Shown here: positions 1-64,000 of the stretch, one piece after another
Numbering within the stretch: the first letter of the stretch is position 1
How the letters are laid out: each line of letters starts with the position of its first letter
From: Leptonemataceae bacterium
GTDB lineage: Bacteria > Spirochaetota > Leptospiria > Leptospirales > Leptonemataceae
Direction: 5' to 3'
Assembly (NCBI GenBank): GCA_965227295.1
Contig: OZ245742.1
Span: 192,001 to 256,000 of the forward strand
DNA length: 64,000 nucleotides
Program-made: the position numbers and the translations under genes
Notes under the pieces: model-generated
Databases searched by the model: none
Told to the model about the DNA's origin: nothing
The model's input: only the letters and a program-made list of their open reading frames with translations

Positions 1-33
1 AAAGGCGGAGACGGATTCAATGAGCATAAAATA

Positions 34-945
34 TCAAACTCCGATCCAGGCCGCGCCGAACACGCCGGCGGAGTCCCCCAGCTCGTTCTTAAGAATCGGT
101 GTACGTAAGTTACGGTGAAACGCGGCCTCGCGCACGTAGTCGGCGCCGCGCGAGTAAAGCTCTTCAATGTTCGAAAGACCGCCGCCGAGCACCACCGCGT
201 CCGGATCCAGGGCACTGATGAGTCCGCCGAGGGCGCGACCGAAGTTTCTTAAGAATCGTTCAAACGATTCTACGGCCCGCTCGTCTTTGCCTTCCCGCGC
301 CGCCGCGACGATGTCGGCCATGCGCCGCTTTTCTCCGTAGCGTTGTTCATAGTCTCGCGCCACGCCGGAGCCGCTGATCATCGTTTCCACACAGCCTCGA
401 TTCCCGCACCAGCACTGCGCGCCCTCGGGATCCAGGGACATGTGTCCCCACTCGCCGGAGATGCCGTGGGGGCCGTGGCGCACGCCGCCGTTTTCGGAAC
501 CGCCGATGTACAGACCGCCGCCGCAGCCGGTGCCCATAATCACACCCCACACGAAGTTATGGCCGCGGCCGGCGCCCATGCGGCACTCGGCCATGGTAAA
601 ACAATTGGCGTCGTTTTGCACGGCAATGGGATGATTCAACTCGCGTTCCAGATCGGCCTGGAGCGGAAAGCCGATGAGGCACGTGGTGTTCGCGTTGTGC
701 ACGAGCCCACTTTCGCCGTCGATGATGCCGGGAATGCCCATACCCAGGGTGAATTCACCGGCATTCGGAATCTTCGCGGCGGTGGCGCGCACGAGTTCGG
801 CGATCGTCCGGATGATGGCCTGGTAACGTTCGGGGGTTCCGTCCGGCGGCGTGGGAACCCGCTCACGCGAGATCGTAACGCCCTCGGGGTCGAGGAGGAT
901 GCTTTCGGTCTTGGTCCCGCCGAGATCTATGCCGATCCGGTACAC
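34..945 (-). CDS. ROK-family sugar kinase (fructokinase/Mak-like)
   Basis: N-terminal IGIDLGGTK phosphate-1 motif, NDANC, GTGCGGG, and ROK Zn motif GEWGH...CWCGNRGCVE. Confidence 0.9.
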   Translation of the reverse strand: MYRIGIDLGGTKTESILLDPEGVTISRERVPTPPDGTPERYQAIIRTIAELVRATAAKIPNAGEFTLGMGIPGIIDGESGLVHNANTTCLIGFPLQADLERELNHPIAVQNDANCFTMAECRMGAGRGHNFVWGVIMGTGCGGGLYIGGSENGGVRHGPHGISGEWGHMSLDPEGAQCWCGNRGCVETMISGSGVARDYEQRYGEKRRMADIVAAAREGKDERAVESFERFLRNFGRALGGLISALDPDAVVLGGGLSNIEELYSRGADYVREAAFHRNLRTPILKNELGDSAGVFGAAWIGV

Positions 946-974
946 GGTTGCGTTGAAAATTGCGCCCGGCCTCT

Positions 975-1592
975 TTAGACCTTCGCGGACTTGAAGATTT
1001 CCTCGATCTGCTTCTTGAGATCCGCGGTGGAGAACGGCTTAAACAGCACGGCCGCCGCGCCCTTTTCTCGCAACGTCGCCTCGGTCACGTGATCCTTGTG
1101 AGCCGTGATGATGACTACTTTCGTGTGCTTGAATTCGGGAGTTTCGAAGATTTTTTCGAGGATTTGGATCCCGGACAAACCGGGCATGAAGACGTCCAGA
1201 ATTGCCAGGTCGGGGCGGGACAGCCCCATCTGGATGAGGGCTTCGGCACCGGTGGAGCACAGCGTGATGTTGGCGTCCGGCGCGCTCTCCATAACGATGT
1301 CCTTGATGGAATCCAGCAGGTCCGGTTCGTCGTCGGCGATGAGGATGCGCTGCTTCGAAGACTGGCTGCGCGCGGCCGCGGGAAACTGGAACTTTTCCAG
1401 GAACTCCAGGAAGTCCTCGCGCTTCACCCGGCGATGGCCACCCGGGGTGCGGAAGGCCTTCAACACCCCGCGATCGATCCAGCTCTGCACCGTCTGCGTC
1501 GTTACGCCGCAAATTTTGCTGATGTCAGTGGTGCCGAGGATTTCGGCGAGTTCGGCGACGTTGGGTGGATTCTTTTTACCTGTAGATTTCAT
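975..1592 (-). CDS. Response regulator with N-terminal excisionase/MerR-like HTH (HTH_17) and C-terminal receiver domain
   Basis: TTDISKICGVTTQTVQSWIDRGVLKAFRTPGGHRRV HTH signature; receiver ILIADDE, AILDVFMP, IITAH, FKPF. Confidence 0.88.
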   Translation of the reverse strand: MKSTGKKNPPNVAELAEILGTTDISKICGVTTQTVQSWIDRGVLKAFRTPGGHRRVKREDFLEFLEKFQFPAAARSQSSKQRILIADDEPDLLDSIKDIVMESAPDANITLCSTGAEALIQMGLSRPDLAILDVFMPGLSGIQILEKIFETPEFKHTKVVIITAHKDHVTEATLREKGAAAVLFKPFSTADLKKQIEEIFKSAKV

Positions 1593-1775
1593 TTCCTGAA
1601 CTTATCCCGCGTTCATTTACAAATTACAGGGCCTCGAATATTTTTGCAGCAGAAAATTGAAAAAAGTGGCAATTTTGAGGAGGACCACTTTCGAATATGT
1701 CCCACAAAGCGCGGAGGCAATACCTGATTTGAACCTGTATTATTACTGTCGTGAAATTGTATGGGGCGGTGCATC

Positions 1776-2426
1776 ATGAACGAATCGCATGCAACCGTCG
1801 GCCGCAATCGCCTCTCGGTCCTCGGAGCACTGACCGGCGCCGTTACCCATGAACTCAATAACATCTTCGGCATCCTCGGCCTGCGGCTGGAGAAACTCAG
1901 TCTCGAACTGGAAGGCAACCAGGCGACGGAGCGTGACCTGGAAGTCATCCAGCGCAACGTTGACCGCGCGGGAAGCCTGATCGGCCGGCTCCAGGACTTT
2001 CGCGCCGCGGCGGAGCGGCCCGTCTCTCCGGTTGCGGGAAAGATTAACCTGGCGAAGACCCTGCAACCCGCGGTGGACGCTCTCACGGCGCTCTACGATC
2101 GTAAACTTCCCCTCGATGTACATTTCGAAGACGGCCTGCATGCGGCCTGTGTTTCCGAGGATCTGGCGTTGTTTTTCATGACCGCCGTGCAATGGTTGCG
2201 CCGGCACATTGCCCCGGGCAGTGGAGTGAGCGTGCGACTGACGCAAGACCGGGGCGTGAGGCTGGAACTCAGCGGCCAGGCGGCCGAAACGGAGACCGCC
2301 GAAACTCCGGCCGAGGTCCTCCGTACGCTCCTCGATGCGCTGGCCGCGCATCCGGACAACGGACTCGGCGCATGCGAGCTTGCGCGCTCCGGGGATCGGG
2401 TTACGATAAACCTGCGATTGGAATAA
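1776..2426 (+). CDS. Sensor-less histidine kinase-like protein with degenerate ATPase domain (possible phosphotransferase)
   Basis: H-box GAVTHELNN near the N-terminus; no N, G1 or G2 boxes recognisable; ATG 1776 preferred, 1761 possible. Confidence 0.65.
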   Translation: MNESHATVGRNRLSVLGALTGAVTHELNNIFGILGLRLEKLSLELEGNQATERDLEVIQRNVDRAGSLIGRLQDFRAAAERPVSPVAGKINLAKTLQPAVDALTALYDRKLPLDVHFEDGLHAACVSEDLALFFMTAVQWLRRHIAPGSGVSVRLTQDRGVRLELSGQAAETETAETPAEVLRTLLDALAAHPDNGLGACELARSGDRVTINLRLE

Positions 2427-2427
2427 C

Positions 2428-2718
2428 TCAACCGCGCTCGCGTTCTTCGCGCAGCTTTTCGTTCGCGGCTTCCAGTTCCTGAATGCGCTTAAAGGCCTGC
2501 ATCAGTTCATCGCGGCTCATTTCCTCGACCTCGTCCTTCGCCTCCATGGTTTCGTGGGCTGCAATCATCTCCTGCCGGGTGTACGACGACAGGCGCTCGT
2601 ACATCTGGATGATTTCCGATTGGTTGGCCAGTTCCTGCTCGTTGAGCTTCAGGATGCGTTCGAGACTGGCAATGACCTCTTTCTGCGCCGCCACTTTTTG
2701 TTCCAGGTTCTCCGCCAT
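2428..2718 (-). CDS. Small coiled-coil hypothetical protein
   Basis: ATG overlaps the upstream stop (TGATG at 2720-2716); E/Q/K-rich heptad-like sequence MAENLEQKVAAQKEVIASLER. Confidence 0.7.
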   Translation of the reverse strand: MAENLEQKVAAQKEVIASLERILKLNEQELANQSEIIQMYERLSSYTRQEMIAAHETMEAKDEVEEMSRDELMQAFKRIQELEAANEKLREERERG

Positions 2719-3629
2719 CAATAGACCTCTACGTTCCATTTCCCCGTGAGTTTGAGCTCGTTCTTCCACTCGGCCCAGTCCCGACCGTGCTCCCGACACA
2801 GCGATTCCATAACCTCTTCGATACCGCTTTCCATGCCTTTGAGTCCGCAGATATACATGGCGAAGTTCCCGTCTTTCATGAGCTCCCAGACGTCGGCAGC
2901 ATGTTCGGCCAGGCGATGTTGCACATAGACCTTACCGCCGTCGGGGCGTTTGTCCTCCCGGGAGCGGGCGACAAAGGCCTTGTAGTTCGGCTGATCGTCG
3001 AAGGCGCGCATGTCGTCGTTCGCTCCGTTCATGTACATGAGTTCTTTTTGCGTTTTTACACCGTAGAACAAACGAATCTCGCCCTTCCAACCGGCGTGTT
3101 CATCGTAGATGTGCTTCAGGAACGAACGAAACGGAGCGACGCCGGTGCCCGCGGCCATGAGGAGGAGATGCATGCTCTCGTCCAGGGGCAGCGCGAAGTG
3201 TTTGCCCACCGGCCCGGTGACCTGCACGACATCACCGGGCTTGAGATCGCATATATAATTAGAACAAACCCCGTTGTAGGTAACATCCGGATTGTCCCAA
3301 TGAGGTTCGCGGAGCCGCTTGGTGCACAACGAGACGGTCTCGCCCTGACCGTCATCCCCGCGACGGGCCGACGCAATAGAGTACAGGCGGAGCTTATGCG
3401 GCTTACCGTCTTCGCGGGTTCCGGGGGCGAGGACCCCCAGGGACTGGCCCTCAACGTATTGAAGATTCGCGCCGCGAATGTCCAGGACGGTATGCTTGAG
3501 GTCGTCGGTGCTTTCCGGCAGATGCAGAGGATCGTTCCGTAGAACCGTGGCTTCCAGCGGACCGCTGAGTTTGTAGGTCGAGCTTCCCGGCGGTAGCTCG
3601 TACTTCGCGATCTTCCGCATGGTTTCCAT
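2718..3629 (-). CDS. Ferredoxin--NADP+ reductase, plastidic type
   Basis: KPHKLRLYSIAS, GVCSNYICDLKPG, TGPVG, GTGVAPFRS, YICGLKGM and C-terminal NVEVY. Confidence 0.93.
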   Translation of the reverse strand: METMRKIAKYELPPGSSTYKLSGPLEATVLRNDPLHLPESTDDLKHTVLDIRGANLQYVEGQSLGVLAPGTREDGKPHKLRLYSIASARRGDDGQGETVSLCTKRLREPHWDNPDVTYNGVCSNYICDLKPGDVVQVTGPVGKHFALPLDESMHLLLMAAGTGVAPFRSFLKHIYDEHAGWKGEIRLFYGVKTQKELMYMNGANDDMRAFDDQPNYKAFVARSREDKRPDGGKVYVQHRLAEHAADVWELMKDGNFAMYICGLKGMESGIEEVMESLCREHGRDWAEWKNELKLTGKWNVEVY

Positions 3630-3751
3630 GCCCGCACGCCGCCCTCAGGAATTAAAGAGTTTTTTCATCTCCTTCGAAGACGCCAGGCTCGGTTCACTGT
3701 CGGCAGGCATGGATTCTGGTTGCCGCACGATCCCCGGGTTCATTATGCTGC

Positions 3752-4705
3752 ATGGCGATGATCGAAGTTCAGGGCTTGAGCAAGAGTTACGGCGACTTCC
3801 CGGCTCTGCAGGACGTCAGCTTCAGCATTCAGAGGGACCACGGCATCACCGCCCTCCTCGGTCCGAACGGCGCCGGCAAGACCACCACCATGCGTCTGTT
3901 GACAGGATATCTGGAACCCACGGCCGGCTCCATCCGCATCGACGGTCGGGACCTGGCGGATGAACAGCAACGCCTGGAGATGAAGCGCAACGTCGGCTAC
4001 CTTCCGGAAACGACGCCGCTGTATCCGGAGATGCTCGTCTCCGAATTCCTGGAGTTTGCCGGCCGCGTCCGCGGGCTCAGCGACGACGCCCTGGAGCCCC
4101 GCGCCCGGGACATGATCGAAAAACTGGAACTCGGCTCGCATCTCTACTCGCCCATTGGCATTCTTTCGAAGGGCTTCCGGCAACGCGTGGCCCTCGCCGG
4201 CACGCTCATCCACGAACCCGGCGTCATCATCCTGGACGAACCGACGTCCGGCCTGGACCCGAACCAGATCTCGCACATTCGCACGCTCATCAAATCGCTC
4301 AGTCGCGCCGCAACGCTAATCCTCAGCACGCACATCTTACAGGAAGTCGAAGACATCTGCGATCGGGTCATCATCGTAAGCCGCGGACGCATTGTCGCCG
4401 ACGCGCCCACCACGGAACTGCGCAGTCTGCCGTCCGTGCGCATCGTCGCGCGCAGTACGGCGAACGCGGGCAACACCGAAGAGATTGCATCGAAACTCAA
4501 GGATTCCAGCCTGGTGCGCTCGTGCCGCCCGGACGCGGGAACAGCCACCGTGCCGGACGGTTTCGCGGCGGTGATCTGTGAACTGGAAGGCGATCGACCG
4601 GAGCAACTGTTCGCCCACGTCGCTTCTCAGGGCTGGGAGGTCCGGGAGTTCGCGCCGCTCAAACGTTCGCTCCAGGAAATCTTCGGCGAACTGACCGCCA
4701 ACTAA
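3752..4705 (+). CDS. ABC transporter ATP-binding protein (GldA-like)
   Basis: Walker A GPNGAGKT, signature LSKGFRQRV, Walker B IILDEPTSGLDP, H-loop LSTHIL. Confidence 0.92.
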   Translation: MAMIEVQGLSKSYGDFPALQDVSFSIQRDHGITALLGPNGAGKTTTMRLLTGYLEPTAGSIRIDGRDLADEQQRLEMKRNVGYLPETTPLYPEMLVSEFLEFAGRVRGLSDDALEPRARDMIEKLELGSHLYSPIGILSKGFRQRVALAGTLIHEPGVIILDEPTSGLDPNQISHIRTLIKSLSRAATLILSTHILQEVEDICDRVIIVSRGRIVADAPTTELRSLPSVRIVARSTANAGNTEEIASKLKDSSLVRSCRPDAGTATVPDGFAAVICELEGDRPEQLFAHVASQGWEVREFAPLKRSLQEIFGELTAN

Positions 4706-4737
4706 ACGCGGCTCGCACCGCAAATCATCAAAGCATC

Positions 4738-5484
4738 ATGTTACAGAGTGAATGGAAGATTCTTTACGGCCGCGAATTGCGGAACTACTTCAATACGCCC
4801 ATCGGCTATGTGTTCGCCACGGCGTGTTTGTTCTTTAACTTTCTGTTTTTCTTTCTGGGGCTGATTCCGCCCATCGTCCCGGCCTTCTTCGAAACCGGCA
4901 CCGCGGACCTGCGCGGCTACTTTAACCTGCTGCCGATTACGTTCATTTTGCTCGTGCCGGCCATCACCATGCGCACCTGGGCCGAAGAACACAAGGCGGG
5001 CACCATCGAACTGTTGAGCACGCTACCGCTCCGGGAAGTGGACCTGGTCGTCGCCAAGTTTGCGGCCGCCTGGACCTACGTCAGCGCGTTGATCATCGCG
5101 TCGTTACCGCTGGCGATTTCGGTCTGGTTCATCGGCGACGGCTTCGACTGGGGCAACCTGTTCACCATGTACGTCGGTTCCATCCTCATGGCCGGCGCCT
5201 ACGTGAGCACGGGACTCGTTATCTCGGCGCTCACCCGGGAACAGATCGTCGCGTTTATTCTGATCTTCTTCGTATCGCTGTTCATGTTTCTCACGAACTA
5301 TTATTTAATCATCCGGCAGCACGTGTCGTCCGGCATCGGTTCGGTGCTGGGCTTTTTCTCGCACAGCTATCACTACGCCTCGTTCTCCCGGGGCGTTCTG
5401 GACCTCGGCGACGTTTTTTATTACTTAAGTTTCATGGCCCTGATGTTAGCGATCAACGTCTGGGTCCTCCGGAGTGAGCGCTGA
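4738..5484 (+). CDS. ABC-2 type permease (GldF-like)
   Basis: RELRNYFNTPIGY, PAITMRTWAEE..GTIELL, six hydrophobic helices, FSRGVLDLGDVFYY. Confidence 0.88.
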   Translation: MLQSEWKILYGRELRNYFNTPIGYVFATACLFFNFLFFFLGLIPPIVPAFFETGTADLRGYFNLLPITFILLVPAITMRTWAEEHKAGTIELLSTLPLREVDLVVAKFAAAWTYVSALIIASLPLAISVWFIGDGFDWGNLFTMYVGSILMAGAYVSTGLVISALTREQIVAFILIFFVSLFMFLTNYYLIIRQHVSSGIGSVLGFFSHSYHYASFSRGVLDLGDVFYYLSFMALMLAINVWVLRSER

Positions 5485-7256
5485 TGATGAAACAACTGCT
5501 CGTACTCCTCAATCGACGCTCCGTCGTCTACGTTAACGTCGTGCTGGCGTTCTTTTTGCTCAACGGCGTCTTCGCGCGCTCCGGTTGTCGTCTGGACTTT
5601 ACGAAGGACGGCCTTAACTCGCTGACGGCCAGCACGGAACAGGTCCTCTCGAAACTCGACGACCCCCTCATCGTCGAGGCGTATGTCTCTCTGGGCGTTC
5701 CCGGTGAGTTCCAGAGCGACCTGTTGCCCCTGGTGAGCCTGCTGCGGGAGATCGGTCGCACCGGCGGCGATAACGTGCGCATGACGATCGTCGATCCCGC
5801 GGACGAAGACGAACGCCGCCGCGCCGAAGAACGAGGCGTGCGTCCCATCGAACTCACCCAGCAGAAGGATGCCGAGGCCAAAGCCCAGATTGCTTTCTTC
5901 GGCGTCTATATTCAATACGGCGAAAAGAGCACCGTGCTGAACTTAGTGCAGAACGGTTGGTTCATTCCGGATCTGGAGTACCAATTCTTACGCGAGGTGC
6001 GCAAACTCATGCGCGACGACGATGTCTCCGGCCTCGCCTTCGTGAGCGCGCCGGGCACGGGCACCATGCGCTCCTGGCAGAGCGCCGCCGATCAAAACAA
6101 GGACAACTACTTCGCCTTCAAGACCTTGCTGGAGCGCGAACAGGGCCGGGTCGAAGAGATCGACCTGGCTTCCCGAATCCCCGCCGCCATTCACACGCTG
6201 ATCCTCACGGGCCTGCCGCGCTTCGAAGACGCGGAGGTCTATCATCTCGATCAGTTTCTCATGCGCGGCGGCAACCTGGTCTTTCTCGCGAAGGGCTTCG
6301 ATTTTTCGATGCAACAGCCGGACCCGCGCATGGCGCAGTTCGGCATGTCCGGCGGCGGCGGTCTCGGCTTCGCCACCGTTCCGCAGGAGGACCTGCGTCG
6401 GGTGAACGACTGGCTCGGCCGCTACGGCGTACTGATCAACGGCGAGATCCTCTTCGAGCCGCGCCAGGCTATGCCGATTCTTGATATTTTTGGACAATAT
6501 TTACGACAGTTCAACTATTCGGCCTGGGCCGTCTACGACCGCCGCCAGGGGGACCTGCCCTCGGATCATCCGGCGGTGAAGGACATTGAACAGGTGGTCT
6601 TCCCCTGGTTTTCTTCGCTGGATTTGCGCGAGGCGCAGCAACCGAACGCGAAGTTCGATGTGCTGGTGCAGAGCAGCCCGGGGGTCGTGCGTAGGGAGAC
6701 GTCTTCCATGGACTATGCCGCCGTGGAAGGCGCGGGCACCGAGGCCGCCGACGAGGTCGTGGGCCGCGCGCAGCCCCTGGCGGTGCTGATCCACGGCAAA
6801 CTACGGAGCGCTTTCGCCCGGAACAATCTGCCCGAGGGCGTGGACACCACGCGTTTCCGTGAGGGCCAGGTTGGTGATAGCCGGGCGAACATCGTGGTCG
6901 CGGGTTCGCCGTACCTCGTCTCGGACGTGTTGCTGCGGGAACAGGCCAACGGCGCGCAGATCTTTCAGTTGAATCGTGCTTTTCTGCTGAACCTGCTCGA
7001 AGCCGTGGAAGGCGACACGGCCTTGCTCGCCGCGCGCTCCCGGGTGCGCACCATCTCGCGCATCACACCGATCTCCAGCGACGAGGAAGTACAATCGGCC
7101 TTCGAGACGTTCTTTACCTGGTTCCACGTCCTGGCCCTGCCGATTCTGCTCGCCATCTACGGAACGGTACGCCTGGCGGGCCGCAACCAGCGCCGCGGCC
7201 TGAGCGACGGCGACAGTCGGGACGAACCGGAAGTACAGGCCACGGTAAAATCGTAA
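5484..7256 (+). CDS. GldG-family ABC transporter auxiliary protein
   Basis: RLDFTKDGLNSLTAST motif, LDQFLMRGGNL, C-terminal TM helix followed by basic tail; start overlaps permease stop. Confidence 0.85.
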   Translation: MMKQLLVLLNRRSVVYVNVVLAFFLLNGVFARSGCRLDFTKDGLNSLTASTEQVLSKLDDPLIVEAYVSLGVPGEFQSDLLPLVSLLREIGRTGGDNVRMTIVDPADEDERRRAEERGVRPIELTQQKDAEAKAQIAFFGVYIQYGEKSTVLNLVQNGWFIPDLEYQFLREVRKLMRDDDVSGLAFVSAPGTGTMRSWQSAADQNKDNYFAFKTLLEREQGRVEEIDLASRIPAAIHTLILTGLPRFEDAEVYHLDQFLMRGGNLVFLAKGFDFSMQQPDPRMAQFGMSGGGGLGFATVPQEDLRRVNDWLGRYGVLINGEILFEPRQAMPILDIFGQYLRQFNYSAWAVYDRRQGDLPSDHPAVKDIEQVVFPWFSSLDLREAQQPNAKFDVLVQSSPGVVRRETSSMDYAAVEGAGTEAADEVVGRAQPLAVLIHGKLRSAFARNNLPEGVDTTRFREGQVGDSRANIVVAGSPYLVSDVLLREQANGAQIFQLNRAFLLNLLEAVEGDTALLAARSRVRTISRITPISSDEEVQSAFETFFTWFHVLALPILLAIYGTVRLAGRNQRRGLSDGDSRDEPEVQATVKS

Positions 7257-7262
7257 GTTATT

Positions 7263-8387
7263 ATGAAGGATCTATTCCAGACGATCAAAGCGAACGCCGG
7301 CGTCACACTAACCGCTGCGAACCTGTTGTTAGTGCTGATCCTGGTGCTCCAGTACAATCCCCTGGGCATCTACGCCACGGGTTACGCCGGGGCCGCTCCG
7401 GTCCTGCCGGAGACGGAGCAAGGGTCCATCGCCAGACTCGAGATCATCGATCCCGACTTTTCGGACGTACGCAGCATCACCCTGCTCCGCGGCGACCTGC
7501 TGCCCCGCGAACAATGGAAACAACCGCCGGAAGATGCCTGGATCGGCACACCGACGCCGCGCTTCGCCTGGAAGTTACAGATCGGCCGCGGCGAAAACGC
7601 CCCGGTCTACGACGCCGACCGCGATCGCGTGAACGATCTTTTCGAAGACGGCCTGCAGGAGTTGCGGCGCTACAACGATCTACCGCGCACCGCGGAAAAA
7701 GACCGCGACCTGGAGATGGGCCGGGACGATCAGGGCCGGCCGGAGGGCCTGCACATCAAACTTACGATGGACGGCGGCGAGGAACATATGCTCTACATCG
7801 GCCGGGCGACCCTCCGCGGCGATGAAGGCTACGTGCGCCTGGACGACGAAGATCGCATCTTTCGCGTGGAAGCGAATCTGCGCAGTGTCCTCGGCCCCGG
7901 CGAGGTGGATTATTTTCGCAGCCGCTCGCTCTTTGCCGCGGGCGCCGCGCCCGGCGAGAACGACGTGCTGCGCCTCGACGCCGATTTCCGGGACGAACGC
8001 CGCCAGGACGTGAGCCTGGCCCGTGAGGGCGGTACCTGGAGCCTGCTGAATCCGCCGTTCCCCGGCAAGGTCCAGGAGGAGGCGGTGGATGCCCTGGTGA
8101 ATGACATTATTAACTGGAAAGCGTCGTCGTTTATTAAAGATGATGAGAAAATTTCCGATCTAAACAAAGGTCCGGCGATGACTCTTCGTCTAACGTATAA
8201 GACGGCCGGCAATCTAACCGATCGAAAAAGCATTCACTTCGAAATTCTCGGGCGGCGCGACTTCAGCACTTACGTCGTACGCACGGAGGCCGGTACGCTT
8301 TTGGAGATCAGTTCGATCTACCTGGAGGACTTAGAATCTCCCCGGGAGAAGTTTGTCGGCGAACGCGGGGCCGGGCCTCAGCTCTGA
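7263..8387 (+). CDS. DUF4340-like membrane-anchored protein
   Basis: N-terminal TM; LYIG...YVR...RIFRV...FRSRSL pattern; usual fourth gene of GldAFG-like cassettes. Confidence 0.7.
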   Translation: MKDLFQTIKANAGVTLTAANLLLVLILVLQYNPLGIYATGYAGAAPVLPETEQGSIARLEIIDPDFSDVRSITLLRGDLLPREQWKQPPEDAWIGTPTPRFAWKLQIGRGENAPVYDADRDRVNDLFEDGLQELRRYNDLPRTAEKDRDLEMGRDDQGRPEGLHIKLTMDGGEEHMLYIGRATLRGDEGYVRLDDEDRIFRVEANLRSVLGPGEVDYFRSRSLFAAGAAPGENDVLRLDADFRDERRQDVSLAREGGTWSLLNPPFPGKVQEEAVDALVNDIINWKASSFIKDDEKISDLNKGPAMTLRLTYKTAGNLTDRKSIHFEILGRRDFSTYVVRTEAGTLLEISSIYLEDLESPREKFVGERGAGPQL

Positions 8388-8412
8388 GCACGCCGCGCAC
8401 ATAAGGAAGCAC

Positions 8413-9336
8413 GTGCAGAAGACTGCGAAAAAGACCATCCTGGATTTCTTAACGCAGTCGCTCACGTCGGATCAGATCAGCCGCCTGGCCCAGGACATAG
8501 ATCCCGGTTTCGATCTTTCCAGACTCTCGGGCTTCGACGCCACCATTCGCATTCCAGCTTCGGTCGCCGCACGTTGCGTCCTGGATTTTTTCCCCACCGA
8601 TAAAGAACGCCTGCACTTCATCGCTCAGACCCTGCGCCTGGAAGGCCAGGGTGTCGGCGGCGGCATCATCAGCCTGAAAGGCACGGACCGCCTGCTGAAC
8701 GTCCTGGAAAAAGAGTCCTGGATCCTGGACCGCAACTCCCGACGTTTCGTGCGCGACCAGTCCGGCGGCGCCACGGACGACTGGGGTTACATGCTGGCCG
8801 GTGAGGAGTATCGCCTGAGCTTTGCGTCCATCGACATCGTCGACAGCACGACCCTGGCCGAACAGGAGCGCCGCGAAAACATTGAGTATACGTTGCGCGA
8901 ATTTCAAAACTACGTGCGGCGCTACACCGAGCTGTGGAACGGCCGGCTCTGGCACTGGCAGGGCGACGGCGGCACGGCGGTTTTCGTCGACGCGTCCGGC
9001 GTGCGCCAGGCTGTCATCGCCGTCACGGCAATCTTGCTGAATCTGCCGGTCTTTAACATTCGGCGCAGCACGATGAACGGAGAAATCCGCGTGCGCATCG
9101 GCATGCACTACGGTACGGCCGTCTTTCAGGAGGACGTCCGGGAAATCTTTTCTAACGACATGCGCCAGGCCCAACGCATCGAAAAAGAAGCCGCGCTTAC
9201 GAACGGCATCGCCGTCTCCGGCTCGATCATGGCGCTGCTGGACCGTGAGATCTCGGTGTTCTTTGAGCTGACCGACGACCATCCCATCTCGGGCATTCAG
9301 GTGTATCGCTATCGTCGTGCACCGGGGGCGTCTTAG
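8413..9336 (+). CDS. Class III adenylate/guanylate cyclase-domain protein (divergent)
   Basis: SIDIVDST, WQGDGG and RVRIGMHYG motifs; GTG 8413 follows an AAGGA RBS (ORF track starts at 8353). Confidence 0.72.
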   Translation: MQKTAKKTILDFLTQSLTSDQISRLAQDIDPGFDLSRLSGFDATIRIPASVAARCVLDFFPTDKERLHFIAQTLRLEGQGVGGGIISLKGTDRLLNVLEKESWILDRNSRRFVRDQSGGATDDWGYMLAGEEYRLSFASIDIVDSTTLAEQERRENIEYTLREFQNYVRRYTELWNGRLWHWQGDGGTAVFVDASGVRQAVIAVTAILLNLPVFNIRRSTMNGEIRVRIGMHYGTAVFQEDVREIFSNDMRQAQRIEKEAALTNGIAVSGSIMALLDREISVFFELTDDHPISGIQVYRYRRAPGAS

Positions 9337-9346
9337 GTTAATTCGT

Positions 9347-10354
9347 ATGGAAGTCAGTGCAGACATCGACGAAGAGTCGCCGGATCGCCGCCAGGTCATC
9401 CTCCTGGTGGAAGATGATCCGGACCAGCGCGTGCTCTTCGAACGTCAACTGGCGGACGAGGGTTACGACTGCCTGGCCGCGGAAGACGGGGCGCGGGCCC
9501 TGGAACTATTCGCCGAACATGAACCGGTATTAGTTTTACTTGATATGATGTTACCGGACACCCACGGCATTCGGGTGCTCCGGGACATCCGGGAAAAATC
9601 CGGCGACGTGCCGGTGATTATGGTCTCCTCCGTGGACGATACGCCGCGCATTCTCGAAGCTTTCGACACCGGCGCCGACGATTACATCACCAAACCGGTG
9701 AACGTACCGCTGCTCTTCGCGCGCATTCGCAATCAACTGCGTCGCACCGGTCGCCGCGGCGCCGTGCGTGTAAACCGGGAGGCCCCGGCGAAACCGAGCG
9801 CCGGGGTGAGCGAACTCCAGGACGGTGAATCCTACATGGTCACGTTCTTGTACGTGTACTTGAAGTTAAGCCGCTCGCTCACGGCCTCGCGCGAAGACAG
9901 CCGCATTGCCGCGCTCATTGAACGCATTTTTGATTTGTTCACCGAAACCGCGGCGCGGAACGGCGGTCGCAACTGGTCTCGCCAGGACGACGCGTGTCTC
10001 TACGCCTTTCCCGCTTCGCCCGAAGATAACGCCGCCGCGATCCTCGCCGCCATCGAAGTACTCACGCTCACGAACATGTACTACATGCTGGAAGGCCTCG
10101 CCCCGGACTTTCTGTCCGTGCACACCGCCCTCGACGCCGGCCAGGTCGTATACCGCGACGACACCTCTTCGATTTACAACGAGGCGTTGAATCGCTGCGC
10201 CCACGTCGCCCGGCACACCACGAATCGCAAAGGCGGCGGCGCGTTGTGGATTTCAGAGAAGGTGTTCGATGAATCGCACGTAAAAGTACGGCGGTACTTC
10301 CGGCCGATCTTTACCGAGGACGGGCACTCGGTGTACGAGTATCGGTTTCCCTGA
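9347..10354 (+). CDS. Response regulator with degenerate cyclase-like output domain
   Basis: Receiver LLVEDD, LLDMMLP, MVSS, ITKP; C-terminal RQDDACLY, HTALDAGQV, ALNRCAH resemble class III cyclase fold. Confidence 0.75.
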   Translation: MEVSADIDEESPDRRQVILLVEDDPDQRVLFERQLADEGYDCLAAEDGARALELFAEHEPVLVLLDMMLPDTHGIRVLRDIREKSGDVPVIMVSSVDDTPRILEAFDTGADDYITKPVNVPLLFARIRNQLRRTGRRGAVRVNREAPAKPSAGVSELQDGESYMVTFLYVYLKLSRSLTASREDSRIAALIERIFDLFTETAARNGGRNWSRQDDACLYAFPASPEDNAAAILAAIEVLTLTNMYYMLEGLAPDFLSVHTALDAGQVVYRDDTSSIYNEALNRCAHVARHTTNRKGGGALWISEKVFDESHVKVRRYFRPIFTEDGHSVYEYRFP

Positions 10355-10369
10355 GGGGGCTATGAGCGC

Positions 10370-11242
10370 ATGAACTCAACACCTTCTGTAAAAGATACGA
10401 CACGCTCCACGGCATCCATTATTGGCGAAGTATTGGCCCGCGTATTCCGTCAGGCCCCAACCCTAGTCCTATTCGTAGTCGGAACGATTGCAGCCGCGAT
10501 CTATGCTGCTGCAACGTCGCCTTATACCACGACGATTATTCTTTCCCTTATCGTAGGATTCCTATCGTTTCAGATATACAGAAAGACGGATAATTACGCG
10601 GAGTCATTTCTAACATTCGTTTTAGGAATATTAGCGATCTATTCAATTTCTTGGACCCAGGTTCTCGCAATCATATTTGCGACGACATTTGCACTATTCA
10701 CTGTGCTTTTCTTCCTCAGATCTTCGGTAAAAGTCGCCGCCACGATTGAATGGAATCTCAGCCAGGCTCACAACTTTGTGACCGTTCAGGAGCCAGCTGT
10801 GACGCAGAAGGATTTGCAGAAAATTGTGACCCAATCAACGGGTTTCGGACAATTGTCCCCGGCAGAAAGATCATACTCGATTCGATATTTTGCGTTTCTC
10901 GGAGTCTCAATCAAAGACATGCCCCTGGCGTTGCACGCTGTAGAAGGGTTCAAGTCCTTGCTCAATCTTACACTCGAGGAGTCCTTACGCCTCTTTCGAG
11001 TAATGCGCAATATTCTAATTTACAGTGAACAGAGAAGTTTGGAGAATAGGGATCTTGATGCACTCTTTCAATGTGCATGCAGGGCAAATCTACTTCCCGA
11101 TGAAATTCTCGTAATCCTTGATGAGTGGCAAGGCACACTTATCGAAAACAAGATCGGCCTTTCCAAAGCTTTGGAACGGATAGCTATGCTAACCCAGAGA
11201 GGCTATGTCTTACGTTCCCTAAAAGATTACGATTTGCATTAA
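10370..11242 (+). CDS. Low-GC hypothetical membrane protein
   Basis: 290-aa ORF with about four N-terminal hydrophobic helices; base composition far more AT-rich than neighbours. Confidence 0.7.
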   Translation: MNSTPSVKDTTRSTASIIGEVLARVFRQAPTLVLFVVGTIAAAIYAAATSPYTTTIILSLIVGFLSFQIYRKTDNYAESFLTFVLGILAIYSISWTQVLAIIFATTFALFTVLFFLRSSVKVAATIEWNLSQAHNFVTVQEPAVTQKDLQKIVTQSTGFGQLSPAERSYSIRYFAFLGVSIKDMPLALHAVEGFKSLLNLTLEESLRLFRVMRNILIYSEQRSLENRDLDALFQCACRANLLPDEILVILDEWQGTLIENKIGLSKALERIAMLTQRGYVLRSLKDYDLH

Positions 11243-11462
11243 GGTCTTAAAGGAACCTGATCACGGCGACACAGCAGCGCTGGCACAAACCCCACGGCGC
11301 CTCTCACCCCGGGTAGAGCTTTACCTGTCCGGTAAGGCACGCGCCAGGGAAGTACAGCCCGACCACGGGCATCATCACGAAATCGGCAACAAGTCCCACG
11401 GGCGTGAGAAGGCCCTGAAGAGCCAGGGCTCCCGGCTTAATATCGCGCACCGGCTCGCGACA

Positions 11463-11834
11463 TCACTCAATGTTATAAGCCAGCAGCGTGATACCCGCGG
11501 CGATCATCACAATGCCGACGATCTGTAACGACGACAGGTGTTCGCGCAGATAGTACACCGAGAACAGCGAGATAATGAGAAAGCCGCCGCTGGTCATGAT
11601 GGGATAGGCGATGGAAAGATTGATGCGACGCAGCGCGACGATGTAAAACAACACGTTCGACGCAAACAGGATGAGGCCGATCATCAGATACGGATTCAGC
11701 GCGACGGTAAGGAGCTTGTCCACCGTGCTGAGTTCGGCCATGGGCGTCTCTTCGAGCTTAGTGGCGCCGAGTTTCATTAAGATGTTGGCGGAAGCATTGA
11801 AGAGCAGCGCCACAACAAGAAAGACGTATCCCAT
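11463..11834 (-). CDS. SMR/DMT-family small membrane transporter
   Basis: 123 aa, four TM helices, INLSIAYP and IVGIVMIAAGITLL motifs. Confidence 0.82.
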   Translation of the reverse strand: MGYVFLVVALLFNASANILMKLGATKLEETPMAELSTVDKLLTVALNPYLMIGLILFASNVLFYIVALRRINLSIAYPIMTSGGFLIISLFSVYYLREHLSSLQIVGIVMIAAGITLLAYNIE

Positions 11835-11887
11835 GAATGCGATTTTCCCGGGCGCGGATTATCCGTCCACCAAAATGGAAGCGTCGT

Positions 11888-12604
11888 TCAGAGGACGCCC
11901 GCCGTGGGCCCTTCAATCAACAGATAAAAGAACGCCAGCGCCCCGGTGTAGATGAACATCACGGCAAAGGCCGAGACGATCTTCCGCAGGCCGCCGTAGG
12001 GTTCCACCAGGCGATAGGCCGTCCACAGCGCCGCGCCCAGTACGAGTTCGGCGCACATTACATAGACGGCAATGTGCAGGATCACCCACACGTCCTCGGT
12101 GGCGTACCAGATCGGCAGCATCCACAGCGTGGCCTCGGACGTGCCGAAAATCACGACGGTGAGCAGCAGCACCACGACATAGACCGATGCCGGCGTAAGA
12201 CGTTTACGCAAACGCCAGGCGGTGAAGACGATGAGATTGAACGGGATCACCCACATCAACGCCATGAAAGCCGGCACGGTACCGATGAACGGAAAGCCGG
12301 TATCCGGAAAGACAAGGACGCCCAGCACCTGCGAAAGAAACCAGTCCGGAAAGATCTGCAGCAACGAGATGGGGAACGTAAAGGTCCAGATGTCCGTCCA
12401 GCGCCGGTGATCGAGGCGCCGGCCCAGCAGCGGCAACGCCACGTTATAAATGACGAGCAATGCAAAGATGCGCGGGCCCAGCTCCAGGCCCAGGGGAAAA
12501 ATGAGCGCCAGGGCGACAAGAACGCCGAAACCCAGGTGCACGAGAATAAAATCCCGCTCCGTGGGTTTGAGGATGGGAGACTGCTTAGTTTTTCCTTTCG
12601 ACAT
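11888..12604 (-). CDS. Multi-pass membrane protein of unknown function
   Basis: About seven hydrophobic segments; QIFPDWFL..VLGVLVFPD motif; ATG at 12604. Confidence 0.75.
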   Translation of the reverse strand: MSKGKTKQSPILKPTERDFILVHLGFGVLVALALIFPLGLELGPRIFALLVIYNVALPLLGRRLDHRRWTDIWTFTFPISLLQIFPDWFLSQVLGVLVFPDTGFPFIGTVPAFMALMWVIPFNLIVFTAWRLRKRLTPASVYVVVLLLTVVIFGTSEATLWMLPIWYATEDVWVILHIAVYVMCAELVLGAALWTAYRLVEPYGGLRKIVSAFAVMFIYTGALAFFYLLIEGPTAGVL

Positions 12605-12610
12605 ATTTCT

Positions 12611-12720
12611 ACTCCGAGGACCGAGACTCCGAGATGTATTGGCGAAGGCGATCATACGCCGAACGCGCTGAAGCGACTCGCGCTCTCCGAAAAAACCTCG
12701 GTACCTCGGTCCTCGGAGTC
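12611..12720. repeat. Intergenic inverted-repeat element (ACTCCGAGGACCGAG family), copy 1
   Basis: actccgaggaccgagactccgaga at 12611 faces cctcggtacctcggtcctcggagtc at 12696-12720. Confidence 0.8.
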
Positions 12721-12729
12721 AAGCTTACC

Positions 12730-13896
12730 TCAAGTCACCGCAAATTGCGGCACCGATCCCGCCGCGAAGTTGCGCAGTTTCATCAGAGACTCCTCACTCG
12801 AACCGCGACCGATACGCAGGCCCACCGCAGTGTAACTCTCTTTTTTCGCAACGTTACGTACAGTGCAAGAAAACGTGTGCCGCTCGCCTGGTTCTATATC
12901 AAACGAAAACGTCAGCTTCGAACCGCGGCGCAGCACTTCCTCGGGCAAAGCGCCGTGCAGGGTAATCCGACAGCCCCGGCCGTCCTGGGAAATGTCCAGC
13001 ATCACCTCTTTCGCCGAGACCTTCACCCACTGCGGCGTCAGGCCCATCTCCATATCAAAGACCAGGTCCTCCGCGCGGTTACGCAGATAGTTCATCATCA
13101 ACCGCAACGGTCCCGGATTATCCCACGGCGAAGCCAGCTCAGGCACGCCGAAACCGGCCATGGTCGATCGAAGCTTCATGTACCCCATGATGTTACCGGC
13201 CTGATCCGGAAAGGGGTAGAGCACTTCGGCGCGCACACTTTCGCGGGTTTGCTTCATGAAGAAAGCGTCCAGCTTTCCGGCCTCCAGCTCACTGAGCGGG
13301 TTCGCAAAACCTTCTAACGTACACACAGTTTTCTTTAAGGCGTCGATGACATACAGCGGCTGCCCGGCGCTCTCCACGGCCAGGAATACAGGATGGTCCT
13401 GATTATAGAAAAACGCGATCTCAATGTCGGAGACCATGCAACCGTAGGAGTTCATTTCTTTCATGAGGAACATGCGCATGGCCTGGCAGGCCTGAGCGAT
13501 GCCCGAGGTCTTCCCGTACAGCGCAATGCTCGACGCAATGTCCACCGGCGGCGCCACCGAAACGTCGCGCACAATGCGGCGCTCCGTGCTGATTTCCACC
13601 ACGCGGTCCGCCGTGCGTTCCGTGGCTTCCAGCACCACGTCCTTCGCGGAGTACAGCGCGGTTCCCGCATCCAGGCTGCTCAGCCGCAACCGCAGACGAT
13701 TCTCTTTGAACTCAAAGCTGACGTCCTCACCGTCTACGGCTCGCGACATGCGCACCAGTACGGCGTCGCCCATGTTGTTCTGTCCGTCCACGGAAAGGAT
13801 GGAGATGTCCCCGCCCGCATCCCGGCCGGGGCGACCCATGGCCTTCGTAAGGCTGCGCACCACGGTTTGTCGATCCGTCAGACGATAGGCTTTCAT
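12730..13896 (-). CDS. Hypothetical protein with probable C-terminal PilZ-like domain
   Basis: Long ORF, ATG 13896; C-terminal MLDISQDGRGCRI (DxSxxG-like) and AVGLRI. Confidence 0.6.
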   Translation of the reverse strand: MKAYRLTDRQTVVRSLTKAMGRPGRDAGGDISILSVDGQNNMGDAVLVRMSRAVDGEDVSFEFKENRLRLRLSSLDAGTALYSAKDVVLEATERTADRVVEISTERRIVRDVSVAPPVDIASSIALYGKTSGIAQACQAMRMFLMKEMNSYGCMVSDIEIAFFYNQDHPVFLAVESAGQPLYVIDALKKTVCTLEGFANPLSELEAGKLDAFFMKQTRESVRAEVLYPFPDQAGNIMGYMKLRSTMAGFGVPELASPWDNPGPLRLMMNYLRNRAEDLVFDMEMGLTPQWVKVSAKEVMLDISQDGRGCRITLHGALPEEVLRRGSKLTFSFDIEPGERHTFSCTVRNVAKKESYTAVGLRIGRGSSEESLMKLRNFAAGSVPQFAVT

Positions 13897-13927
13897 AACA
13901 TTCCCCAGGCACAAATTAGCGAACCGG

Positions 13928-15550
13928 TTATTCGCCGTAGTCGCCGATTAAAAAATCCGTCGCGTCCACAATCTCGTAGCGCTTCTCCCGCAACCGGCGG
14001 ACCTCGCTGCCTCGAACCAATTCCGCGAAGAAGTCGCCGATCCAGTACAGGGCATTCTTCAGTTGCTGGCCGTAAAACACCGAAAAACGCCAGAGCCGCG
14101 GCATGAGCACCGCTGCCGCCGCACCGGCGACGGCGGCGATGGCGTTCCAGTGCCCGGCCACGAGATCGGCCGGCTGCGGAAACGTGAACAGCGCGCGCAG
14201 TGCCGAACTCACGGCCTCCCCGGCGAACAGTGCAAGACCCAGGGCGACGCCCACACCGACCAGGGGATAGACAAACAAAGCCGTCACCGTCGCGGCGATC
14301 ATGGCCTGCTCGTCGCCGTCGACCTTCGGTCGTTTCTGAATATCGATCACCGAGTAGCGCATGAACCGCCCGGCCATACGCGGCAAAAAGTTCGTAACGT
14401 AACCGGCAAGCAGGACCGGAGACAGCAGCAGTCCCTGAAACAACACGCGCGTGAAGTACCCCAGTTCGGCCCAGGTATGTTCCCGACGAATCAGGGCGTC
14501 GCGCAAACCTGAACTGCGCAAATCTTTACGATACTGCACGATGGTACGCCGCAGTTTTTCCAGGCGCTCGCGACCGCGGTCCGTGCGCGACGCGCCCACG
14601 ACGGTGTCGGCGAGGATCTTACTCAGCCGGTACTTCTCGCGAATGTTACCGAACGGTCCCATGTACTTCGCCGGCGTGAGCGCGTACACCGCCGTGGTAT
14701 CGTCGATGAGATCCACCAGGTGTTTGTCCGGAATGGAGATGATGATGTCTTCGATATCCCGGGTAATGCGTTCCTTGCCGGCCACCATAAGTTTCTTTTC
14801 GATCTGGGAACGCTCGGACTCCGACAGCGCGAGAAAGTCGTCGGGCACGTCGGCAATGAGGTTCTTGAGTTTGACCGGCTTGCCGAAGATCACGCAAACC
14901 GAGGACTGAAACTTGTTAATGCGCGAGTAGTAAAATCCGTACGGCACCAACTGCAGGTTCAGGTTGAAGTTGAATTCCTTCTCGGCCTGCAGGGCGATGT
15001 ACATAAAGCCCAGCTTGAGTTTGTTCAACTTGCGCGAGTCCGTGGAGCGGCCTTCCACGAAGATGTTGAACAATCGCCCGCGCACCAACAGCTCCACGGA
15101 TTCTCGCAGCGAGTCCTCGTTTTGTTTGCGGCGGTCTTCCTCGGAAATGTCGCCGTCGTTGTGGTCCATGCGCCGGCTGATCGGCACCATCAACATGTGA
15201 TGGCGCAGGATCGGTCCCAGCAGCGGCCAGTTGGTAATGGTGTCCTTGGCCGCGGTGGCCATGGGATGGCGGATGACGTTCAGTAAATTAAAGTAATCCA
15301 GAAACGAGTTCGGATGATTGCCCACGAGCAGTACGGAGCCGTCCGGCGGAATGTTCTCGAGGCCGATGGCCCGAATCTCCCGGTGCTGGGTGCGGATGGC
15401 CGCGCGGAAGAACGCGCGAATGAGAAAGAACAACGGCTTCGCCTTGCGGCGCAGAGAATCGATGCCGTAGTACGTGCGGGACCGCGGGCGTTCCTCAGCA
15501 GGACGTCGGAAGAAGCGACCGATGAGCGGGAGCTGGCTGACAGGATTCAA
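13928..15550 (-). CDS. PlsC-family glycerolipid acyltransferase with C-terminal TM region
   Basis: GNHPNSFLD (HxxxxD), IFVEGRS block, VPYGFYY; hydrophobic C-terminus. Confidence 0.85.
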   Translation of the reverse strand: MNPVSQLPLIGRFFRRPAEERPRSRTYYGIDSLRRKAKPLFFLIRAFFRAAIRTQHREIRAIGLENIPPDGSVLLVGNHPNSFLDYFNLLNVIRHPMATAAKDTITNWPLLGPILRHHMLMVPISRRMDHNDGDISEEDRRKQNEDSLRESVELLVRGRLFNIFVEGRSTDSRKLNKLKLGFMYIALQAEKEFNFNLNLQLVPYGFYYSRINKFQSSVCVIFGKPVKLKNLIADVPDDFLALSESERSQIEKKLMVAGKERITRDIEDIIISIPDKHLVDLIDDTTAVYALTPAKYMGPFGNIREKYRLSKILADTVVGASRTDRGRERLEKLRRTIVQYRKDLRSSGLRDALIRREHTWAELGYFTRVLFQGLLLSPVLLAGYVTNFLPRMAGRFMRYSVIDIQKRPKVDGDEQAMIAATVTALFVYPLVGVGVALGLALFAGEAVSSALRALFTFPQPADLVAGHWNAIAAVAGAAAAVLMPRLWRFSVFYGQQLKNALYWIGDFFAELVRGSEVRRLREKRYEIVDATDFLIGDYGE

Positions 15551-16005
15551 GTGATTGTTTCGACGCTCTCCCCCAGTTCGGCGAGCAGCGTGTGTATGTA
15601 TGCTCGATCGAAGAGGCCCGGGTGCGGGAGCGTCAGTTTCTCCGTGTTCAAGGTTAACGCGCCATAGGTCAGGATGTCCAGATCGATTTCCCTCGGACCC
15701 TTGCGAAAACGACGCTGCCGGCCGAGCCGCTGCTCCGTTTCGAGCAGGAAATCGAGGAGTTCCAGGGGCGAAAGATCGCTCTCCACCTCGACGATCTGGT
15801 TCAAAAAATCATCCTGCTCCTCGTAGAGAATCGCCGGGTTCTCGTAAACCGACGAACAACGCACGACGTGCATCCGTGGATGCCGTTCCAGGGCCTGACG
15901 GGCCCGGTGTAGGAACTCCTCGCGATTCCCGACGTTGGAGCCCAGGGACAAAAAGGCCGGCAACCGTTCGCCGGCCGGGTTCCGGCCGCTCGCGTCCCCG
16001 CTCAC
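15547..16005 (-). CDS. folK: 2-amino-4-hydroxy-6-hydroxymethyldihydropteridine diphosphokinase
   Basis: LSLGSNVG, FLNQIV, E..LGR.R...GPREIDLDIL, LPHP; GTG 16005 overlaps the upstream stop (GTGA). Confidence 0.93.
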   Translation of the reverse strand: MSGDASGRNPAGERLPAFLSLGSNVGNREEFLHRARQALERHPRMHVVRCSSVYENPAILYEEQDDFLNQIVEVESDLSPLELLDFLLETEQRLGRQRRFRKGPREIDLDILTYGALTLNTEKLTLPHPGLFDRAYIHTLLAELGESVETIT

Positions 16006-16952
16006 GGTCGTCCCGGCAGGCTCTCGCCGGCCTGGAGCCGAAAGTCCGGGGCGTCGATATGGTGCTCCTCGCACATCTCCCGCAGGCGCGAGTAGATCCG
16101 ACCGCCGGAGATCTCTTTCCAGGACTCCATGCGTTCGTTCGAGGTGATGATCGTCAGCAGGTTGTTCTCGTAGCGCGCGTCAATGAGGTCGTAGAGGACC
16201 TGGTTGACCCAGTCGGTCTCCCGGTGGACGCCGAAGTCGTCGATGACCAGGGCCGGCACCGTGGCCAGTTCTTGCTCAATGCGCCGCCCCTCCCCGTAGG
16301 ATTCGCCGTTGGGATTGAAAGAGGCCCGCAGCTTGCCCAGGATGTCCCGGCTGATCTTCGCGTAGCGCACGGGCAGTTGGTAAAAGCGCATGAGTTCGTT
16401 GAGGAGCGCACAGGACAGCAGGGTCTTCCCGGAACCGGTCCCGCCATGCAGGTACAACCCGCGCGAGAAGGCCCCGGCGGCGTAGGCGACAATGATCTGG
16501 TGGGCGCTGGACGCCGCCACGGTCAGCGAAAGATGCTCTTCTTCGTAGCGAATGTCGTCCAGGAACCGCCCGTTGTAGCGCCCGGGAATGCCCGACCGCC
16601 GCTCTATTATTGGAAGTTTTTCGAGGGCAATGTGCGCCCGCCGGGCCGGACACGGGTGCAGCGCCCGGCTCGCCTGATCGTAAAATTCGTACGGCGGCTT
16701 TGCCGTGGCTTGCTCCGGATCCGGCAGGTGTTCGGTGCACCGGCAGATCTTCCGCTGGCAGCGGCAGAGCACATAGCCCCCCGGATCCCCGCGGCGCGAC
16801 GAATGATCGTAGACCACGCCGAGATCCTCGCAGATCGGGCAGGTAGCCTTCGGTCCCAGGCTGCCCGGCGTCGATTCGCCGGACTGATTCCGGGCCGCCC
16901 GGATCTCCTGGGCCATGGCCGTAAAAAAGCTGGTTTGCTGGATGGTTTGCAT
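16002..16952 (-). CDS. DnaC/IstB-like AAA+ ATPase with Cys-rich N-terminus
   Basis: Walker A GGTGSGKT, Walker B LVIDDFG, LIDARY, TIITSN, RIYSRLREMC; CPIC...CRC...CRC...CP. Confidence 0.85.
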   Translation of the reverse strand: MQTIQQTSFFTAMAQEIRAARNQSGESTPGSLGPKATCPICEDLGVVYDHSSRRGDPGGYVLCRCQRKICRCTEHLPDPEQATAKPPYEFYDQASRALHPCPARRAHIALEKLPIIERRSGIPGRYNGRFLDDIRYEEEHLSLTVAASSAHQIIVAYAAGAFSRGLYLHGGTGSGKTLLSCALLNELMRFYQLPVRYAKISRDILGKLRASFNPNGESYGEGRRIEQELATVPALVIDDFGVHRETDWVNQVLYDLIDARYENNLLTIITSNERMESWKEISGGRIYSRLREMCEEHHIDAPDFRLQAGESLPGRP

Positions 16953-16968
16953 ACGTATTTCAGCTCTT

Positions 16969-17220
16969 GCGCCAGGGATGCGGAGGGGGCCGCGCAGCGG
17001 CCGACTCGCCGAAGGCGAGGCCGAGCGGAGCGAGCCCGGAGCAGCCCGACCGCCACGCAGTGGCGGGGGCGCCCAAAAAGATTATCTTCCGTACAATTCA
17101 GGACTTATTTTTTGGGCGTTCCCCTCGCTTCGCTCGGGTCGGGCTGCTACGGGCTCCGCCTTCGGCTTCGGTCTTCGCTGCGCGAAGACTCGCTTCGCGA
17201 CCCTTCGCATCCCTAACGCG
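16969..17220. repeat. REPIN-like structured element: two diverged ~110-nt arms in inverted orientation, built from GNA-triloop hairpins
   Basis: Left arm agggatgcg...gagcccggagcagcccgacc...cgcccaaaaa; reverse complement of right arm agggatgcg...gagcccgtagcagcccgacc...cgcccaaaaa. Confidence 0.8.
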
Positions 17221-17482
17221 AAGAGTTTATGTCCCTTTCCCGCGCACGGATGCAACAAAAATACGTCAAAACGCGTCAAATTCACCGTAGACCCCGTTTG
17301 GCGGGGATATCCACGAAATAATCCTTGCTTTTCCTCTGGTTTTTCGCGGAAAATTCCCGGAGAGCCGCAGAAATTTGACACGTTGTGTTGATTCCGTCGC
17401 TTATATCACCGATACAAATTCTGAAGCGGCGAAAATACGCCGTTCGTGAGCGAAACCTCGTCTGAATAAGAAGGTGCAGATA

Positions 17483-18400
17483 ATGAAACAACTGACGTTC
17501 CTGATTTTAAGTCTGATCGTGACCGCCCCCCTGATGGCCCAGGGCGGCCAGGGACCGCAGGGAACCGGCCAGCAGAACTATACGAACCCGGCCAACCCGA
17601 CTCCGTACGAAGCGACCCCCGGTGAACTGGTCTCTGAAGAAGTAGACCTGAACCAGCTGACCCCCGAGCAAAAAGTCATCCGCGACCGTAACTTACGCGC
17701 GGAAGAACTCTGGAAAAACGCGGACTACCGCGATTACAACAAGGCGTTCGCCGAACTGCATCAGCTTTCGCGTGCGTTCGCCAACAACAAGTATCGCCTG
17801 GCCCTGTCGGCCTACCAGTCCGGCGTAAACACGATCATCAAAATGCGCGACGAAGTGGAACTGTTCCGCAAGCAGTCGTCCGAAGCGAAGTACCTCAACG
17901 AAAAGTGGTACTGGCAGATCGTAGACCGGAAAGCGCGTGAAGAGCGGCAAATCAACCGCAAGAAGCGCACGGCGAAACTCGAAGCGGTGACCTACTTTAC
18001 CCGGGCCATCAACCACCTCGACGAAATCCGGAACCCGGACCTTCGCGAAAAGCCGGCCTTCAAGCGCCTGCTCTCCGCGGTCTACCGGAACTGGGTGATG
18101 TATCAGTTCGACCTGGGCAACCTGCCGCAGTGCATCCCGATCCTCGAACTCTACATCGAGATCGACGAGAACGAGAAGGAGTATCCGGCGCACAAGTATC
18201 TGGCGCAGTGCTACGCCTTCCAGGAAATGATGATCAAGAAGTACGGCGTGGGCACCGAAGACCAGATGTTCCGCTTCCGTTACAAGAAGAACGTGCATTT
18301 ACTCCGTGCGGCCGAACTGAAATACGGTAAGGAATCCGCCGAATACAAGCACGTTGTGAACCTGGTGAACCGCGACGAGATCATCTCGGTCCAACCGTAA
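17483..18400 (+). CDS. fcpA: Flagellar coiling protein A
   Basis: Signal peptide; [62 protein letters not shown] match recalled Leptospira FcpA; AGAAGGT RBS. Confidence 0.92.
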
Positions 18401-18438
18401 CAACTACCAAACACCACTTATTCAGAGGGTGACAAACG

Positions 18439-18471
18439 AACCCGGCGCCGGAAAACGGCGCCGGGTTTTTT
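18439..18471 (+). terminator. Rho-independent terminator of fcpA
   Basis: Stem aacccggcgccg / cggcgccgggtt, loop gaaaa, T-run. Confidence 0.88.
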
Positions 18472-18535
18472 GGTATATGTTTAGTTGTGCACTGTGCCCG
18501 GCGGGCGGGAGGTTCACTGGAATGCACGACGAATC

Positions 18536-21500
18536 TTACAGGGAAGAAACCCGGTCCGAGGTCTCACCGCTCAAGTACCGTTTTCCGGTAAGGACCCCCG
18601 TATTGATGAGAACATCCGGGGCGTAGGTGAACAGCGATTGCACGAACCGCTGCTGCAAACTCGGGCGCAGTATCACGGCCTCGACGAACTCATTTCCGTG
18701 CACGGCGACGGTGCGCGCCACGTCCCTGGCAGCCGGCACGAACGCATGCGCCTGGACTGCGTCGTCAGCGATACGAACACCGCCCACCCCCGAAGCTCCT
18801 GCCGTCGCCGGCCCTTTTTGAAACTTACGCAGGGTAACGAGACCCAACGCCGCACCGATCCCGGCATCGATGCCCACCAGCCCCCAGTCCACGCTTCCGT
18901 TCTCCACCTGTTGGGTGATGGCGGAACGAGAGAAAGATTCCACCGCGGCGCCGGCTACGCTGGTAATTTGATGCAGAGTCGCCTGGCTTAACTTTACGCC
19001 GGCCTGCGCGGCCCGACTGGAGAGCAGCGCGGCCTTCGTTGCGCCGGCCACAAAACCGCCGAAGACTCCGGACGCCGCCCCGATCCCGATGGAAATTCCG
19101 AACTGCGCCCAATCCCAGGCCGCTCCGGTAAGGACGACCTCGATTCCGTAAGCCAGACCGCTGATGACGACGCCGGTCGTCACACCGACGGCCACCGCGG
19201 AGGCGATGCTACTGGCCGCGACCGCCGCCGCAGCAGCGGAAGCCGCCGCGGCCGCCGAACTCGCGGCGGAAGCAATCACGCCCGCCAGGAACGGCAGAAA
19301 GAACAGGTTTCCGCCCGGGTCGGAGTACGACACGGGATTGTTGCCGGCAAAGGCATAACGATTGATCGACGCGGCGTGAACCGTGTTCGTGCCGAACGTC
19401 AGGGTGTCGGCCTGAAGAAAGCTGCCGATCGCAGGATCGTAGTAGCGCGCATGAAAGAAGTACATGTCCGCGTCGCGATCGTACTCGTTGTTGTTGAATT
19501 TCCCGCGGAAGATGTCGCGGCCGTCGCTCGATTCCTGATAGACTTCGCCGTACGGTTTATAAACGGTATGCGCGACCTCCTTGCCGTCGGCATCCGTAAC
19601 CAGGCTCGTGGAACCGACCTGGTTGTACTGGAAATAGAAGGTCCCTTCTTCCGGGTAACCGTAGCCGTTCCCCCCGGGCCCCAGGAGAAAGTTAAATTCA
19701 AAGAGCTCACTGCCCGGCGGCGCCAGCGGGAACAGGGGAACGTTCCCGGAACCGCTCGTGCCGCACTGAATGCTGAGCGACAGCACCGCCGTCGCGAGAA
19801 TCGGAGCCGGCCAGAGAATTCGGCGACGGCGCCGCTGGTACGACGACACGCGACGACCGGCGTAAAGGATTGCGGCGGTCAGGGAAGCGGCCACCGCCAG
19901 CGCCAGCAGGACCAGCAATCCGACGCGCGCCGTCGCGGGATCCCGAACATAGGCCATCGTCGTATGACTCAGAAAACCGCTCAGGCCACTGATGCTGCCC
20001 ATGTTGTACATCTGCGCCTGGAGAGCGTGGCCGGCACTCGTTCCGTGAATCAAGGCGACGGCGCTTGAATCCGTGGAAATGGCCGCAATGCGACCGCCGG
20101 GTCCCTGCACGTACTCCGTGCTGAGAATGTCGCCGCCCGCGAAGCGCGTCACTTCGAGTTCCCGGTTCACATAGATGGTTTCGTTGCCGTTGCCGTCGAG
20201 TTTTCGAACGCGATCACCGCCGGCATCATACTCGTAGCGTCCGGCCAGCATCCCGTTCCGGGCGACCTGCCGGATCTTGTAGCGACCATCGTAGTCGAGC
20301 TGATAGACGTTCCCGTCGCCGGTCCGGCGTTCGATCACGTTGCCGTGCCCGTCGTACTCCAGGGCAAGGCCGTTGCTGCCGCTCACCGGCCGGCTGCCCT
20401 CGTAAGTTAAGGTGAGATCACCCTTACGGTTAAGGTTCCCCTCACTCGTGTACTCGTAAGTGATTTCTCCGTACGGACCGACCGCCCGCGTCAGATAACC
20501 GAAACCGTTGTAGGAGTACGAGGTATCGTTGTCACCGATGAGGTCTTCCACACCGGTCACCTGATGCATGGCGGTCCAGGTGTAGCGCTGGTCCAGCAGA
20601 TCGGCGGAATCGGAGTCCGTCGTATGGATGGACTGTACCCGGCCGACGACATCGTACGTGAAGTCCGTCGTTACGCCGTTGCCGTAAACGATCTGCCCCG
20701 GCTGAGCGCGCGCCGTATAGTTTGCATAGCGGGCGAAGACCGGCGCGTTGGAATCAGCGCAATCGTTCACGGCGACTTTGATTTCCGCGAGATCGCCGTT
20801 GTCGGCGTAGTCGTAGCAGGCGATCCGCCCGGAGGGGTACCGAACTTCCTGCGGCCGATCCAGGGGATCGTTGCGGTACTCCATGACATGCGTTCCACCG
20901 CTCCCGCCGTCGAGAATCAAACGCGTTACCGCCGGATTGCCGTTGGCATCGTAGGAATATTCGCGGCGGGATGTTTCGGAGCCGGAGGCGTTGCTCATGA
21001 CGGCGGCGGTCATCCGAAATTGCGCGTTCGTGAAGGCATCGTTGTCGTACTCGAATCGCGCGGAGCTGCCGTCGTGGTACGTGACGAGAGTCTTGCGGCC
21101 GAGGTCGTCGTGGGTGAAGCGTTTGTCTTCGCCGTTGTGTCGCTCAAGCTCAAGTAATCCGCGATGATCGTAATAGTAGTCCGTCGTCCCACGCTCGCTG
21201 TTCTGTACCCGGGTGCGGCGCCCCAGAGAGTCCCAGGTAATGTGGGTGTAATTCGAAGCGGCGTCGCTGACCGTCGTTAACCGGTCCAGCTCGTCCCGGA
21301 AGAATCGCTGGGCGATGCTCGTGTTCGTATCCAGGTCGGTCATGTAGATGACCTGGTCGACGCCTTTGAAGTTTCGACAGCGGGTAATCTGCAAACGCGA
21401 CGCGGCCACATTGTGATCTTCACGCAGTTCCGTGAACCGTTCGAGGCCGGGTTCACAGTAGCCCTGGTATCCCGGGCCGGCACCGTGGACGGTGCTGATC

Positions 21501-24500
21501 ACGGCTCCGCCCGGCACAATCACCCGGGCGGCGCGATGATAGGCGTCGTAATAGTAGTGCGTCCAATCCGGAGTCTCACCGCTCCGATGAACGGTGGACT
21601 CCTGCAAGACCTCGCCCCGTAAACCGTAGTACTTCAAACGAACGCGCAGGTCGCTGCCGGCACCGGTCTCACTGCGCACAACCCGCCCCAGGCCGTCAGC
21701 CACTTCCCGCCCCGAAGTCATCCCGGCATCGTCCCAGCTCTGCCGTACCTGCGAGACGGTCACATAGAAACTTCCGTCCCGGCCGTAGCTGCGCCCTTCG
21801 ACCTGCACGATACCATCCGGCCCGGTCCGATAGACGGCGACCGGGCGACCGAATCCGTCGTACTCAATGCGCCGGACATTGCCGTCAGCGTCCGTTTCTT
21901 CAGCGGGCCCGCCGTAGCGCGCGTCAAACTCCTGTCGCTGCGTGAAAGTCTTACCGGCGGCGAAGACCCGCTTGACCCACGGATACGTATGATACGTCGA
22001 CTCGTAGTTGATCAGTTCAACGGCGCCGGACGGCCGCTGGATCTGCGTACGGTTGCCGTAGGTATCGTAGTCATAGTGGCTGGTCAGCCAGTCGTTGCGG
22101 CTGCTGTCGAAGTCGTGCCGCCGAATGACGTTCCCCGCACTATCGTGATCCACGGTGAACTCGGTCATTCGATTCGAGCAGGCACATGCATCACCGGAAA
22201 GAGCGCAACCGGTTCCGACGACGGTTCCTGCCAGGGGTCCCGACCGCTGGTTGATGCTGTCGTTGGCGTAGTTCGAACATGTTTGCAGAGTCCGATTACC
22301 GTCGTTCTCGGTCAGCAGGGCGAGATTGCCGAGGCTGTCGTACTCAAAGTCCGTGGTGTTCGCAATGGAGCCGTCGTACATGTACTTGCGGACGACCTGT
22401 TGCACAAGCCTCGGTGCATAGGATCGAGCGGCAACTCCCGGAACCCAACCCCACTGGTGGTCCACGGAAGAGATCAACGCGCCTGCCGTATGTCGCGTGG
22501 TCTCACTCAGCGACCGACCCACCAGGGGAAAGACGACACTGTAGTCCGTCGTCGTCACGTTACGTTCACTCGGGGCAGTAGTCGTCAAACGCAGGAAGCC
22601 CTGAAAACCGCGGCCCCCCGTATGGAGCGTGGCACCACGATAATCATACGTGCGTTGGATCGTGTGCACCTCGGTGCCGTCCGGGCCGGCTGTCGGCACG
22701 CTCCGCGTATACGTATGCAGCACCGGCAGGGGCGAACTCAGGGCGCGGTGACCGGCCGGAAAATTCATGCCGCTGTTCGCATCGTACTCCGTCAGGCGGC
22801 GATAGCTGAACTCGTGCGTAAGGCTGCCCTGTAAAATCGTTGCGACGGTGTCGTTGGGTTTCGCCTGAGCAACCGGGGAGCTGAAATATATGCGAAAGCT
22901 GGATGAGGTGTCGTTGTCCCAGCTGCTGTGCTCCTGGCGAATAAAGTCCGAACGCCCGTCGCCGTCGAAGTCCCCGGGAATCAGAAAGGCCCCCGGGTCC
23001 GCCCGGAGGTCCCACTGATAGATCCGCCCCTGCGGCTCCAGATAATCGAAGGTCCCGTCCCCGTGCGAAACATAGACCGCAAAGTTTTCGGTCCCTCCGT
23101 CGTCCCAGGCGCCTTTGGTCTGCCGCATAAAGTCCGTGCGGCCGTCGCCGTTGTAGTCCAGGGGAATGATGTTGGCTCCGTTGTCGAAGCGCAGTTTGTC
23201 CTGGTAGATGCTCCCCGGGGGCGAAACGATGTGAAAGTAACCGTTCCCGATGGAAAAGTATACGTTGAACGTATCGAGGTTATCGTCGTCGAGGCGGCCC
23301 TTTTCCTGGCGAATGAAGTCCGTCTTGCCGTCGCCGTTAAAGTCACCCGGAATGATGTTAGCGCCCTCGTCAAAGCGCAGCCAGGCCTGGTACTGAAGAC
23401 CCTCGGGACGGACTTTCTCGAAGGTTCCGTCCCCCTTCGAGAAATACACCTCGAAGGTTCCCACGTTATCATTGCCCCAGACGTTGTGCTCCTGGCGGAT
23501 GAAGTCGGTCATCCCGTCGCCGTTGTAATCGCCGGGGATAATGATCGCGCCGTGGTCCGCCCGCAGGTTGTCCTGATACATTACGCCGGAAGGTGTCCGA
23601 ATGTCGAAGTAGCCGTTCCCCAGCGAGAAGTAGACGTTGAAGGTGTTCGAGTTATCGTTATCCCAGCTGCCTTTTTCCTGGCGGATAAAATCGGTCATGC
23701 CGTCGCCGTTATAATCGCCGGTAATGATATTCGCGCCGGGATTGAAGCGCAGCCATTTCTGATACCGGGTGCCGGCCGGTTCGACGACCGTAAAGTACCC
23801 GTCGCCGTTTGAGAAATAAACCTGAAAGGTACCGCTGTCGTTGCTGCCCCAACTGCCTTTTTCCTGGCGAAGAAAGTCCGTCTTGCCGTCGCCGTTGAAG
23901 TCGCCCGTGATGATGTTCGCACCCGGATCCAGCCGCAGAAGATGTTGGTACGGATCGTTCTTAGCCCCCTGCACGCCCGGGACGACGATGTCGAAATAAC
24001 CGTCTCCCCGGGAGAAATACACCATGAACGTGTCCGTACGGTCCCCGCCCCAACTGCCTTTTTCCTGACGAATGAAGTCCGTCTTGCCGTCGCCGTTGAA
24101 GTCACCCGGGATAAGCTTCGCGCCCGGATCGTAACGAAGGCTCCCCTGATAGGCGGTGCCCCCGGGCATAACCATTCGAAAGCCGCCGTCTAACGATTGC
24201 TGATCGTTCCAGGTGATTTCAATCGGATCGAGGCAGCGCGTCCCATCGCACTCCTCCACGGTTGCTAACTGTGAACGGCCGGAAGTTACTCCGACCCCGT
24301 AATAAAGAAAGTACTGCTTGTATACGCCGTCTGCTGTCGCGCTACGCACGGACTTCAATCGAAAACGCATGCGCGCTTCCCCGGTACCGTCAAAAAAGAT
24401 CACGTGATCCTTCGGCGAACTTACGGCGTCGTACTCGAGGGCCACGTGGCGATTCGGATAAACGATACGCAGTAGCCGGGCCATGCCGCCGGCCTGGTCG

Positions 24501-25216
24501 TAGACGTAAGTCAGCGCGTTGCCGTTGCGATCTCGAATGTTGCTCAGCATCCATTCGCGAATCGGACGCGTCCCCTGACTCGTGCTATCCACGGTGTAGA
24601 CCCGCGAGTCGGACGTGCCGCCGTACACGCGGACGTGTCCGTCGCTCGTATGCACCTCGAACTGACACGGGCCGCCGCCGCAATTTCCCGACGGCACAAC
24701 GTGGCTGTAGTCTTCGACTTCTTTGCTGTAGGTATTGCCGGACCAGTAGCCGGCGTCGTCGCTGTAGGCCTGCCGTGCGACCAGGCGCGCGCCGTCGAGG
24801 CAGAGCCGATCGCGGTTCGTGTAGCTGACTCCGGAGGGCCGGCCGTCCACGGCAAGGCTCTGCCCGCAACGTTGCATCGCGGATAGACCGCTCAGACGCC
24901 AGCCGACGCCGGTACTGCTTGTGCCGGTACTCTGGCTATTGTAGACGAGGGCGAGTGACGGCTGCAGGCCCTGGATGCCCGGGGACGCCTGGATGGGAAT
25001 GCGAAAGGTCGCCGCCCCGGCCGGGCTCGCCGCGAACTGCCCGGAGATGTTGCCGCCCGCCGTGTACGGCAGCCCCGAGCTGCCCGTCGCCCCCTGCGGG
25101 GCAAATAGAAGCAGGGCGGCAGCAATGAATGCCGCGGCAACGAAACGGCGCGGTAGACTGTGAGTAAGATTATGGAGCTGTTTGTGGGAGCGAAACATGG
25201 ATGCAGGACCTCGCAT
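18536..25216 (-). CDS. Large RHS/YD-repeat protein: signal peptide, SpvB-like N-terminus, FG-GAP repeats, YD shell, RHS core, hydrophobic C-terminal cargo
   Basis: GAATFRIPI..PG..GLQPSLALVYNSQ...GVGW; RGFQGF; many YD dipeptides; YFFHARYYDPAIGSFLQAD; NNPVSYSDPGG; ATG at 25216 or 25198. Confidence 0.9.
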   Translation of the reverse strand: MRGPASMFRSHKQLHNLTHSLPRRFVAAAFIAAALLLFAPQGATGSSGLPYTAGGNISGQFAASPAGAATFRIPIQASPGIQGLQPSLALVYNSQSTGTSSTGVGWRLSGLSAMQRCGQSLAVDGRPSGVSYTNRDRLCLDGARLVARQAYSDDAGYWSGNTYSKEVEDYSHVVPSGNCGGGPCQFEVHTSDGHVRVYGGTSDSRVYTVDSTSQGTRPIREWMLSNIRDRNGNALTYVYDQAGGMARLLRIVYPNRHVALEYDAVSSPKDHVIFFDGTGEARMRFRLKSVRSATADGVYKQYFLYYGVGVTSGRSQLATVEECDGTRCLDPIEITWNDQQSLDGGFRMVMPGGTAYQGSLRYDPGAKLIPGDFNGDGKTDFIRQEKGSWGGDRTDTFMVYFSRGDGYFDIVVPGVQGAKNDPYQHLLRLDPGANIITGDFNGDGKTDFLRQEKGSWGSNDSGTFQVYFSNGDGYFTVVEPAGTRYQKWLRFNPGANIITGDYNGDGMTDFIRQEKGSWDNDNSNTFNVYFSLGNGYFDIRTPSGVMYQDNLRADHGAIIIPGDYNGDGMTDFIRQEHNVWGNDNVGTFEVYFSKGDGTFEKVRPEGLQYQAWLRFDEGANIIPGDFNGDGKTDFIRQEKGRLDDDNLDTFNVYFSIGNGYFHIVSPPGSIYQDKLRFDNGANIIPLDYNGDGRTDFMRQTKGAWDDGGTENFAVYVSHGDGTFDYLEPQGRIYQWDLRADPGAFLIPGDFDGDGRSDFIRQEHSSWDNDTSSSFRIYFSSPVAQAKPNDTVATILQGSLTHEFSYRRLTEYDANSGMNFPAGHRALSSPLPVLHTYTRSVPTAGPDGTEVHTIQRTYDYRGATLHTGGRGFQGFLRLTTTAPSERNVTTTDYSVVFPLVGRSLSETTRHTAGALISSVDHQWGWVPGVAARSYAPRLVQQVVRKYMYDGSIANTTDFEYDSLGNLALLTENDGNRTLQTCSNYANDSINQRSGPLAGTVVGTGCALSGDACACSNRMTEFTVDHDSAGNVIRRHDFDSSRNDWLTSHYDYDTYGNRTQIQRPSGAVELINYESTYHTYPWVKRVFAAGKTFTQRQEFDARYGGPAEETDADGNVRRIEYDGFGRPVAVYRTGPDGIVQVEGRSYGRDGSFYVTVSQVRQSWDDAGMTSGREVADGLGRVVRSETGAGSDLRVRLKYYGLRGEVLQESTVHRSGETPDWTHYYYDAYHRAARVIVPGGAVISTVHGAGPGYQGYCEPGLERFTELREDHNVAASRLQITRCRNFKGVDQVIYMTDLDTNTSIAQRFFRDELDRLTTVSDAASNYTHITWDSLGRRTRVQNSERGTTDYYYDHRGLLELERHNGEDKRFTHDDLGRKTLVTYHDGSSARFEYDNDAFTNAQFRMTAAVMSNASGSETSRREYSYDANGNPAVTRLILDGGSGGTHVMEYRNDPLDRPQEVRYPSGRIACYDYADNGDLAEIKVAVNDCADSNAPVFARYANYTARAQPGQIVYGNGVTTDFTYDVVGRVQSIHTTDSDSADLLDQRYTWTAMHQVTGVEDLIGDNDTSYSYNGFGYLTRAVGPYGEITYEYTSEGNLNRKGDLTLTYEGSRPVSGSNGLALEYDGHGNVIERRTGDGNVYQLDYDGRYKIRQVARNGMLAGRYEYDAGGDRVRKLDGNGNETIYVNRELEVTRFAGGDILSTEYVQGPGGRIAAISTDSSAVALIHGTSAGHALQAQMYNMGSISGLSGFLSHTTMAYVRDPATARVGLLVLLALAVAASLTAAILYAGRRVSSYQRRRRRILWPAPILATAVLSLSIQCGTSGSGNVPLFPLAPPGSELFEFNFLLGPGGNGYGYPEEGTFYFQYNQVGSTSLVTDADGKEVAHTVYKPYGEVYQESSDGRDIFRGKFNNNEYDRDADMYFFHARYYDPAIGSFLQADTLTFGTNTVHAASINRYAFAGNNPVSYSDPGGNLFFLPFLAGVIASAASSAAAAASAAAAAVAASSIASAVAVGVTTGVVISGLAYGIEVVLTGAAWDWAQFGISIGIGAASGVFGGFVAGATKAALLSSRAAQAGVKLSQATLHQITSVAGAAVESFSRSAITQQVENGSVDWGLVGIDAGIGAALGLVTLRKFQKGPATAGASGVGGVRIADDAVQAHAFVPAARDVARTVAVHGNEFVEAVILRPSLQQRFVQSLFTYAPDVLINTGVLTGKRYLSGETSDRVSSL
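22880..24140 (-). repeat. Seven tandem ~62-aa (186-nt) FG-GAP/VCBS-like coding repeats
   Basis: Consensus LRxDxGAxIIxGD(F/Y)NGDGxTDFIRQEKGxW...TFxVYFSxG(D/N)GxF repeated seven times. Confidence 0.9.
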
Positions 25217-25298
25217 AGTGTGGCGAGACCCTCGGTCCAGGAACGGGAAACTCAAACGGAATCGGGAAGGGAATACGGAGATTTCGACAAAGACTCTC

Positions 25299-27470
25299 CT
25301 ATAGAGAGACTTTGGAATCCCCGCGATAATCCCCCGGAAAGCGCCGGTACTCCACACGCAGCAGCGACAGATCATCCACCAGTTCGCCGCGCCGCTCCAG
25401 CTCTTCCTGAATGGCCGCAAGATTGCCACCCGTGCGTTCGACGATTTCGAGAAAGCGACCGGGGGCGGCGGCAACCACGGACTTACCCGATGGCTGCAGT
25501 ACGCGCAGATCGTCCCGGCCGTCGGAGCCGGCGATGAGTACGTCGCCGGGTTCCAGCTGAATCTCCGCAACGACGGACTCCGGCACGTAGACCACGTTCG
25601 CACTCCCCCGAACAGTCTCGGCGCGGTCCACATCCAGCGAACCGATGGGATCCAGCGTCGCTTCGAGCACGCGGCGCGCCCGACCCGCGCGAAGTAACAC
25701 CGAAGCCGGATGGCCGGCATTCACGACGTAGGTCCGACCGGTGCGCTCTTCGGTAAGTCCGGCGACGAACGAGATCATCATGCGACCCTGAAACGAACGA
25801 AAGACGCGGTGCAGTTCCTCCACCAATCGCAGGAGCCAGTCCGAGGGCGCCCGGGTCCAGGGCGGCAATTGCCCGTCGGCGGTAATGTCCAGGAACGCGC
25901 GAAAGGCGGTGGCGAGAACCACGGCGCCGCTCGCCCCCTGCACGGACTTGCCCATGGCGTCGGCGTTCATCCAGGTGACGCAGGCCTCACCGTTAAAGTG
26001 CAGCTCCTCGGCCATGCAGAGGTCTCCGCCCAGTTCGCCTTCAAAGCCGCGAAACTCGAAACGTTTATGCTGACGAATGAACGAGTCGACGTAGATGCGC
26101 TCCGTATCCACCGTCCCCCGGGCCATGGGTTCCAGCACGCGGGAGATCAACAGATAGTCGCCGTCCTGTTGTTCTTTGAGGCGACTAACTTCTTCTAAAG
26201 ATCGCCTTAGCTCGGCGGTGCGTTGGTCCACCAGGTCCTCCAGGCTGTGGACATAGGTTTGCAAACGTTGATGTGCGAGCTGCAGTTCGTTCTGAATGCG
26301 ATCGTAGCGCCGCCAGACCGTAACGCCGGTGGCAATAAGTAACAACGAAAAACCGTACTGGGCCAGCGGTCCCGGCCACCACGGCCAGATGCCCAGGGCC
26401 CACAGCGCATCGCCCAGGCCCGGCAGGAAAAACAATCCGATGCCGGCCACCAGGATGCGCACCTCTCGCGGACCGCGACGCAGTACGTGGATCACGACGT
26501 AAATCGAAGCGAAACCGGGCACGAGCACCGCGTATAGATAGGCTCCGAACGTAGCCCGCGCCGGGACTAACGTTAGATTCACCAGCATAAAAGTTAGCGC
26601 CATCAACGTAAGCGTCCACGCCAGCAAACGCGCCGGTCGCGAACGCTCGGACACCCGTTCCAGAAACAGGGCCAGTGCCGCGGGCATCCAGTACAACGAA
26701 AAGTGCTCAATGTAAAACCACAGCAGCGGCACCGGTATGATGACGTGCTGCAGCCGCATGCTGCGATTGCCGATCATATACAATCCCACCGTCAGGCAAA
26801 AGAGCGCGAACGTCGCGTACACCGTCTCGTCCCGCGCCCGCAGGAACACCAGAAAGCCGCCGATGCCCGCGATGATCGCGAGCACACCGATCAGAAATCG
26901 CCCCACGTCCCGGCGCACGATGCGTTCCAGCAACTCCGCGCGACAGCCGAGGATCGGCGGGCCCCCGTCGATGCCGACGTTGCGAAAGTCCGACCAGATT
27001 TGCAGACTGAACATGCGTCGCCCGTCCGGGCCGGGGCCCGCCGAATTCGCGGCACCCGATGCACGCGACGCCGCCGGCAGCGGAATGAGATGATACGGCC
27101 GGCCGGCAAAACCCCGCGGACCGACCTCCGGATTGCCGAAGCGATAGATCTCGCGACCGTTCCAATGCGCGGTAAAGCTGAGATTGATGACGCCGAAGTA
27201 CACCGCGGGTTCGCTGCAGTTGTCCACCGGCGGCAGTTCCCGGCGCAGGTACAATCGCGTGGGTTCGTGAATGCGAAAAAAGAGTTGGTGCGGCCGGTCC
27301 GGGGATACGTCTTTCCAGTCGGCGTTGCGGGTGCAGGCACTTTCGTCCGGGCGGCAGACCTGCCAGCCGTCGGCGAGTGCGAACTGCGATGCGTTGTCCG
27401 GATTAGACGACGGCTGACACGAAAGTGCAAAAGCAAGCAGGAGCAAGACGCAGGCTGAGAACCGATGCAG
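25299..27470 (-). CDS. Membrane PP2C/SpoIIE phosphatase with lipoprotein signal, beta-sandwich sensor and 7TM region
   Basis: LAFALSC lipobox; about seven TM helices; QQDGDY, GGDLC, ADAMGKSVQGA, NAGHP, SDGRDD, DDLSLL; start inferred as CTG at 27470. Confidence 0.85.
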   Translation of the reverse strand: MHRFSACVLLLLAFALSCQPSSNPDNASQFALADGWQVCRPDESACTRNADWKDVSPDRPHQLFFRIHEPTRLYLRRELPPVDNCSEPAVYFGVINLSFTAHWNGREIYRFGNPEVGPRGFAGRPYHLIPLPAASRASGAANSAGPGPDGRRMFSLQIWSDFRNVGIDGGPPILGCRAELLERIVRRDVGRFLIGVLAIIAGIGGFLVFLRARDETVYATFALFCLTVGLYMIGNRSMRLQHVIIPVPLLWFYIEHFSLYWMPAALALFLERVSERSRPARLLAWTLTLMALTFMLVNLTLVPARATFGAYLYAVLVPGFASIYVVIHVLRRGPREVRILVAGIGLFFLPGLGDALWALGIWPWWPGPLAQYGFSLLLIATGVTVWRRYDRIQNELQLAHQRLQTYVHSLEDLVDQRTAELRRSLEEVSRLKEQQDGDYLLISRVLEPMARGTVDTERIYVDSFIRQHKRFEFRGFEGELGGDLCMAEELHFNGEACVTWMNADAMGKSVQGASGAVVLATAFRAFLDITADGQLPPWTRAPSDWLLRLVEELHRVFRSFQGRMMISFVAGLTEERTGRTYVVNAGHPASVLLRAGRARRVLEATLDPIGSLDVDRAETVRGSANVVYVPESVVAEIQLEPGDVLIAGSDGRDDLRVLQPSGKSVVAAAPGRFLEIVERTGGNLAAIQEELERRGELVDDLSLLRVEYRRFPGDYRGDSKVSL

Positions 27471-27486
27471 CAGAAAAACCTCCGGT

Positions 27487-27810
27487 TCAGCGCAAGTCCG
27501 CTTCCGAATCCAGGAAATCGATGCGGCCGCCCAGGCGCGCCAGTTCGAACAGGCCGCGCAGATTCTCGGGCACCGCCAGGAGGGCGAAGGCACCGCCGCC
27601 GTCGGCGATCTGCTTGCGCCAGTGAACGATGGCGGCGATGCCGCTGGAGTCGATGAAGTCCAGGTCTTCCAGGTCCAGGGCAAGGCGCATCTCATCTTGC
27701 TTTAGGAAGTTGTCCAGCAGACGCGATGCTTCCGGAACCGTGTAGAGATTCAGATCTCCCTTCAGGGCGACAATCTGGTAACCGCCGGCCGATCGAACTA
27801 AAAACTCCAT
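27487..27810 (-). CDS. STAS-domain anti-sigma factor antagonist
   Basis: LKGDLN, LDLEDLDFIDSSGI with the phosphorylatable Ser. Confidence 0.9.
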   Translation of the reverse strand: MEFLVRSAGGYQIVALKGDLNLYTVPEASRLLDNFLKQDEMRLALDLEDLDFIDSSGIAAIVHWRKQIADGGGAFALLAVPENLRGLFELARLGGRIDFLDSEADLR

Positions 27811-27908
27811 TCGGTGGATATGAGGTACGGGGAAAAACCGGCACAGTCAAGCCGATTTCCCTTGAAAATCCAGCCGAACACGACGGCACTAGACAGGACT
27901 GTTCTTCT

Positions 27909-28763
27909 ATGTATGCCATCGGTGAGTTCTCACGCAGGACGGGGTTGTCCATCCGGGCGCTGCGTTTTTATGATCGCGAAGGCATCCTGCGTCCCGCCCT
28001 GGTCGACGAAGACACGGGCTATCGTTATTACCAGCCCACCCAAATGCTCGACGCGGAGAAGATTGTCTTCTATCGCAACTGCGATCTACCCGTAAAGACC
28101 ATCGGGGAGCTCTTAAAGGCCCAGGCCGTGGGCGACGAACCGACGATCTTACGCATCCTGGAAGAGCACGAGGAAACTTTGCGCGAGCGCACGGCCAGCA
28201 TGCAACGCATGCAACGCTGGCTGCGAAACCTGCGACTGGAACACGCCGACGGAGTCGCTGACCGCCACGCCGGGGGCACCATTGAGATCGTCGACGCCCG
28301 GCCGCGGACCGTGGTGGTATCGAAGGGTTTCGGCGGCTACGATGACGTCTTTCCCCTCATCGAAGAGCTGATCGACTTCGCACTGTCGCAGGCGGATTTG
28401 AAGATCGACGGGCATCCGATGTTGCTCTGGGGCGAGGCCCTGGACGCGGATCGAACGCGCGGAGGGGCGACGGCCGTAGAAGTGGCCGTGCCGGTGACAG
28501 GGCGTTTCCGGCCCACGACGGAGCTGTTGCGTCGCAAGCTGACGGGCGGCCCCGTGGCCCGCCTCGTGTTTCGCGGTCCGCGCTCGGAATCCGGAGTGCA
28601 CTACGAGCGATTGTTCAGCTGGATCTTCGAGAACGACTGCCGGATTAGCGGTGGGTTTCGCGAGATCTTTTTGAATAGCCCCCGGGATGTAGGCGAGGCG
28701 CAGTATCTGACCGAACTCCAGGTCCCGGTGCTGGTGCCGGAGGCCAGGCGCGGCTCACAATAA
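27909..28763 (+). CDS. MerR-family regulator with GyrI-like effector domain (BmrR-like)
   Basis: MYAIGEFSRRTGLSIRALRFYDREGILRP..VDEDTGYRYY; C-terminal REIFL...YLTELQVPV. Confidence 0.9.
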   Translation: MYAIGEFSRRTGLSIRALRFYDREGILRPALVDEDTGYRYYQPTQMLDAEKIVFYRNCDLPVKTIGELLKAQAVGDEPTILRILEEHEETLRERTASMQRMQRWLRNLRLEHADGVADRHAGGTIEIVDARPRTVVVSKGFGGYDDVFPLIEELIDFALSQADLKIDGHPMLLWGEALDADRTRGGATAVEVAVPVTGRFRPTTELLRRKLTGGPVARLVFRGPRSESGVHYERLFSWIFENDCRISGGFREIFLNSPRDVGEAQYLTELQVPVLVPEARRGSQ

Positions 28764-28771
28764 GAAAACAC

Positions 28772-29146
28772 TCAGTTATCGCTGGTGTATCCGGCCAGAG
28801 CGACGGTAACGGGAATGGAGTCCGGATAAAAGGCGAGGCGCACGAATAGATACTCCTCTCCGTCGCCCGGTTCCGCGATCTCCGGATCCCCGCTCTTGCG
28901 AATGAATCCTTCCAGCAGAACTTCGCCGCCGTCGCCGGGAATCAAACGGCCGCGCAACAATGTGTACAGAACTTCGATGGAATCCTGCGCCGGCCGGTAG
29001 ACCGTAAACAGATCACCGTCGGACTCGACATATACCGAATTCTGCAACTCCCCGTTCAACAACATCCGCCCTTTCATACGTACCCTCAACCTGATAGGGA
29101 ACAGCACTGCATCAAATGTCAAGTAGTTAATCATTACTAGCGGCAT
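28772..29146 (-). CDS. Hypothetical protein (start uncertain)
   Basis: Protein-like C-terminal ~100 aa filling the gap between genes; no motif recognised. Confidence 0.5.
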   Translation of the reverse strand: MPLVMINYLTFDAVLFPIRLRVRMKGRMLLNGELQNSVYVESDGDLFTVYRPAQDSIEVLYTLLRGRLIPGDGGEVLLEGFIRKSGDPEIAEPGDGEEYLFVRLAFYPDSIPVTVALAGYTSDN

Positions 29147-29379
29147 TTTATTATTATGAATACTACAGGAAGCATCAATTCTGCTGACGTTTCGCCGCCC
29201 CTGGGTAATTTTATTAAGTATTACATAACGATTCTTCCGGCGCCAGGCACCTGCACGCTTTTTCGGAAAAAGCCGGCTCGATGAAAGAGTCTGCAACTTC
29301 GAGGAAAAAAACGGCCCTGCCGCAGCGAGCCGGATCGTTTCGCGCTGGTGACCGCCCTGCACGGCGAATGCAGTAAGCC

Positions 29380-30588
29380 ATGCCTTCGCCACAAACTGTC
29401 GTTTTTTCGGTACTTCGCGGCTTTGCTCCGCCGGCCCTTTTGATTTGCATCGCCGCCTGCGGCCTCTTTGTTTCCCAGGAACATCCGCCTTCCCTCGAGG
29501 CCGGCGAAAACGTGGATGTACCCGCGGCCGTGCTCTACAGCTTCGGCAAACTCAGCGCCGACGGTACGACCCTGCGTACCGGAGATACGGCGCCGGGTGG
29601 TTCCCTCGTCAGCACCGGTCGACGCTCCCTGGGAAATCTGCAACTCCGGCGCACGGGAGCGCGCATCGTCTTTCTAATGCGTGAGAATGCAGAGTTAAGC
29701 CTGCGCGCCCGTCGCCGGGGTTCGGTGATGGACGTGCGCCCCATGCTGCGTCGCGGCGAAGCCCTGGTCAAAGTCGAAGGCCTCGAACCCGGCAGCGAAC
29801 GCCTGATCGTGCATACGCCGTCGGCGCGCATCGAAGTTCGCGGCACCCGCTTTCGCCTGAGCGCGGACCCGGACCAGGACTCGCGCACCGATCTCGCCGT
29901 ACACGAGGGCCGGGTCAGCGTCCGCCCGCGCATGGCGGCGCTGGAAGATCTTTCGCCGGAAATCCTGGAACGCAGTCGCGAGGCCGCGAAGCTGATCGGT
30001 TTCCTCGATCGCCACGAAACCACGGTCAACGCCGGAGAAGCCGTCGCCTTCGATTCCGGGGAAGCCGTAGCCGCGGCCCTGGAGCAGGCCCCGGAACTAA
30101 GACAAACTCTTGTGAAGTTAAGCAAACTGGACGTTTCGGGCGATCCGGCAGTCGCGGAGCAGGCCGCCCGGAAACTGGATGCAAGCCTGAGCGAAAACCG
30201 GAGCCGGGAACTGGAACAACTTGCAGCCGCCGTCGCACAAGAAGGGCCGGAGCGCCGGGAACTCTCCGCGGCGGAGCTGGACTCGGCGGCGAAAGAGTAT
30301 GCTTCCATGGTGACCGTGGAATCCGAAGTACTGAACGACCCGGCCCGCCTGAATACCAGGCTCAAGCAGATCGAAACGGAGCGCCGGGCAGAACAGGCCA
30401 CCGCCCGGGAACAGGCCCTCCAGAGGATCGCCCGGGAGACCGGCGGCTCCGTTCGGGTACTGCTGCTCATGAACGGCTCCAGCGTACGCGGTGTCGTACA
30501 GGAACAGGGCGAAGACTATCTTTTGATCACTCCGGAATCGCGGCGCGTCTACAAACGCGCCGAGGTCAAGCAGGTGCTGCTGCGGTGA
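29380..30588 (+). CDS. FecR-domain protein, probable lipoprotein (LipL45-like)
   Basis: VHTPSARIEVRGTRF...VHEGRVSV FecR pattern; ICIAAC lipobox-like signal; helical C-terminal half. Confidence 0.72.
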   Translation: MPSPQTVVFSVLRGFAPPALLICIAACGLFVSQEHPPSLEAGENVDVPAAVLYSFGKLSADGTTLRTGDTAPGGSLVSTGRRSLGNLQLRRTGARIVFLMRENAELSLRARRRGSVMDVRPMLRRGEALVKVEGLEPGSERLIVHTPSARIEVRGTRFRLSADPDQDSRTDLAVHEGRVSVRPRMAALEDLSPEILERSREAAKLIGFLDRHETTVNAGEAVAFDSGEAVAAALEQAPELRQTLVKLSKLDVSGDPAVAEQAARKLDASLSENRSRELEQLAAAVAQEGPERRELSAAELDSAAKEYASMVTVESEVLNDPARLNTRLKQIETERRAEQATAREQALQRIARETGGSVRVLLLMNGSSVRGVVQEQGEDYLLITPESRRVYKRAEVKQVLLR

Positions 30589-30741
30589 GCATGCTCCCGA
30601 AACGTGGTGCATCCCGCGGCGATCCCGCCTGACGACGATTCACCCCGCCGCGCAGACCGTTCGCCCCGCTTTTTTTGCGTTTCGGCGCCGTCGCGGGTAT
30701 GGTATGCTTCTAAAATCTCACTCAACCATAAGGCTTCTGTA

Positions 30742-32238
30742 ATGTTTAAGAAAATTGCTATCGCCCTTGTCGTCGCCCTCGCGGCGTACGGCATCTATTT
30801 TGTGTTCGGCGCTCGCATTGAAGCGACGACGGACGTGGAGTTTTCCGCGGAATTCATACACGCGGACAAATACTGCGCGGACAAAGAAGTCACCACACTG
30901 AACTTCCAGCCCGGCCAGGAAACGGCCATTCAGGACGCGCTCAACTCGCTCAGCGAATGCACCACGGTCAACTTCGGAGCGGGTACGTATAAGTTCGGCA
31001 ACTCGGTGACCATCAACGGCATGAACGGCATCACCCTGAAGGGTGCCGGCAAGGAGCAGACGACGATCCAGTTCGTAAACGCCGGCAACGGCAACGGGGT
31101 GGACGTCGAATCCTCGCACTCCTTCACAATCCGCGATCTCACGATTCTCGACAGCCCGAAGAACGGCCTGGAGATTCGCCTCTCGGACAACATCATCATC
31201 GACAACATCAAGGTCACCTGGTCGAACACTTCCGGGCCGGCGAAAAGCAAAAACGGTGCCTACGGCGTGTATCCCGTAAACGTGAAGAACGTCCTGCTTC
31301 AGAACACGGACACCTACTTCGCCTCGGACGCCGGCCTCTACGTGGGCCAGTGCGTTAACGCCGTCGTACGGTACAATACGGCCGAACAAAACGTGATGGG
31401 CCTCGAGATCGAGAACACCGTCAACGCCGACGTCTACGAGAATACGGTCCAGAACAACACCGGCGGCCTGCTCGTGTACGATCTCAACAAGAACACCATC
31501 GTCACACGCAACATTCGCTTTCACAAGAATGTCGTGAAGAACAACAACAATCCGAACTTCGGGAACGCCGGCATCGTGAAAAGCGTGCCGTCCGGGGTGG
31601 GCTTCATCATCACGTCGGCACGCGAGGTCGAGGTCTTCGACAACGTCTTCGAAAACAACAACAGCGTGGACATCGCCGTCGTGAGCGGCCTGGTCGCGGT
31701 AACCTCGGACTTCGGTGAATGGGAACAGAATAACTTCCGTACGCATTCCATTTATATTCACGACAACACCTTCAACGGCGGCAGCGGCGACTCCATCGAC
31801 AACGGTGAGACGAATGCCCAGGACCGCCCCCTGGGCGTGCTGGTGGACATGGTCTACGAACAAATCAACAACGTGCGCAAAGAAAAAGGCCAGGCGCCGA
31901 CGGACGTTCACAACGTCCTCTACGACGGCGTGGACGACGGCAAGACGATCCTGGCGCTCACGAACACCTGGTTCGGCAACGTCCCCGGCAATCACAACAA
32001 CATCTGCCTGGAGAATAACGACAAAGGCAAGGTCACTCCGTCGTTGATCGACATGAACCTGCCGGCGGTCATGGACAACGCCGAGGAACCGACGCCCGAA
32101 GGCATCCGCGCGGCGGTAGAAGGCGGGGACGTGGTCAGCTATACCGCCGAGGACAACTACGGCGGCGCGCCGGACGGCGGTTTCTCCTGCACGGGCTTCA
32201 AGGCCAAAGGCGTACCCGTGGAGGGCCTCGGAATCTAA
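30742..32238 (+). CDS. Parallel beta-helix repeat protein (TIGR03805-like)
   Basis: NGAYGVYPV, ASDAGLYVGQ, NVMGLEIENT..ADVYEN...NNTGGLLVYD, NNNPNF; N-terminal signal or anchor. Confidence 0.85.
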   Translation: MFKKIAIALVVALAAYGIYFVFGARIEATTDVEFSAEFIHADKYCADKEVTTLNFQPGQETAIQDALNSLSECTTVNFGAGTYKFGNSVTINGMNGITLKGAGKEQTTIQFVNAGNGNGVDVESSHSFTIRDLTILDSPKNGLEIRLSDNIIIDNIKVTWSNTSGPAKSKNGAYGVYPVNVKNVLLQNTDTYFASDAGLYVGQCVNAVVRYNTAEQNVMGLEIENTVNADVYENTVQNNTGGLLVYDLNKNTIVTRNIRFHKNVVKNNNNPNFGNAGIVKSVPSGVGFIITSAREVEVFDNVFENNNSVDIAVVSGLVAVTSDFGEWEQNNFRTHSIYIHDNTFNGGSGDSIDNGETNAQDRPLGVLVDMVYEQINNVRKEKGQAPTDVHNVLYDGVDDGKTILALTNTWFGNVPGNHNNICLENNDKGKVTPSLIDMNLPAVMDNAEEPTPEGIRAAVEGGDVVSYTAEDNYGGAPDGGFSCTGFKAKGVPVEGLGI

Positions 32239-32250
32239 CCTGCCCCTTTT

Positions 32251-32290
32251 GTACCTTAGAGGCGCGGAGAATTTTGCGCCTCTAAGGTAC
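32251..32290. other. Perfect 15-bp intergenic hairpin inside an apparent operon
   Basis: gtaccttagaggcgc - 10 nt - gcgcctctaaggtac; no following T-run. Confidence 0.75.
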
Positions 32291-32304
32291 CTGGAAGGAT
32301 TCGA

Positions 32305-33414
32305 ATGATTTTTACCATGAGATACATTGCCACCATTACACTATTCGCCACGACCCTCGCCTGCTCCACATCTCACAAACCGGATCCGAACGCAAAGCCG
32401 ATCCCGATCCACAAGAATCTTTCGGCCTACGGTTTGTTCCAGGACATGAGCGAACCGGGCGGGCAGCCGGCCGTGGTCGCCGGGGCCGTGGTCTACGACT
32501 TAAACACGGCCCTGTTCTCCGACTACGCCCTGAAGCATCGCTCGATCCACATTCCCGAAGGCAAGGCCGCGATCTATCGCGATCCGGACGTCTTTGATTT
32601 TCCCGTGGGTACCGTGATTACGAAAACGTTTTCGTTTCCGAAAGATTTTCGCGAGCCCGCCAGAGATGTGAAGCGCATCGAAACGCGGCTGTTGATCCGC
32701 CAGCCCGACGGCTGGGTCGCCGTGCCGTACGTCTGGAACGATGAACAAAGCGAGGCAACCACGGCCTTCGGCGGCCGCAAGATCGACATGGCCTTCATCG
32801 ATGAAAACGGCGAAACAGTGGAGTTCCAGTACGCCGTGCCGGCGAAGAACCAATGCGCAACCTGCCATCATATGTACGCAGGCGAAGATGCACGCACGCA
32901 GGTGATTACGCCCATCGGCCCGAAGGCGCGTCACATCAATCGCACTTACGCGTACGAAGACGGCGAAGAAAACCAGATCGAACGCCTGGCGCGCCTGGAA
33001 AAACTCACCGGCCTGCCCTGGCTCGGCAGTCCGCCGGCCCTGCCGCGCATGGACGACGAAAGCGTACCCGTCGCCGATCGTGCCCGGGCCTACATGGACA
33101 TCAACTGCGGTCACTGCCACAACGTGAACAGCTCCGCCGGCATCAACTCCAGGCTGATCTTAGATTATCATGAAGCTGACTTAACGAACCTGGGTGTCTG
33201 CAAGATGCCCGGTTCCGCCGGCAAGGGCGGCGGCGGCCTGACGTACGACGTCGTTCCCGGTGAGCCGGAGAAATCCATTCTCTACTTTCGCACCGCCACC
33301 ACGGATCCCGGCGCTATGATGCCGCAACTCGGTCGGGCCCTGGCCCACGAGGAAGGGGCGCAGTTGATCTACGAATGGATCAAAGGCATGGAGAGCCGGA
33401 ACTGCGATAACTGA
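32305..33414 (+). CDS. SO2930-family diheme c-type cytochrome lipoprotein (TIGR03806-like)
   Basis: TLAC lipobox; YDLNTALFSDYA, FPVGTVITKTF, RIETRLL; heme motifs CATCH and CGHCH; MMPQLGR. Confidence 0.85.
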   Translation: MIFTMRYIATITLFATTLACSTSHKPDPNAKPIPIHKNLSAYGLFQDMSEPGGQPAVVAGAVVYDLNTALFSDYALKHRSIHIPEGKAAIYRDPDVFDFPVGTVITKTFSFPKDFREPARDVKRIETRLLIRQPDGWVAVPYVWNDEQSEATTAFGGRKIDMAFIDENGETVEFQYAVPAKNQCATCHHMYAGEDARTQVITPIGPKARHINRTYAYEDGEENQIERLARLEKLTGLPWLGSPPALPRMDDESVPVADRARAYMDINCGHCHNVNSSAGINSRLILDYHEADLTNLGVCKMPGSAGKGGGGLTYDVVPGEPEKSILYFRTATTDPGAMMPQLGRALAHEEGAQLIYEWIKGMESRNCDN

Positions 33415-33475
33415 AAGCAGCCCTGGTTATGTGCTTGTCTCCGGACGGCCGACGTGTCGTTCTGAGACAAGCACG

Positions 33476-34828
33476 ATGAAAGAATTCTTGCAATTCCACG
33501 TTCGCTTTGCGCTTTCTTTTTTTCGCCGGGCGAAGCGTCTCTCCGCCGGCGAGCTGGGCGAAGATTTCGTGCGCTCCTCGTACCTTGAGATCTATACGGT
33601 CCTGCGTTATCTTTATCTGTTTTTGCCGTTCATCTTCACGCCCTTCGTCATATTCGACCTCTACATGCACTTCGTCCTGGGCAGCGACAACATGCGGTTG
33701 CTGGTCTTCAACGCGTTGTTCTACGTCGCGCTCTTTACCATGCTCATCGCCATGAGCATGACGCCCCTGCATACCGGCGAGCGCGCGGTGCGCATGCTGA
33801 AATTCGTCTGCCGCGCGGCGGCGCTTGTCCTCGCGTGCAGCGGCGCGGTACAATCCGTCACGATTCTGAAAGGCAGCAACGACCTTTCGATCTTTACGGT
33901 GGCGGTACTCGGCGTAGCGGTAACGATGCGTTTTCCGGACGCCACGCGGCTGTTCATTTACGGCGCCTGTTATTCGATCCTGTACGGATACATGTGGCTC
34001 GGCAACCACTTCGATTCGGTGCTCTTCCAGAACTCGCTCTTCGTTTTAATGATCGCTCTGATCTTCGACCGCGTTTCGTACTTCGCCTCCGCCAACAACT
34101 TTCTGAAGACCCGGCGCATCTTAGAGCTCAACGACCTGCTGGTCGAAGAGGATCTGAACAAGAGCCACATGCTGGGCATCGCCATCCACGATCTCAAGAG
34201 CCCGCTCTCCGGCATCGCCGCGACTTCGCGCCTGCTCAAAGAAAATCCCGACGACTTTCCGCCGGAGGAACGCCGCGAGATTCTGGAAGAGATAGAGGCC
34301 TCGGCGCATCGTTTGTTCGGCAACGTGGAACAGCTTGTGAATCTCGCGTCCCTCAACGCCAGCGATGCCCGACCCACCAGCGATGCCTTCGACGCCGGCG
34401 AAATGATTCGCGAGACCGTACGCAATCATTCCTACCAGGCCTCGTTCAAGGACATCACCATTTACACGAAGTTCGCCCGGAACGTACTGCCGCTCAAGTC
34501 CGATCGCGCTCTCGCCTCGCGCATTCTCGACAATCTACTTTCCAACGCGATCAAGTTCTCCCCGCCCGAGTCCAGCGTATGGGTGCGCGCCGACCGGAAC
34601 GATGCGGAAAAACAACTGACCTTCGAGGTGATCGACGAAGGACCCGGTTTTTCCGCCGGCGACAGGGAACGACTCTTTACTCCGTACAAACGTTCAGCGA
34701 GCGGCGGCTTAGGATTGTACCTGGCGAAGCAACTCTGCGACAAGTTGGGCGGTGAACTCGAACTGGCGGCGGAGAGCGGCGACGAGATCGGCGCGCGCTT
34801 CGTGGTCCGACTGCCGGATTTAGGCTGA
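33476..34828 (+). CDS. Membrane sensor histidine kinase
   Basis: Multiple TMs; HDLKSPL H-box, NLLSNAIKFS N-box, DEGPGF, GGLGLY. Confidence 0.9.
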   Translation: MKEFLQFHVRFALSFFRRAKRLSAGELGEDFVRSSYLEIYTVLRYLYLFLPFIFTPFVIFDLYMHFVLGSDNMRLLVFNALFYVALFTMLIAMSMTPLHTGERAVRMLKFVCRAAALVLACSGAVQSVTILKGSNDLSIFTVAVLGVAVTMRFPDATRLFIYGACYSILYGYMWLGNHFDSVLFQNSLFVLMIALIFDRVSYFASANNFLKTRRILELNDLLVEEDLNKSHMLGIAIHDLKSPLSGIAATSRLLKENPDDFPPEERREILEEIEASAHRLFGNVEQLVNLASLNASDARPTSDAFDAGEMIRETVRNHSYQASFKDITIYTKFARNVLPLKSDRALASRILDNLLSNAIKFSPPESSVWVRADRNDAEKQLTFEVIDEGPGFSAGDRERLFTPYKRSASGGLGLYLAKQLCDKLGGELELAAESGDEIGARFVVRLPDLG

Positions 34829-34830
34829 TC

Positions 34831-35547
34831 TTACATTAAGATCTTACGCAGCACGTTATACCGGGATCGGGAGCACGGCACCTCGTGAGAGTCGTCCATG
34901 ATCACGGTATACGTGTTGTTCTTCCCGCGGACGATGCGGCTGATTTCCGCCAGGTTCACAATGCAGCTCCGGTGCGAACGAAAAAAGTCCGAGTTCAGTT
35001 CTTCCATGAGGGAGTCGAGGGTCCGGCGCACCCGTTCCACCTCGCCGCCCTTAAGGTGTATGTCCGTGAAGTTACCGTCGGCTTCCAGGTAGAGAATGTC
35101 GCGAAAACGGAGGAGCTGGATTTGCCCGTCCGTTTTGATCGGCAGGCTGTTCTTCTGAAAGCCGCCGCCGTTTTGGGCGGCCTGCTTCATGCGTGCCACC
35201 GCGGTGAAGAAACGCTCGCGTGAAAACGGCTTGGCCACGAAGTCCACGACGCCGTGATTGAAAGCCTCGACGGCGCTCCGGGTGTCGGAGGACACGATGA
35301 TCGTATAAAAGCCGTTCTTTTCCGGTTGCCGGAGAATCTCAAAGCCGCTTTCGCCCTTGAGATTGATGTCCAGGATCAACAGATCGATGGCGTTCTCCTG
35401 CACGTAGCAGAGCGCCGGCGTCGCCTGTTCGAAAAGCGAGAACTGCACCGGTTGCGGGCGAAAGGCGTCCCGACAAAAATGCTGCAACGCCCGCGCCGTC
35501 AGCCGATCGTCCTCGGCGATGACGACCTTTACCGGCGAATCATTCAC
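34831..35547 (-). CDS. LytTR-family response regulator
   Basis: IAEDD, LILDI, VAKP receiver; ILYLEADGNF, FFRSHRSCIVN, VPCSR; GTG 35547 after GGAGAAGGA. Confidence 0.9.
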   Translation of the reverse strand: MNDSPVKVVIAEDDRLTARALQHFCRDAFRPQPVQFSLFEQATPALCYVQENAIDLLILDINLKGESGFEILRQPEKNGFYTIIVSSDTRSAVEAFNHGVVDFVAKPFSRERFFTAVARMKQAAQNGGGFQKNSLPIKTDGQIQLLRFRDILYLEADGNFTDIHLKGGEVERVRRTLDSLMEELNSDFFRSHRSCIVNLAEISRIVRGKNNTYTVIMDDSHEVPCSRSRYNVLRKILM

Positions 35548-36313
35548 AGCCGTCCTTCTCCGTAACTTGCGCCGGCGGATTCTTAGCGGCAGGTTCCAAC
35601 ATGGCGCGGATCTCTGCAAAGTCCGCGGCCTGGGGCGAGCCTTTTACACGCTCCGGGCTGAGGCGTTCGCCGATGGTGCGCCCTTCTTGATCTTTCAGCC
35701 CGGCGTGGGCGCCGGAACCGAGCAGGATTTTCACGACATCCACGCGCGCTTTCAGGCCCGCGGCGAAGAGCGGCGTCTCGCAAAACTGATCGCGAGCGTT
35801 GGCATCGGCACCGGCGGTGAGCAGTTGTTTCGTGGTGCCGCTTTCCCCGGCGGCGGCGGCGTAATGCAACGGAGTCCGTTCGAATTGATCGCTTCGATCG
35901 ACGTCGGCGCCCCACTCCAGGTACAGCGCAAGCAAATCCTCGCGACCGTTGCCGGCCGCCCAGGAAAGCGGCGTGCGCCCGCGGTTGTCCGGAACCTCGA
36001 CGCCGGCGGGCTGCGCCACGGCGCCCTGCATTTGTTTGTAGAGATAGCGCACGAGCTCCGGCTGTGCTGCTTTGCTCCGCGCGGCCAGGGCGAGAGCGTT
36101 GTTCCCCAGGCTGTCCTGCGCGCGCACCTGGGCCCCCCGCTCCTCCAGGTACTTCCGAACCTCGGCGAATTGCCCCTGGCGTACCGCCTCCAGATACAGC
36201 TCGTTCACACCGGCGGTGGTACCCACGGGACGCGGCTCCGGTTTTGCCTCACGTTCGCCGTGGCAACCCGCAAGAAAGATCATAAAAAATAACAAGAAAA
36301 TCAAACTACGCAT
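35540..36313 (-). CDS. Ankyrin-repeat lipoprotein
   Basis: FLAGC lipobox; GNNALALAA, GRTPLSWAA, RTPLHYAA, ETPLFAA repeats. Confidence 0.88.
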   Translation of the reverse strand: MRSLIFLLFFMIFLAGCHGEREAKPEPRPVGTTAGVNELYLEAVRQGQFAEVRKYLEERGAQVRAQDSLGNNALALAARSKAAQPELVRYLYKQMQGAVAQPAGVEVPDNRGRTPLSWAAGNGREDLLALYLEWGADVDRSDQFERTPLHYAAAAGESGTTKQLLTAGADANARDQFCETPLFAAGLKARVDVVKILLGSGAHAGLKDQEGRTIGERLSPERVKGSPQAADFAEIRAMLEPAAKNPPAQVTEKDGCE

Positions 36314-36350
36314 GGAACGCTCCAGAGTATAAGGGTCGGCGGGATAGTTG

Positions 36351-36390
36351 CAACAAAGAAATCGCCGGCGAGGCACACCCCGCCGGCGAT
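36351..36390 (-). terminator. Probable terminator downstream of the esterase gene
   Basis: 10-bp stem atcgccggcg / cgccggcgat followed on the minus strand by TTCTTTGTT. Confidence 0.65.
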
Positions 36391-36429
36391 AAAAGAGATT
36401 TCATGATTGTTCAGAGTTCGTTGAGAGGC

Positions 36430-37758
36430 TTACAGCGCGCCGTTGATCAGCGGCGCCACGATCTGCATACCGGGGTCTTCCGCGTTGTAAGCGTTCTCCG
36501 GTTCTACGATGCGCACCTGCTGGTTGTTGCCGACAAAACGATCCAGGAACTGATCCATGCCGACGAACTCGCTGTAGCACTTGTAGGTCTGACCCCAGGG
36601 CCATTCCAGGTACTCCCACCAGTGGCGTTTCTTTTCCATTTGAGAGCACGCGTGCGCGCCGATGAACGTGATGATCGTCGAGCAGTGTGACTCGTTGAGC
36701 TGGCGTTCCCAGGGTACGAAGTAGCTGTAGTTCGGATACTGGGACAGCTCGTTGAACAGCGCGTACTGGTCTTCCAGCCACTTCTCGTAAATGACGCTGT
36801 CCGGGGTCAGGCCGCCGTTCTCGCCGAAGAAACGCTGGTACGAATAGCGCGAGTAGTTGAAGTCACGCAGGTAGCCGGTGTAGGAGAGCTGGTCGTTCGG
36901 GAATTCCTGGGCCAGCATGCGGTTGATGCTGCCGAAGTCGTTCGGATCGAACGTGGCCGGCAGTTGATCGAAGACCGTGTCGAGATCCCAGGCCGCACGG
37001 ATGGTATCGTGCAGGGGACGCGAGTTGTAGTTCGAATTCGGCGCCAGGTGAATAGGGCCGGAGTCGTTGATCGCGTATCCCTTCGCCGGATTCACGATGC
37101 GGCGGATTTGGTAGTAACCCGCGGAGGTCGCCGTACCGCCGGCCGAGTAACCGGTAATGACAAGTTTCTGTACGTTAGGGAATTTCTGTTTCGTGTAGTT
37201 GGCCGCCGCCAGGGTGTTGTTGTAACCGGCGTGGTTCCAGACCAGCGGCGGTTCCTGACCGGTGGGGTCGGTGTAGGTTACCGTCTTGTTGCCGACGTGC
37301 ACGTCACCGGTGCAGTACGGAAGATAGACGACGTTCCAGCCCTGGGTCACGAGATCGGTCGAAGACCGACCGGGCAGACCCGGGTCCTTGCCGTTCACCA
37401 GCGGTGATACGTACTGCGGGACGAGCCCGTCCATGTAATCCGCCGGGATGCCGTTGCGGTTGGCCACGCCCAGAATGCCGAGACGACCGCTGCAACCTTC
37501 GTAGTCCCAGCATGCGCCGCCGCCTTCCATAAGAAACAGGACATTGGGGCTACCGGTATCGTGGACGAAGAACCGATACTGCGAACCGTTACCACACACG
37601 GTCCCGGGCAATTCTACGGTCTCCCAATTGTAATCGTTGCCGCCGTCGACGAGTCCTTCAATCAATGCATTCAGGACCGCCTCGGCGCGTAGTTGCGTGA
37701 ACGGCACTGCCGCCATCGCTGCCACGGCGAAAAACGCCGCGAATTTCCATTTTTTCAT
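36430..37758 (-). CDS. Secreted pectin acetylesterase/Notum-family hydrolase
   Basis: Signal peptide; [23 protein letters not shown], nucleophile GYSAGG, DSG; GGAGGAG RBS before ATG 37758. Confidence 0.85.
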
Positions 37759-38040
37759 AATGAACACTCCTCCGAAATGGTGAAAGGAGTTTATGGCGTC
37801 CCCCGCCGGCGCGCCAGCAACGTGTGATCGATGGTCACTTACAGTACGTGAACGGTATGGCTTCTTTTGGCTTCGCAAGGACTCACCAGGCTTACTAAAG
37901 ATTATCAACTATGGAGAAATCTTACCGCATACCGTTCACCCCGGCGTTGGAACCATCCGTCCCGCGCAAGTTGCGCATCGCATTCGGCCGTCCTATCATC
38001 CGCCTACACCAGTTTGAGTTGATACACACAGGAAGAGTTT

Positions 38041-38691
38041 ATGCGTCCCTTAAAGAAAGAATACCGTACTTACCTACTCGTCGGCGTGGCCTGCACGGCC
38101 CTCGTCGCGACGATCATCCTCGCGCTCAGTGCCGGCGAACATCCGCGCGAGAGCGCACAGTCGAACGCCGGCGGACAGGATTCTACAGCCCCGGCCTGGG
38201 CCCCCTGGACCGGCGCCGGCGAACTCGGCGAAACGGAACCCCTGCCCGGCGAAGAAGCGGCCCCGGAGTACGCCGACGTCGATCTCGTAGCCGCCCGCCG
38301 CGCCATGCCGGACAATCTGTACTGGAAGTTCGCGTCTCCCCTGGACCCGCAGCAGGACGCCGAAGCCCTCAAACAACGCCGCGCCGAACAAAAACGCATC
38401 AACGAACTCTACGGTCGCGTGAACGCCAACGTCGCACCGGAAGAGGACATCCGCTCGTACTACGCGTTCGAGAAAAAGAAATCCGAAGACTACATTCAGT
38501 TTATGCAGTACCTGCTGCGCGAGTACGGCGAAGGCCTCGCGCCGAAAACGATGCAAATGCTCGGCCTGGGCATTAAGATGCACAAGCATAAGCTGGAGCG
38601 CTTGCCGATCGACCTGCAACGTTCGCTGGACCGACGCGCAGAGTACAAGAAAGGCAAAGAGGCCTGGCTGGCGGAGAAAGCTTCGCAGTAA
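38041..38691 (+). CDS. Membrane-anchored helical hypothetical protein
   Basis: N-terminal TM, Ala/Pro/Glu-rich linker, charged helical domain. Confidence 0.75.
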   Translation: MRPLKKEYRTYLLVGVACTALVATIILALSAGEHPRESAQSNAGGQDSTAPAWAPWTGAGELGETEPLPGEEAAPEYADVDLVAARRAMPDNLYWKFASPLDPQQDAEALKQRRAEQKRINELYGRVNANVAPEEDIRSYYAFEKKKSEDYIQFMQYLLREYGEGLAPKTMQMLGLGIKMHKHKLERLPIDLQRSLDRRAEYKKGKEAWLAEKASQ

Positions 38692-38780
38692 GAAAAAAAG
38701 CGCGCAACGATTCGCACGTTTCGATTGTTACCTCTCCAGATCGACTTGACCGGAACGACGGAACGTGCGAAGATCCAGCC

Positions 38781-39359
38781 ATGACCGCGCTCGTAGACAA
38801 TGAGCAGCCGTTGTATCACGGCCGCCGGGTTACGTTCGAAGAATACCTCGCCCTCGAACCCGACGGATACCGGTACGATATGATCGACGGAGTGCTCTAC
38901 TTGAAACCAGCGCACAACTGGAGGCACGGCGAACGTCAGGTTCGCGTGGGTTCCATCATTCAACACTATCTCGACGCCCATCCCATCGGACGGGTCTTCA
39001 ACGAAACCGACGTCTATCTGCACGACGGCAACGACGACATCGTGCGCCCGGACATTTGCGTCGTGAAGCACGATCGTTTGCACTTCCTCAAGGAAGTCCA
39101 CATCGATGGTCCGCCGAATCTGGTGGTCGAACTGCTCTCGGATCGCACGGCAAAGCGAGACCTCGGTACCAAAGCCGATCGTTATCTCGGCGCCGGCGTT
39201 CAGGAGTACTGGATCATCGATCCGCGGGTGGATTCCATGCAGGTCTGGTTCGCGGAGGACAAACAAGGACAGCCCCGTTGGCGCAAGATCGTCGACTCCC
39301 GCGTCGAAAGCGCCGTGTTACCGGGACTCGTCCTCGAGCCCGGCCGCGTCTTTCGATGA
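38781..39359 (+). CDS. Uma2/DUF820-family endonuclease-like protein
   Basis: TFEEY, IDG.L...P...H, RPDI, PNLVVELLS.RT..RD...K...Y...GVQEYWIIDP, SAVLPGL. Confidence 0.9.
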   Translation: MTALVDNEQPLYHGRRVTFEEYLALEPDGYRYDMIDGVLYLKPAHNWRHGERQVRVGSIIQHYLDAHPIGRVFNETDVYLHDGNDDIVRPDICVVKHDRLHFLKEVHIDGPPNLVVELLSDRTAKRDLGTKADRYLGAGVQEYWIIDPRVDSMQVWFAEDKQGQPRWRKIVDSRVESAVLPGLVLEPGRVFR

Positions 39360-40004
39360 ATCCACCCATCGTCGATCCAGCACCAGTGTCTCAGCAATTC
39401 TGTCGTGTAACGCCTGCCGCCGCGCATCAGAGAACATCATCCAAAGACTCACCGGCCATATCGGTAACGCAATGAAGCGCACCACAAAACGTGCGGTGGC
39501 TCTGGAGATCGTCAGGCGTCGACCGTAACGATCCGAGACGATCAAACTGAACAACAACTTACCCGGCGTCGCGCAAAACCGTGAGCTTTCCATTCGTGCA
39601 TGATACAGCCATACGGCCGTCAGCCCGCCCTGCAGGAGAAACAACATGTACATAAAATACAGTTGAGGGCGATGCGACTGGATGGCCATAGGGCCGAAAA
39701 TACTGAGCACTCCAAATACGAGGAGAAACAGTACTACGAACGGATTCGACTCCGACAATTCTAAGACCCGCAGAAGATAAAACAGCAAGCTTACGACCAG
39801 TTTGCCGAGGAGTAGCAGTCCTTCGAACAAGAAGTAAACGACCGCGATCCCGGCCAGGAAACAGATCGCGGCCCCGAAGAGATCGATGATAAACGCCGCG
39901 CAGCGACGGATGGCATCCGCGTGATATAAATGCGCCAGTTGATCCGGCGCCGCGACGTACGGCGATCGCGGTTCTCGCGCGATCACCGTCGACTCTGGAT
40001 TCAC
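39318..40004 (-). CDS. RDD-family membrane protein
   Basis: RRCAAFIID, ATPGKLLFSLIV, RQALHDRIAETLV. Confidence 0.8.
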   Translation of the reverse strand: MNPESTVIAREPRSPYVAAPDQLAHLYHADAIRRCAAFIIDLFGAAICFLAGIAVVYFLFEGLLLLGKLVVSLLFYLLRVLELSESNPFVVLFLLVFGVLSIFGPMAIQSHRPQLYFMYMLFLLQGGLTAVWLYHARMESSRFCATPGKLLFSLIVSDRYGRRLTISRATARFVVRFIALPIWPVSLWMMFSDARRQALHDRIAETLVLDRRWVDSSKDAAGLEDESR

Positions 40005-40005
40005 C

Positions 40006-40587
40006 TCAACTCCGCGTATCGTGGCGCGGCAACGCCGACGCGTGGCGATGCGGAGCGGCCATCTCGTCCTCGTGATAGTCCGCGGGCACGCGATACAACA
40101 CGAGCGTACCGGCGATGAAGTCGTGCAACGCCTGTTTGCGCGAAGAGAACGCCGCCATAATGTATCCTACGAAAAACGTAAGACCGGTGATGAACTTCGA
40201 AAAGTACCGCGCGGTGGCGCGTTCAAACGTAATGCGCCGGCCGTGTTTGTCGGAGACGACGATGCCCAGAGCCATCTTGCCGAGCGTCGCGCTGTTCACG
40301 GAGCTTTCCATTAACGCGAAGTACAACCAGCCCGTCCAGAGCGATAACAGGTTACCGACGGAGGCCATAATGATCAGGAAGCCGGCGCCGCCCTTCAAGT
40401 ACGTGAGGATCCCGTCTGCATCGGCCTCCGCCGCAGCGCCGCCGATCAAAGGCAATAGCAGAAGAAACGGCAGGGCCAGGATGGCACCCAACACCATATT
40501 GATCACGCTGACGACCATCGAATCAATGATGAGAGCAAAGAAGCGGCGCCAGAAGCCGGCCAGGTAAACACTGCGCTGAGAAGTCAT
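40006..40587 (-). CDS. RDD-family membrane protein
   Basis: AGFWRRFFALIID, ATLGKMALGIVV, KQALHDFIAGTLV. Confidence 0.88.
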   Translation of the reverse strand: MTSQRSVYLAGFWRRFFALIIDSMVVSVINMVLGAILALPFLLLLPLIGGAAAEADADGILTYLKGGAGFLIIMASVGNLLSLWTGWLYFALMESSVNSATLGKMALGIVVSDKHGRRITFERATARYFSKFITGLTFFVGYIMAAFSSRKQALHDFIAGTLVLYRVPADYHEDEMAAPHRHASALPRHDTRS

Positions 40588-40690
40588 ATTATGTCCTGTA
40601 AACGATCTTTCCGTTTATGAAACACTCCACGGTGTTTCCACAACATGCAGGTACCCGCAGGAAGTTAATGAGTCAATAAATATTACTGAC

Positions 40691-41386
40691 TCAACTTGCC
40701 GGTTCGCCGTCGGGTCCCTGTTCCCAGAGCAATTGAATCGAATCGCCGTCGTGAATCTCTTCGAGCGAAAGATACTCCGGCCCGAAGAACTCCACCAGGC
40801 GCATCATGATCATGTTCGTCTGCACGAAGAAGTGAACCCGATCGTCGTCCTTCACACTGACACGCACCAGGCGGATCTCGCCGAAGTTCTGCACGTATCC
40901 CGGAACCTTTTGCAAGAAGTAGTCGAGGTCCATGAGGATGCCGCCGGTCTCGTTGCCCTCGGGAAGTTGAAAGACCTTCGGCTGCGTGGTGGCGAGGGCC
41001 CGCAGGAACTGGCGCTGGACCCGCGGCAAAAAGCGAGACGCCAGGTTCATGAGATCCACCGTACTGCTCGATGGGTCCCGCATGCGGAAGCGGTGCAGAT
41101 CCAGAAAGACCTGACTGCGCCGGGTATCGCGCACGCGGAACTGCGCCTCGATTCCGACACGGCGATAGCCCATGGTGGACAGGCGGTGGTCCGTATCCGG
41201 AAGATAGATGCCCTGAAACATGACGAGCCCCTGCACGGACGTAACCGTCAGCGACTCGAGATTACGGCGACGCTCCACGACGTACTTCTGCAAGACCGGC
41301 TTCAGCGCTTCGAGGGAGAGTACGACCTTGAACATCCGCCCGTAGAGCGGGTTCGCGAACTCGTTGATGTCGTTGAGCCACTGCAC
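40691..41386 (-). CDS. Hypothetical protein
   Basis: 231-aa ORF with genome-typical codon usage, GTG start after GGAG, divergent from gpsA. Confidence 0.72.
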   Translation of the reverse strand: MQWLNDINEFANPLYGRMFKVVLSLEALKPVLQKYVVERRRNLESLTVTSVQGLVMFQGIYLPDTDHRLSTMGYRRVGIEAQFRVRDTRRSQVFLDLHRFRMRDPSSSTVDLMNLASRFLPRVQRQFLRALATTQPKVFQLPEGNETGGILMDLDYFLQKVPGYVQNFGEIRLVRVSVKDDDRVHFFVQTNMIMMRLVEFFGPEYLSLEEIHDGDSIQLLWEQGPDGEPAS

Positions 41387-41533
41387 GAATTCCCGCTCCG
41401 TGAAACGAAAGATGCGTCCGGTCGAGAATGACGGGGCGTCATTCGGCGTCCAGAAATCCTTGTATCGTCGAGAAGATCGTTCGTCTCGTTAAGAAAAGGT
41501 TGTCATCCTGAAGGCAGACGCTCTCTTCCAGTC

Positions 41534-42535
41534 ATGAAAGTCGCCGTTCTGGGTTCCGGAAGTTTCGGTACCGCTCTCGCCTCCATCCTCGCCACAAAAT
41601 CCTACGATGTCACCATCTGGACGCGCCGCGAAGAACTCGCCGCGGATATCAACGAGCGCCACGAGAATACAAAGTACCTGCCCGGCCTCGAACTCCCGCC
41701 GAACGTAAAGGCCGACACGGACATCGGCCGCACCCTGGCCGGTGCCGAAATGGTGGTCGTGGCGATTCCGGCCCAGCAGATCGGCGGCGTCATGAAGGAA
41801 CACGGCGGCCTGCTGCCGGAGAACGTGCCCATCGTCTCGGCGGCGAAGGGCATCGAAGAGGGTCGCCTGCGTCTGGTCTCGGAGATCCTCGAAGAGGAAC
41901 TACCCGAAAAGCACCACGCCCACCTCAGCTATCTTTCCGGACCGAGCTTCGCCAAAGAGATGATCCAGGGCATACCGACCGCGGTCAGCATTGCCTCGCA
42001 CAACGAGGAGACGGCGAAGGCCGTCCAGCACGCCTTTCACACCGGCTTTTTTCGAACCTACTGGACGCCGGACGTCATCGGCGTGGAAGTCGGCGGTTCG
42101 CTGAAGAACGTCATCGCCATCGCCGCCGGGGTCAGCGACGGCCTGGGCTTCGGTTTGAACACCCGGGCCGCCATCATCACCCGGGGTCTCACGGAAATCA
42201 CCCGCCTGGGCAAGGCCAAGGGCGCGGATCCCATGACCTTCCTGGGCCTCGCCGGCATGGGCGACCTCGTGCTCACCTGCACCGGCAACCTCAGCCGGAA
42301 CCGGACCGTCGGCATGAAGCTCGGCGAAGGCAAGAAGCTCAAGCAGGCTCTGGACGAAATGAACCAGGTCGTCGAGGGCGTGTACACCGCGGAGTCCGCC
42401 TACCAGTTGAGCCGGAAGCTGAATGTGGATATGGCCATCACGCGCGAGGTTTACCGGTTATTATATGAAGACAAGGAGCCGCTTCAGGTGACGAAGGATC
42501 TCATGGGCCGCGAACTCAAGCGCGAGGGCATCTGA
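41534..42535 (+). CDS. gpsA: NAD(P)H-dependent glycerol-3-phosphate dehydrogenase
   Basis: [48 protein letters not shown]. Confidence 0.96.
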
Positions 42536-42692
42536 GCGCCTCCCTCCAACCCGCGGATACCTTAAGAATTACTAAAAGTATGTGTAGAAAAAACGGGATT
42601 TCGTGCTTGCCGCCGGCTTCGGGATGCGGTAGATTCGCCGAAGATTCTGTGTCAGACAGATTCGCCGGGTTTTCCCCGGCCTGCATCTGCCC

Positions 42693-44258
42693 ATGCGCCG
42701 CGCCACATCTCGTTCAGCGCTCCTTGCGCCCGCGCCGGTTTCCGGATCGCTCCTCATCCCTGCTCTCGTAGCGCTCTTCGCGGCGCTGCCCCTGGGCCCG
42801 ACCGACCTGCGCGCGGACGTCATCGGCGATCGCGAGCTGGGAACACTCCAACCGGGCCCGGCCGGCAATACGGCCTATCGCAGTTCCGGCCTGGACCCGG
42901 AGTATCCGCAGGGCACTCTCACGGTTCAGCTCAGCGAACAACCGAATCAGGTGTTCCGTCTGCTCGTCGAAGGAACAGGCCCCCGGCAGTCGGACCTGGG
43001 CCTCCGCGTGGGGGATCAAACGTTCGACCAGGACCTCCAGGGAGACTACCGCCGGGAAAGCGTGCTGCTCCAGGGCGGGCGCACGCACACGGTCCAGATC
43101 TTTCAAATCAACCAGTCACCGGCCGACATCAAGCTTCGCATGCGCCTCGAACGCCTGGAGCCGCAAGGCCTCGTTCGGGATCAGCCGCGTGGCGCGAGCG
43201 TGGACGCGCAGCAACCTTCGGCCTTCTTCGTATTTGATCATCCGGCACCCGGACCGCTCACGCTGACTCTCGAAAGCGACGCGGAATCACGGACGGAGCT
43301 TACCGCTGTCCTCCTGCAGCCGGACGGGCACATCGTCCTCCGCGACGAGGACGAAGACCGCGATCCCCACAACGAAATCGTCCTCCTCCCCGAGGCCCCC
43401 GCCGGCCGCTACTACGTGGAAATCCGGCGCCGGGTCCTGTGGTCTCGTCGGCAGACTGGCCAGGCGGGCTTTCGCGTTTCCTACCACAACCGCCTGTTAG
43501 AAGTGGAGAGCAATCTTCGCGTGGCGGAAATGGAAGGACAGGAGCCGACGGAAGACCCAGGCGAGGCCGACGAGGAGTCCGGCCATTTGCGATCCATTGC
43601 CCATGTCGTACCGGGGGAGGACTTCCTGCCCGGCCGCAAGATTCAAGGCCGTCTCGACCGGCGCAATCCGCGCACGTTTCACCGCGTGAACGTGGAGGCG
43701 GAACGCCCGCTGCTCATTGATGTGAGGGCGGAATTGGGCGACCTCATGTTGATTGTGCGCGGGCCGTTTGAGTACCGCGCGGACTTCGACGCCGGCAAGG
43801 AACCGGGCCGGGAAATCGTAGTCCTGCCGTTTGCCGGGGAGTATCAAATCCTGGTGCAGTCCTCGGACCCCGAGGAAGATCGCACCATTCCGTACACCGT
43901 TCGGACGGCCGTGCTCAATCCGCGGGAACTCAAGGCCGGCCAGAGCGAAGAACAGAACATCGGCCTGCACGAGCCCGGCCTGTATCGCTTCACGGTGGGC
44001 TACAACTTCCCGGTGCTTGTCAACGTCCGCGGCCGCAAACCCGCGGATCTCTTTCTAACGATCTTCGCACGCAAGAGCGACGGCAGCATCGAAGTCCGCA
44101 ACCAGGACGCCGACGAAAACGGCCGAACCGGCGATGAACTGGTGCGCATCACATCGTCCGGCGAATTTTACATTATGGTCCGCCAGGGTTCCGGTCGACT
44201 GCGAAACATCTCGTTCGAGATCCAGCTCGATGAGAACCCCGTGCTCTCCGCGCCTTGA
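42693..44258 (+). CDS. Secreted protein with repeated PPC-like beta-sandwich modules
   Basis: Signal peptide; about four modules with DLxLx...DxD....E pattern and GRYYVEI/GEYQILV/GEFYIMV strands. Confidence 0.62.
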   Translation: MRRATSRSALLAPAPVSGSLLIPALVALFAALPLGPTDLRADVIGDRELGTLQPGPAGNTAYRSSGLDPEYPQGTLTVQLSEQPNQVFRLLVEGTGPRQSDLGLRVGDQTFDQDLQGDYRRESVLLQGGRTHTVQIFQINQSPADIKLRMRLERLEPQGLVRDQPRGASVDAQQPSAFFVFDHPAPGPLTLTLESDAESRTELTAVLLQPDGHIVLRDEDEDRDPHNEIVLLPEAPAGRYYVEIRRRVLWSRRQTGQAGFRVSYHNRLLEVESNLRVAEMEGQEPTEDPGEADEESGHLRSIAHVVPGEDFLPGRKIQGRLDRRNPRTFHRVNVEAERPLLIDVRAELGDLMLIVRGPFEYRADFDAGKEPGREIVVLPFAGEYQILVQSSDPEEDRTIPYTVRTAVLNPRELKAGQSEEQNIGLHEPGLYRFTVGYNFPVLVNVRGRKPADLFLTIFARKSDGSIEVRNQDADENGRTGDELVRITSSGEFYIMVRQGSGRLRNISFEIQLDENPVLSAP

Positions 44259-44263
44259 ATTTT

Positions 44264-44390
44264 GACTCCGAGGTCCCGAGAGGCAAGATGAAATTTTCAT
44301 CATGCTGAACTTCGCGCTCATCGCCGAACGCCGTTCTACGGAAGCAGGCCCTCCCCGTCTTTCTCCTCGGTATCTCGGTCCTCGGAGTCA
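44264..44390. repeat. Intergenic inverted-repeat element (ACTCCGAGGACCGAG family), copy 2
   Basis: gactccgaggtcccgag faces cctcggtatctcggtcctcggagtca. Confidence 0.78.
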
Positions 44391-44487
44391 TTCCCCGATT
44401 ATGTCCCCGGTTTAGCCGATATTCCTCGATCCTTAGAAAAAAACTATTGCGACGTGGGGAAAGAGTGCATAAATCTGGCGCAGCGAC

Positions 44488-46410
44488 ATGACGGCCTCCT
44501 CTAATACACCGGCGAAATCATCCCTGCGTTTTTCGTTCGCATTTAAACTGGCCCTTGCCTTCGCGCTCCTCGTTACCATCGCAACCGGCGGTAGTATGAT
44601 CTGGGTCTACCAGCAGACTCGCTCGCTCGTCATCGAGCAGATGCGCAACCGCCTCAAAGACATCGGTCGAACGGGCACGTTCCTCTTCGAACAACAACAT
44701 CGTCAGGATCTGCGCAAGCTCCTGGACATCGTTCACGAGAACATGGAGTTCTCGAATACGCCGGAACAGGCGGCAATCCTGGCCGACGAAGAACAGGGCA
44801 CCTACGAATCCCTGCCGCCGGAGTTATCTTCGAAAGTTATGGAGAGCCCGGAGTTCCAGCGCGTCGTTACGGCACTACGGCAAATCCGCGAAGGCTCACG
44901 CTGGCACGTCCGCCCGCTCTACGACATCCCGGCCCTGGACATCATCCGCGCCGAACAGGAAGATCTGCCGAAAGACGAGCAGGACTTTCCGACTCTGGAG
45001 TACATCTATCTCCTCGCCGAAGTACCCGGCTATCCGAAAGAGCAGTACATCATGTATCTTGCCGATTCGGACTACCTGCCCGTGGACGCCGACGGCGACG
45101 GCGCGTACGACGGCGACGACGACTACGAAGGCAATCCCATCGCGAACCTGACGCCGCCGCTCACGGAAGAAATGCACATGGGTTTCTCCGGCGAGGCCGT
45201 CTCCGAGAAAACGTTTACCGAGGACCAGTGGGGTGACGTCGTCATCTCCGGTTACGTTCCGATCCTGGACGCTCAGGGCAACGTGCTTGCAGTCCTCGGT
45301 ATGGACTATAACGCGAAGAGTGACGCCAACCGCATCAGCGATCTGCTGCAGTTCTCCATCGCCACGACGGTGGTGGTGTTCATCCTGGCCATCGGCATGT
45401 CGATCCTCATGGCGCGGCTCTTAACTCGTCCTATTAAGAAGTTACAGGAAGGCGCCGAACGCGTGGGCGACCGGGACTTCAGTACCCAGGTAGACGTGCG
45501 GTCTCGAGACGAGCTCGGCGTGCTCGCGAAGTCGTTCAACTCCATGGTAACCGAGATCCGCGAGTACGCGAACAACCTGGAAGAACTAAACGCCGCCTAC
45601 GAACGTTTCGTGCCGCAGGAGTTTCTGCGGCAAATGGGCCAGAACAACATCATCGATGTAAAACTCGGCGATCAGGTCATGCGCGAGATGACCATTCTCT
45701 TTTCGGACATCCGTTCGTTTACAACGCTCTCGGAAACGATGACGCCGAAGGAAAACTTCGACTTCCTGAACGCCTATCTACAACGGGTATCCCCGCTCAT
45801 CCGGACACACCAGGGTTTCATCGATAAATTCATCGGCGACGCCATCATGGCGCTGTTTCCGGAGAATGTGAGGAACGCCGTGGACGGCGCCATCGACATG
45901 CAGGCGGAACTCCGCTCGTTCAACGATGCGCATCCCGACGCCCCGCCCATTCGCATCGGCATCGGGCTGCACACGGGCAACCTCATGCTCGGTACCATCG
46001 GCGAAGAACGGCGCATGGAAAGCACGGTGATTTCGGACGCGGTGAACACGGCCTCCCGCCTGGAGGGCCTCACCAAAAGCTTCGGCGCGAACATCCTGAT
46101 CAGCGAGTACTCCATCAACATGATGCACCAGGAGAATCACAGTTTCTCCTCTCGCTACCTGGGCAAGGTGCGGGTCAAAGGCAAACGCGCCTCGGTGAAC
46201 GTCTTCGAAATCCTGAACGCCGACGCCCCGGACCTCATGGACCGCAAGCTGAAGACCAAAGAACGCTTCGAAGAAGCCATTGCCCTGTTCCAGCAGGGCA
46301 AGTTCGGCGACGCGGCGCGGATCTTCCGCGAAGTGATCGACGCCAACGAACTGGACTCCGCCGCCCGGGCTTATGTCGACCGCTGCGAACGGATCTCCAC
46401 CGATCTCTAA
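44488..46410 (+). CDS. Membrane adenylate cyclase (class III) with periplasmic sensor and HAMP domain
   Basis: Two TMs; HAMP SRDELGVLAKSFNSM; FSDIRSFT, DKFIGDAIM, TVISDAVNTASRLE. Confidence 0.92.
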   Translation: MTASSNTPAKSSLRFSFAFKLALAFALLVTIATGGSMIWVYQQTRSLVIEQMRNRLKDIGRTGTFLFEQQHRQDLRKLLDIVHENMEFSNTPEQAAILADEEQGTYESLPPELSSKVMESPEFQRVVTALRQIREGSRWHVRPLYDIPALDIIRAEQEDLPKDEQDFPTLEYIYLLAEVPGYPKEQYIMYLADSDYLPVDADGDGAYDGDDDYEGNPIANLTPPLTEEMHMGFSGEAVSEKTFTEDQWGDVVISGYVPILDAQGNVLAVLGMDYNAKSDANRISDLLQFSIATTVVVFILAIGMSILMARLLTRPIKKLQEGAERVGDRDFSTQVDVRSRDELGVLAKSFNSMVTEIREYANNLEELNAAYERFVPQEFLRQMGQNNIIDVKLGDQVMREMTILFSDIRSFTTLSETMTPKENFDFLNAYLQRVSPLIRTHQGFIDKFIGDAIMALFPENVRNAVDGAIDMQAELRSFNDAHPDAPPIRIGIGLHTGNLMLGTIGEERRMESTVISDAVNTASRLEGLTKSFGANILISEYSINMMHQENHSFSSRYLGKVRVKGKRASVNVFEILNADAPDLMDRKLKTKERFEEAIALFQQGKFGDAARIFREVIDANELDSAARAYVDRCERISTDL

Positions 46411-46550
46411 GTTCGCTTCAGTTGAATCTAATAAGTCGGCCCGGAGCTAACACGGTGTCGGCGGCTTACGTCACGTAAGTGATTTTCCTCTGTCATCCCG
46501 TGCGTTCCTCTTTGTGGTTGACCCGCCTCTCTCCGGCAAGAAGCTGGAGC

Positions 46551-47228
46551 ATGCCCTCATCCTCACGACGGATTGCCGCGTTTTACGATGTGGACGGGAC
46601 CCTGGTCGACTCGAACATCGTCTACGCCTATCTCTACTACGCCCTGCGCCTGCCGAAGATCTCGGATCGCCTGAAGCGCATCTCCCGGGCCGCGCTGCTC
46701 TCGCCGGTGTACATCGCCGCGGAGCTGTTCAATCGCTCGGCCTTTAACAGGTTATTTTACGCGAACTACAAGGGCCTGCCCTTCGAACGCCTGCGGCTCA
46801 TGGGTCGCGAGGTGGCCGAAAAGGCTTTTATTCCGCATCTCTATGCCGACGCCCGGAGTCGCATTCGCACGGCAAAGGAACAGGGCATCGTGCAGGTGAT
46901 CGTCTCCGGCGCTCTGGATTTGGTGATGGAGCCCTTCGCCGCGGAGCTGGGCATCGACCACGTCATCGCCAACCGCCTGGAGTTTCAGGACAACGTCGCG
47001 ACGGGGCGGTTGCTGCCGCCGGTCCTGGCCGGCGAAGAAAAACGCAAGGCGGTCCAGACCTTCGCGCGGGAAAACGACATTGATCTTTCGCTCTCGTACG
47101 CCTTCGGCGATTCAAAAGCGGACCTGGGCATGCTTGAGTCGGTGGGTTTTCCGTGCGTGGTGAACCCGGGCAAGAACCTGGAAAGCATCGCCGCCGAACG
47201 CGGCTGGACGGCGTTGGCTTTTTCGTGA
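46551..47228 (+). CDS. HAD-IB family hydrolase (SerB-like)
   Basis: AFYDVDGTL, IVSGA, GEEK, AFGDSKADLGML...VVNP. Confidence 0.9.
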   Translation: MPSSSRRIAAFYDVDGTLVDSNIVYAYLYYALRLPKISDRLKRISRAALLSPVYIAAELFNRSAFNRLFYANYKGLPFERLRLMGREVAEKAFIPHLYADARSRIRTAKEQGIVQVIVSGALDLVMEPFAAELGIDHVIANRLEFQDNVATGRLLPPVLAGEEKRKAVQTFARENDIDLSLSYAFGDSKADLGMLESVGFPCVVNPGKNLESIAAERGWTALAFS

Positions 47229-47238
47229 AGGGGATGCG

Positions 47239-47384
47239 ACTCCGAGGAACGAGGGAACGTGGGAACGTGGGAACGTGGGAACGTGGGAACGAGAATAGAA
47301 AGAAGGCACTCATAACGAACAGCCACCAGGATACGATAGCTCTCCGAAAAATCCTCGGTGCCTCGGCGCCTCGGTGTTGAAAAT
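47239..47384. repeat. Intergenic inverted-repeat element copy 3, left arm expanded into (GGGAACGT)x4 tandem repeat
   Basis: actccgaggaacga then gggaacgt x4 (47253-47284) and gggaacga; right arm cctcggtgcctcggcgcctcggtgttgaa. Confidence 0.82.
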
Positions 47385-47389
47385 CTTTT

Positions 47390-49099
47390 ATGGCAGAAAC
47401 GCAAGATACAGTTCCCGACATTGAACAGGACCCCACGCAGCACGTCGCGGAGATCCAGACGCGCATCACCGATCACTTCGATCGCGCGCGCTCGTACACC
47501 CCCGGCGACGGTGAGGAAGATCCGGAGGTCGTGTACATCGACGAGACGTCGGCGAAGCGCGTCGTCTGGTCCGGTGAGGATTTGATCGAACTCGATCTCC
47601 CCGTGGGTACGCGCGTTGTGTACTCCAAAGAACCCATGCGCGGGTTGCGCGACGTGCGCGGCGCCATTCGTTACGCGCTCAAACATCCGGAAAAGATGCA
47701 ACCGCTCCCGCAGTTGCTCAAGGCCGGCATGAAAGTTACGATCTGCGTGGACGACATTTCGCTGCCGCTGCCCATGATGGCGAAACCCGATCTGCGGCAA
47801 CTCATGCTCGAAGAAGTACTGAGCATGCTCGCCGACGCCGGGGTGGACGACTTTCACATCATCGTGGCCACGGCCTTTCATCGTCGCATGACGCCCGGCG
47901 AAATCCGCCGCATGGTGGGCAACGACATCTACGAGAAGTACCACCCGCAGCGGCTCTACAATCACGACGCCGAAAAACCCGGCGGCATGAAATGGATGGG
48001 ACATACCGAATCCGGCGAAGCGGTGATGATCAACCGTCGCGCGGCGGAGAGCGATCTCATCGTCTACGTAAACATCAACTACGTTCCCATGAACGGCGGA
48101 CACAAGTCCGTGGGCACCGGCCTGGCCGGTTATCATACGCTGCGCGAGCACCACGACCCCGAGGTCATCGCGGCGTCGAATTCGTATATGGATCCCGGCA
48201 AGTCGGCCCTGGCCGACGCGAACCGGCGCATCGGTAACTTACTCGAAGACAAACTTAAGATCTTCCACATCGAGTCGGCGCTGAACAACCGCACCTTCGC
48301 GCCGCCGCTGGAATTTCTGTCCCGCAACGAGGACAGCTATTCCTTGCTGGACCGGCAAATCCTGCGCGCCACCCAGGCCACGTTGAAACGTCTGCCGCCG
48401 CCCGCGAAACGCCGCATTTTCCGCCAGGTGCCGGCCCCCTACGAGTGCATCGCCGTGCACGCCGGCGAGGTCGACCGCGTGCACGATAAGATTCTGCGCA
48501 TCTCCCGCAAACAGTACACCATCAACGTCAAGGGCCAGGCGGACATTCTGCTGCTCGGCATTCCGTTTACGTCGCCGTACAGCGTAAACAGCATTCTGAA
48601 CCCGCTGCTCGTCCAGGTGATGGCCCTCGGTTATCTGTATCATCTCTACGAAGGCGGCGTTCCCCTCCTGCGCGACGGCGGCAGTTTGATCTTGTTTCAC
48701 CCGTGCCGCGACGAGTTCGATCCGCGCTTTCATCCGAGCTACATCGAGTTCTTTAATCGGCTGCTGCCCGAGAGCACGGACTCCCGCTACTTACAAAAGA
48801 AGTACGAGGTGGAGTTCGCGAAGAACCCGGAGTACATCGAGTTGTACCGTCACGGCTACGGCTATCACGGCGTACATCCGTTTTACATGTGGTACTGGGG
48901 CGAGAGCGGTCGGCGAAAGGTCGGCCAGGTGATTGCCGTGGGCGCCGAGCACCCGCACGTCCCGGAACGCATGGGCTGGGAGAACGCCGCGTCCTTCGAA
49001 GAGGCGTTAGCGATGGCGAAGTCCGCAGAGGGCATGCCGGCAAAGCCGCAAATCACGCTGCTGAAACAGCCGCCCATCGCGATTACGAAGTTGATATAA
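47390..49099 (+). CDS. Lactate racemase (LarA)-fold protein
   Basis: VTICVDDISLP, IVATAFHRRMT, YNHDA, INRRAAESDL, GGHKS resemble the LarA N-terminal (DUF2088) domain. Confidence 0.78.
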   Translation: MAETQDTVPDIEQDPTQHVAEIQTRITDHFDRARSYTPGDGEEDPEVVYIDETSAKRVVWSGEDLIELDLPVGTRVVYSKEPMRGLRDVRGAIRYALKHPEKMQPLPQLLKAGMKVTICVDDISLPLPMMAKPDLRQLMLEEVLSMLADAGVDDFHIIVATAFHRRMTPGEIRRMVGNDIYEKYHPQRLYNHDAEKPGGMKWMGHTESGEAVMINRRAAESDLIVYVNINYVPMNGGHKSVGTGLAGYHTLREHHDPEVIAASNSYMDPGKSALADANRRIGNLLEDKLKIFHIESALNNRTFAPPLEFLSRNEDSYSLLDRQILRATQATLKRLPPPAKRRIFRQVPAPYECIAVHAGEVDRVHDKILRISRKQYTINVKGQADILLLGIPFTSPYSVNSILNPLLVQVMALGYLYHLYEGGVPLLRDGGSLILFHPCRDEFDPRFHPSYIEFFNRLLPESTDSRYLQKKYEVEFAKNPEYIELYRHGYGYHGVHPFYMWYWGESGRRKVGQVIAVGAEHPHVPERMGWENAASFEEALAMAKSAEGMPAKPQITLLKQPPIAITKLI

Positions 49100-49112
49100 C
49101 GAAGAAATTTTC

Positions 49113-49242
49113 ACTCCGAGGACCGAGGATACGAGGGAAAAGAAAGAAGAAGAGTAAAAGCAAAAACGAAGACATTCATAGCCGAAAACGACTAACACAC
49201 ACTGTCCCTCGCAAAAAACCTCGGTCTCTCGGTCCTCGGAGT
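49113..49242. repeat. Intergenic inverted-repeat element (ACTCCGAGGACCGAG family), copy 4
   Basis: actccgaggaccgaggatacgagg faces cctcggtctctcggtcctcggagt. Confidence 0.8.
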
Positions 49243-49267
49243 TCATCTTCCTCTCCAGAGCAATACT

Positions 49268-52261
49268 ATGGCGAAATCAAAGAAAACCTCATCAAAATCC
49301 AGAACGAAGTCCGTCGAAGACATGTCGGTCGAAGAACTGCGGGCCGCCCTCGCCGAACGCGAGCAGGCGTCCCGCGGCAACGGCACTGCAGCAACGTCCG
49401 TTAGCCGTTCTTCACAAAGTTCTACGCAGGAACTCTTTAGCGTAATCCACACGCTCCACGGCAAAAAGATCTTCATGATCGGCGGCACCGGCTTTCTCGG
49501 CCGGGTGATGCTTTACATGTTCCTGAAATACGTGCCGGGCATTGAGCGCATCTATCTGTTGATTCGCCCCACCCACGGCCGCACCGGCGATGATCGCCTT
49601 ATGCGGGAAATTCTGGAATCGCCGGTGTTCACCGAGGCCGGTGCCGGCAGCGACGAGGAGGCCCGCTTTTTTCGCGAGCAGGCCCGGGCAAAGATCACCG
49701 TCGTCGAAGGCGACGCCTCCCGCCCCGGCCTGGGGCTGAGTGAGGAAGACGCGGCAATGGTTTGTCGCGAAGCGGACGCCGTTTTTAATACCGCGGGCAA
49801 CGTGGAGTTTAACCCGCCGCTGGATCTTTCGCTGAACGCAAACGCCATTGCCACGAAAGAAGTCCTGGACTTCACCGAAACCACGCAGTGCAAGAAGTAC
49901 CTCCACGTGTCCACGTGTTACGTCGCCGACCGCGCGCTGCATCCGGACTTCGCCCCGGAAGAAATCGTGCTGGATCGCGTCGTCGGATCGTCGGGTAACG
50001 AGGTGCGCATAGATGTCGAACAAGAACTCCAGGATGCCCGCGACGTTGTGGCTCGTACGAAGCAACGCTACGACGATCCGGACAGCCTGAACGAGTACCG
50101 CGACAACGCCCGCCGGGAACTGCGGCGCATGGGTCGCGAGGACGTTTCCGATCGTCTCATCGAAAAGACCGCGAAGAATTTACGCACGCTGGCCATGCGC
50201 GAAGAACTGGTGCGCATCGGTCGCGAGCGCGCCGAACGTTTGAATCGTCCGAACGTGTACACGTATACGAAGACCCTGGCCGAACTGCTCGTGAAGTCCC
50301 GGGAGGATAAGATCGAGTACACCATCGTACGGCCGTCTATCGTGGAGACGTCGCTCAAACATCCGTTTCCCGGCTGGAACGAGGGCATCCAGGGCTCGGC
50401 ACCGTTGATCTACATGGTATATCGCGGCCACCGCATGCTGCCGTCGTTCTCGGACGAGCCGGGCGAGCGCCGGGAGGCGACGCTGGACATCATCCCCGTA
50501 GACCTGGTCGCCGCCGGTTCCACCCTGGCGTTGTGCGCCCTGCTCCGCGGCGAGCAGAAAGACGTCTACCAGCTCGCCGCCGGTCCCATCGACACGCCGA
50601 TCACCCCGAACGTTCTACTAAATATAGTTCAACATAACTTAAGAAACCGCTCGAACGAGTCCGAAATTTTCGCCGGCCTGGGCGGATGGCTGCGACGTAA
50701 CCTCCAGGCGTACCCGGTTACGAAGAAGACGTTCCGGCGCTTCAGCTCTCCGCGAACGTTACAGGTCCTCACGAACTTCCGCGATCGCCTGGAACGTTTT
50801 CGCAGCAAACGTAACCTGCCCGGCCCGGGCTCGGACATTCTTCAGAAAGTGCAAACCACGGTGGAACGTTTCTACCAGCTCTCGTACATGAAGAACCGCA
50901 TCTTCTCGGAGTTTCTGCCGTTCATGAATCACGGCTATCCGGTCTTCCAGAACCGCAACGGCATTGATCTCTACAAGCGCTTGCCGGAGAACGAACGCGA
51001 CCTGTTCTACTTCGATCCGCCGGACATCGACTTCATCGATTACATGGAAGGGCTGCACATGGAAGCGGTCTTCCAGTGGGTGTTTCCGGTATTGGATAAA
51101 CGTTTCAAGGCCATCACGAGCATCGGCAAAGACGCCGGGAAAAACAAGGACGACGGGGACGCCCGCACGTTGCTGGACGCCATGCGGGCCGCACTAACTG
51201 CTGACGATCTGGAATTTACGGATCGCCTGCACCTGCTCCGGCGCACCATGCGGGATCGGCGTCGCGCCCGGGGCGAGTCCGCGAAAAAGAGCGACGCCGG
51301 CATCGAAAACACACCGGCGGAAAAGGATCCCGGCAGCGCCGTAAGCTGGCTCGAAAGTCACCTGCAAAAACTGGCGGGGCGAACCGACATCATCAAAAAT
51401 CTAAAAGACGAGTCCGATGATTACCTGGAACGCGTGAGCAAACACCTCGAGTTTTTGACCGGCACCAACGTAACGCCGGCTACGCTGAAGGACCTCGGCT
51501 CGGTGTCGAAGATCGCCCGCCACCTGGATCGTTATCGTGAAGACCAGGGCCGCACGGGCGGCGGTCGCTTTGAACTTCCGAAAGACGGCGTGGACGTGCC
51601 GCGCTGGCTTGCCGATCCCACGAGCGATTTTCTCTACGGCCTCCAAATGTGGTTTTACCGTAACGTAATGCAGGTGAAGATTACGGGGCAGGACAACGTA
51701 CCGCTCAACAATCACAACGTCATCGTCGTCGCGAATCACGCCTCGCACCTGGACTACGGCCTTGTGTGGTTCAGCCTGGGCGAGTACGCCCGGGACATGG
51801 GCATCCTGGCCGCCCGCGATTACTTCTTCGATCGTTTCTGGAAGTCCACGTTCTTCGGCAACTTTCTGAACCTGGTGCCCATCGAACGTTCGGACAATGC
51901 CAGTTATTCCCGCGCACTCAAACACGCGGTGAAGTATCTGGAAAAGGGCGGGCCGCTGTTGATTTTTCCGGAGGGCACACGCTCGAAGGACGGCCGCATG
52001 AAACCGTTCCGCCACGGCCTCGGCTGGCTGGTCCAACACACCGGCGCCGACGTCCTGCCCCTGCGTCTATACAACACGCACGTCGCGCTGCCCAAGGGCA
52101 AAACCGTCGTCCGCTCGACGGACCTCCGCGTACACATCGGCAAGCTGGTCTCCTACGATACCCTCGCCGAGGAAACGCAGGCGTATTCGCCGACGAAGAC
52201 GTACGCGCACATCGCGAAACGCCTGGAAGAAGCGGTCCGGGACATTCACGATCACGATTGA
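49268..52261 (+). CDS. Fatty acyl-CoA reductase (male-sterility/NAD_binding_4) fused to a PlsC-type acyltransferase; ElbD-like without adenylation domain
   Basis: GGTGFLG, HVSTCYV, NVYTYTKTLAE, IVRPSIVE....PFPGWNEG, DIIPVDLV; C-terminal ANHASHLD and IFPEGTRS. Confidence 0.88.
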   Translation: MAKSKKTSSKSRTKSVEDMSVEELRAALAEREQASRGNGTAATSVSRSSQSSTQELFSVIHTLHGKKIFMIGGTGFLGRVMLYMFLKYVPGIERIYLLIRPTHGRTGDDRLMREILESPVFTEAGAGSDEEARFFREQARAKITVVEGDASRPGLGLSEEDAAMVCREADAVFNTAGNVEFNPPLDLSLNANAIATKEVLDFTETTQCKKYLHVSTCYVADRALHPDFAPEEIVLDRVVGSSGNEVRIDVEQELQDARDVVARTKQRYDDPDSLNEYRDNARRELRRMGREDVSDRLIEKTAKNLRTLAMREELVRIGRERAERLNRPNVYTYTKTLAELLVKSREDKIEYTIVRPSIVETSLKHPFPGWNEGIQGSAPLIYMVYRGHRMLPSFSDEPGERREATLDIIPVDLVAAGSTLALCALLRGEQKDVYQLAAGPIDTPITPNVLLNIVQHNLRNRSNESEIFAGLGGWLRRNLQAYPVTKKTFRRFSSPRTLQVLTNFRDRLERFRSKRNLPGPGSDILQKVQTTVERFYQLSYMKNRIFSEFLPFMNHGYPVFQNRNGIDLYKRLPENERDLFYFDPPDIDFIDYMEGLHMEAVFQWVFPVLDKRFKAITSIGKDAGKNKDDGDARTLLDAMRAALTADDLEFTDRLHLLRRTMRDRRRARGESAKKSDAGIENTPAEKDPGSAVSWLESHLQKLAGRTDIIKNLKDESDDYLERVSKHLEFLTGTNVTPATLKDLGSVSKIARHLDRYREDQGRTGGGRFELPKDGVDVPRWLADPTSDFLYGLQMWFYRNVMQVKITGQDNVPLNNHNVIVVANHASHLDYGLVWFSLGEYARDMGILAARDYFFDRFWKSTFFGNFLNLVPIERSDNASYSRALKHAVKYLEKGGPLLIFPEGTRSKDGRMKPFRHGLGWLVQHTGADVLPLRLYNTHVALPKGKTVVRSTDLRVHIGKLVSYDTLAEETQAYSPTKTYAHIAKRLEEAVRDIHDHD

Positions 52262-52296
52262 CCGCGAGCGCGGTCCTGCTATGAAAGGTTCGCATC

Positions 52297-52677
52297 ATGA
52301 GCATCAAAGCCCTGATTGCCGACGATGATCCCGATGCGATCGCCCTGCTCGGCACGCATCTTCAAAAGTTCGGCATCGACGTACACGCCACCGAGAACCC
52401 GCGCGAGGCGGTGGATTTTTACAAGAGCCTGGGGCCGGACGTGGTGTTCATGGATATCGGCATGCCGTTCCCGGGCGGCTTCATTGCCGTCGAAAACATC
52501 CGTCACGCCGCGCGCACGTTGAAACGCAAGGTCGTGATCATCATGTATACGGCGTCCAGCAAACCCGAGGACGTCAAGAAGGCACAGACCTTCGGCGCCG
52601 ACGACTATTTGCTCAAGCCCGTCACGGCGGACATGATCCGTGAAAAGCTGAGGCGTTTTTTCCCGAAGCTCGCTTAA
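52297..52677 (+). CDS. Single-domain response regulator
   Basis: LIADDD, VFMDIGMP, MYTA, GADDYLLKP. Confidence 0.9.
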   Translation: MSIKALIADDDPDAIALLGTHLQKFGIDVHATENPREAVDFYKSLGPDVVFMDIGMPFPGGFIAVENIRHAARTLKRKVVIIMYTASSKPEDVKKAQTFGADDYLLKPVTADMIREKLRRFFPKLA

Positions 52678-53804
52678 GGCACTCGCATGCGTTCCTGGAT
52701 GGCCGGGCGCACCGTTTCCACAATCTCGTAGGCCTTCGGCGAGCCCCGCAAGCCCAGGTACGCACCGAAGACTGCATAGTAACCGTACTCGTGGTCGATC
52801 CAGGGATAATAACCGAACAGACCCGGACTGGAGTTCCGCACAACCCTGCCGTTCTCACGCTCCACCCAGTTGCCCAGGGCGTAGTGATACGCGTCCCGAC
52901 CCAGGCGGTCCGCCGGTGAATAGCCGATCGTATCGCCGCCTTCGACGTGGTCCCGCAACATCTCCCGCACAAGCCGCGCGCTCAAATAACGACGCCCGTC
53001 CCGGGCACGGCCCTCGTTGGCGACGGCATGCAGGAACTGCGCGTAATCGTGCATGGAAATGGAAAGGCCGCCGGCGATGCGTGCGTTCGTCGAGCTCTTA
53101 ACTCTGCTCGGCCATACCTTAGTGTAATAGACGCTCTCCGCTTCCACCGCAAAGAAATCGCGGAACTCCGTGTCGTACAGCTCGTGCCAGGATTTCCCGG
53201 AGGCCCGCTCCGCCATGCGGCCGCCCACGGTCATGTGCGTGCCGCCGTAATCGAAGACCGTCCCCACCGGATGGTCCAGGCCTTGCGCCTGGTATTGCGC
53301 GTAGATCTCCTGCACGCACTGACCGAGGCTCAGGTCCGTGTTGCCCTGACAGTCGGCGTCCCGAAAGAGGCCGGTCTGGAAGGACAGGGTATGGCGCAGG
53401 GTGATGTTTCCCGCCGGCCCGGCCCAGGCCTTTCCACTAATATCGTCTTTCAGAAACTTAGATGCCTTCGCATCGAGGCTGATCACACCGCGGTCCACCA
53501 AACGCAGCATCACCGCCGCCGAAATCCACTTGGACGCCGAGGCCACGGGAATGGCGTGGTTTTCGCTCAGATTACCCGGGAAATCGGCGAAGAGCAACGT
53601 GCCGTCGCTCCGAAAGACGAGCAGGCCGACGTCCTCAGAGTGTCTCTGCGCCGCCTCGCGAAAGATCGGCCGCAGGCTTTCCCAGCGCGCGTCGAAAGCC
53701 CGGCCTTCGCCGTACTCCGACGATACGGGCGGATAGTCCGGCGCGGTACTGCACGCCATGAAAGCCGCAACGAACAGCAATGAAAAACGATGGCAGGGAA
53801 TCAT
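52674..53804 (-). CDS. Serine hydrolase, beta-lactamase class C-like, probable lipoprotein
   Basis: SASK (SxxK), ITLRHTLS..TG, FDYGG, SSPGLFGYYPWID; FMAC lipobox. Confidence 0.85.
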   Translation of the reverse strand: MIPCHRFSLLFVAAFMACSTAPDYPPVSSEYGEGRAFDARWESLRPIFREAAQRHSEDVGLLVFRSDGTLLFADFPGNLSENHAIPVASASKWISAAVMLRLVDRGVISLDAKASKFLKDDISGKAWAGPAGNITLRHTLSFQTGLFRDADCQGNTDLSLGQCVQEIYAQYQAQGLDHPVGTVFDYGGTHMTVGGRMAERASGKSWHELYDTEFRDFFAVEAESVYYTKVWPSRVKSSTNARIAGGLSISMHDYAQFLHAVANEGRARDGRRYLSARLVREMLRDHVEGGDTIGYSPADRLGRDAYHYALGNWVERENGRVVRNSSPGLFGYYPWIDHEYGYYAVFGAYLGLRGSPKAYEIVETVRPAIQERMRVP

Positions 53805-53827
53805 GTGCAGGAAATATCATCGTCCCG

Positions 53828-54316
53828 ATGAGACGGCAATCACTAATGCTCGCAATTTTGCTTGCCCTGCTATGCGGCTCCGGCTGCCATCCCACCGTGG
53901 AAGCGCAGCCGAAGGACGAATCCTGCCTGGAGCGCTGGAATGTCGAAGGGCATTCCGACAACAAAGAAAACATCGCGCAAAACGAACTCTTCGCGGAGCT
54001 GAATCGCGGCTCGGCGCTTCGAAACGCTCCCACGCAAAATCTCGGGCGGCTGAGCGCCCTGGGGCTGAAACACTTCGCGGAAACGCCGCGCACGCTCGTC
54101 GCTTATCTCATCGAGGCGCAGATCATCGAAACGTTTGCGCACATCGAATCGAAGCTGTGCCTCTTTGAAGAAAGCCGCGACGGTGACGTTTACACGGCCC
54201 GCGTCCGCGGAACGCACATCTACTTTACGAATCAACGCAACGAGGACCCGCTGGCCTTCGCGGTTCGCGTGAACCTGAAAGACGGCGGCATCCTCTTAGA
54301 ACACGAGGACGGCTAA
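53828..54316 (+). CDS. Hypothetical lipoprotein
   Basis: MRRQSLMLAILLALLCGSGC signal; fills the gap between opposite-strand genes. Confidence 0.65.
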   Translation: MRRQSLMLAILLALLCGSGCHPTVEAQPKDESCLERWNVEGHSDNKENIAQNELFAELNRGSALRNAPTQNLGRLSALGLKHFAETPRTLVAYLIEAQIIETFAHIESKLCLFEESRDGDVYTARVRGTHIYFTNQRNEDPLAFAVRVNLKDGGILLEHEDG

Positions 54317-55404
54317 GCCCGGTCGACACCGCCGAGACGATCCTGGCTTTGCCGCTGCATCATCCAGCCCGGGTACTCCATCGGCAGGGCGGAGACCTCG
54401 TCGAGTTGCTTGAGTTCTTCTTCGGTTAACGTAATCTCAGTCGATGCTAAGTTGTCTTCGAGTTGTTCCACGGTCTTCGCGCCGATGATAACGCTGGTGA
54501 CCCAGGGCTGATGCAGCAGCCAGGCCAACGCGATGCGCGCCACCGAACAGCCGCGGCTCTCCGCCATGGGGCGCATGACATCGACGCAGTCAAAGGCACG
54601 GTCTTTGTCCACCGGCGGGAAGTCGAAGTTCGCACGCCGCGCCCCATCGGGGCCGGAGCCTTCCCGGGAAAACTTGCCGGAGACCAGGCCGCCGGCCAGG
54701 GGCGACCACGGTAGAATGGCAAGGTCCTGATCCCGCGCGAGAGGCACCACTTCGCGTTCCAGGTCCCGGCCGGCAATGCTGTAGTACATCTGCAACGAAG
54801 CGTAGCGCGCGAAACCGAGGGCATCCGAAATCGAGAGGGCCTTCATAATCTGCCAGGCCGCAAGATTGCAGAGGCCGATGTAACGTACCTTACCGGACTT
54901 CACGATGTCGTTCAATGCTTCCAGGGTTTCTTCGAAGGGCGTCAGTGGATCGAAGCCGTGGATTTGGTACAGATCGATGTACTCCAGTTGCAGGCGCCGC
55001 AGGCTGTCGTCCACGGCATGCATGAGGTGCTTGCGTGAAAGTCCGTTGATGTTCGGCACGGATTCGCGACGATCGGCAGCGGCCTGCTCCGCGGCGGAAG
55101 GATTCGGCCCCGGACGATCCGACAGCCGACCGTGAGCCTTCGTGGCGATGACGATTTCATCCCGGCGCAACCCCAGGTTCTTAATGGAGGCACCGAGGAT
55201 CTCCTCGGACCATCCGGAAGAGTATACATCCGCGGTATCGATAAAATTTACGCCGCCGTCAATGCAACGTTGAATCAAAGCGTCGGCTTCCGCCTGGCTT
55301 TGTTTGCCGATGCCCTTCCAGAAGCCGGTGCCGCCAAAAGTCATTGTGCCGAAACAAATTTCCGAAACCACCAGGCCGGTGCGTCCGAGGGTCGTGTATT
55401 TCAT
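54313..55404 (-). CDS. Aldo/keto reductase
   Basis: LGRTGLVVSEICFGTMTFG, IDTADVYS, IATK, IDLYQIH, WSPLAGG. Confidence 0.93.
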   Translation of the reverse strand: MKYTTLGRTGLVVSEICFGTMTFGGTGFWKGIGKQSQAEADALIQRCIDGGVNFIDTADVYSSGWSEEILGASIKNLGLRRDEIVIATKAHGRLSDRPGPNPSAAEQAAADRRESVPNINGLSRKHLMHAVDDSLRRLQLEYIDLYQIHGFDPLTPFEETLEALNDIVKSGKVRYIGLCNLAAWQIMKALSISDALGFARYASLQMYYSIAGRDLEREVVPLARDQDLAILPWSPLAGGLVSGKFSREGSGPDGARRANFDFPPVDKDRAFDCVDVMRPMAESRGCSVARIALAWLLHQPWVTSVIIGAKTVEQLEDNLASTEITLTEEELKQLDEVSALPMEYPGWMMQRQSQDRLGGVDRA

Positions 55405-55446
55405 AGAAACAGTTGACGGAAGTCTTCCCGGAGCTTCAATCAATTT

Positions 55447-55542
55447 ATGAAAACCCGCATCTTCTTCCTCTCAATTTTGGCGACGCTGCTCCTGTTCTGT
55501 GTTTCGTGCGGCTCGCCTGCCCGCAGTAACGCTTGCGGATGA
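55447..55542 (+). CDS. 31-aa ORF: lipoprotein signal peptide with a very short tail (mini-lipoprotein or gene remnant)
   Basis: MKTRIFFLSILATLLLFCVSCGSPARSNACG-stop, translated by hand; below the ORF track cutoff. Confidence 0.5.
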   Translation: MKTRIFFLSILATLLLFCVSCGSPARSNACG

Positions 55543-55548
55543 TCTTCC

Positions 55549-64000: not shown

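Follow-up and report, generated by a model that had tools for sequence, protein, structure and literature searches.

The window, that is, the whole 64,000-nucleotide stretch of DNA that was analysed, belongs to contig OZ245742.1 of a Leptonemataceae bacterium and carries on its minus strand a gene for a large RHS protein. The ORF that holds it (18536..25720, minus strand) is open throughout on translation, and residue numbers are given along this longest form, which runs from 25720 and has 2394 aa. In that form it overlaps the upstream gene, whose end is at 25299, and the gene start was taken to be M169, the position where homologues start, with a signal-peptide-like N-terminus. From the 5′ to the 3′ end of the gene, the features are the following:

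18539..25216 (-), whole gene, a TcB-TcC-like fusion of 2226 aa with SpvB region, FG-GAP beta-propeller, RHS shell, core and cargo
25085..25159 (-), N-terminal Sec-type signal-peptide-like segment SLPRRFVAAAFIAAALLLFAPQGAT, aa 188-212, hydropathy peak 1.97
20078..20095 (-), GRIAAI, last strand of the YD shell before the insertion, aa 1876-1881, located by sequence
19925..20077 (-), first part of the insertion, aa 1882-1932, helical according to the AF2 prediction
19856..19924 (-), TM1, candidate transmembrane helix VGLLVLLALAVAASLTAAILYAG, aa 1933-1955, with a Kyte-Doolittle 19-residue peak of 2.57, the highest of the protein
19820..19855 (-), Arg-rich basic loop RRVSSYQRRRRR, aa 1956-1967, which doubles as the n-region of the second segment
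19766..19819 (-), second hydrophobic segment (h2) ILWPAPILATAVLSLSIQ, aa 1968-1985, ending in a lipobox-like S-I-Q before the Cys
19763..19765 (-), Cys1986, candidate lipid-modified +1 cysteine, from its conservation
19640..19762 (-), linker rich in Gly, Ser and Pro between Cys and core, aa 1987-2027, of fairly constant length in the family
19307..19639 (-), RHS repeat-associated core (plug and aspartyl autoprotease), aa 2028-2138, by TIGR03696 (Rhs_assc_core)
18539..19306 (-), C-terminal cargo, aa 2139-2394, a Gly/Ala-rich hydrophobic domain, by hydropathy
18536-18538 (-), stop codon of the RHS gene

The protein matches the Pfam families SpvB (3.1e-15), FG-GAP_3 (3.2e-21) and RHS_repeat (2.6e-18) as well as TIGR01643 (RHS/YD repeat), while TcdB_toxin_midN stays below threshold (16.9 bits vs 24.8). 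Among 342 PDB matches at E<=0.001, RHS and Tc structures are on top, and the best Foldseek matches are TcdB2-TccC3 (6sup, 6h6g, 4o9x; E ~1e-41, TM-score 0.68, aa 946-2145). We therefore have an SpvB region, a beta-propeller and an RHS/YD beta-sheet shell with a TcdB2-TccC3-like fold, the shell being modelled by AF2 with a pLDDT of mostly 85-96. Signal-peptide-like N-termini are common to most homologues, and 41 of 56 full-length representatives have a hydrophobic 12-mer within their first 70 aa. The core scores 58.7 bits against TIGR03696 (cut-off 32.5) and ends in a DPxG-type motif; the autoprotease residues R2092, D2105 and D2134 are invariant in an alignment of 27 sequences (A1). Moreover, D2134 aligns with Asp2729 of the mosquito protein SGS1, and the N2138/L2139 junction with its 2733|2734 site, both as reported for SGS1 (PMC9935623), and the core is predicted from this alignment to cleave itself between N2138 and L2139. 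For the cargo there is no match to a Pfam family. Searches among proteins of 449-2000 aa, which are weak evidence, did not find it in other contexts, and the ESM Atlas clusters that it matched were all unnamed, at a recognition score too low to be useful.

The neighbours of the gene are a 7TMR-DISM/SpoIIE protein and an unrelated convergent gene, and no TcA gene adjoins it. The only TcA of the genome (~4.99 Mb) lies in a true Tc locus with BC and TcA (C1:4986828-5003269), and the canonical Tc-type BC protein beside it has neither a signal peptide nor a hairpin of the kind described below, nor does that locus show a hydrophobic cargo. A BC protein of a Tc toxin adjoins TcA and is produced in the cytoplasm without a signal peptide; the RHS protein has no TcA beside it and a signal-peptide-like N-terminus. 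Nor does the locus resemble a classical polymorphic toxin-immunity pair, in which a same-strand immunity gene lies directly downstream: no immunity-like, co-directional, coding-like ORF was found downstream of either of the two hairpin-bearing copies in this genome, both of which are directly followed by convergent genes.

An earlier, sequence-only reading of the window had claimed an insertion of about 140 residues between the last YD strand (GRIAAI) and the start of the core (FYFQYNQVGS), and 146 residues indeed lie between them (19640-20077). The parts that it listed, a hydrophobic helix, a basic n-region, an h-region and a lipobox-like Cys (codon 19765-19763), are all present in the translation. 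From the last aligned YD repeat to the core there are 175 residues here vs 32 in the solved RhsP chain 8h8a, which sets the insertion at about 143 aa relative to that chain. It was also right that RHS shells do not normally carry such a segment, because 49 of the 82 RHS proteins of our first search lack one, as does 8h8a. The last shell strand that AF2 models with confidence stops at about aa 1885, and confidence is low across the insertion (pLDDT 33-63), including two helices within aa 1882-1932 (model residues 950-959 and 965-980, pLDDT about 50-63). This N-terminal part (HALQAQMYN...GFL.HT.MAY) is conserved only in close relatives. TM1 stands out in hydrophobicity: its summed biological-scale value of -2.37 is the lowest of the protein, and we read it as a stop-transfer transmembrane helix. 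The loop that follows has 7 K/R and no D/E when delimited as 22 residues, slightly into both flanking segments, and is read as cytoplasmic.

The sequence-only reading had named missing conservation of the Cys and the basic patch in homologues as a ground for refutation, and the feature passed this test: 21 of 24 aligned homologues have the Cys, among them those of Leptospira interrogans, L. alexanderi and L. koniambonensis; the same 21/24 figure holds for the order TM1, basic loop, h2, Cys. Of the first-search proteins having a pre-core hydrophobic segment, 27/33 have the Cys and 6/33 keep the hairpin without it; the module can therefore do without lipidation. When a profile was built of it and searched against 1.84 billion cluster representatives, it returned 278 at E<=1e-3, 52 at E<=1e-10 and 5 at E<=1e-30. 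In the best 150 of the 278, the aligned Cys column holds Cys in 134, a gap in 14 and another residue in 2, a count that is biased by the profile having been built solely from Cys-bearing sequences. An upstream helix equivalent to TM1 is found in 124 of 127 representatives, and the hairpin module is found in Leptospira, other Leptospirales and Polyangiaceae. In an alignment of 15 Cys-bearing sequences with 19-61% identity (A2), Cys1986 is the sole invariant column outside the core. All but one of the 27 Cys-bearing proteins have their core 23-51 residues after the Cys; in the exception, P0035, the distance is 153. The loop between the hydrophobic segments ranges from 1 to 89 residues and the helices are conserved in hydrophobicity alone, not in sequence, as is to be expected for a cytoplasmic loop and lipid-facing segments. 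By sequence, the pre-core hairpin and Cys define a subfamily of RHS proteins. Matches in Mycobacterium and other Actinomycetota (query residues 50-121, ~36% identity) cover a hydrophobic and basic stretch only, and were set aside as compositional.

All topology calls are plain hydropathy and charge counts. Hydrophobic segments always number two per hairpin-bearing protein (P0029 was inspected by eye), which would leave shell and core on one side of the membrane. TM1 is the most hydrophobic segment in all seven proteins tested, with summed scale values of -1.3 to -6.0, and a segment as hydrophobic as this should partition into the membrane during passage through SecYEG. Of 124 representatives, 111 have a loop of net positive charge (median +4), and the 15 residues after the Cys have a net charge of <=0 in 116 of 134; the loops of pathogenic Leptospira are weakly charged, with 1-2 K/R vs 2 D/E.

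A lipobox follows the consensus [LVI][ASTVI][GAS]C and is succeeded by a flexible tether. Among the 134 Cys-bearing representatives, position -1 is G in 52, A in 25, S in 14, Q in 18, N in 18, D in 4 and another residue in 3, so that G, A or S account for 91/134; F, L and V predominate at position -3, glycine (52) or serine (35) stands at +2 in 87/134, and a hydrophobic h-region precedes the Cys in 131. These statistics match the consensus and the tether. The lipobox of the RHS protein itself is S-I-Q-C, with n- and h-regions present and an atypical Q at -1; the nearest relatives share this Q and Leptospira has N, both residues being atypical for LspA substrates, and even D stands there in four representatives. 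We also looked at the 163 higher-confidence N-terminal lipoprotein-like signals of the same genome, where position -1 is A in 71, G in 26, H in 17, S in 16, T in 8, V in 7, L in 6, Q in 5, F in 4, N in 2 and Y in 1. Since Q, H or N thus occupy -1 in 24 of these 163 candidate signals, SIQ-C is a plausible lipobox in this organism. At -2 and -3 of the same signals H, Q and N seldom occur, and the internal Cys1986 site passes the filter that selects them. The genome has one match to lspA and two to lgt. Another RHS ORF, of 2576 aa, bears a classical N-terminal lipoprotein signal (...LTIAC-GGSSGG), so that, judged from this signal, lipid anchoring of RHS cocoons occurs in the same genome. In the 2226-residue protein the signal is not at the N-terminus of the precursor but begins at about aa 1956 of 2394.

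Putting together the sequence features, their conservation, the charge asymmetry and the canonical lipobox statistics of the family, we infer membrane insertion, topology, lipidation, cleavage and a purpose for the hairpin. Our leading reading, which we hold with no more than even confidence, is that a Sec-exported, Tc-toxin-like RHS cocoon carries a hairpin whose second arm is an internal type II signal peptide. On this reading, a stop-transfer helix and an internal lipoprotein signal, probably processed by Lgt and LspA, would tether the closed pole of the cocoon to the cytoplasmic membrane of the producer. The N-terminal signal peptide would export the SpvB region, the propeller and the RHS shell, about 1700 residues, across the cytoplasmic membrane until TM1 (aa 1933-1955) halts transfer. 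The Arg-rich loop would be retained in the cytoplasm, and the second hydrophobic segment would restart export, placing the core (plug) and the hydrophobic cargo on the side of the shell, where they could close it. Cys1986, in its lipobox setting, would then be found on the outer side of the membrane, open to diacylation by Lgt and to an LspA cut before the Cys. Two chains would make up the resulting cocoon: the shell, held by the helix at its C-terminal end, and the plug, held by its lipid, which would already have cleaved off the cargo and enclosed it. Where the Cys is missing, the protein would remain a single chain that the hairpin anchors. Its purpose may be to keep the closed pole of a container with membrane-active cargo at the membrane of the producer, the plug gaining a lipid handle of its own. 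Against this reading, TM1 would still hold the shell after LspA cleavage, which would make it hard for such a complex ever to leave the cytoplasmic membrane.

A bolder form of this reading likens the maturation to that of a polyprotein: Sec export would proceed in two instalments with the stop-transfer helix between them, and the LspA cut would sever the shell, which keeps a helical anchor at its C-terminus, from the plug, which would become a lipoprotein that already cages a membrane-active cargo. We put this forward tentatively and would not be surprised to see it fail. Were it true, the lipid on the plug could be a handle for sorting, holding or uncorking the container, and there would be a TcA-free principle of delivery or arming for Tc-like toxins, present in pathogenic Leptospira. 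Processing at internal signal peptides into separate chains is familiar from viral polyproteins, and we found no description of it for bacterial toxins in the literature searched.

Four other explanations have to be weighed. Both segments may simply stay in the cytoplasmic membrane as an anchor, in one chain and without processing by signal peptidase II, the Cys having a role elsewhere, for example in lipidation without cleavage, in a disulfide or in packing at the membrane interface. The six members that have both hydrophobic segments and lack the Cys agree with this, and so does the uncharged run before the Cys, whose length (median 18 residues, IQR 16-19) can span the membrane; Q, N or D at -1 in 40 of the 134 representatives would also be unfavourable for LspA by the consensus above. 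Nevertheless, no residue of the insertion other than the Cys is invariant in A2, and the excess of small residues on both sides of it (G/A/S at -1, 91/134; G/S at +2, 87/134) is hard to explain without the lipoprotein pathway, while the occurrence of Q, H or N at -1 in the N-terminal lipoprotein-like signals of the same genome weakens the point about LspA. We regard such an unprocessed anchor as unlikely, if a serious contender.

Alternatively, the helices might be sheltered inside the shell or packed on it and later insert with the hydrophobic cargo into a target membrane, a function that would resemble that of the N-terminal TM domains of prePAAR T6SS Rhs effectors. Helices of the RHS fold need not be inserted in a membrane to be hydrophobic, because the cryo-EM structure of SGS1 has predicted TM helices embedded in a Tc-like shell (PMC9935623), and another study (10.1101/2020.10.28.356139) describes Rhs effectors of the T6SS whose TM domains are implicated in passage through the target membrane. 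A hydrophobic Gly/Ala-rich cargo nearly always accompanies the hairpin: such tails are found in 31 of 32 hairpin-bearing vs 17 of 49 hairpin-less proteins (Fisher p 5e-9, a value that is too strong because the proteins are related), and among the representatives the cargo is hydrophobic in 83/101 and hydrophilic in 18/101. Gly-rich tails of like kind also occur in some hairpin-less RHS proteins. On the other hand, hairpin proteins have N-terminal Sec signals and their TM1 should leave SecYEG for the membrane; the charge asymmetry, the loop length of 1-89 aa and the canonical lipobox would have no rationale inside a shell; and the helices of SGS1 lie after the core, in the cleaved cargo, whereas here they precede the core and are still attached to the shell. 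On balance we consider sheltered helices improbable.

The sequence-only reading had also pointed to an in-frame GTG at 19849 as a start for the signal peptide, from which a stand-alone lipoprotein of 437 aa with core and cargo could be initiated as a separate product. The codon (V1958) is present at 19849-19847, five codons ahead of the Arg run, the 18 bases before it contain no Shine-Dalgarno-like motif, and a genome-wide scan of start codons lists it as a candidate lipoprotein start. Moreover, six of the 134 Cys-bearing representatives are short, with a called start just before the signal (among them P0186, P0192 and P0253), and could be split forms or contig-end fragments. The internal start did not hold up in relatives, however: the site was located in four related copies, and all four lack a start codon at this position (-5). 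One (L007) has none in the 22 codons upstream, two (L009 and L010) have only an ATG 20-21 codons upstream, and the paralogue within this genome (L002) has starts at -14, -12 and -10, with a GGAG-like motif ahead of the ATG at -14; a fifth copy (L008) went unscored because the pattern missed the site there. A search for shorter proteins returned 12 matches, of which P0083 and P0084 span the insertion and are read as contig-end fragments and P0085 matches the core alone, so that across the insertion only contig-end fragments came up, and a core without a shell has no known fold or function. A separate product is thus very hard to credit.

Finally, a functionless chance stretch of low complexity, or an artefact of assembly or gene fusion, is next to inconceivable: a loose lipobox-like pattern is expected 0.24 times in 2226 aa, but this reading is refuted by the conservation of the module, which occupies one and the same site in 278 cluster representatives of several phyla; both paralogues carry it on one closed 5.94-Mb contig, and a composite pattern (TM helix, >=4 K/R with a net charge of at least +3, hydrophobic segment, Cys, then a non-hydrophobic stretch) occurs only five times in the 2343 coding-like ORFs of the genome (1,038,402 internal residues), two of the five being the homologous sites of the RHS protein and its paralogue.

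We then set the preferred reading, a membrane-tethered cocoon with an internal lipoprotein signal, beside known systems. The BC subunits of Tc toxins (Photorhabdus TcdB2-TccC3, PDB 4O9X, 6H6G, 6SUP; Yersinia YenB-YenC2) share the SpvB-type N-terminus, the FG-GAP beta-propeller, the RHS/YD shell, the core with its R..D..D autoprotease residues and a C-terminal cargo, whereas the RHS protein adds a signal peptide, a pre-core TM hairpin with a lipobox and a hydrophobic cargo, and has no adjacent TcA. The proteins of a 2012 survey (PMC3482391), which counts spirochaetes among its taxa, share the architecture and the predicted Sec export, and the available part of that survey makes no mention of a pre-core TM or lipobox element. 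Bacterial lipoprotein signals handled by Lgt, LspA and Lnt have the same basic n-region, h-region, lipobox Cys and Gly/Ser-rich tether, but they are N-terminal, and here the signal comes about 1800 residues into the protein, after a stop-transfer helix. The core of SGS1 is among the best PDB sequence matches of the RHS protein (E 1.3e-9), and its Tc-like RHS shell with predicted TM helices and its hydrophobic cargo parallel our protein and its tail; its helices follow the core and lie inside the shell (PMC9935623), and no lipobox, basic loop or pre-core helix appears there. The prePAAR T6SS Rhs effectors (RhsA of Pseudomonas protegens, PDB 7Q97) combine an RHS cocoon with transmembrane helices and match in fold; there, these helices sit at the N-terminal end of an effector that is cytoplasmic and chaperone-bound, and are proposed to enter the target membrane, whereas the RHS protein is Sec-exported and has its helices, with a lipobox, ahead of the core. 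In teneurins, which match the RHS protein in fold and core, an alpha-helix likewise tethers the YD shell to the membrane. These, however, are eukaryotic type II membrane proteins of different biology whose one TM helix is N-terminal, whose autoprotease is inactive and which have no lipobox.

In the literature searched we found neither a description of a pre-core hairpin with a lipobox in an RHS toxin nor the phrase 'internal lipobox'. The hairpin with its lipoprotein-type Cys suggests a so far undescribed way to anchor, and perhaps to cut, a toxin container at a membrane. The question concerned is how Tc-like cocoons that have a signal peptide and lack TcA are handled after export in diderms, including the multi-copy RHS proteins of Leptospira, and a hairpin with a lipobox exactly at the junction of shell and plug offers a concrete, testable answer on where the container is located. 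If LspA cuts at the Cys, this would be a natural internal lipoprotein signal peptide, by which one precursor gives two membrane-anchored chains, and any prediction of where leptospiral surface and vaccine candidates localise would have to reckon with a lipidated C-terminal fragment. In genome annotation such proteins are named 'cytoplasmic membrane protein' or 'type IV secretion protein Rhs'.

The first 168 codons of the longest ORF of the RHS gene overlap the end of the upstream gene (25299), and the N-termini of homologues coincide with M169, where a signal-peptide-like sequence begins (MRGPASMF...RRFVAAAFIAAALLLFAPQGATG). We therefore read the gene from M169. Automatic gene calls may over-extend the protein by these 168 codons (window 25217-25720, minus strand).

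The RHS gene and its neighbours (window positions; aa numbers from the longest ORF)
17474-18400, plus strand: convergent neighbour, 308 aa, secreted-looking, no Pfam family
18536..25720, minus strand: longest ORF of the RHS gene, 2394 codons
18539-25216, minus strand: RHS gene as read, 2226 aa, start M169 at 25216
aa 233-409, minus strand: SpvB (Pfam)
aa 2054-2137, minus strand: RHS repeat-associated core (NCBIfam, 58.7 bits against a cut-off of 32.5)
aa 2139-2394, window 18539-19306, minus strand: cargo, 256 aa, Gly/Ala-rich, hydrophobic
25299-27695, minus strand: upstream neighbour, a 7TMR-DISM_7TM and SpoIIE (PP2C-type phosphatase) sensor
27726-28763, plus strand: further upstream neighbour, a MerR/GyrI-like regulator

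Pfam also recognized FG-GAP/FG-GAP_3 repeats and RHS repeats in the protein, and TcdB_toxin_midN as a sub-threshold match only. For aa 946-2145, AlphaFold2 gave a model from an alignment of 27 sequences (mean pLDDT 82.8, pTM 0.76) whose top Foldseek matches were the TcdB2-TccC3 cocoons 6SUP, 6H6G and 4O9X (E ~1e-41, TM-score 0.68), followed by T6SS Rhs effectors, teneurins and mosquito SGS1. Domains and structural matches together identify the protein as a TcB-TcC-like fusion, a toxin cocoon.

The sequence-only reading had placed an insertion of about 140 residues just before the core, with a hydrophobic helix and then a Cys, and all of these are present, the Cys codon at the very position given (19765-19763). 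From GRIAAI to the core we counted 146 residues; the distance from the last aligned YD repeat to the core is 175 residues, against 32 in the solved RhsP chain 8H8A, which therefore puts the insertion at about 143 aa, matching the earlier estimate.

Anatomy of the insertion (all on the minus strand)
aa 1876-1881: GRIAAI, the last YD strand
window 19640-20077: insertion between GRIAAI and the core, 146 residues
aa 1933-1955: TM1, VGLLVLLALAVAASLTAAILYAG, with a Kyte-Doolittle 19-mer peak of 2.57, the protein's highest
directly after TM1: basic stretch RRVSSYQRRRRR
between RRVSSYQRRRRR and Cys1986: second hydrophobic segment ILWPAPILATAVLSLSIQ
codon 19765-19763: Cys1986
Cys1986 up to the core: post-Cys stretch GTSGSGNVPLFPLAPPG...
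from aa 2028: FYFQYNQVGS, core start

The first part of the insertion is a helical region kept in close relatives only. AlphaFold2 models the whole insertion as four or five helices with pLDDT 33-63; the shell (model residues 11-940) lies mostly at 85-96 and the core at about 80.

A first search with aa 1860-2140 as the query returned 81 proteins. TM1, the basic patch, the second hydrophobic segment, the Cys, a Gly/Ser-rich linker and the core, the elements of what we call the hairpin module and the core behind it, follow in the same order in 21 of 24 aligned homologues, among them those of Leptospira interrogans, L. alexanderi, L. koniambonensis, L. hartskeerlii, L. licerasiae and L. semungkisensis; P0014 (Saprospiraceae), P0015 (Vitiosangium) and P0029 have both hydrophobic segments and no Cys. 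When the 230 residues before the core were scanned in 82 proteins (query included), 33 had a strongly hydrophobic segment, with a second segment ending in Cys in 27 and without it in 6, and 49 had none, in agreement with the earlier statement that RHS shells do not normally carry such a segment. A profile alignment of the insertion from 15 members (19-61% identity to the query) left the Cys as the sole invariant column outside the core, an invariance partly due to selection, as the set was picked among Cys-bearing proteins. This profile matched 278 of 1.84 billion cluster representatives at E<=1e-3, 52 at E<=1e-10 and 5 at E<=1e-30, and in the best 150 of the 278 the aligned column holds Cys in 134, a gap in 14 (partial matches) and another residue in 2. 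The Cys and the basic patch thus pass the conservation check proposed earlier, which gives partial support to the earlier interpretation of a membrane tether or signal peptidase II site; its internal GTG start is not supported.

The module is widespread in Leptospirales, pathogenic Leptospira included, and is present in Myxococcota: named members come from L. licerasiae, L. stimsonii and two Polyangiaceae MAGs, and a 'Leptospirales bacterium' MAG encodes the proteins closest to the one in the window. An RHS-core match was found in 99 of 151 sampled genomes of the order, and many Leptospiraceae matches start at query residues 90-115, upstream of the Cys (query position 127). The organism's own genome, one contig of 5.94 Mb, holds two module copies, the RHS protein and its paralogue P0008 (at 5.57 Mb); four other RHS cores in it lack the module. 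Some 35 loci in Mycobacterium and other Actinomycetota (L019-L053) match query residues 50-121 only, at ~36% identity, probably through compositional similarity to a conserved mycobacterial membrane protein. Judged from sequence, the protein is a Tc-like RHS cocoon into which a membrane hairpin and an internal lipoprotein signal appear to be built. In the literature searched, with subscription journals largely outside it, we found no report of a TM or lipobox element ahead of the core in RHS proteins and no use of 'internal lipobox'; Leptospira RHS proteins appear there as table entries only. The accessible part of Zhang et al., 2012 (PMC3482391) treats the lipobox in contexts other than an RHS pre-core element, and that of the lipocone paper mentions RHS in general terms only.

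Our leading reading, which we hold with about as much confidence as doubt, is that the module forms a membrane hairpin that tethers the plug pole and, in the Cys-bearing majority, is processed by Lgt and LspA. Inserted co-translocationally, TM1 would act as a stop-transfer helix, the basic loop would stay in the cytoplasm and the second segment would serve as an internal type II signal, so that the cocoon is fixed by its closed (plug) pole to the cytoplasmic membrane of the producer. After Lgt and LspA have acted, the shell would retain a C-terminal helical anchor, and the plug, now lipidated, would hold the caged cargo. The sequences themselves show the anatomy of the module, its conservation, the charge asymmetry and the lipobox statistics; membrane insertion, topology, lipidation, cleavage and purpose are inferred from them. 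The genome encodes LspA (Peptidase_A8, 73.2 bits) and has two Lgt matches. Lipoproteins follow a classical lipobox consensus and typically have a flexible tether after the Cys, and the Cys context of the 134 representatives looks like this pattern: position -1 is G in 52, A in 25, S in 14, Q in 18, N in 18, D in 4 and H, F or Y in 1 each; position -3 is F in 32, L in 30, S in 18, T in 14, V in 13 and others in the rest; position +2 is G in 52 and S in 35; and the 11 residues before -1 are hydrophobic in 131. The window protein reads S-I-Q-C, with an unusual Q at -1. When the same genome was passed through a crude home-made filter, unvalidated, for N-terminal signals made of K/R, a hydrophobic stretch and a Cys, 1041 raw candidates came out, reduced to 650 distinct Cys sites and 477 in coding-like ORFs; we retained the 163 that start with ATG, are no longer than 32 residues and continue in a hydrophilic stretch. 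At -1 these have A (71), G (26), H (17), S (16), T (8) and V (7), and more rarely L (6), Q (5), F (4), N (2) and Y (1), while the combined count of H, Q and N is only 5 at -2 and 2 at -3. Because Q is found at -1 and these residues are rare at -2 and -3, xQC looks like a minor but real lipobox variant in this genome. Candidates such as MKRIIFIAMMLILVATFVQC-GGAKPK and MYHRILLSILCLLTLSLWQC-SSSQED resemble genuine lipoprotein signals, and the internal RHS Cys site passes the same filter. His ranks third at -1, which, if real, would be unusual lipobox usage for the lineage. A stable hairpin anchor that is left uncleaved would suit the 6 of 33 proteins without the Cys and the Q, N or D at -1 in 40 of the 134 representatives; we consider it rather unlikely.

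The topology proposed for a tethering hairpin agrees with several features. Most homologues have an N-terminal signal peptide. Of 56 full-length representatives, 41 show a hydrophobic 12-mer within the first 70 residues, and in some of the others the start was probably mis-called. P0026 lacks the 12-mer, and the longer member of its cluster, P0102, starts MKRYVGFFFLSVSFLFLFNF. TM1 is the most hydrophobic 19-mer in 7 of 7 proteins, with summed biological-scale values of -0.8 to -6.0; on the same scale the cargo segments of the window protein are marginal (+2.1 to +2.6), close to the +2.7 of its own signal peptide h-region. In a chain exported through SecYEG, a hydrophobic segment like TM1 becomes a stop-transfer anchor. 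The loop after TM1 carries a positive net charge (median +4) in 111 of 124 representatives, and the 15 residues past the Cys have a net charge <=0 in 116 of 134, charges that read as a positive-inside pattern. Two hydrophobic segments are always present in the first-search proteins that bear the hairpin (in P0029 by eye), and two are required if shell and core are to lie on the same side with the cocoon closed. The loop varies from 1 to 89 residues (median 19) and the helices are conserved in hydrophobicity only, more as expected of segments that face lipid and a loop in the cytoplasm than of a packed protein interior. Helices sheltered in or on the shell, to act later on a target membrane, have a precedent in SGS1, for which the accessible part of PMC9935623 describes predicted TM helices inside the shell; the lipobox, the Sec signal and the strongly hydrophobic TM1 speak against this, and we find it doubtful. 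The in-frame GTG at 19849 pointed out earlier exists, as V1958, but a lipoprotein translated separately from it is very improbable, as related copies do not share this start codon. In L007 none of the 22 upstream codons is a start, in L009 and L010 the only one is an ATG at -20 or -21, and the paralogue copy L002 has start codons between -14 and -10, one of them behind a GGAG-like motif; the site could not be located in L008. Six short representatives (P0174, P0186, P0192, P0212, P0221 and P0253) have their called start immediately ahead of the internal signal peptide, and could be either contig-end fragments or natural split forms in which core and cargo make up a stand-alone lipoprotein. The insertion pattern is more than chance, an explanation we consider negligible: in 1,038,402 internal residues from 2343 coding-like ORFs of this genome, a loose filter for K/R, a hydrophobic stretch and a Cys gave 111 matches, or 0.24 expected per protein of this size, and the composite of a TM helix, at least 4 K/R with a net charge of at least +3, a hydrophobic segment, a Cys and a non-hydrophobic continuation occurred only 5 times, twice in the RHS protein and its paralogue at the homologous place and 3 times with the Cys between hydrophobic stretches, in ORFs of 359 to 1102 aa.

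Core residues R2092, D2105 and D2134 are invariant in the 27-sequence alignment, D2134 aligns with SGS1 Asp2729, and the N2138|L2139 junction aligns with SGS1 2733|2734; the accessible part of PMC9935623 gives Asp2729 as the last catalytic residue and 2733|2734 as the proposed self-cleavage site. Because of this invariance and alignment, the cargo is probably cut off and caged, as in Tc toxins. No Pfam family matched aa 2139-2394. With one truncated protein set aside, 31 of the 32 first-search proteins that bear the hairpin have a hydrophobic tail, compared with 17 of the 49 hairpin-less ones (Fisher p 5e-9, an association overstated by the relatedness of the proteins). Since 18 of the 101 representatives with scorable tails have hydrophilic ones (83 are hydrophobic), and similar Gly-rich tails occur in some hairpin-less RHS proteins, including L003 of the same genome, the link between hairpin and hydrophobic cargo is strong, not obligatory. 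The cargo tails of hairpin-bearing proteins parallel the sheltered 'TM helices' of SGS1, and the cargo may be a pore-forming or membrane-active domain. No co-directional downstream ORF, as a candidate for immunity, was found at either copy (window 17300-18600; G000:C1:5576000-5579500), and a convergent gene directly follows each hairpin-bearing RHS gene.

Outside the window, the genome has a canonical Tc locus (G000:C1:4986828-5003269), in which a BC fusion of 2555 aa, with a hydrophilic tail and neither signal peptide nor hairpin, is directly followed by a TcA-like ORF of 2904 aa (TcA_TcB_BD 346.7 bits, VRP1 64.1 bits). A fourth RHS ORF, L004 (G000:C1:464531-472261, 2576 aa), begins with a classical lipoprotein signal (...LTIAC-GGSSGG), so lipid anchoring of RHS cocoons would already be a theme in this organism, whose cocoons appear to be lipid-anchored in two different ways.

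Follow-up and report, generated by a model that had tools for sequence, protein, structure and literature searches.

In the myxobacterium Myxococcus xanthus, ether lipids have been tied by genetics to elbD, a gene of the operon elbABCDE (MXAN_1531-MXAN_1527; ElbD is MXAN_1528), as described in the accessible parts of PMC9131029 and PMC13012113. Within this operon, elbB encodes a HAD protein, the function of elbC is given as unknown, and elbD encodes a protein with fatty acyl reductase (FAR), acyl-CoA synthetase (ACS), carrier (ACP) and acyltransferase (AT) domains (PMC9131029, accessible part). According to the same part of that paper, loss of elbD nearly abolishes the ether lipids of M. xanthus and loss of AGPS barely lowers them, and even in that species neither the reductase nor the acyltransferase activity has been demonstrated for ElbD in vitro. 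ElbD homologues are not always accompanied by ether lipids: in cultured Pontiella, they are present and ether lipids were not detected (PMC11868695, accessible part). A second type of protein, the AGPS-linked FARAT (a FAR-GNPAT fusion) of the aerobic AGPS/PEDS1 plasmalogen pathway (MXAN_1675; Tetrahymena FARAT), also carries a FAR domain followed by an acyltransferase domain. Proteins with FAR and AT domains from Leptonemataceae are already tabulated in Supplementary Table S4 of PMC13012113, without comment in the accessible part of that paper.

Gene order of the spirochaetal locus

The whole stretch of DNA that we analyzed (the window, 64 kb) comes from a spirochaete that groups with Leptonemataceae and not with the larger family of its order; the preliminary description of this DNA had referred to Leptospiraceae. 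Three ORFs, all on the + strand (46479-47228, 47390-49099 and 49268-52261), are separated by gaps of 161 nt and then 168 nt. They had been described as co-directional genes for a HAD-IB hydrolase, a LarA-fold protein and a fatty acyl reductase-acyltransferase, and both points are confirmed, the identities by Pfam and NCBIfam profile matches. The first, an ElbB-like HAD-IB hydrolase (46551..47228, +; PF12710, 130.7 bits; TIGR01490, 130.2 bits, cut-off 98.3), lies in an ORF whose reading frame extends back to a GTG at 46479, and the in-frame ATG at 46551, also used in the preliminary description, is the likelier start. The protein has the motifs DVDGT at 37 and GDSKAD at 210, which we take to be the catalytic motifs of HAD enzymes, and is 36-44% identical to the products of HAD genes located 5′ of ElbC homologues, in the ElbB position.

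The same arrangement recurs elsewhere. Of 80 loci with an ElbC relative, from Myxococcota, Acidobacteriota and other phyla, 59 combine an upstream HAD gene with a downstream ElbD-type FAR gene (counted singly, 68 loci have the HAD gene and 68 have the FAR gene), and ACS is also present in 46 of the 50 FAR-bearing loci with room downstream. Within the Myxococcaceae family, whose genomes stood in for M. xanthus itself in this comparison, four of six loci have the order SDR, HAD, LarA homologue, ElbD-type protein, SDR, which is the published elbA-E order. Because this order holds a LarA homologue at the ElbC slot, the published ElbC of "unknown function" is a LarA homologue. The preliminary description had placed a HAD gene and a conserved hypothetical gene before elbD, as is the case in these four loci, and its reductase, adenylation, carrier and acyltransferase domains for ElbD match the make-up given in the accessible part of PMC9131029. 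It had also allowed that the three proteins might group away from Elb proteins and never co-occur elsewhere; on the contrary, the nearest non-spirochaetal relatives of all three are found in elb-type clusters.

We therefore consider it likely that the locus is an elb-type ether-lipid biosynthesis cluster, consisting of an elbB-elbC-elbD core with a shortened ElbD, in a Leptonemataceae-like spirochaete. Homology, gene order, domain loss, intact catalytic motifs and a phyletic link between ElbC and larC are all observed; that ether lipids would be the product is inferred by analogy with M. xanthus genetics. The core order HAD, LarA homologue, reductase/acyltransferase is common to the spirochaetal locus and the myxobacterial operon, and identities to elb proteins of the Myxococcaceae-family loci are 52-54% for ElbC, 37-39% for HAD, about 30% for FAR and about 42% for AT. 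However, the window cluster has no ElbA, and elbE, adjacent to elbD in M. xanthus, has a possible counterpart in an ElbE-like SDR gene 13 kb downstream of the cluster (37-40% identical to the ElbE-position SDR). An ElbE-type SDR gene adjoins the cluster in four relatives (G402, G405, G414 and G416), and in G405 the genes for SDR, HAD, ElbC, FAR-AT, SDR, larE, larC and larB are contiguous.

Among 156 Leptospirales genomes, 15 carry the short form of ElbD, all of them in the window's own family, and the fusion was found in none of the 114 genomes of the larger family. Twelve loci from family relatives were readable; 8 of them show the HAD-LarA-reductase order, which spans eight genera of the family. 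Links to the flanking genes are narrower. gpsA, encoding NAD(P)H-dependent glycerol-3-phosphate dehydrogenase (41534..42535, +; NF000942, 445.5 bits), ends 4.0 kb before 46551, as had been noted earlier; among loci long enough to show linkage, its putative link to the cluster is limited to two genomes of the same genus. A single-domain response regulator gene (52297..52677, +; PF00072, 81.2 bits), which starts 36 nt downstream of the fusion gene and may be co-transcribed with the cluster, likewise adjoins the fusion gene in only two same-genus genomes. Scans of the locus yielded no promoter-like sites and no convincing terminator.

A short ElbD

The third gene (49268..52261, +) encodes a 997-aa protein that combines a fatty acyl reductase, a degenerate carrier domain and a PlsC-type acyltransferase. 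Its FAR NAD(P)-binding domain spans aa 72-416 (49481..50515, +; PF07993, 171 bits) and is followed by a match to the C-terminal "Sterile" domain (PF03015, aa 520-596) whose 25.3 bits are under the cut-off of 35.4; the acyltransferase domain spans aa 803-933 (51674..52066, +; PF01553, 86.6 bits). The motifs GGTGFLG at 72, YTYTK at 331, NHASHLD at 823 and FPEGTRS at 900 are presumably the catalytic motifs of the two halves. Beyond the short-form group, the protein is most closely related to ElbD-type proteins of ~1476 aa: aa 57-615 are 32.6% identical to the FAR region of the ElbD-type protein P0040 (280 bits), and aa 792-995 are 42.6% identical to an ElbD acyltransferase (170 bits).

ElbD proteins of elb operons are about 1470-1600 aa long, whereas the window protein has no AMP-binding (acyl-CoA-synthetase) domain in a profile scan and has lost the attachment motif of the carrier domain. 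The elb-like character given to the fusion in the preliminary description thus holds for the ElbD-type FAR and AT domains, but not for the adenylation domain, and the carrier is a dead remnant. This remnant, a degenerate ACP-like four-helix segment (aa 689-762; 51332..51553, +), is visible only by profile comparison with the ElbD ACP region (hhalign, probability 85.8%, E = 5.3e-6; GFDS attachment motif gone) and in the structure model (helices 689-703, 717-731, 737-743 and 746-762; pLDDT roughly 71-85). Ser 716 is not conserved among homologues, Pfam PP-binding gave no match to the fusion even at E = 10, and when the linker was compared with five ElbD proteins by BLAST, a single weak match emerged (P0043, 33 bits, E = 1e-5); a functional ACP was therefore ruled out. 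The remnant points to loss of ACS and ACP rather than gain; the tree of short and long ElbD forms, with a very long outgroup branch (2.76), does not resolve the basal split. Substrate supply would differ from that of ElbD, given the absent adenylation domain and the dead carrier.

The domain order is also that of the AGPS-linked FARAT proteins. By its sequence affinities, however, the fusion protein is a short ElbD and not of the FARAT type: comparison with an AGPS-adjacent FARAT from a Myxococcaceae-family genome gave only 68 + 58 bits for FAR and 20 bits (E = 0.71) for AT, and the window fusion gene has no AGPS gene adjoining it.

ElbC, the nickel-pincer cofactor and AGPS

The middle gene (47390..49099, +) encodes the ElbC homologue (P0002), a LarA-superfamily enzyme of the nickel-pincer-nucleotide (NPN) type with one catalytic His and the sole PF09861 match in the genome (N-terminal Lar_N domain, 134.2 bits). 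It is 52-59% identical to the products of ElbC-position genes of Myxococcota and Acidobacteriota, and its score against the NCBIfam family "LarAH14/15/16" (NF052592) exceeds the cut-off of 740 (761.3 bits). The best matches among solved structures are 9q2u/9q3j (E = 1.4e-31), and a structure model of the protein (pLDDT 85.7) has 9q3k as its top fold match (TM 0.86 on target; Foldseek E = 6.9e-34, compared with 1.6e-22 for 5huq). ElbC shares its fold with LarASp and LarABw (9q2u, 9q3k, 9q3j; PMC12611868; TM 0.84-0.86 on target), and like them keeps the residues for catalysis (one His), cofactor tethering (Lys), nickel binding (His) and ribose binding (Asp). D121/D122, H164, K239 and H254/H255 are invariant among 14 sequences; of these, the first catalytic His (H164), the cofactor-tethering K239 and the Ni-binding H254/H255 align to LarASp residues. 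The second catalytic His of LarA is needed for racemisation. ElbC lacks it, with no conserved His 10 residues before K239 (His174 in L. plantarum LarA), and N228 and N230, which flank the absent site, are invariant. This His is missing in LarASp and LarABw as well, and also in Groups 14/15 (PMC12611868). We set aside a role for ElbC in G3P/G1P stereoinversion because of the missing His; this role is also disfavored by the writing of myxobacterial ether lipids as sn-glycero-3-phospho compounds in the accessible part of PMC9131029.

Despite the common fold, ElbC is only 20-23% identical to LarASp and LarABw, which PMC12611868 assigns to a subfamily with an Asn substitution (Desguin et al., Group 17). 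Their genes lie among carbohydrate genes, while elbC lies among lipid genes, and the basic residue with which they bind the carboxylate of the substrate is aligned, in a low-confidence loop, with Leu/Val in ElbC.

The cofactor genes larB, larC and larE are located 19 kb from the cluster, and all score over their cut-offs (NF033503, 280.7 bits; TIGR00299, 196.4 bits; TIGR00268, 295.7 bits). Six relatives either have no elbC gene or encode an ElbC that has lost its cofactor residues, and larC was not found in these genomes. They carry instead a module of a mammalian-like AGPS (match to 4bby, E = 5.5e-175) with a classical SDR (ketoreductase) as its fusion partner or as the next gene; in some relatives the AGPS adjoins the short-ElbD fusion. 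Given this distribution, ElbC may be an ether-forming enzyme. The pattern is suggestive rather than proven: only two well-supported independent contrasts (three on all branches) are all in the expected direction (sign test, P = 0.5). The distribution also suggests that the ElbC step is equivalent in net outcome to that of eukaryotic AGPS plus acyl/alkyl-DHAP reductase, although the folds are unrelated and the latter use FAD plus NADPH rather than a nickel-pincer nucleotide.

The presence of AGPS genes raises an alternative, in which the fusion protein supplies fatty alcohol and acyl-DHAP as a FARAT would, an AGPS encoded elsewhere makes the ether bond, a stand-alone ketoreductase reduces the product, and ElbC is peripheral (e.g., in 2-hydroxy acid isomerisation). 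The window genome does encode an AGPS homologue outside the cluster (2uuu, E = 5.8e-93), and one of its SDRs shares 51% identity with the ketoreductase from the mammalian-like AGPS module; the FAR-then-AT order is that of FARAT proteins (PMC13012113, accessible part), NCBIfam labels the ElbC family "hydroxyacid isomerase," and ElbC is dispensable in the six relatives. We nevertheless regard this alternative as unlikely. Beyond the ElbD affinity of the fusion and the near loss of M. xanthus ether lipids with elbD but not with AGPS, the AGPS type of the window genome also occurs in family genomes that have no fusion; the ElbC-deficient relatives hold that type and yet also possess the mammalian-like AGPS with ketoreductase; and in two relatives (G405 and G409) that carry the cluster and ElbC as well as larC, neither AGPS type gave a match.

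Still less probable is that the cluster makes non-ether lipids from fatty alcohols, such as free alcohols, wax-type esters or unusual acyl-glycerols. The FAR-like domain is of an alcohol-forming kind, including the weak "Sterile" match, and the Pontiella case shows that ElbD homologues and ether lipids can be dissociated (PMC11868695, accessible part). However, the association with ElbB and ElbC is conserved across phyla, the same fusion adjoins a bona fide AGPS in relatives, and the Pfam scan of the fusion gave no acyltransferase family other than the PlsC/AGPAT type. With this as the sole acyltransferase, a wax ester is an unlikely product, so that of the fatty alcohol-lipid pathway first proposed for the locus the elb relationship is upheld by synteny and nearest relatives and the wax-type ester is not. 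Chance adjacency of three genes with no joint function has a negligible probability, even though gaps of about 160 nt and the lack of detected promoter-like sites would permit separate transcription, because 59 of 80 loci across phyla share the order, as do eight genera of the family itself.

Proposed pathway and its implications

Under the elb-type reading, the reductase half of the fusion would convert fatty acyl-CoA or acyl-ACP to fatty alcohol or aldehyde, and the acyltransferase half would transfer an acyl group onto a glycerol-phosphate or DHAP backbone. ElbC, carrying the nickel-pincer cofactor made by larB-larC-larE, would work on that backbone, and the HAD enzyme would remove phosphate. 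The predicted product is a 1-O-alkyl glycerolipid, which could be desaturated to a plasmalogen by the CarF/PEDS1 homologue encoded outside the cluster (PF10520, 178 bits; NCBIfam equivalog score 173 bits, below the cut-off of 500).

More tentatively, ElbC could itself be an AGPS-independent, ether-forming NPN enzyme, a possibility to which we give less than even weight. The C2 hydroxyl of 1-acyl-glycerol-3-phosphate would be transiently oxidized to a ketone, the ketone would permit a fatty alcohol to take the place of the acyl group, and the hydride would be given back on the same face. One catalytic His could be enough in ElbC, since the hydride would return to the face it left. Such a reaction would yield 1-alkyl-glycerol-3-phosphate in one redox-neutral step, combining the jobs of AGPS and alkyl-DHAP reductase.

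For ether-bond formation in Elb-type bacteria, ElbD is needed, M. xanthus can almost do without AGPS, and no role has been published for ElbC. Leptonemataceae offer a natural comparison, in which the same FAR-AT and HAD genes are paired either with ElbC and larBCE or with a mammalian-like AGPS-ketoreductase. Because the family provides both pairings, including two ElbC genomes without detectable AGPS, the hypothesis for ElbC is directly testable with few genes. If true, it would mean that nickel-pincer enzymes have a new reaction class and that ether lipids can be made by a new route, and would explain the near-universal presence of LarA homologues in aerobic Myxococcota. Predicted de novo synthesis of ether lipids and plasmalogens now reaches the free-living relatives of Leptospira.

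Elb-type gene order in and beyond the window

The cluster comprises three co-directional ORFs separated by gaps of 161 and 168 nt. The ORFs and their domain scores bear out the preliminary description, which had named a HAD-IB hydrolase, a LarA-fold protein and a fatty-acyl reductase (FAR)-acyltransferase (AT) fusion. The HAD-IB hydrolase gene (46479/46551-47228, + strand) matches PF12710 (130.7 bits) and TIGR01490 (130.2 bits, cut-off 98.3), and its product contains DxDGT and GDxxxD motifs. The LarA-superfamily gene (47390-49099, + strand), whose product we call ElbC, matches PF09861 (134.2 bits) and NF052592 "LarAH14/15/16" (761.3 bits, cut-off 740). The third gene (49268-52261, + strand) encodes a 997-aa fusion of a PF07993 FAR domain (aa 72-416) with a PF01553 PlsC-type AT domain (aa 803-933), in which nucleotide-binding, YxxxK, HX4D and FPEGTRS motifs were all found. 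We take these motifs of the HAD and fusion proteins to be the catalytic ones. The gpsA gene, placed 4 kb upstream in the earlier reading, was found 4.0 kb upstream. The interval between gpsA and the cluster (42693-46410) encodes a 521-aa protein that matches nothing in Pfam or NCBIfam, together with an adenylate/guanylate cyclase that has a HAMP domain, and this pair adjoins the cluster in two same-genus genomes only. The window belongs to a single 5.94-Mb contig of its genome (G000), with a GC content of 0.598 and an estimated completeness of 93.55%.

As described in a review, the Myxococcus xanthus operon consists of elbA (NAD-dependent epimerase family), elbB (HAD), elbC (unknown function), elbD (FAR-acyl-CoA synthetase [ACS]-ACP-AT) and elbE (NAD-dependent epimerase family) (PMC9131029). 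Its elbB-elbC-elbD order agrees with the initial reading, in which ElbD is preceded by a HAD hydrolase and a conserved hypothetical gene. The locus tags are given as MXAN_1531 to MXAN_1527 (PMC13012113). According to the review, most alkyl and vinyl ether lipids of M. xanthus need elbD, and AGPS (MXAN_1676) adds only a little (PMC9131029).

We compared the elbA-E order with loci from Myxococcaceae-family genomes. Four of six loci have the order SDR, HAD, LarA homologue, FAR-ACS-(ACP)-AT, SDR; of the other two, one is missing just the first SDR and one has neither the HAD gene nor the LarA homologue. A seventh genome (G492) has only FAR-ACS-AT and the downstream SDR. Because these loci reproduce the elbA-E order, a LarA homologue occupies the ElbC position, and the window's ElbC is 52 to 54% identical to the protein found there.

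A profile search of a species-representative genome collection returned at least 596 relatives of the window's LarA-like protein, and the best 80 loci are mostly from Myxococcota and Acidobacteriota. Among these 80, a HAD gene lies on the same strand within 4 kb upstream in 68 loci (66 of the 72 with room for one), 68 have an ElbD-type FAR downstream (62 of 72 with room), and both are present in 59, so the arrangement does co-occur elsewhere. Three acidobacteriotal loci (L014, L062 and L067) have a FAR gene downstream of ElbC and, within reach, neither an adenylation nor an acyltransferase match; they may be split-ElbD variants of the kind mentioned in a sponge-symbiont preprint. From gene content and order, the window's cluster is probably an elb-type ether-lipid module.

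A shortened ElbD and a predicted nickel-pincer enzyme

The proposed relatedness of the fusion to ElbD holds for its FAR and AT domains, which are of ElbD type, and does not extend to an adenylation domain, which is absent, or to an intact carrier domain, which is present only in degenerate form. About 30 close homologues, one of them labelled "Leptospirales bacterium", share the two-domain architecture at 37 to 68% identity, and the next-best matches are proteins of ~1476 aa with ElbD architecture. Against P0040, an ElbD-type protein used for comparison, the FAR domain is 32.6% identical (280 bits) and the AT domain 42.6% identical (170 bits). The AMP-binding and ACP domains of P0040 span ~690 aa, and the fusion has ~175 aa in their place. 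By profile comparison, this linker corresponds to the ACP region of ElbD (hhalign probability 85.8%, E = 5.3e-6); in this alignment the GFDS phosphopantetheine site is missing from the fusion, and Pfam PP-binding has no match in the linker. The AlphaFold model places four helices there (689-703, 717-731, 737-743 and 746-762; pLDDT ~71-85), and S716, just ahead of helix 2, varies among the fusion homologues.

In a tree of FAR and AT domains whose root is not fixed, 23 short forms share a long stem and group together (SH-aLRT 100), with the 45 long forms outside this clade. We read the short ElbD as having lost its adenylation domain while its carrier domain decayed, and we infer the direction of loss; the fusion would therefore have to take acyl-CoA or acyl-ACP directly. 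The fusion was also considered as a FARAT, the AGPS-linked FAR-AT protein of the MXAN_1675 type, and this was rejected, as an AGPS-adjacent FAR-AT protein from a Myxococcaceae-family genome gave only 68 + 58 bits over FAR and 20 bits (E = 0.71) over AT.

The closest solved relatives of ElbC are the single-histidine LarA-like enzymes 9q2u and 9q3j (E = 1.4e-31 and 1.8e-25), with the alignment spanning both domains, and its model (pLDDT 85.7) best matches 9q3k (TM 0.86 on target). Residue roles were assigned from alignment to the solved relatives and from the roles described for them (PMC12611868): D122 would be the ribose-binding Asp, H164 the first catalytic His, K239 the cofactor-tethering Lys and H254/H255 the nickel ligand. 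All are invariant across 14 diverse sequences. The alignment has no second catalytic His, the place of which is flanked by invariant N228 and N230. Groups 14 and 15 of the 2020 LarA classification are described as being without this histidine (PMC12611868), and Frankia LarAH14 is reported as inactive on every 2-hydroxy acid tried (PMC7583248). The carboxylate-binding basic residue aligns to Leu/Val in ElbC, in a low-confidence loop. By alignment and model, ElbC is predicted to be a nickel-pincer enzyme.

The genes for the nickel-pincer cofactor lie 19 kb beyond the cluster, in a larB-larC-larE operon (G000:C1:263411-266305, minus strand; L096:7411-10305) in which all three genes score above NCBIfam cut-offs. 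ElbC is the sole PF09861 match in G000 (one match among 6 candidates), and therefore the cofactor pathway has no other visible client there.

Alternation of ElbC with a second AGPS

Of 401 genomes sampled from the phylum, the window's is the only one that reaches the NF052592 cut-off, and 84 have weaker LarA-family matches. The window's order is represented in the genome collection by two families, its own (42 genomes) and another (114 genomes, presumably Leptospiraceae); some of the relatives compared are incomplete MAGs. The short ElbD is present in 15 of the 156 genomes of the order, namely in 15 of 42 in the window's family and in 0 of 114 in the other. Seven of the 15 (G000, G419, G420, G405, G409, G414 and G416) encode ElbC at full length (720 bits or more; four above the 740-bit cut-off), each alongside a strong larC match, the larC of G414 holding one TAG and that of G416 being partial. 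In G405, SDR, HAD, ElbC, FAR-AT, SDR, larE, larC and larB are contiguous.

In G402, G404, G413 and G415, ElbC is absent and the HAD gene is directly followed by the fusion gene. G432 (L126:6719-8350) and G433 (L128:3764-5314) retain an ElbC ORF in which H164 is replaced by N and the H254/H255 pair is gone, with K239 also replaced by R in G433; these homologues may have become structural pseudoenzymes. None of these six genomes, which are 88 to 95% complete, has a larC match. Two genomes are less clear: in G417 (67% complete) larC has no match and ElbC is partial, lying at the end of a contig, and G407 (76% complete) has larC and no ElbC match.

Among the 42 family genomes, exactly these six ElbC-less or ElbC-degraded genomes carry a second, mammalian-like AGPS (AGPS2; 4bby, E = 5.5e-175), which scores at least 957 bits in them versus at most 256 bits in every other family genome. 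AGPS2 is fused to a classical short-chain dehydrogenase in G432 (1016 aa; L126:11391-14441) and, judging by ORF length, in G433, and is immediately followed by one in the other four carriers (e.g., G404, L131:10646-13551). The pair looks like an AGPS plus alkyl-DHAP-reductase module. In G432, AGPS2 directly follows the fusion gene; in G404 it and the HAD gene are ~0.7 kb apart, and in G402 the distance is 7 kb. The ElbC/AGPS2/larC pattern is perfect in counts, but with only two well-supported independent contrasts (three if all branches are counted) the sign test yields P = 0.5.

In the Myxococcaceae-family sample, larC is present in 26 of 26 genomes, ElbC-family proteins in 26 of 26 (25 above cut-off) and ElbD-type proteins in 25 of 26, which fits with the 80 to 100% of Myxococcota for which LarA homologues are reported (PMC11770544). 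Within the window's family, 6 of 7 genomes of genus g172 (G434-G440) have weak or split LarC-family matches (best ~32-90 bits), with no ElbC-family protein and no fusion gene.

A candidate route to ether lipids

Other putative ether-lipid genes of G000 lie outside the cluster. An SDR at 257,619-258,731 shares 37 to 40% identity with the SDR that occupies the ElbE position, and another SDR, located between transporter genes, is 51% identical to the AGPS2-linked ketoreductase. A CarF/PEDS1 homologue (G000:C1:2486295-2487032, minus strand; L097:6295-7032) scores 178 bits against PF10520 and 173 bits against NCBIfam CarF, below the cut-off of 500; CarF, a plasmalogen-forming desaturase, is present in 21 of the 42 family genomes. 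In G000 its gene adjoins that of a 7TM-receptor adenylate/guanylate cyclase. A first AGPS homologue (577 aa; ~1,127,400-1,129,160, minus strand; 2uuu, E = 5.8e-93; 4bby, E = 2.8e-68) precedes an endonuclease/exonuclease/phosphatase-family gene on the same strand (together G000:C1:1126355-1129156, minus strand; L187:5355-8156).

The main rival explanation is that the fusion merely feeds this first AGPS, with ElbC peripheral. AGPS of this type is widespread in the family, fusion-less genomes included. ElbC, larC and the fusion are all present in G405 and G409 (83% and 92% complete), in which neither type of AGPS, nor CarF, gave a match. We regard this explanation as improbable.

Parts of the pathway have been tabulated before. 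Leptospira CarF homologues are reported to be functional PEDS1 (PMC9131029; preprint 10.1101/2025.10.10.681575, an earlier version of PMC13012113). In the 12 of 15 supplementary files of PMC13012113 that were searched, Leptospirales are mentioned 58 times for PEDS1, 59 for AGPS and 5 for FAR, and the GNPAT table has zero Leptospirales entries. The FAR table includes two Leptonemataceae proteins, 1001 and 953 aa long, that combine FAR with an acyltransferase; the fusion has thus been listed there, without discussion. Within open-access PMC and bioRxiv, we found no literature tying DUF2088 to ether lipids, elbC to lactate racemase, or Leptonema to ether lipids. New here are the spirochaetal short ElbD, whose carrier domain is dead, the coupling between ElbC and larBCE, and the alternation of ElbC with the AGPS-ketoreductase module.

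In the elb-type module that we propose, the reductase half of the fusion would supply the fatty alcohol or aldehyde, and its acyltransferase half the acylated C3 backbone, on which ElbC carrying the nickel-pincer cofactor would act; the HAD enzyme would dephosphorylate, and CarF would subsequently form plasmalogens. Tentatively, ElbC itself might make the ether bond. A LarA-type cofactor takes a hydride from a secondary alcohol and then gives it back, so that on 1-acyl-G3P ElbC could create the transient ketone that AGPS chemistry requires and then restore the alcohol, making both AGPS and alkyl-DHAP reductase unnecessary. With the hydride returned to the same face, one catalytic base would be enough, which fits the single histidine of ElbC. 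Such a role would also fit the loss of the carboxylate-binding residue, the existence of genomes free of AGPS, and the presence of the AGPS-ketoreductase module in genomes that no longer carry an intact ElbC. We infer that, across the window's family, ElbC and this module may be functionally equivalent.
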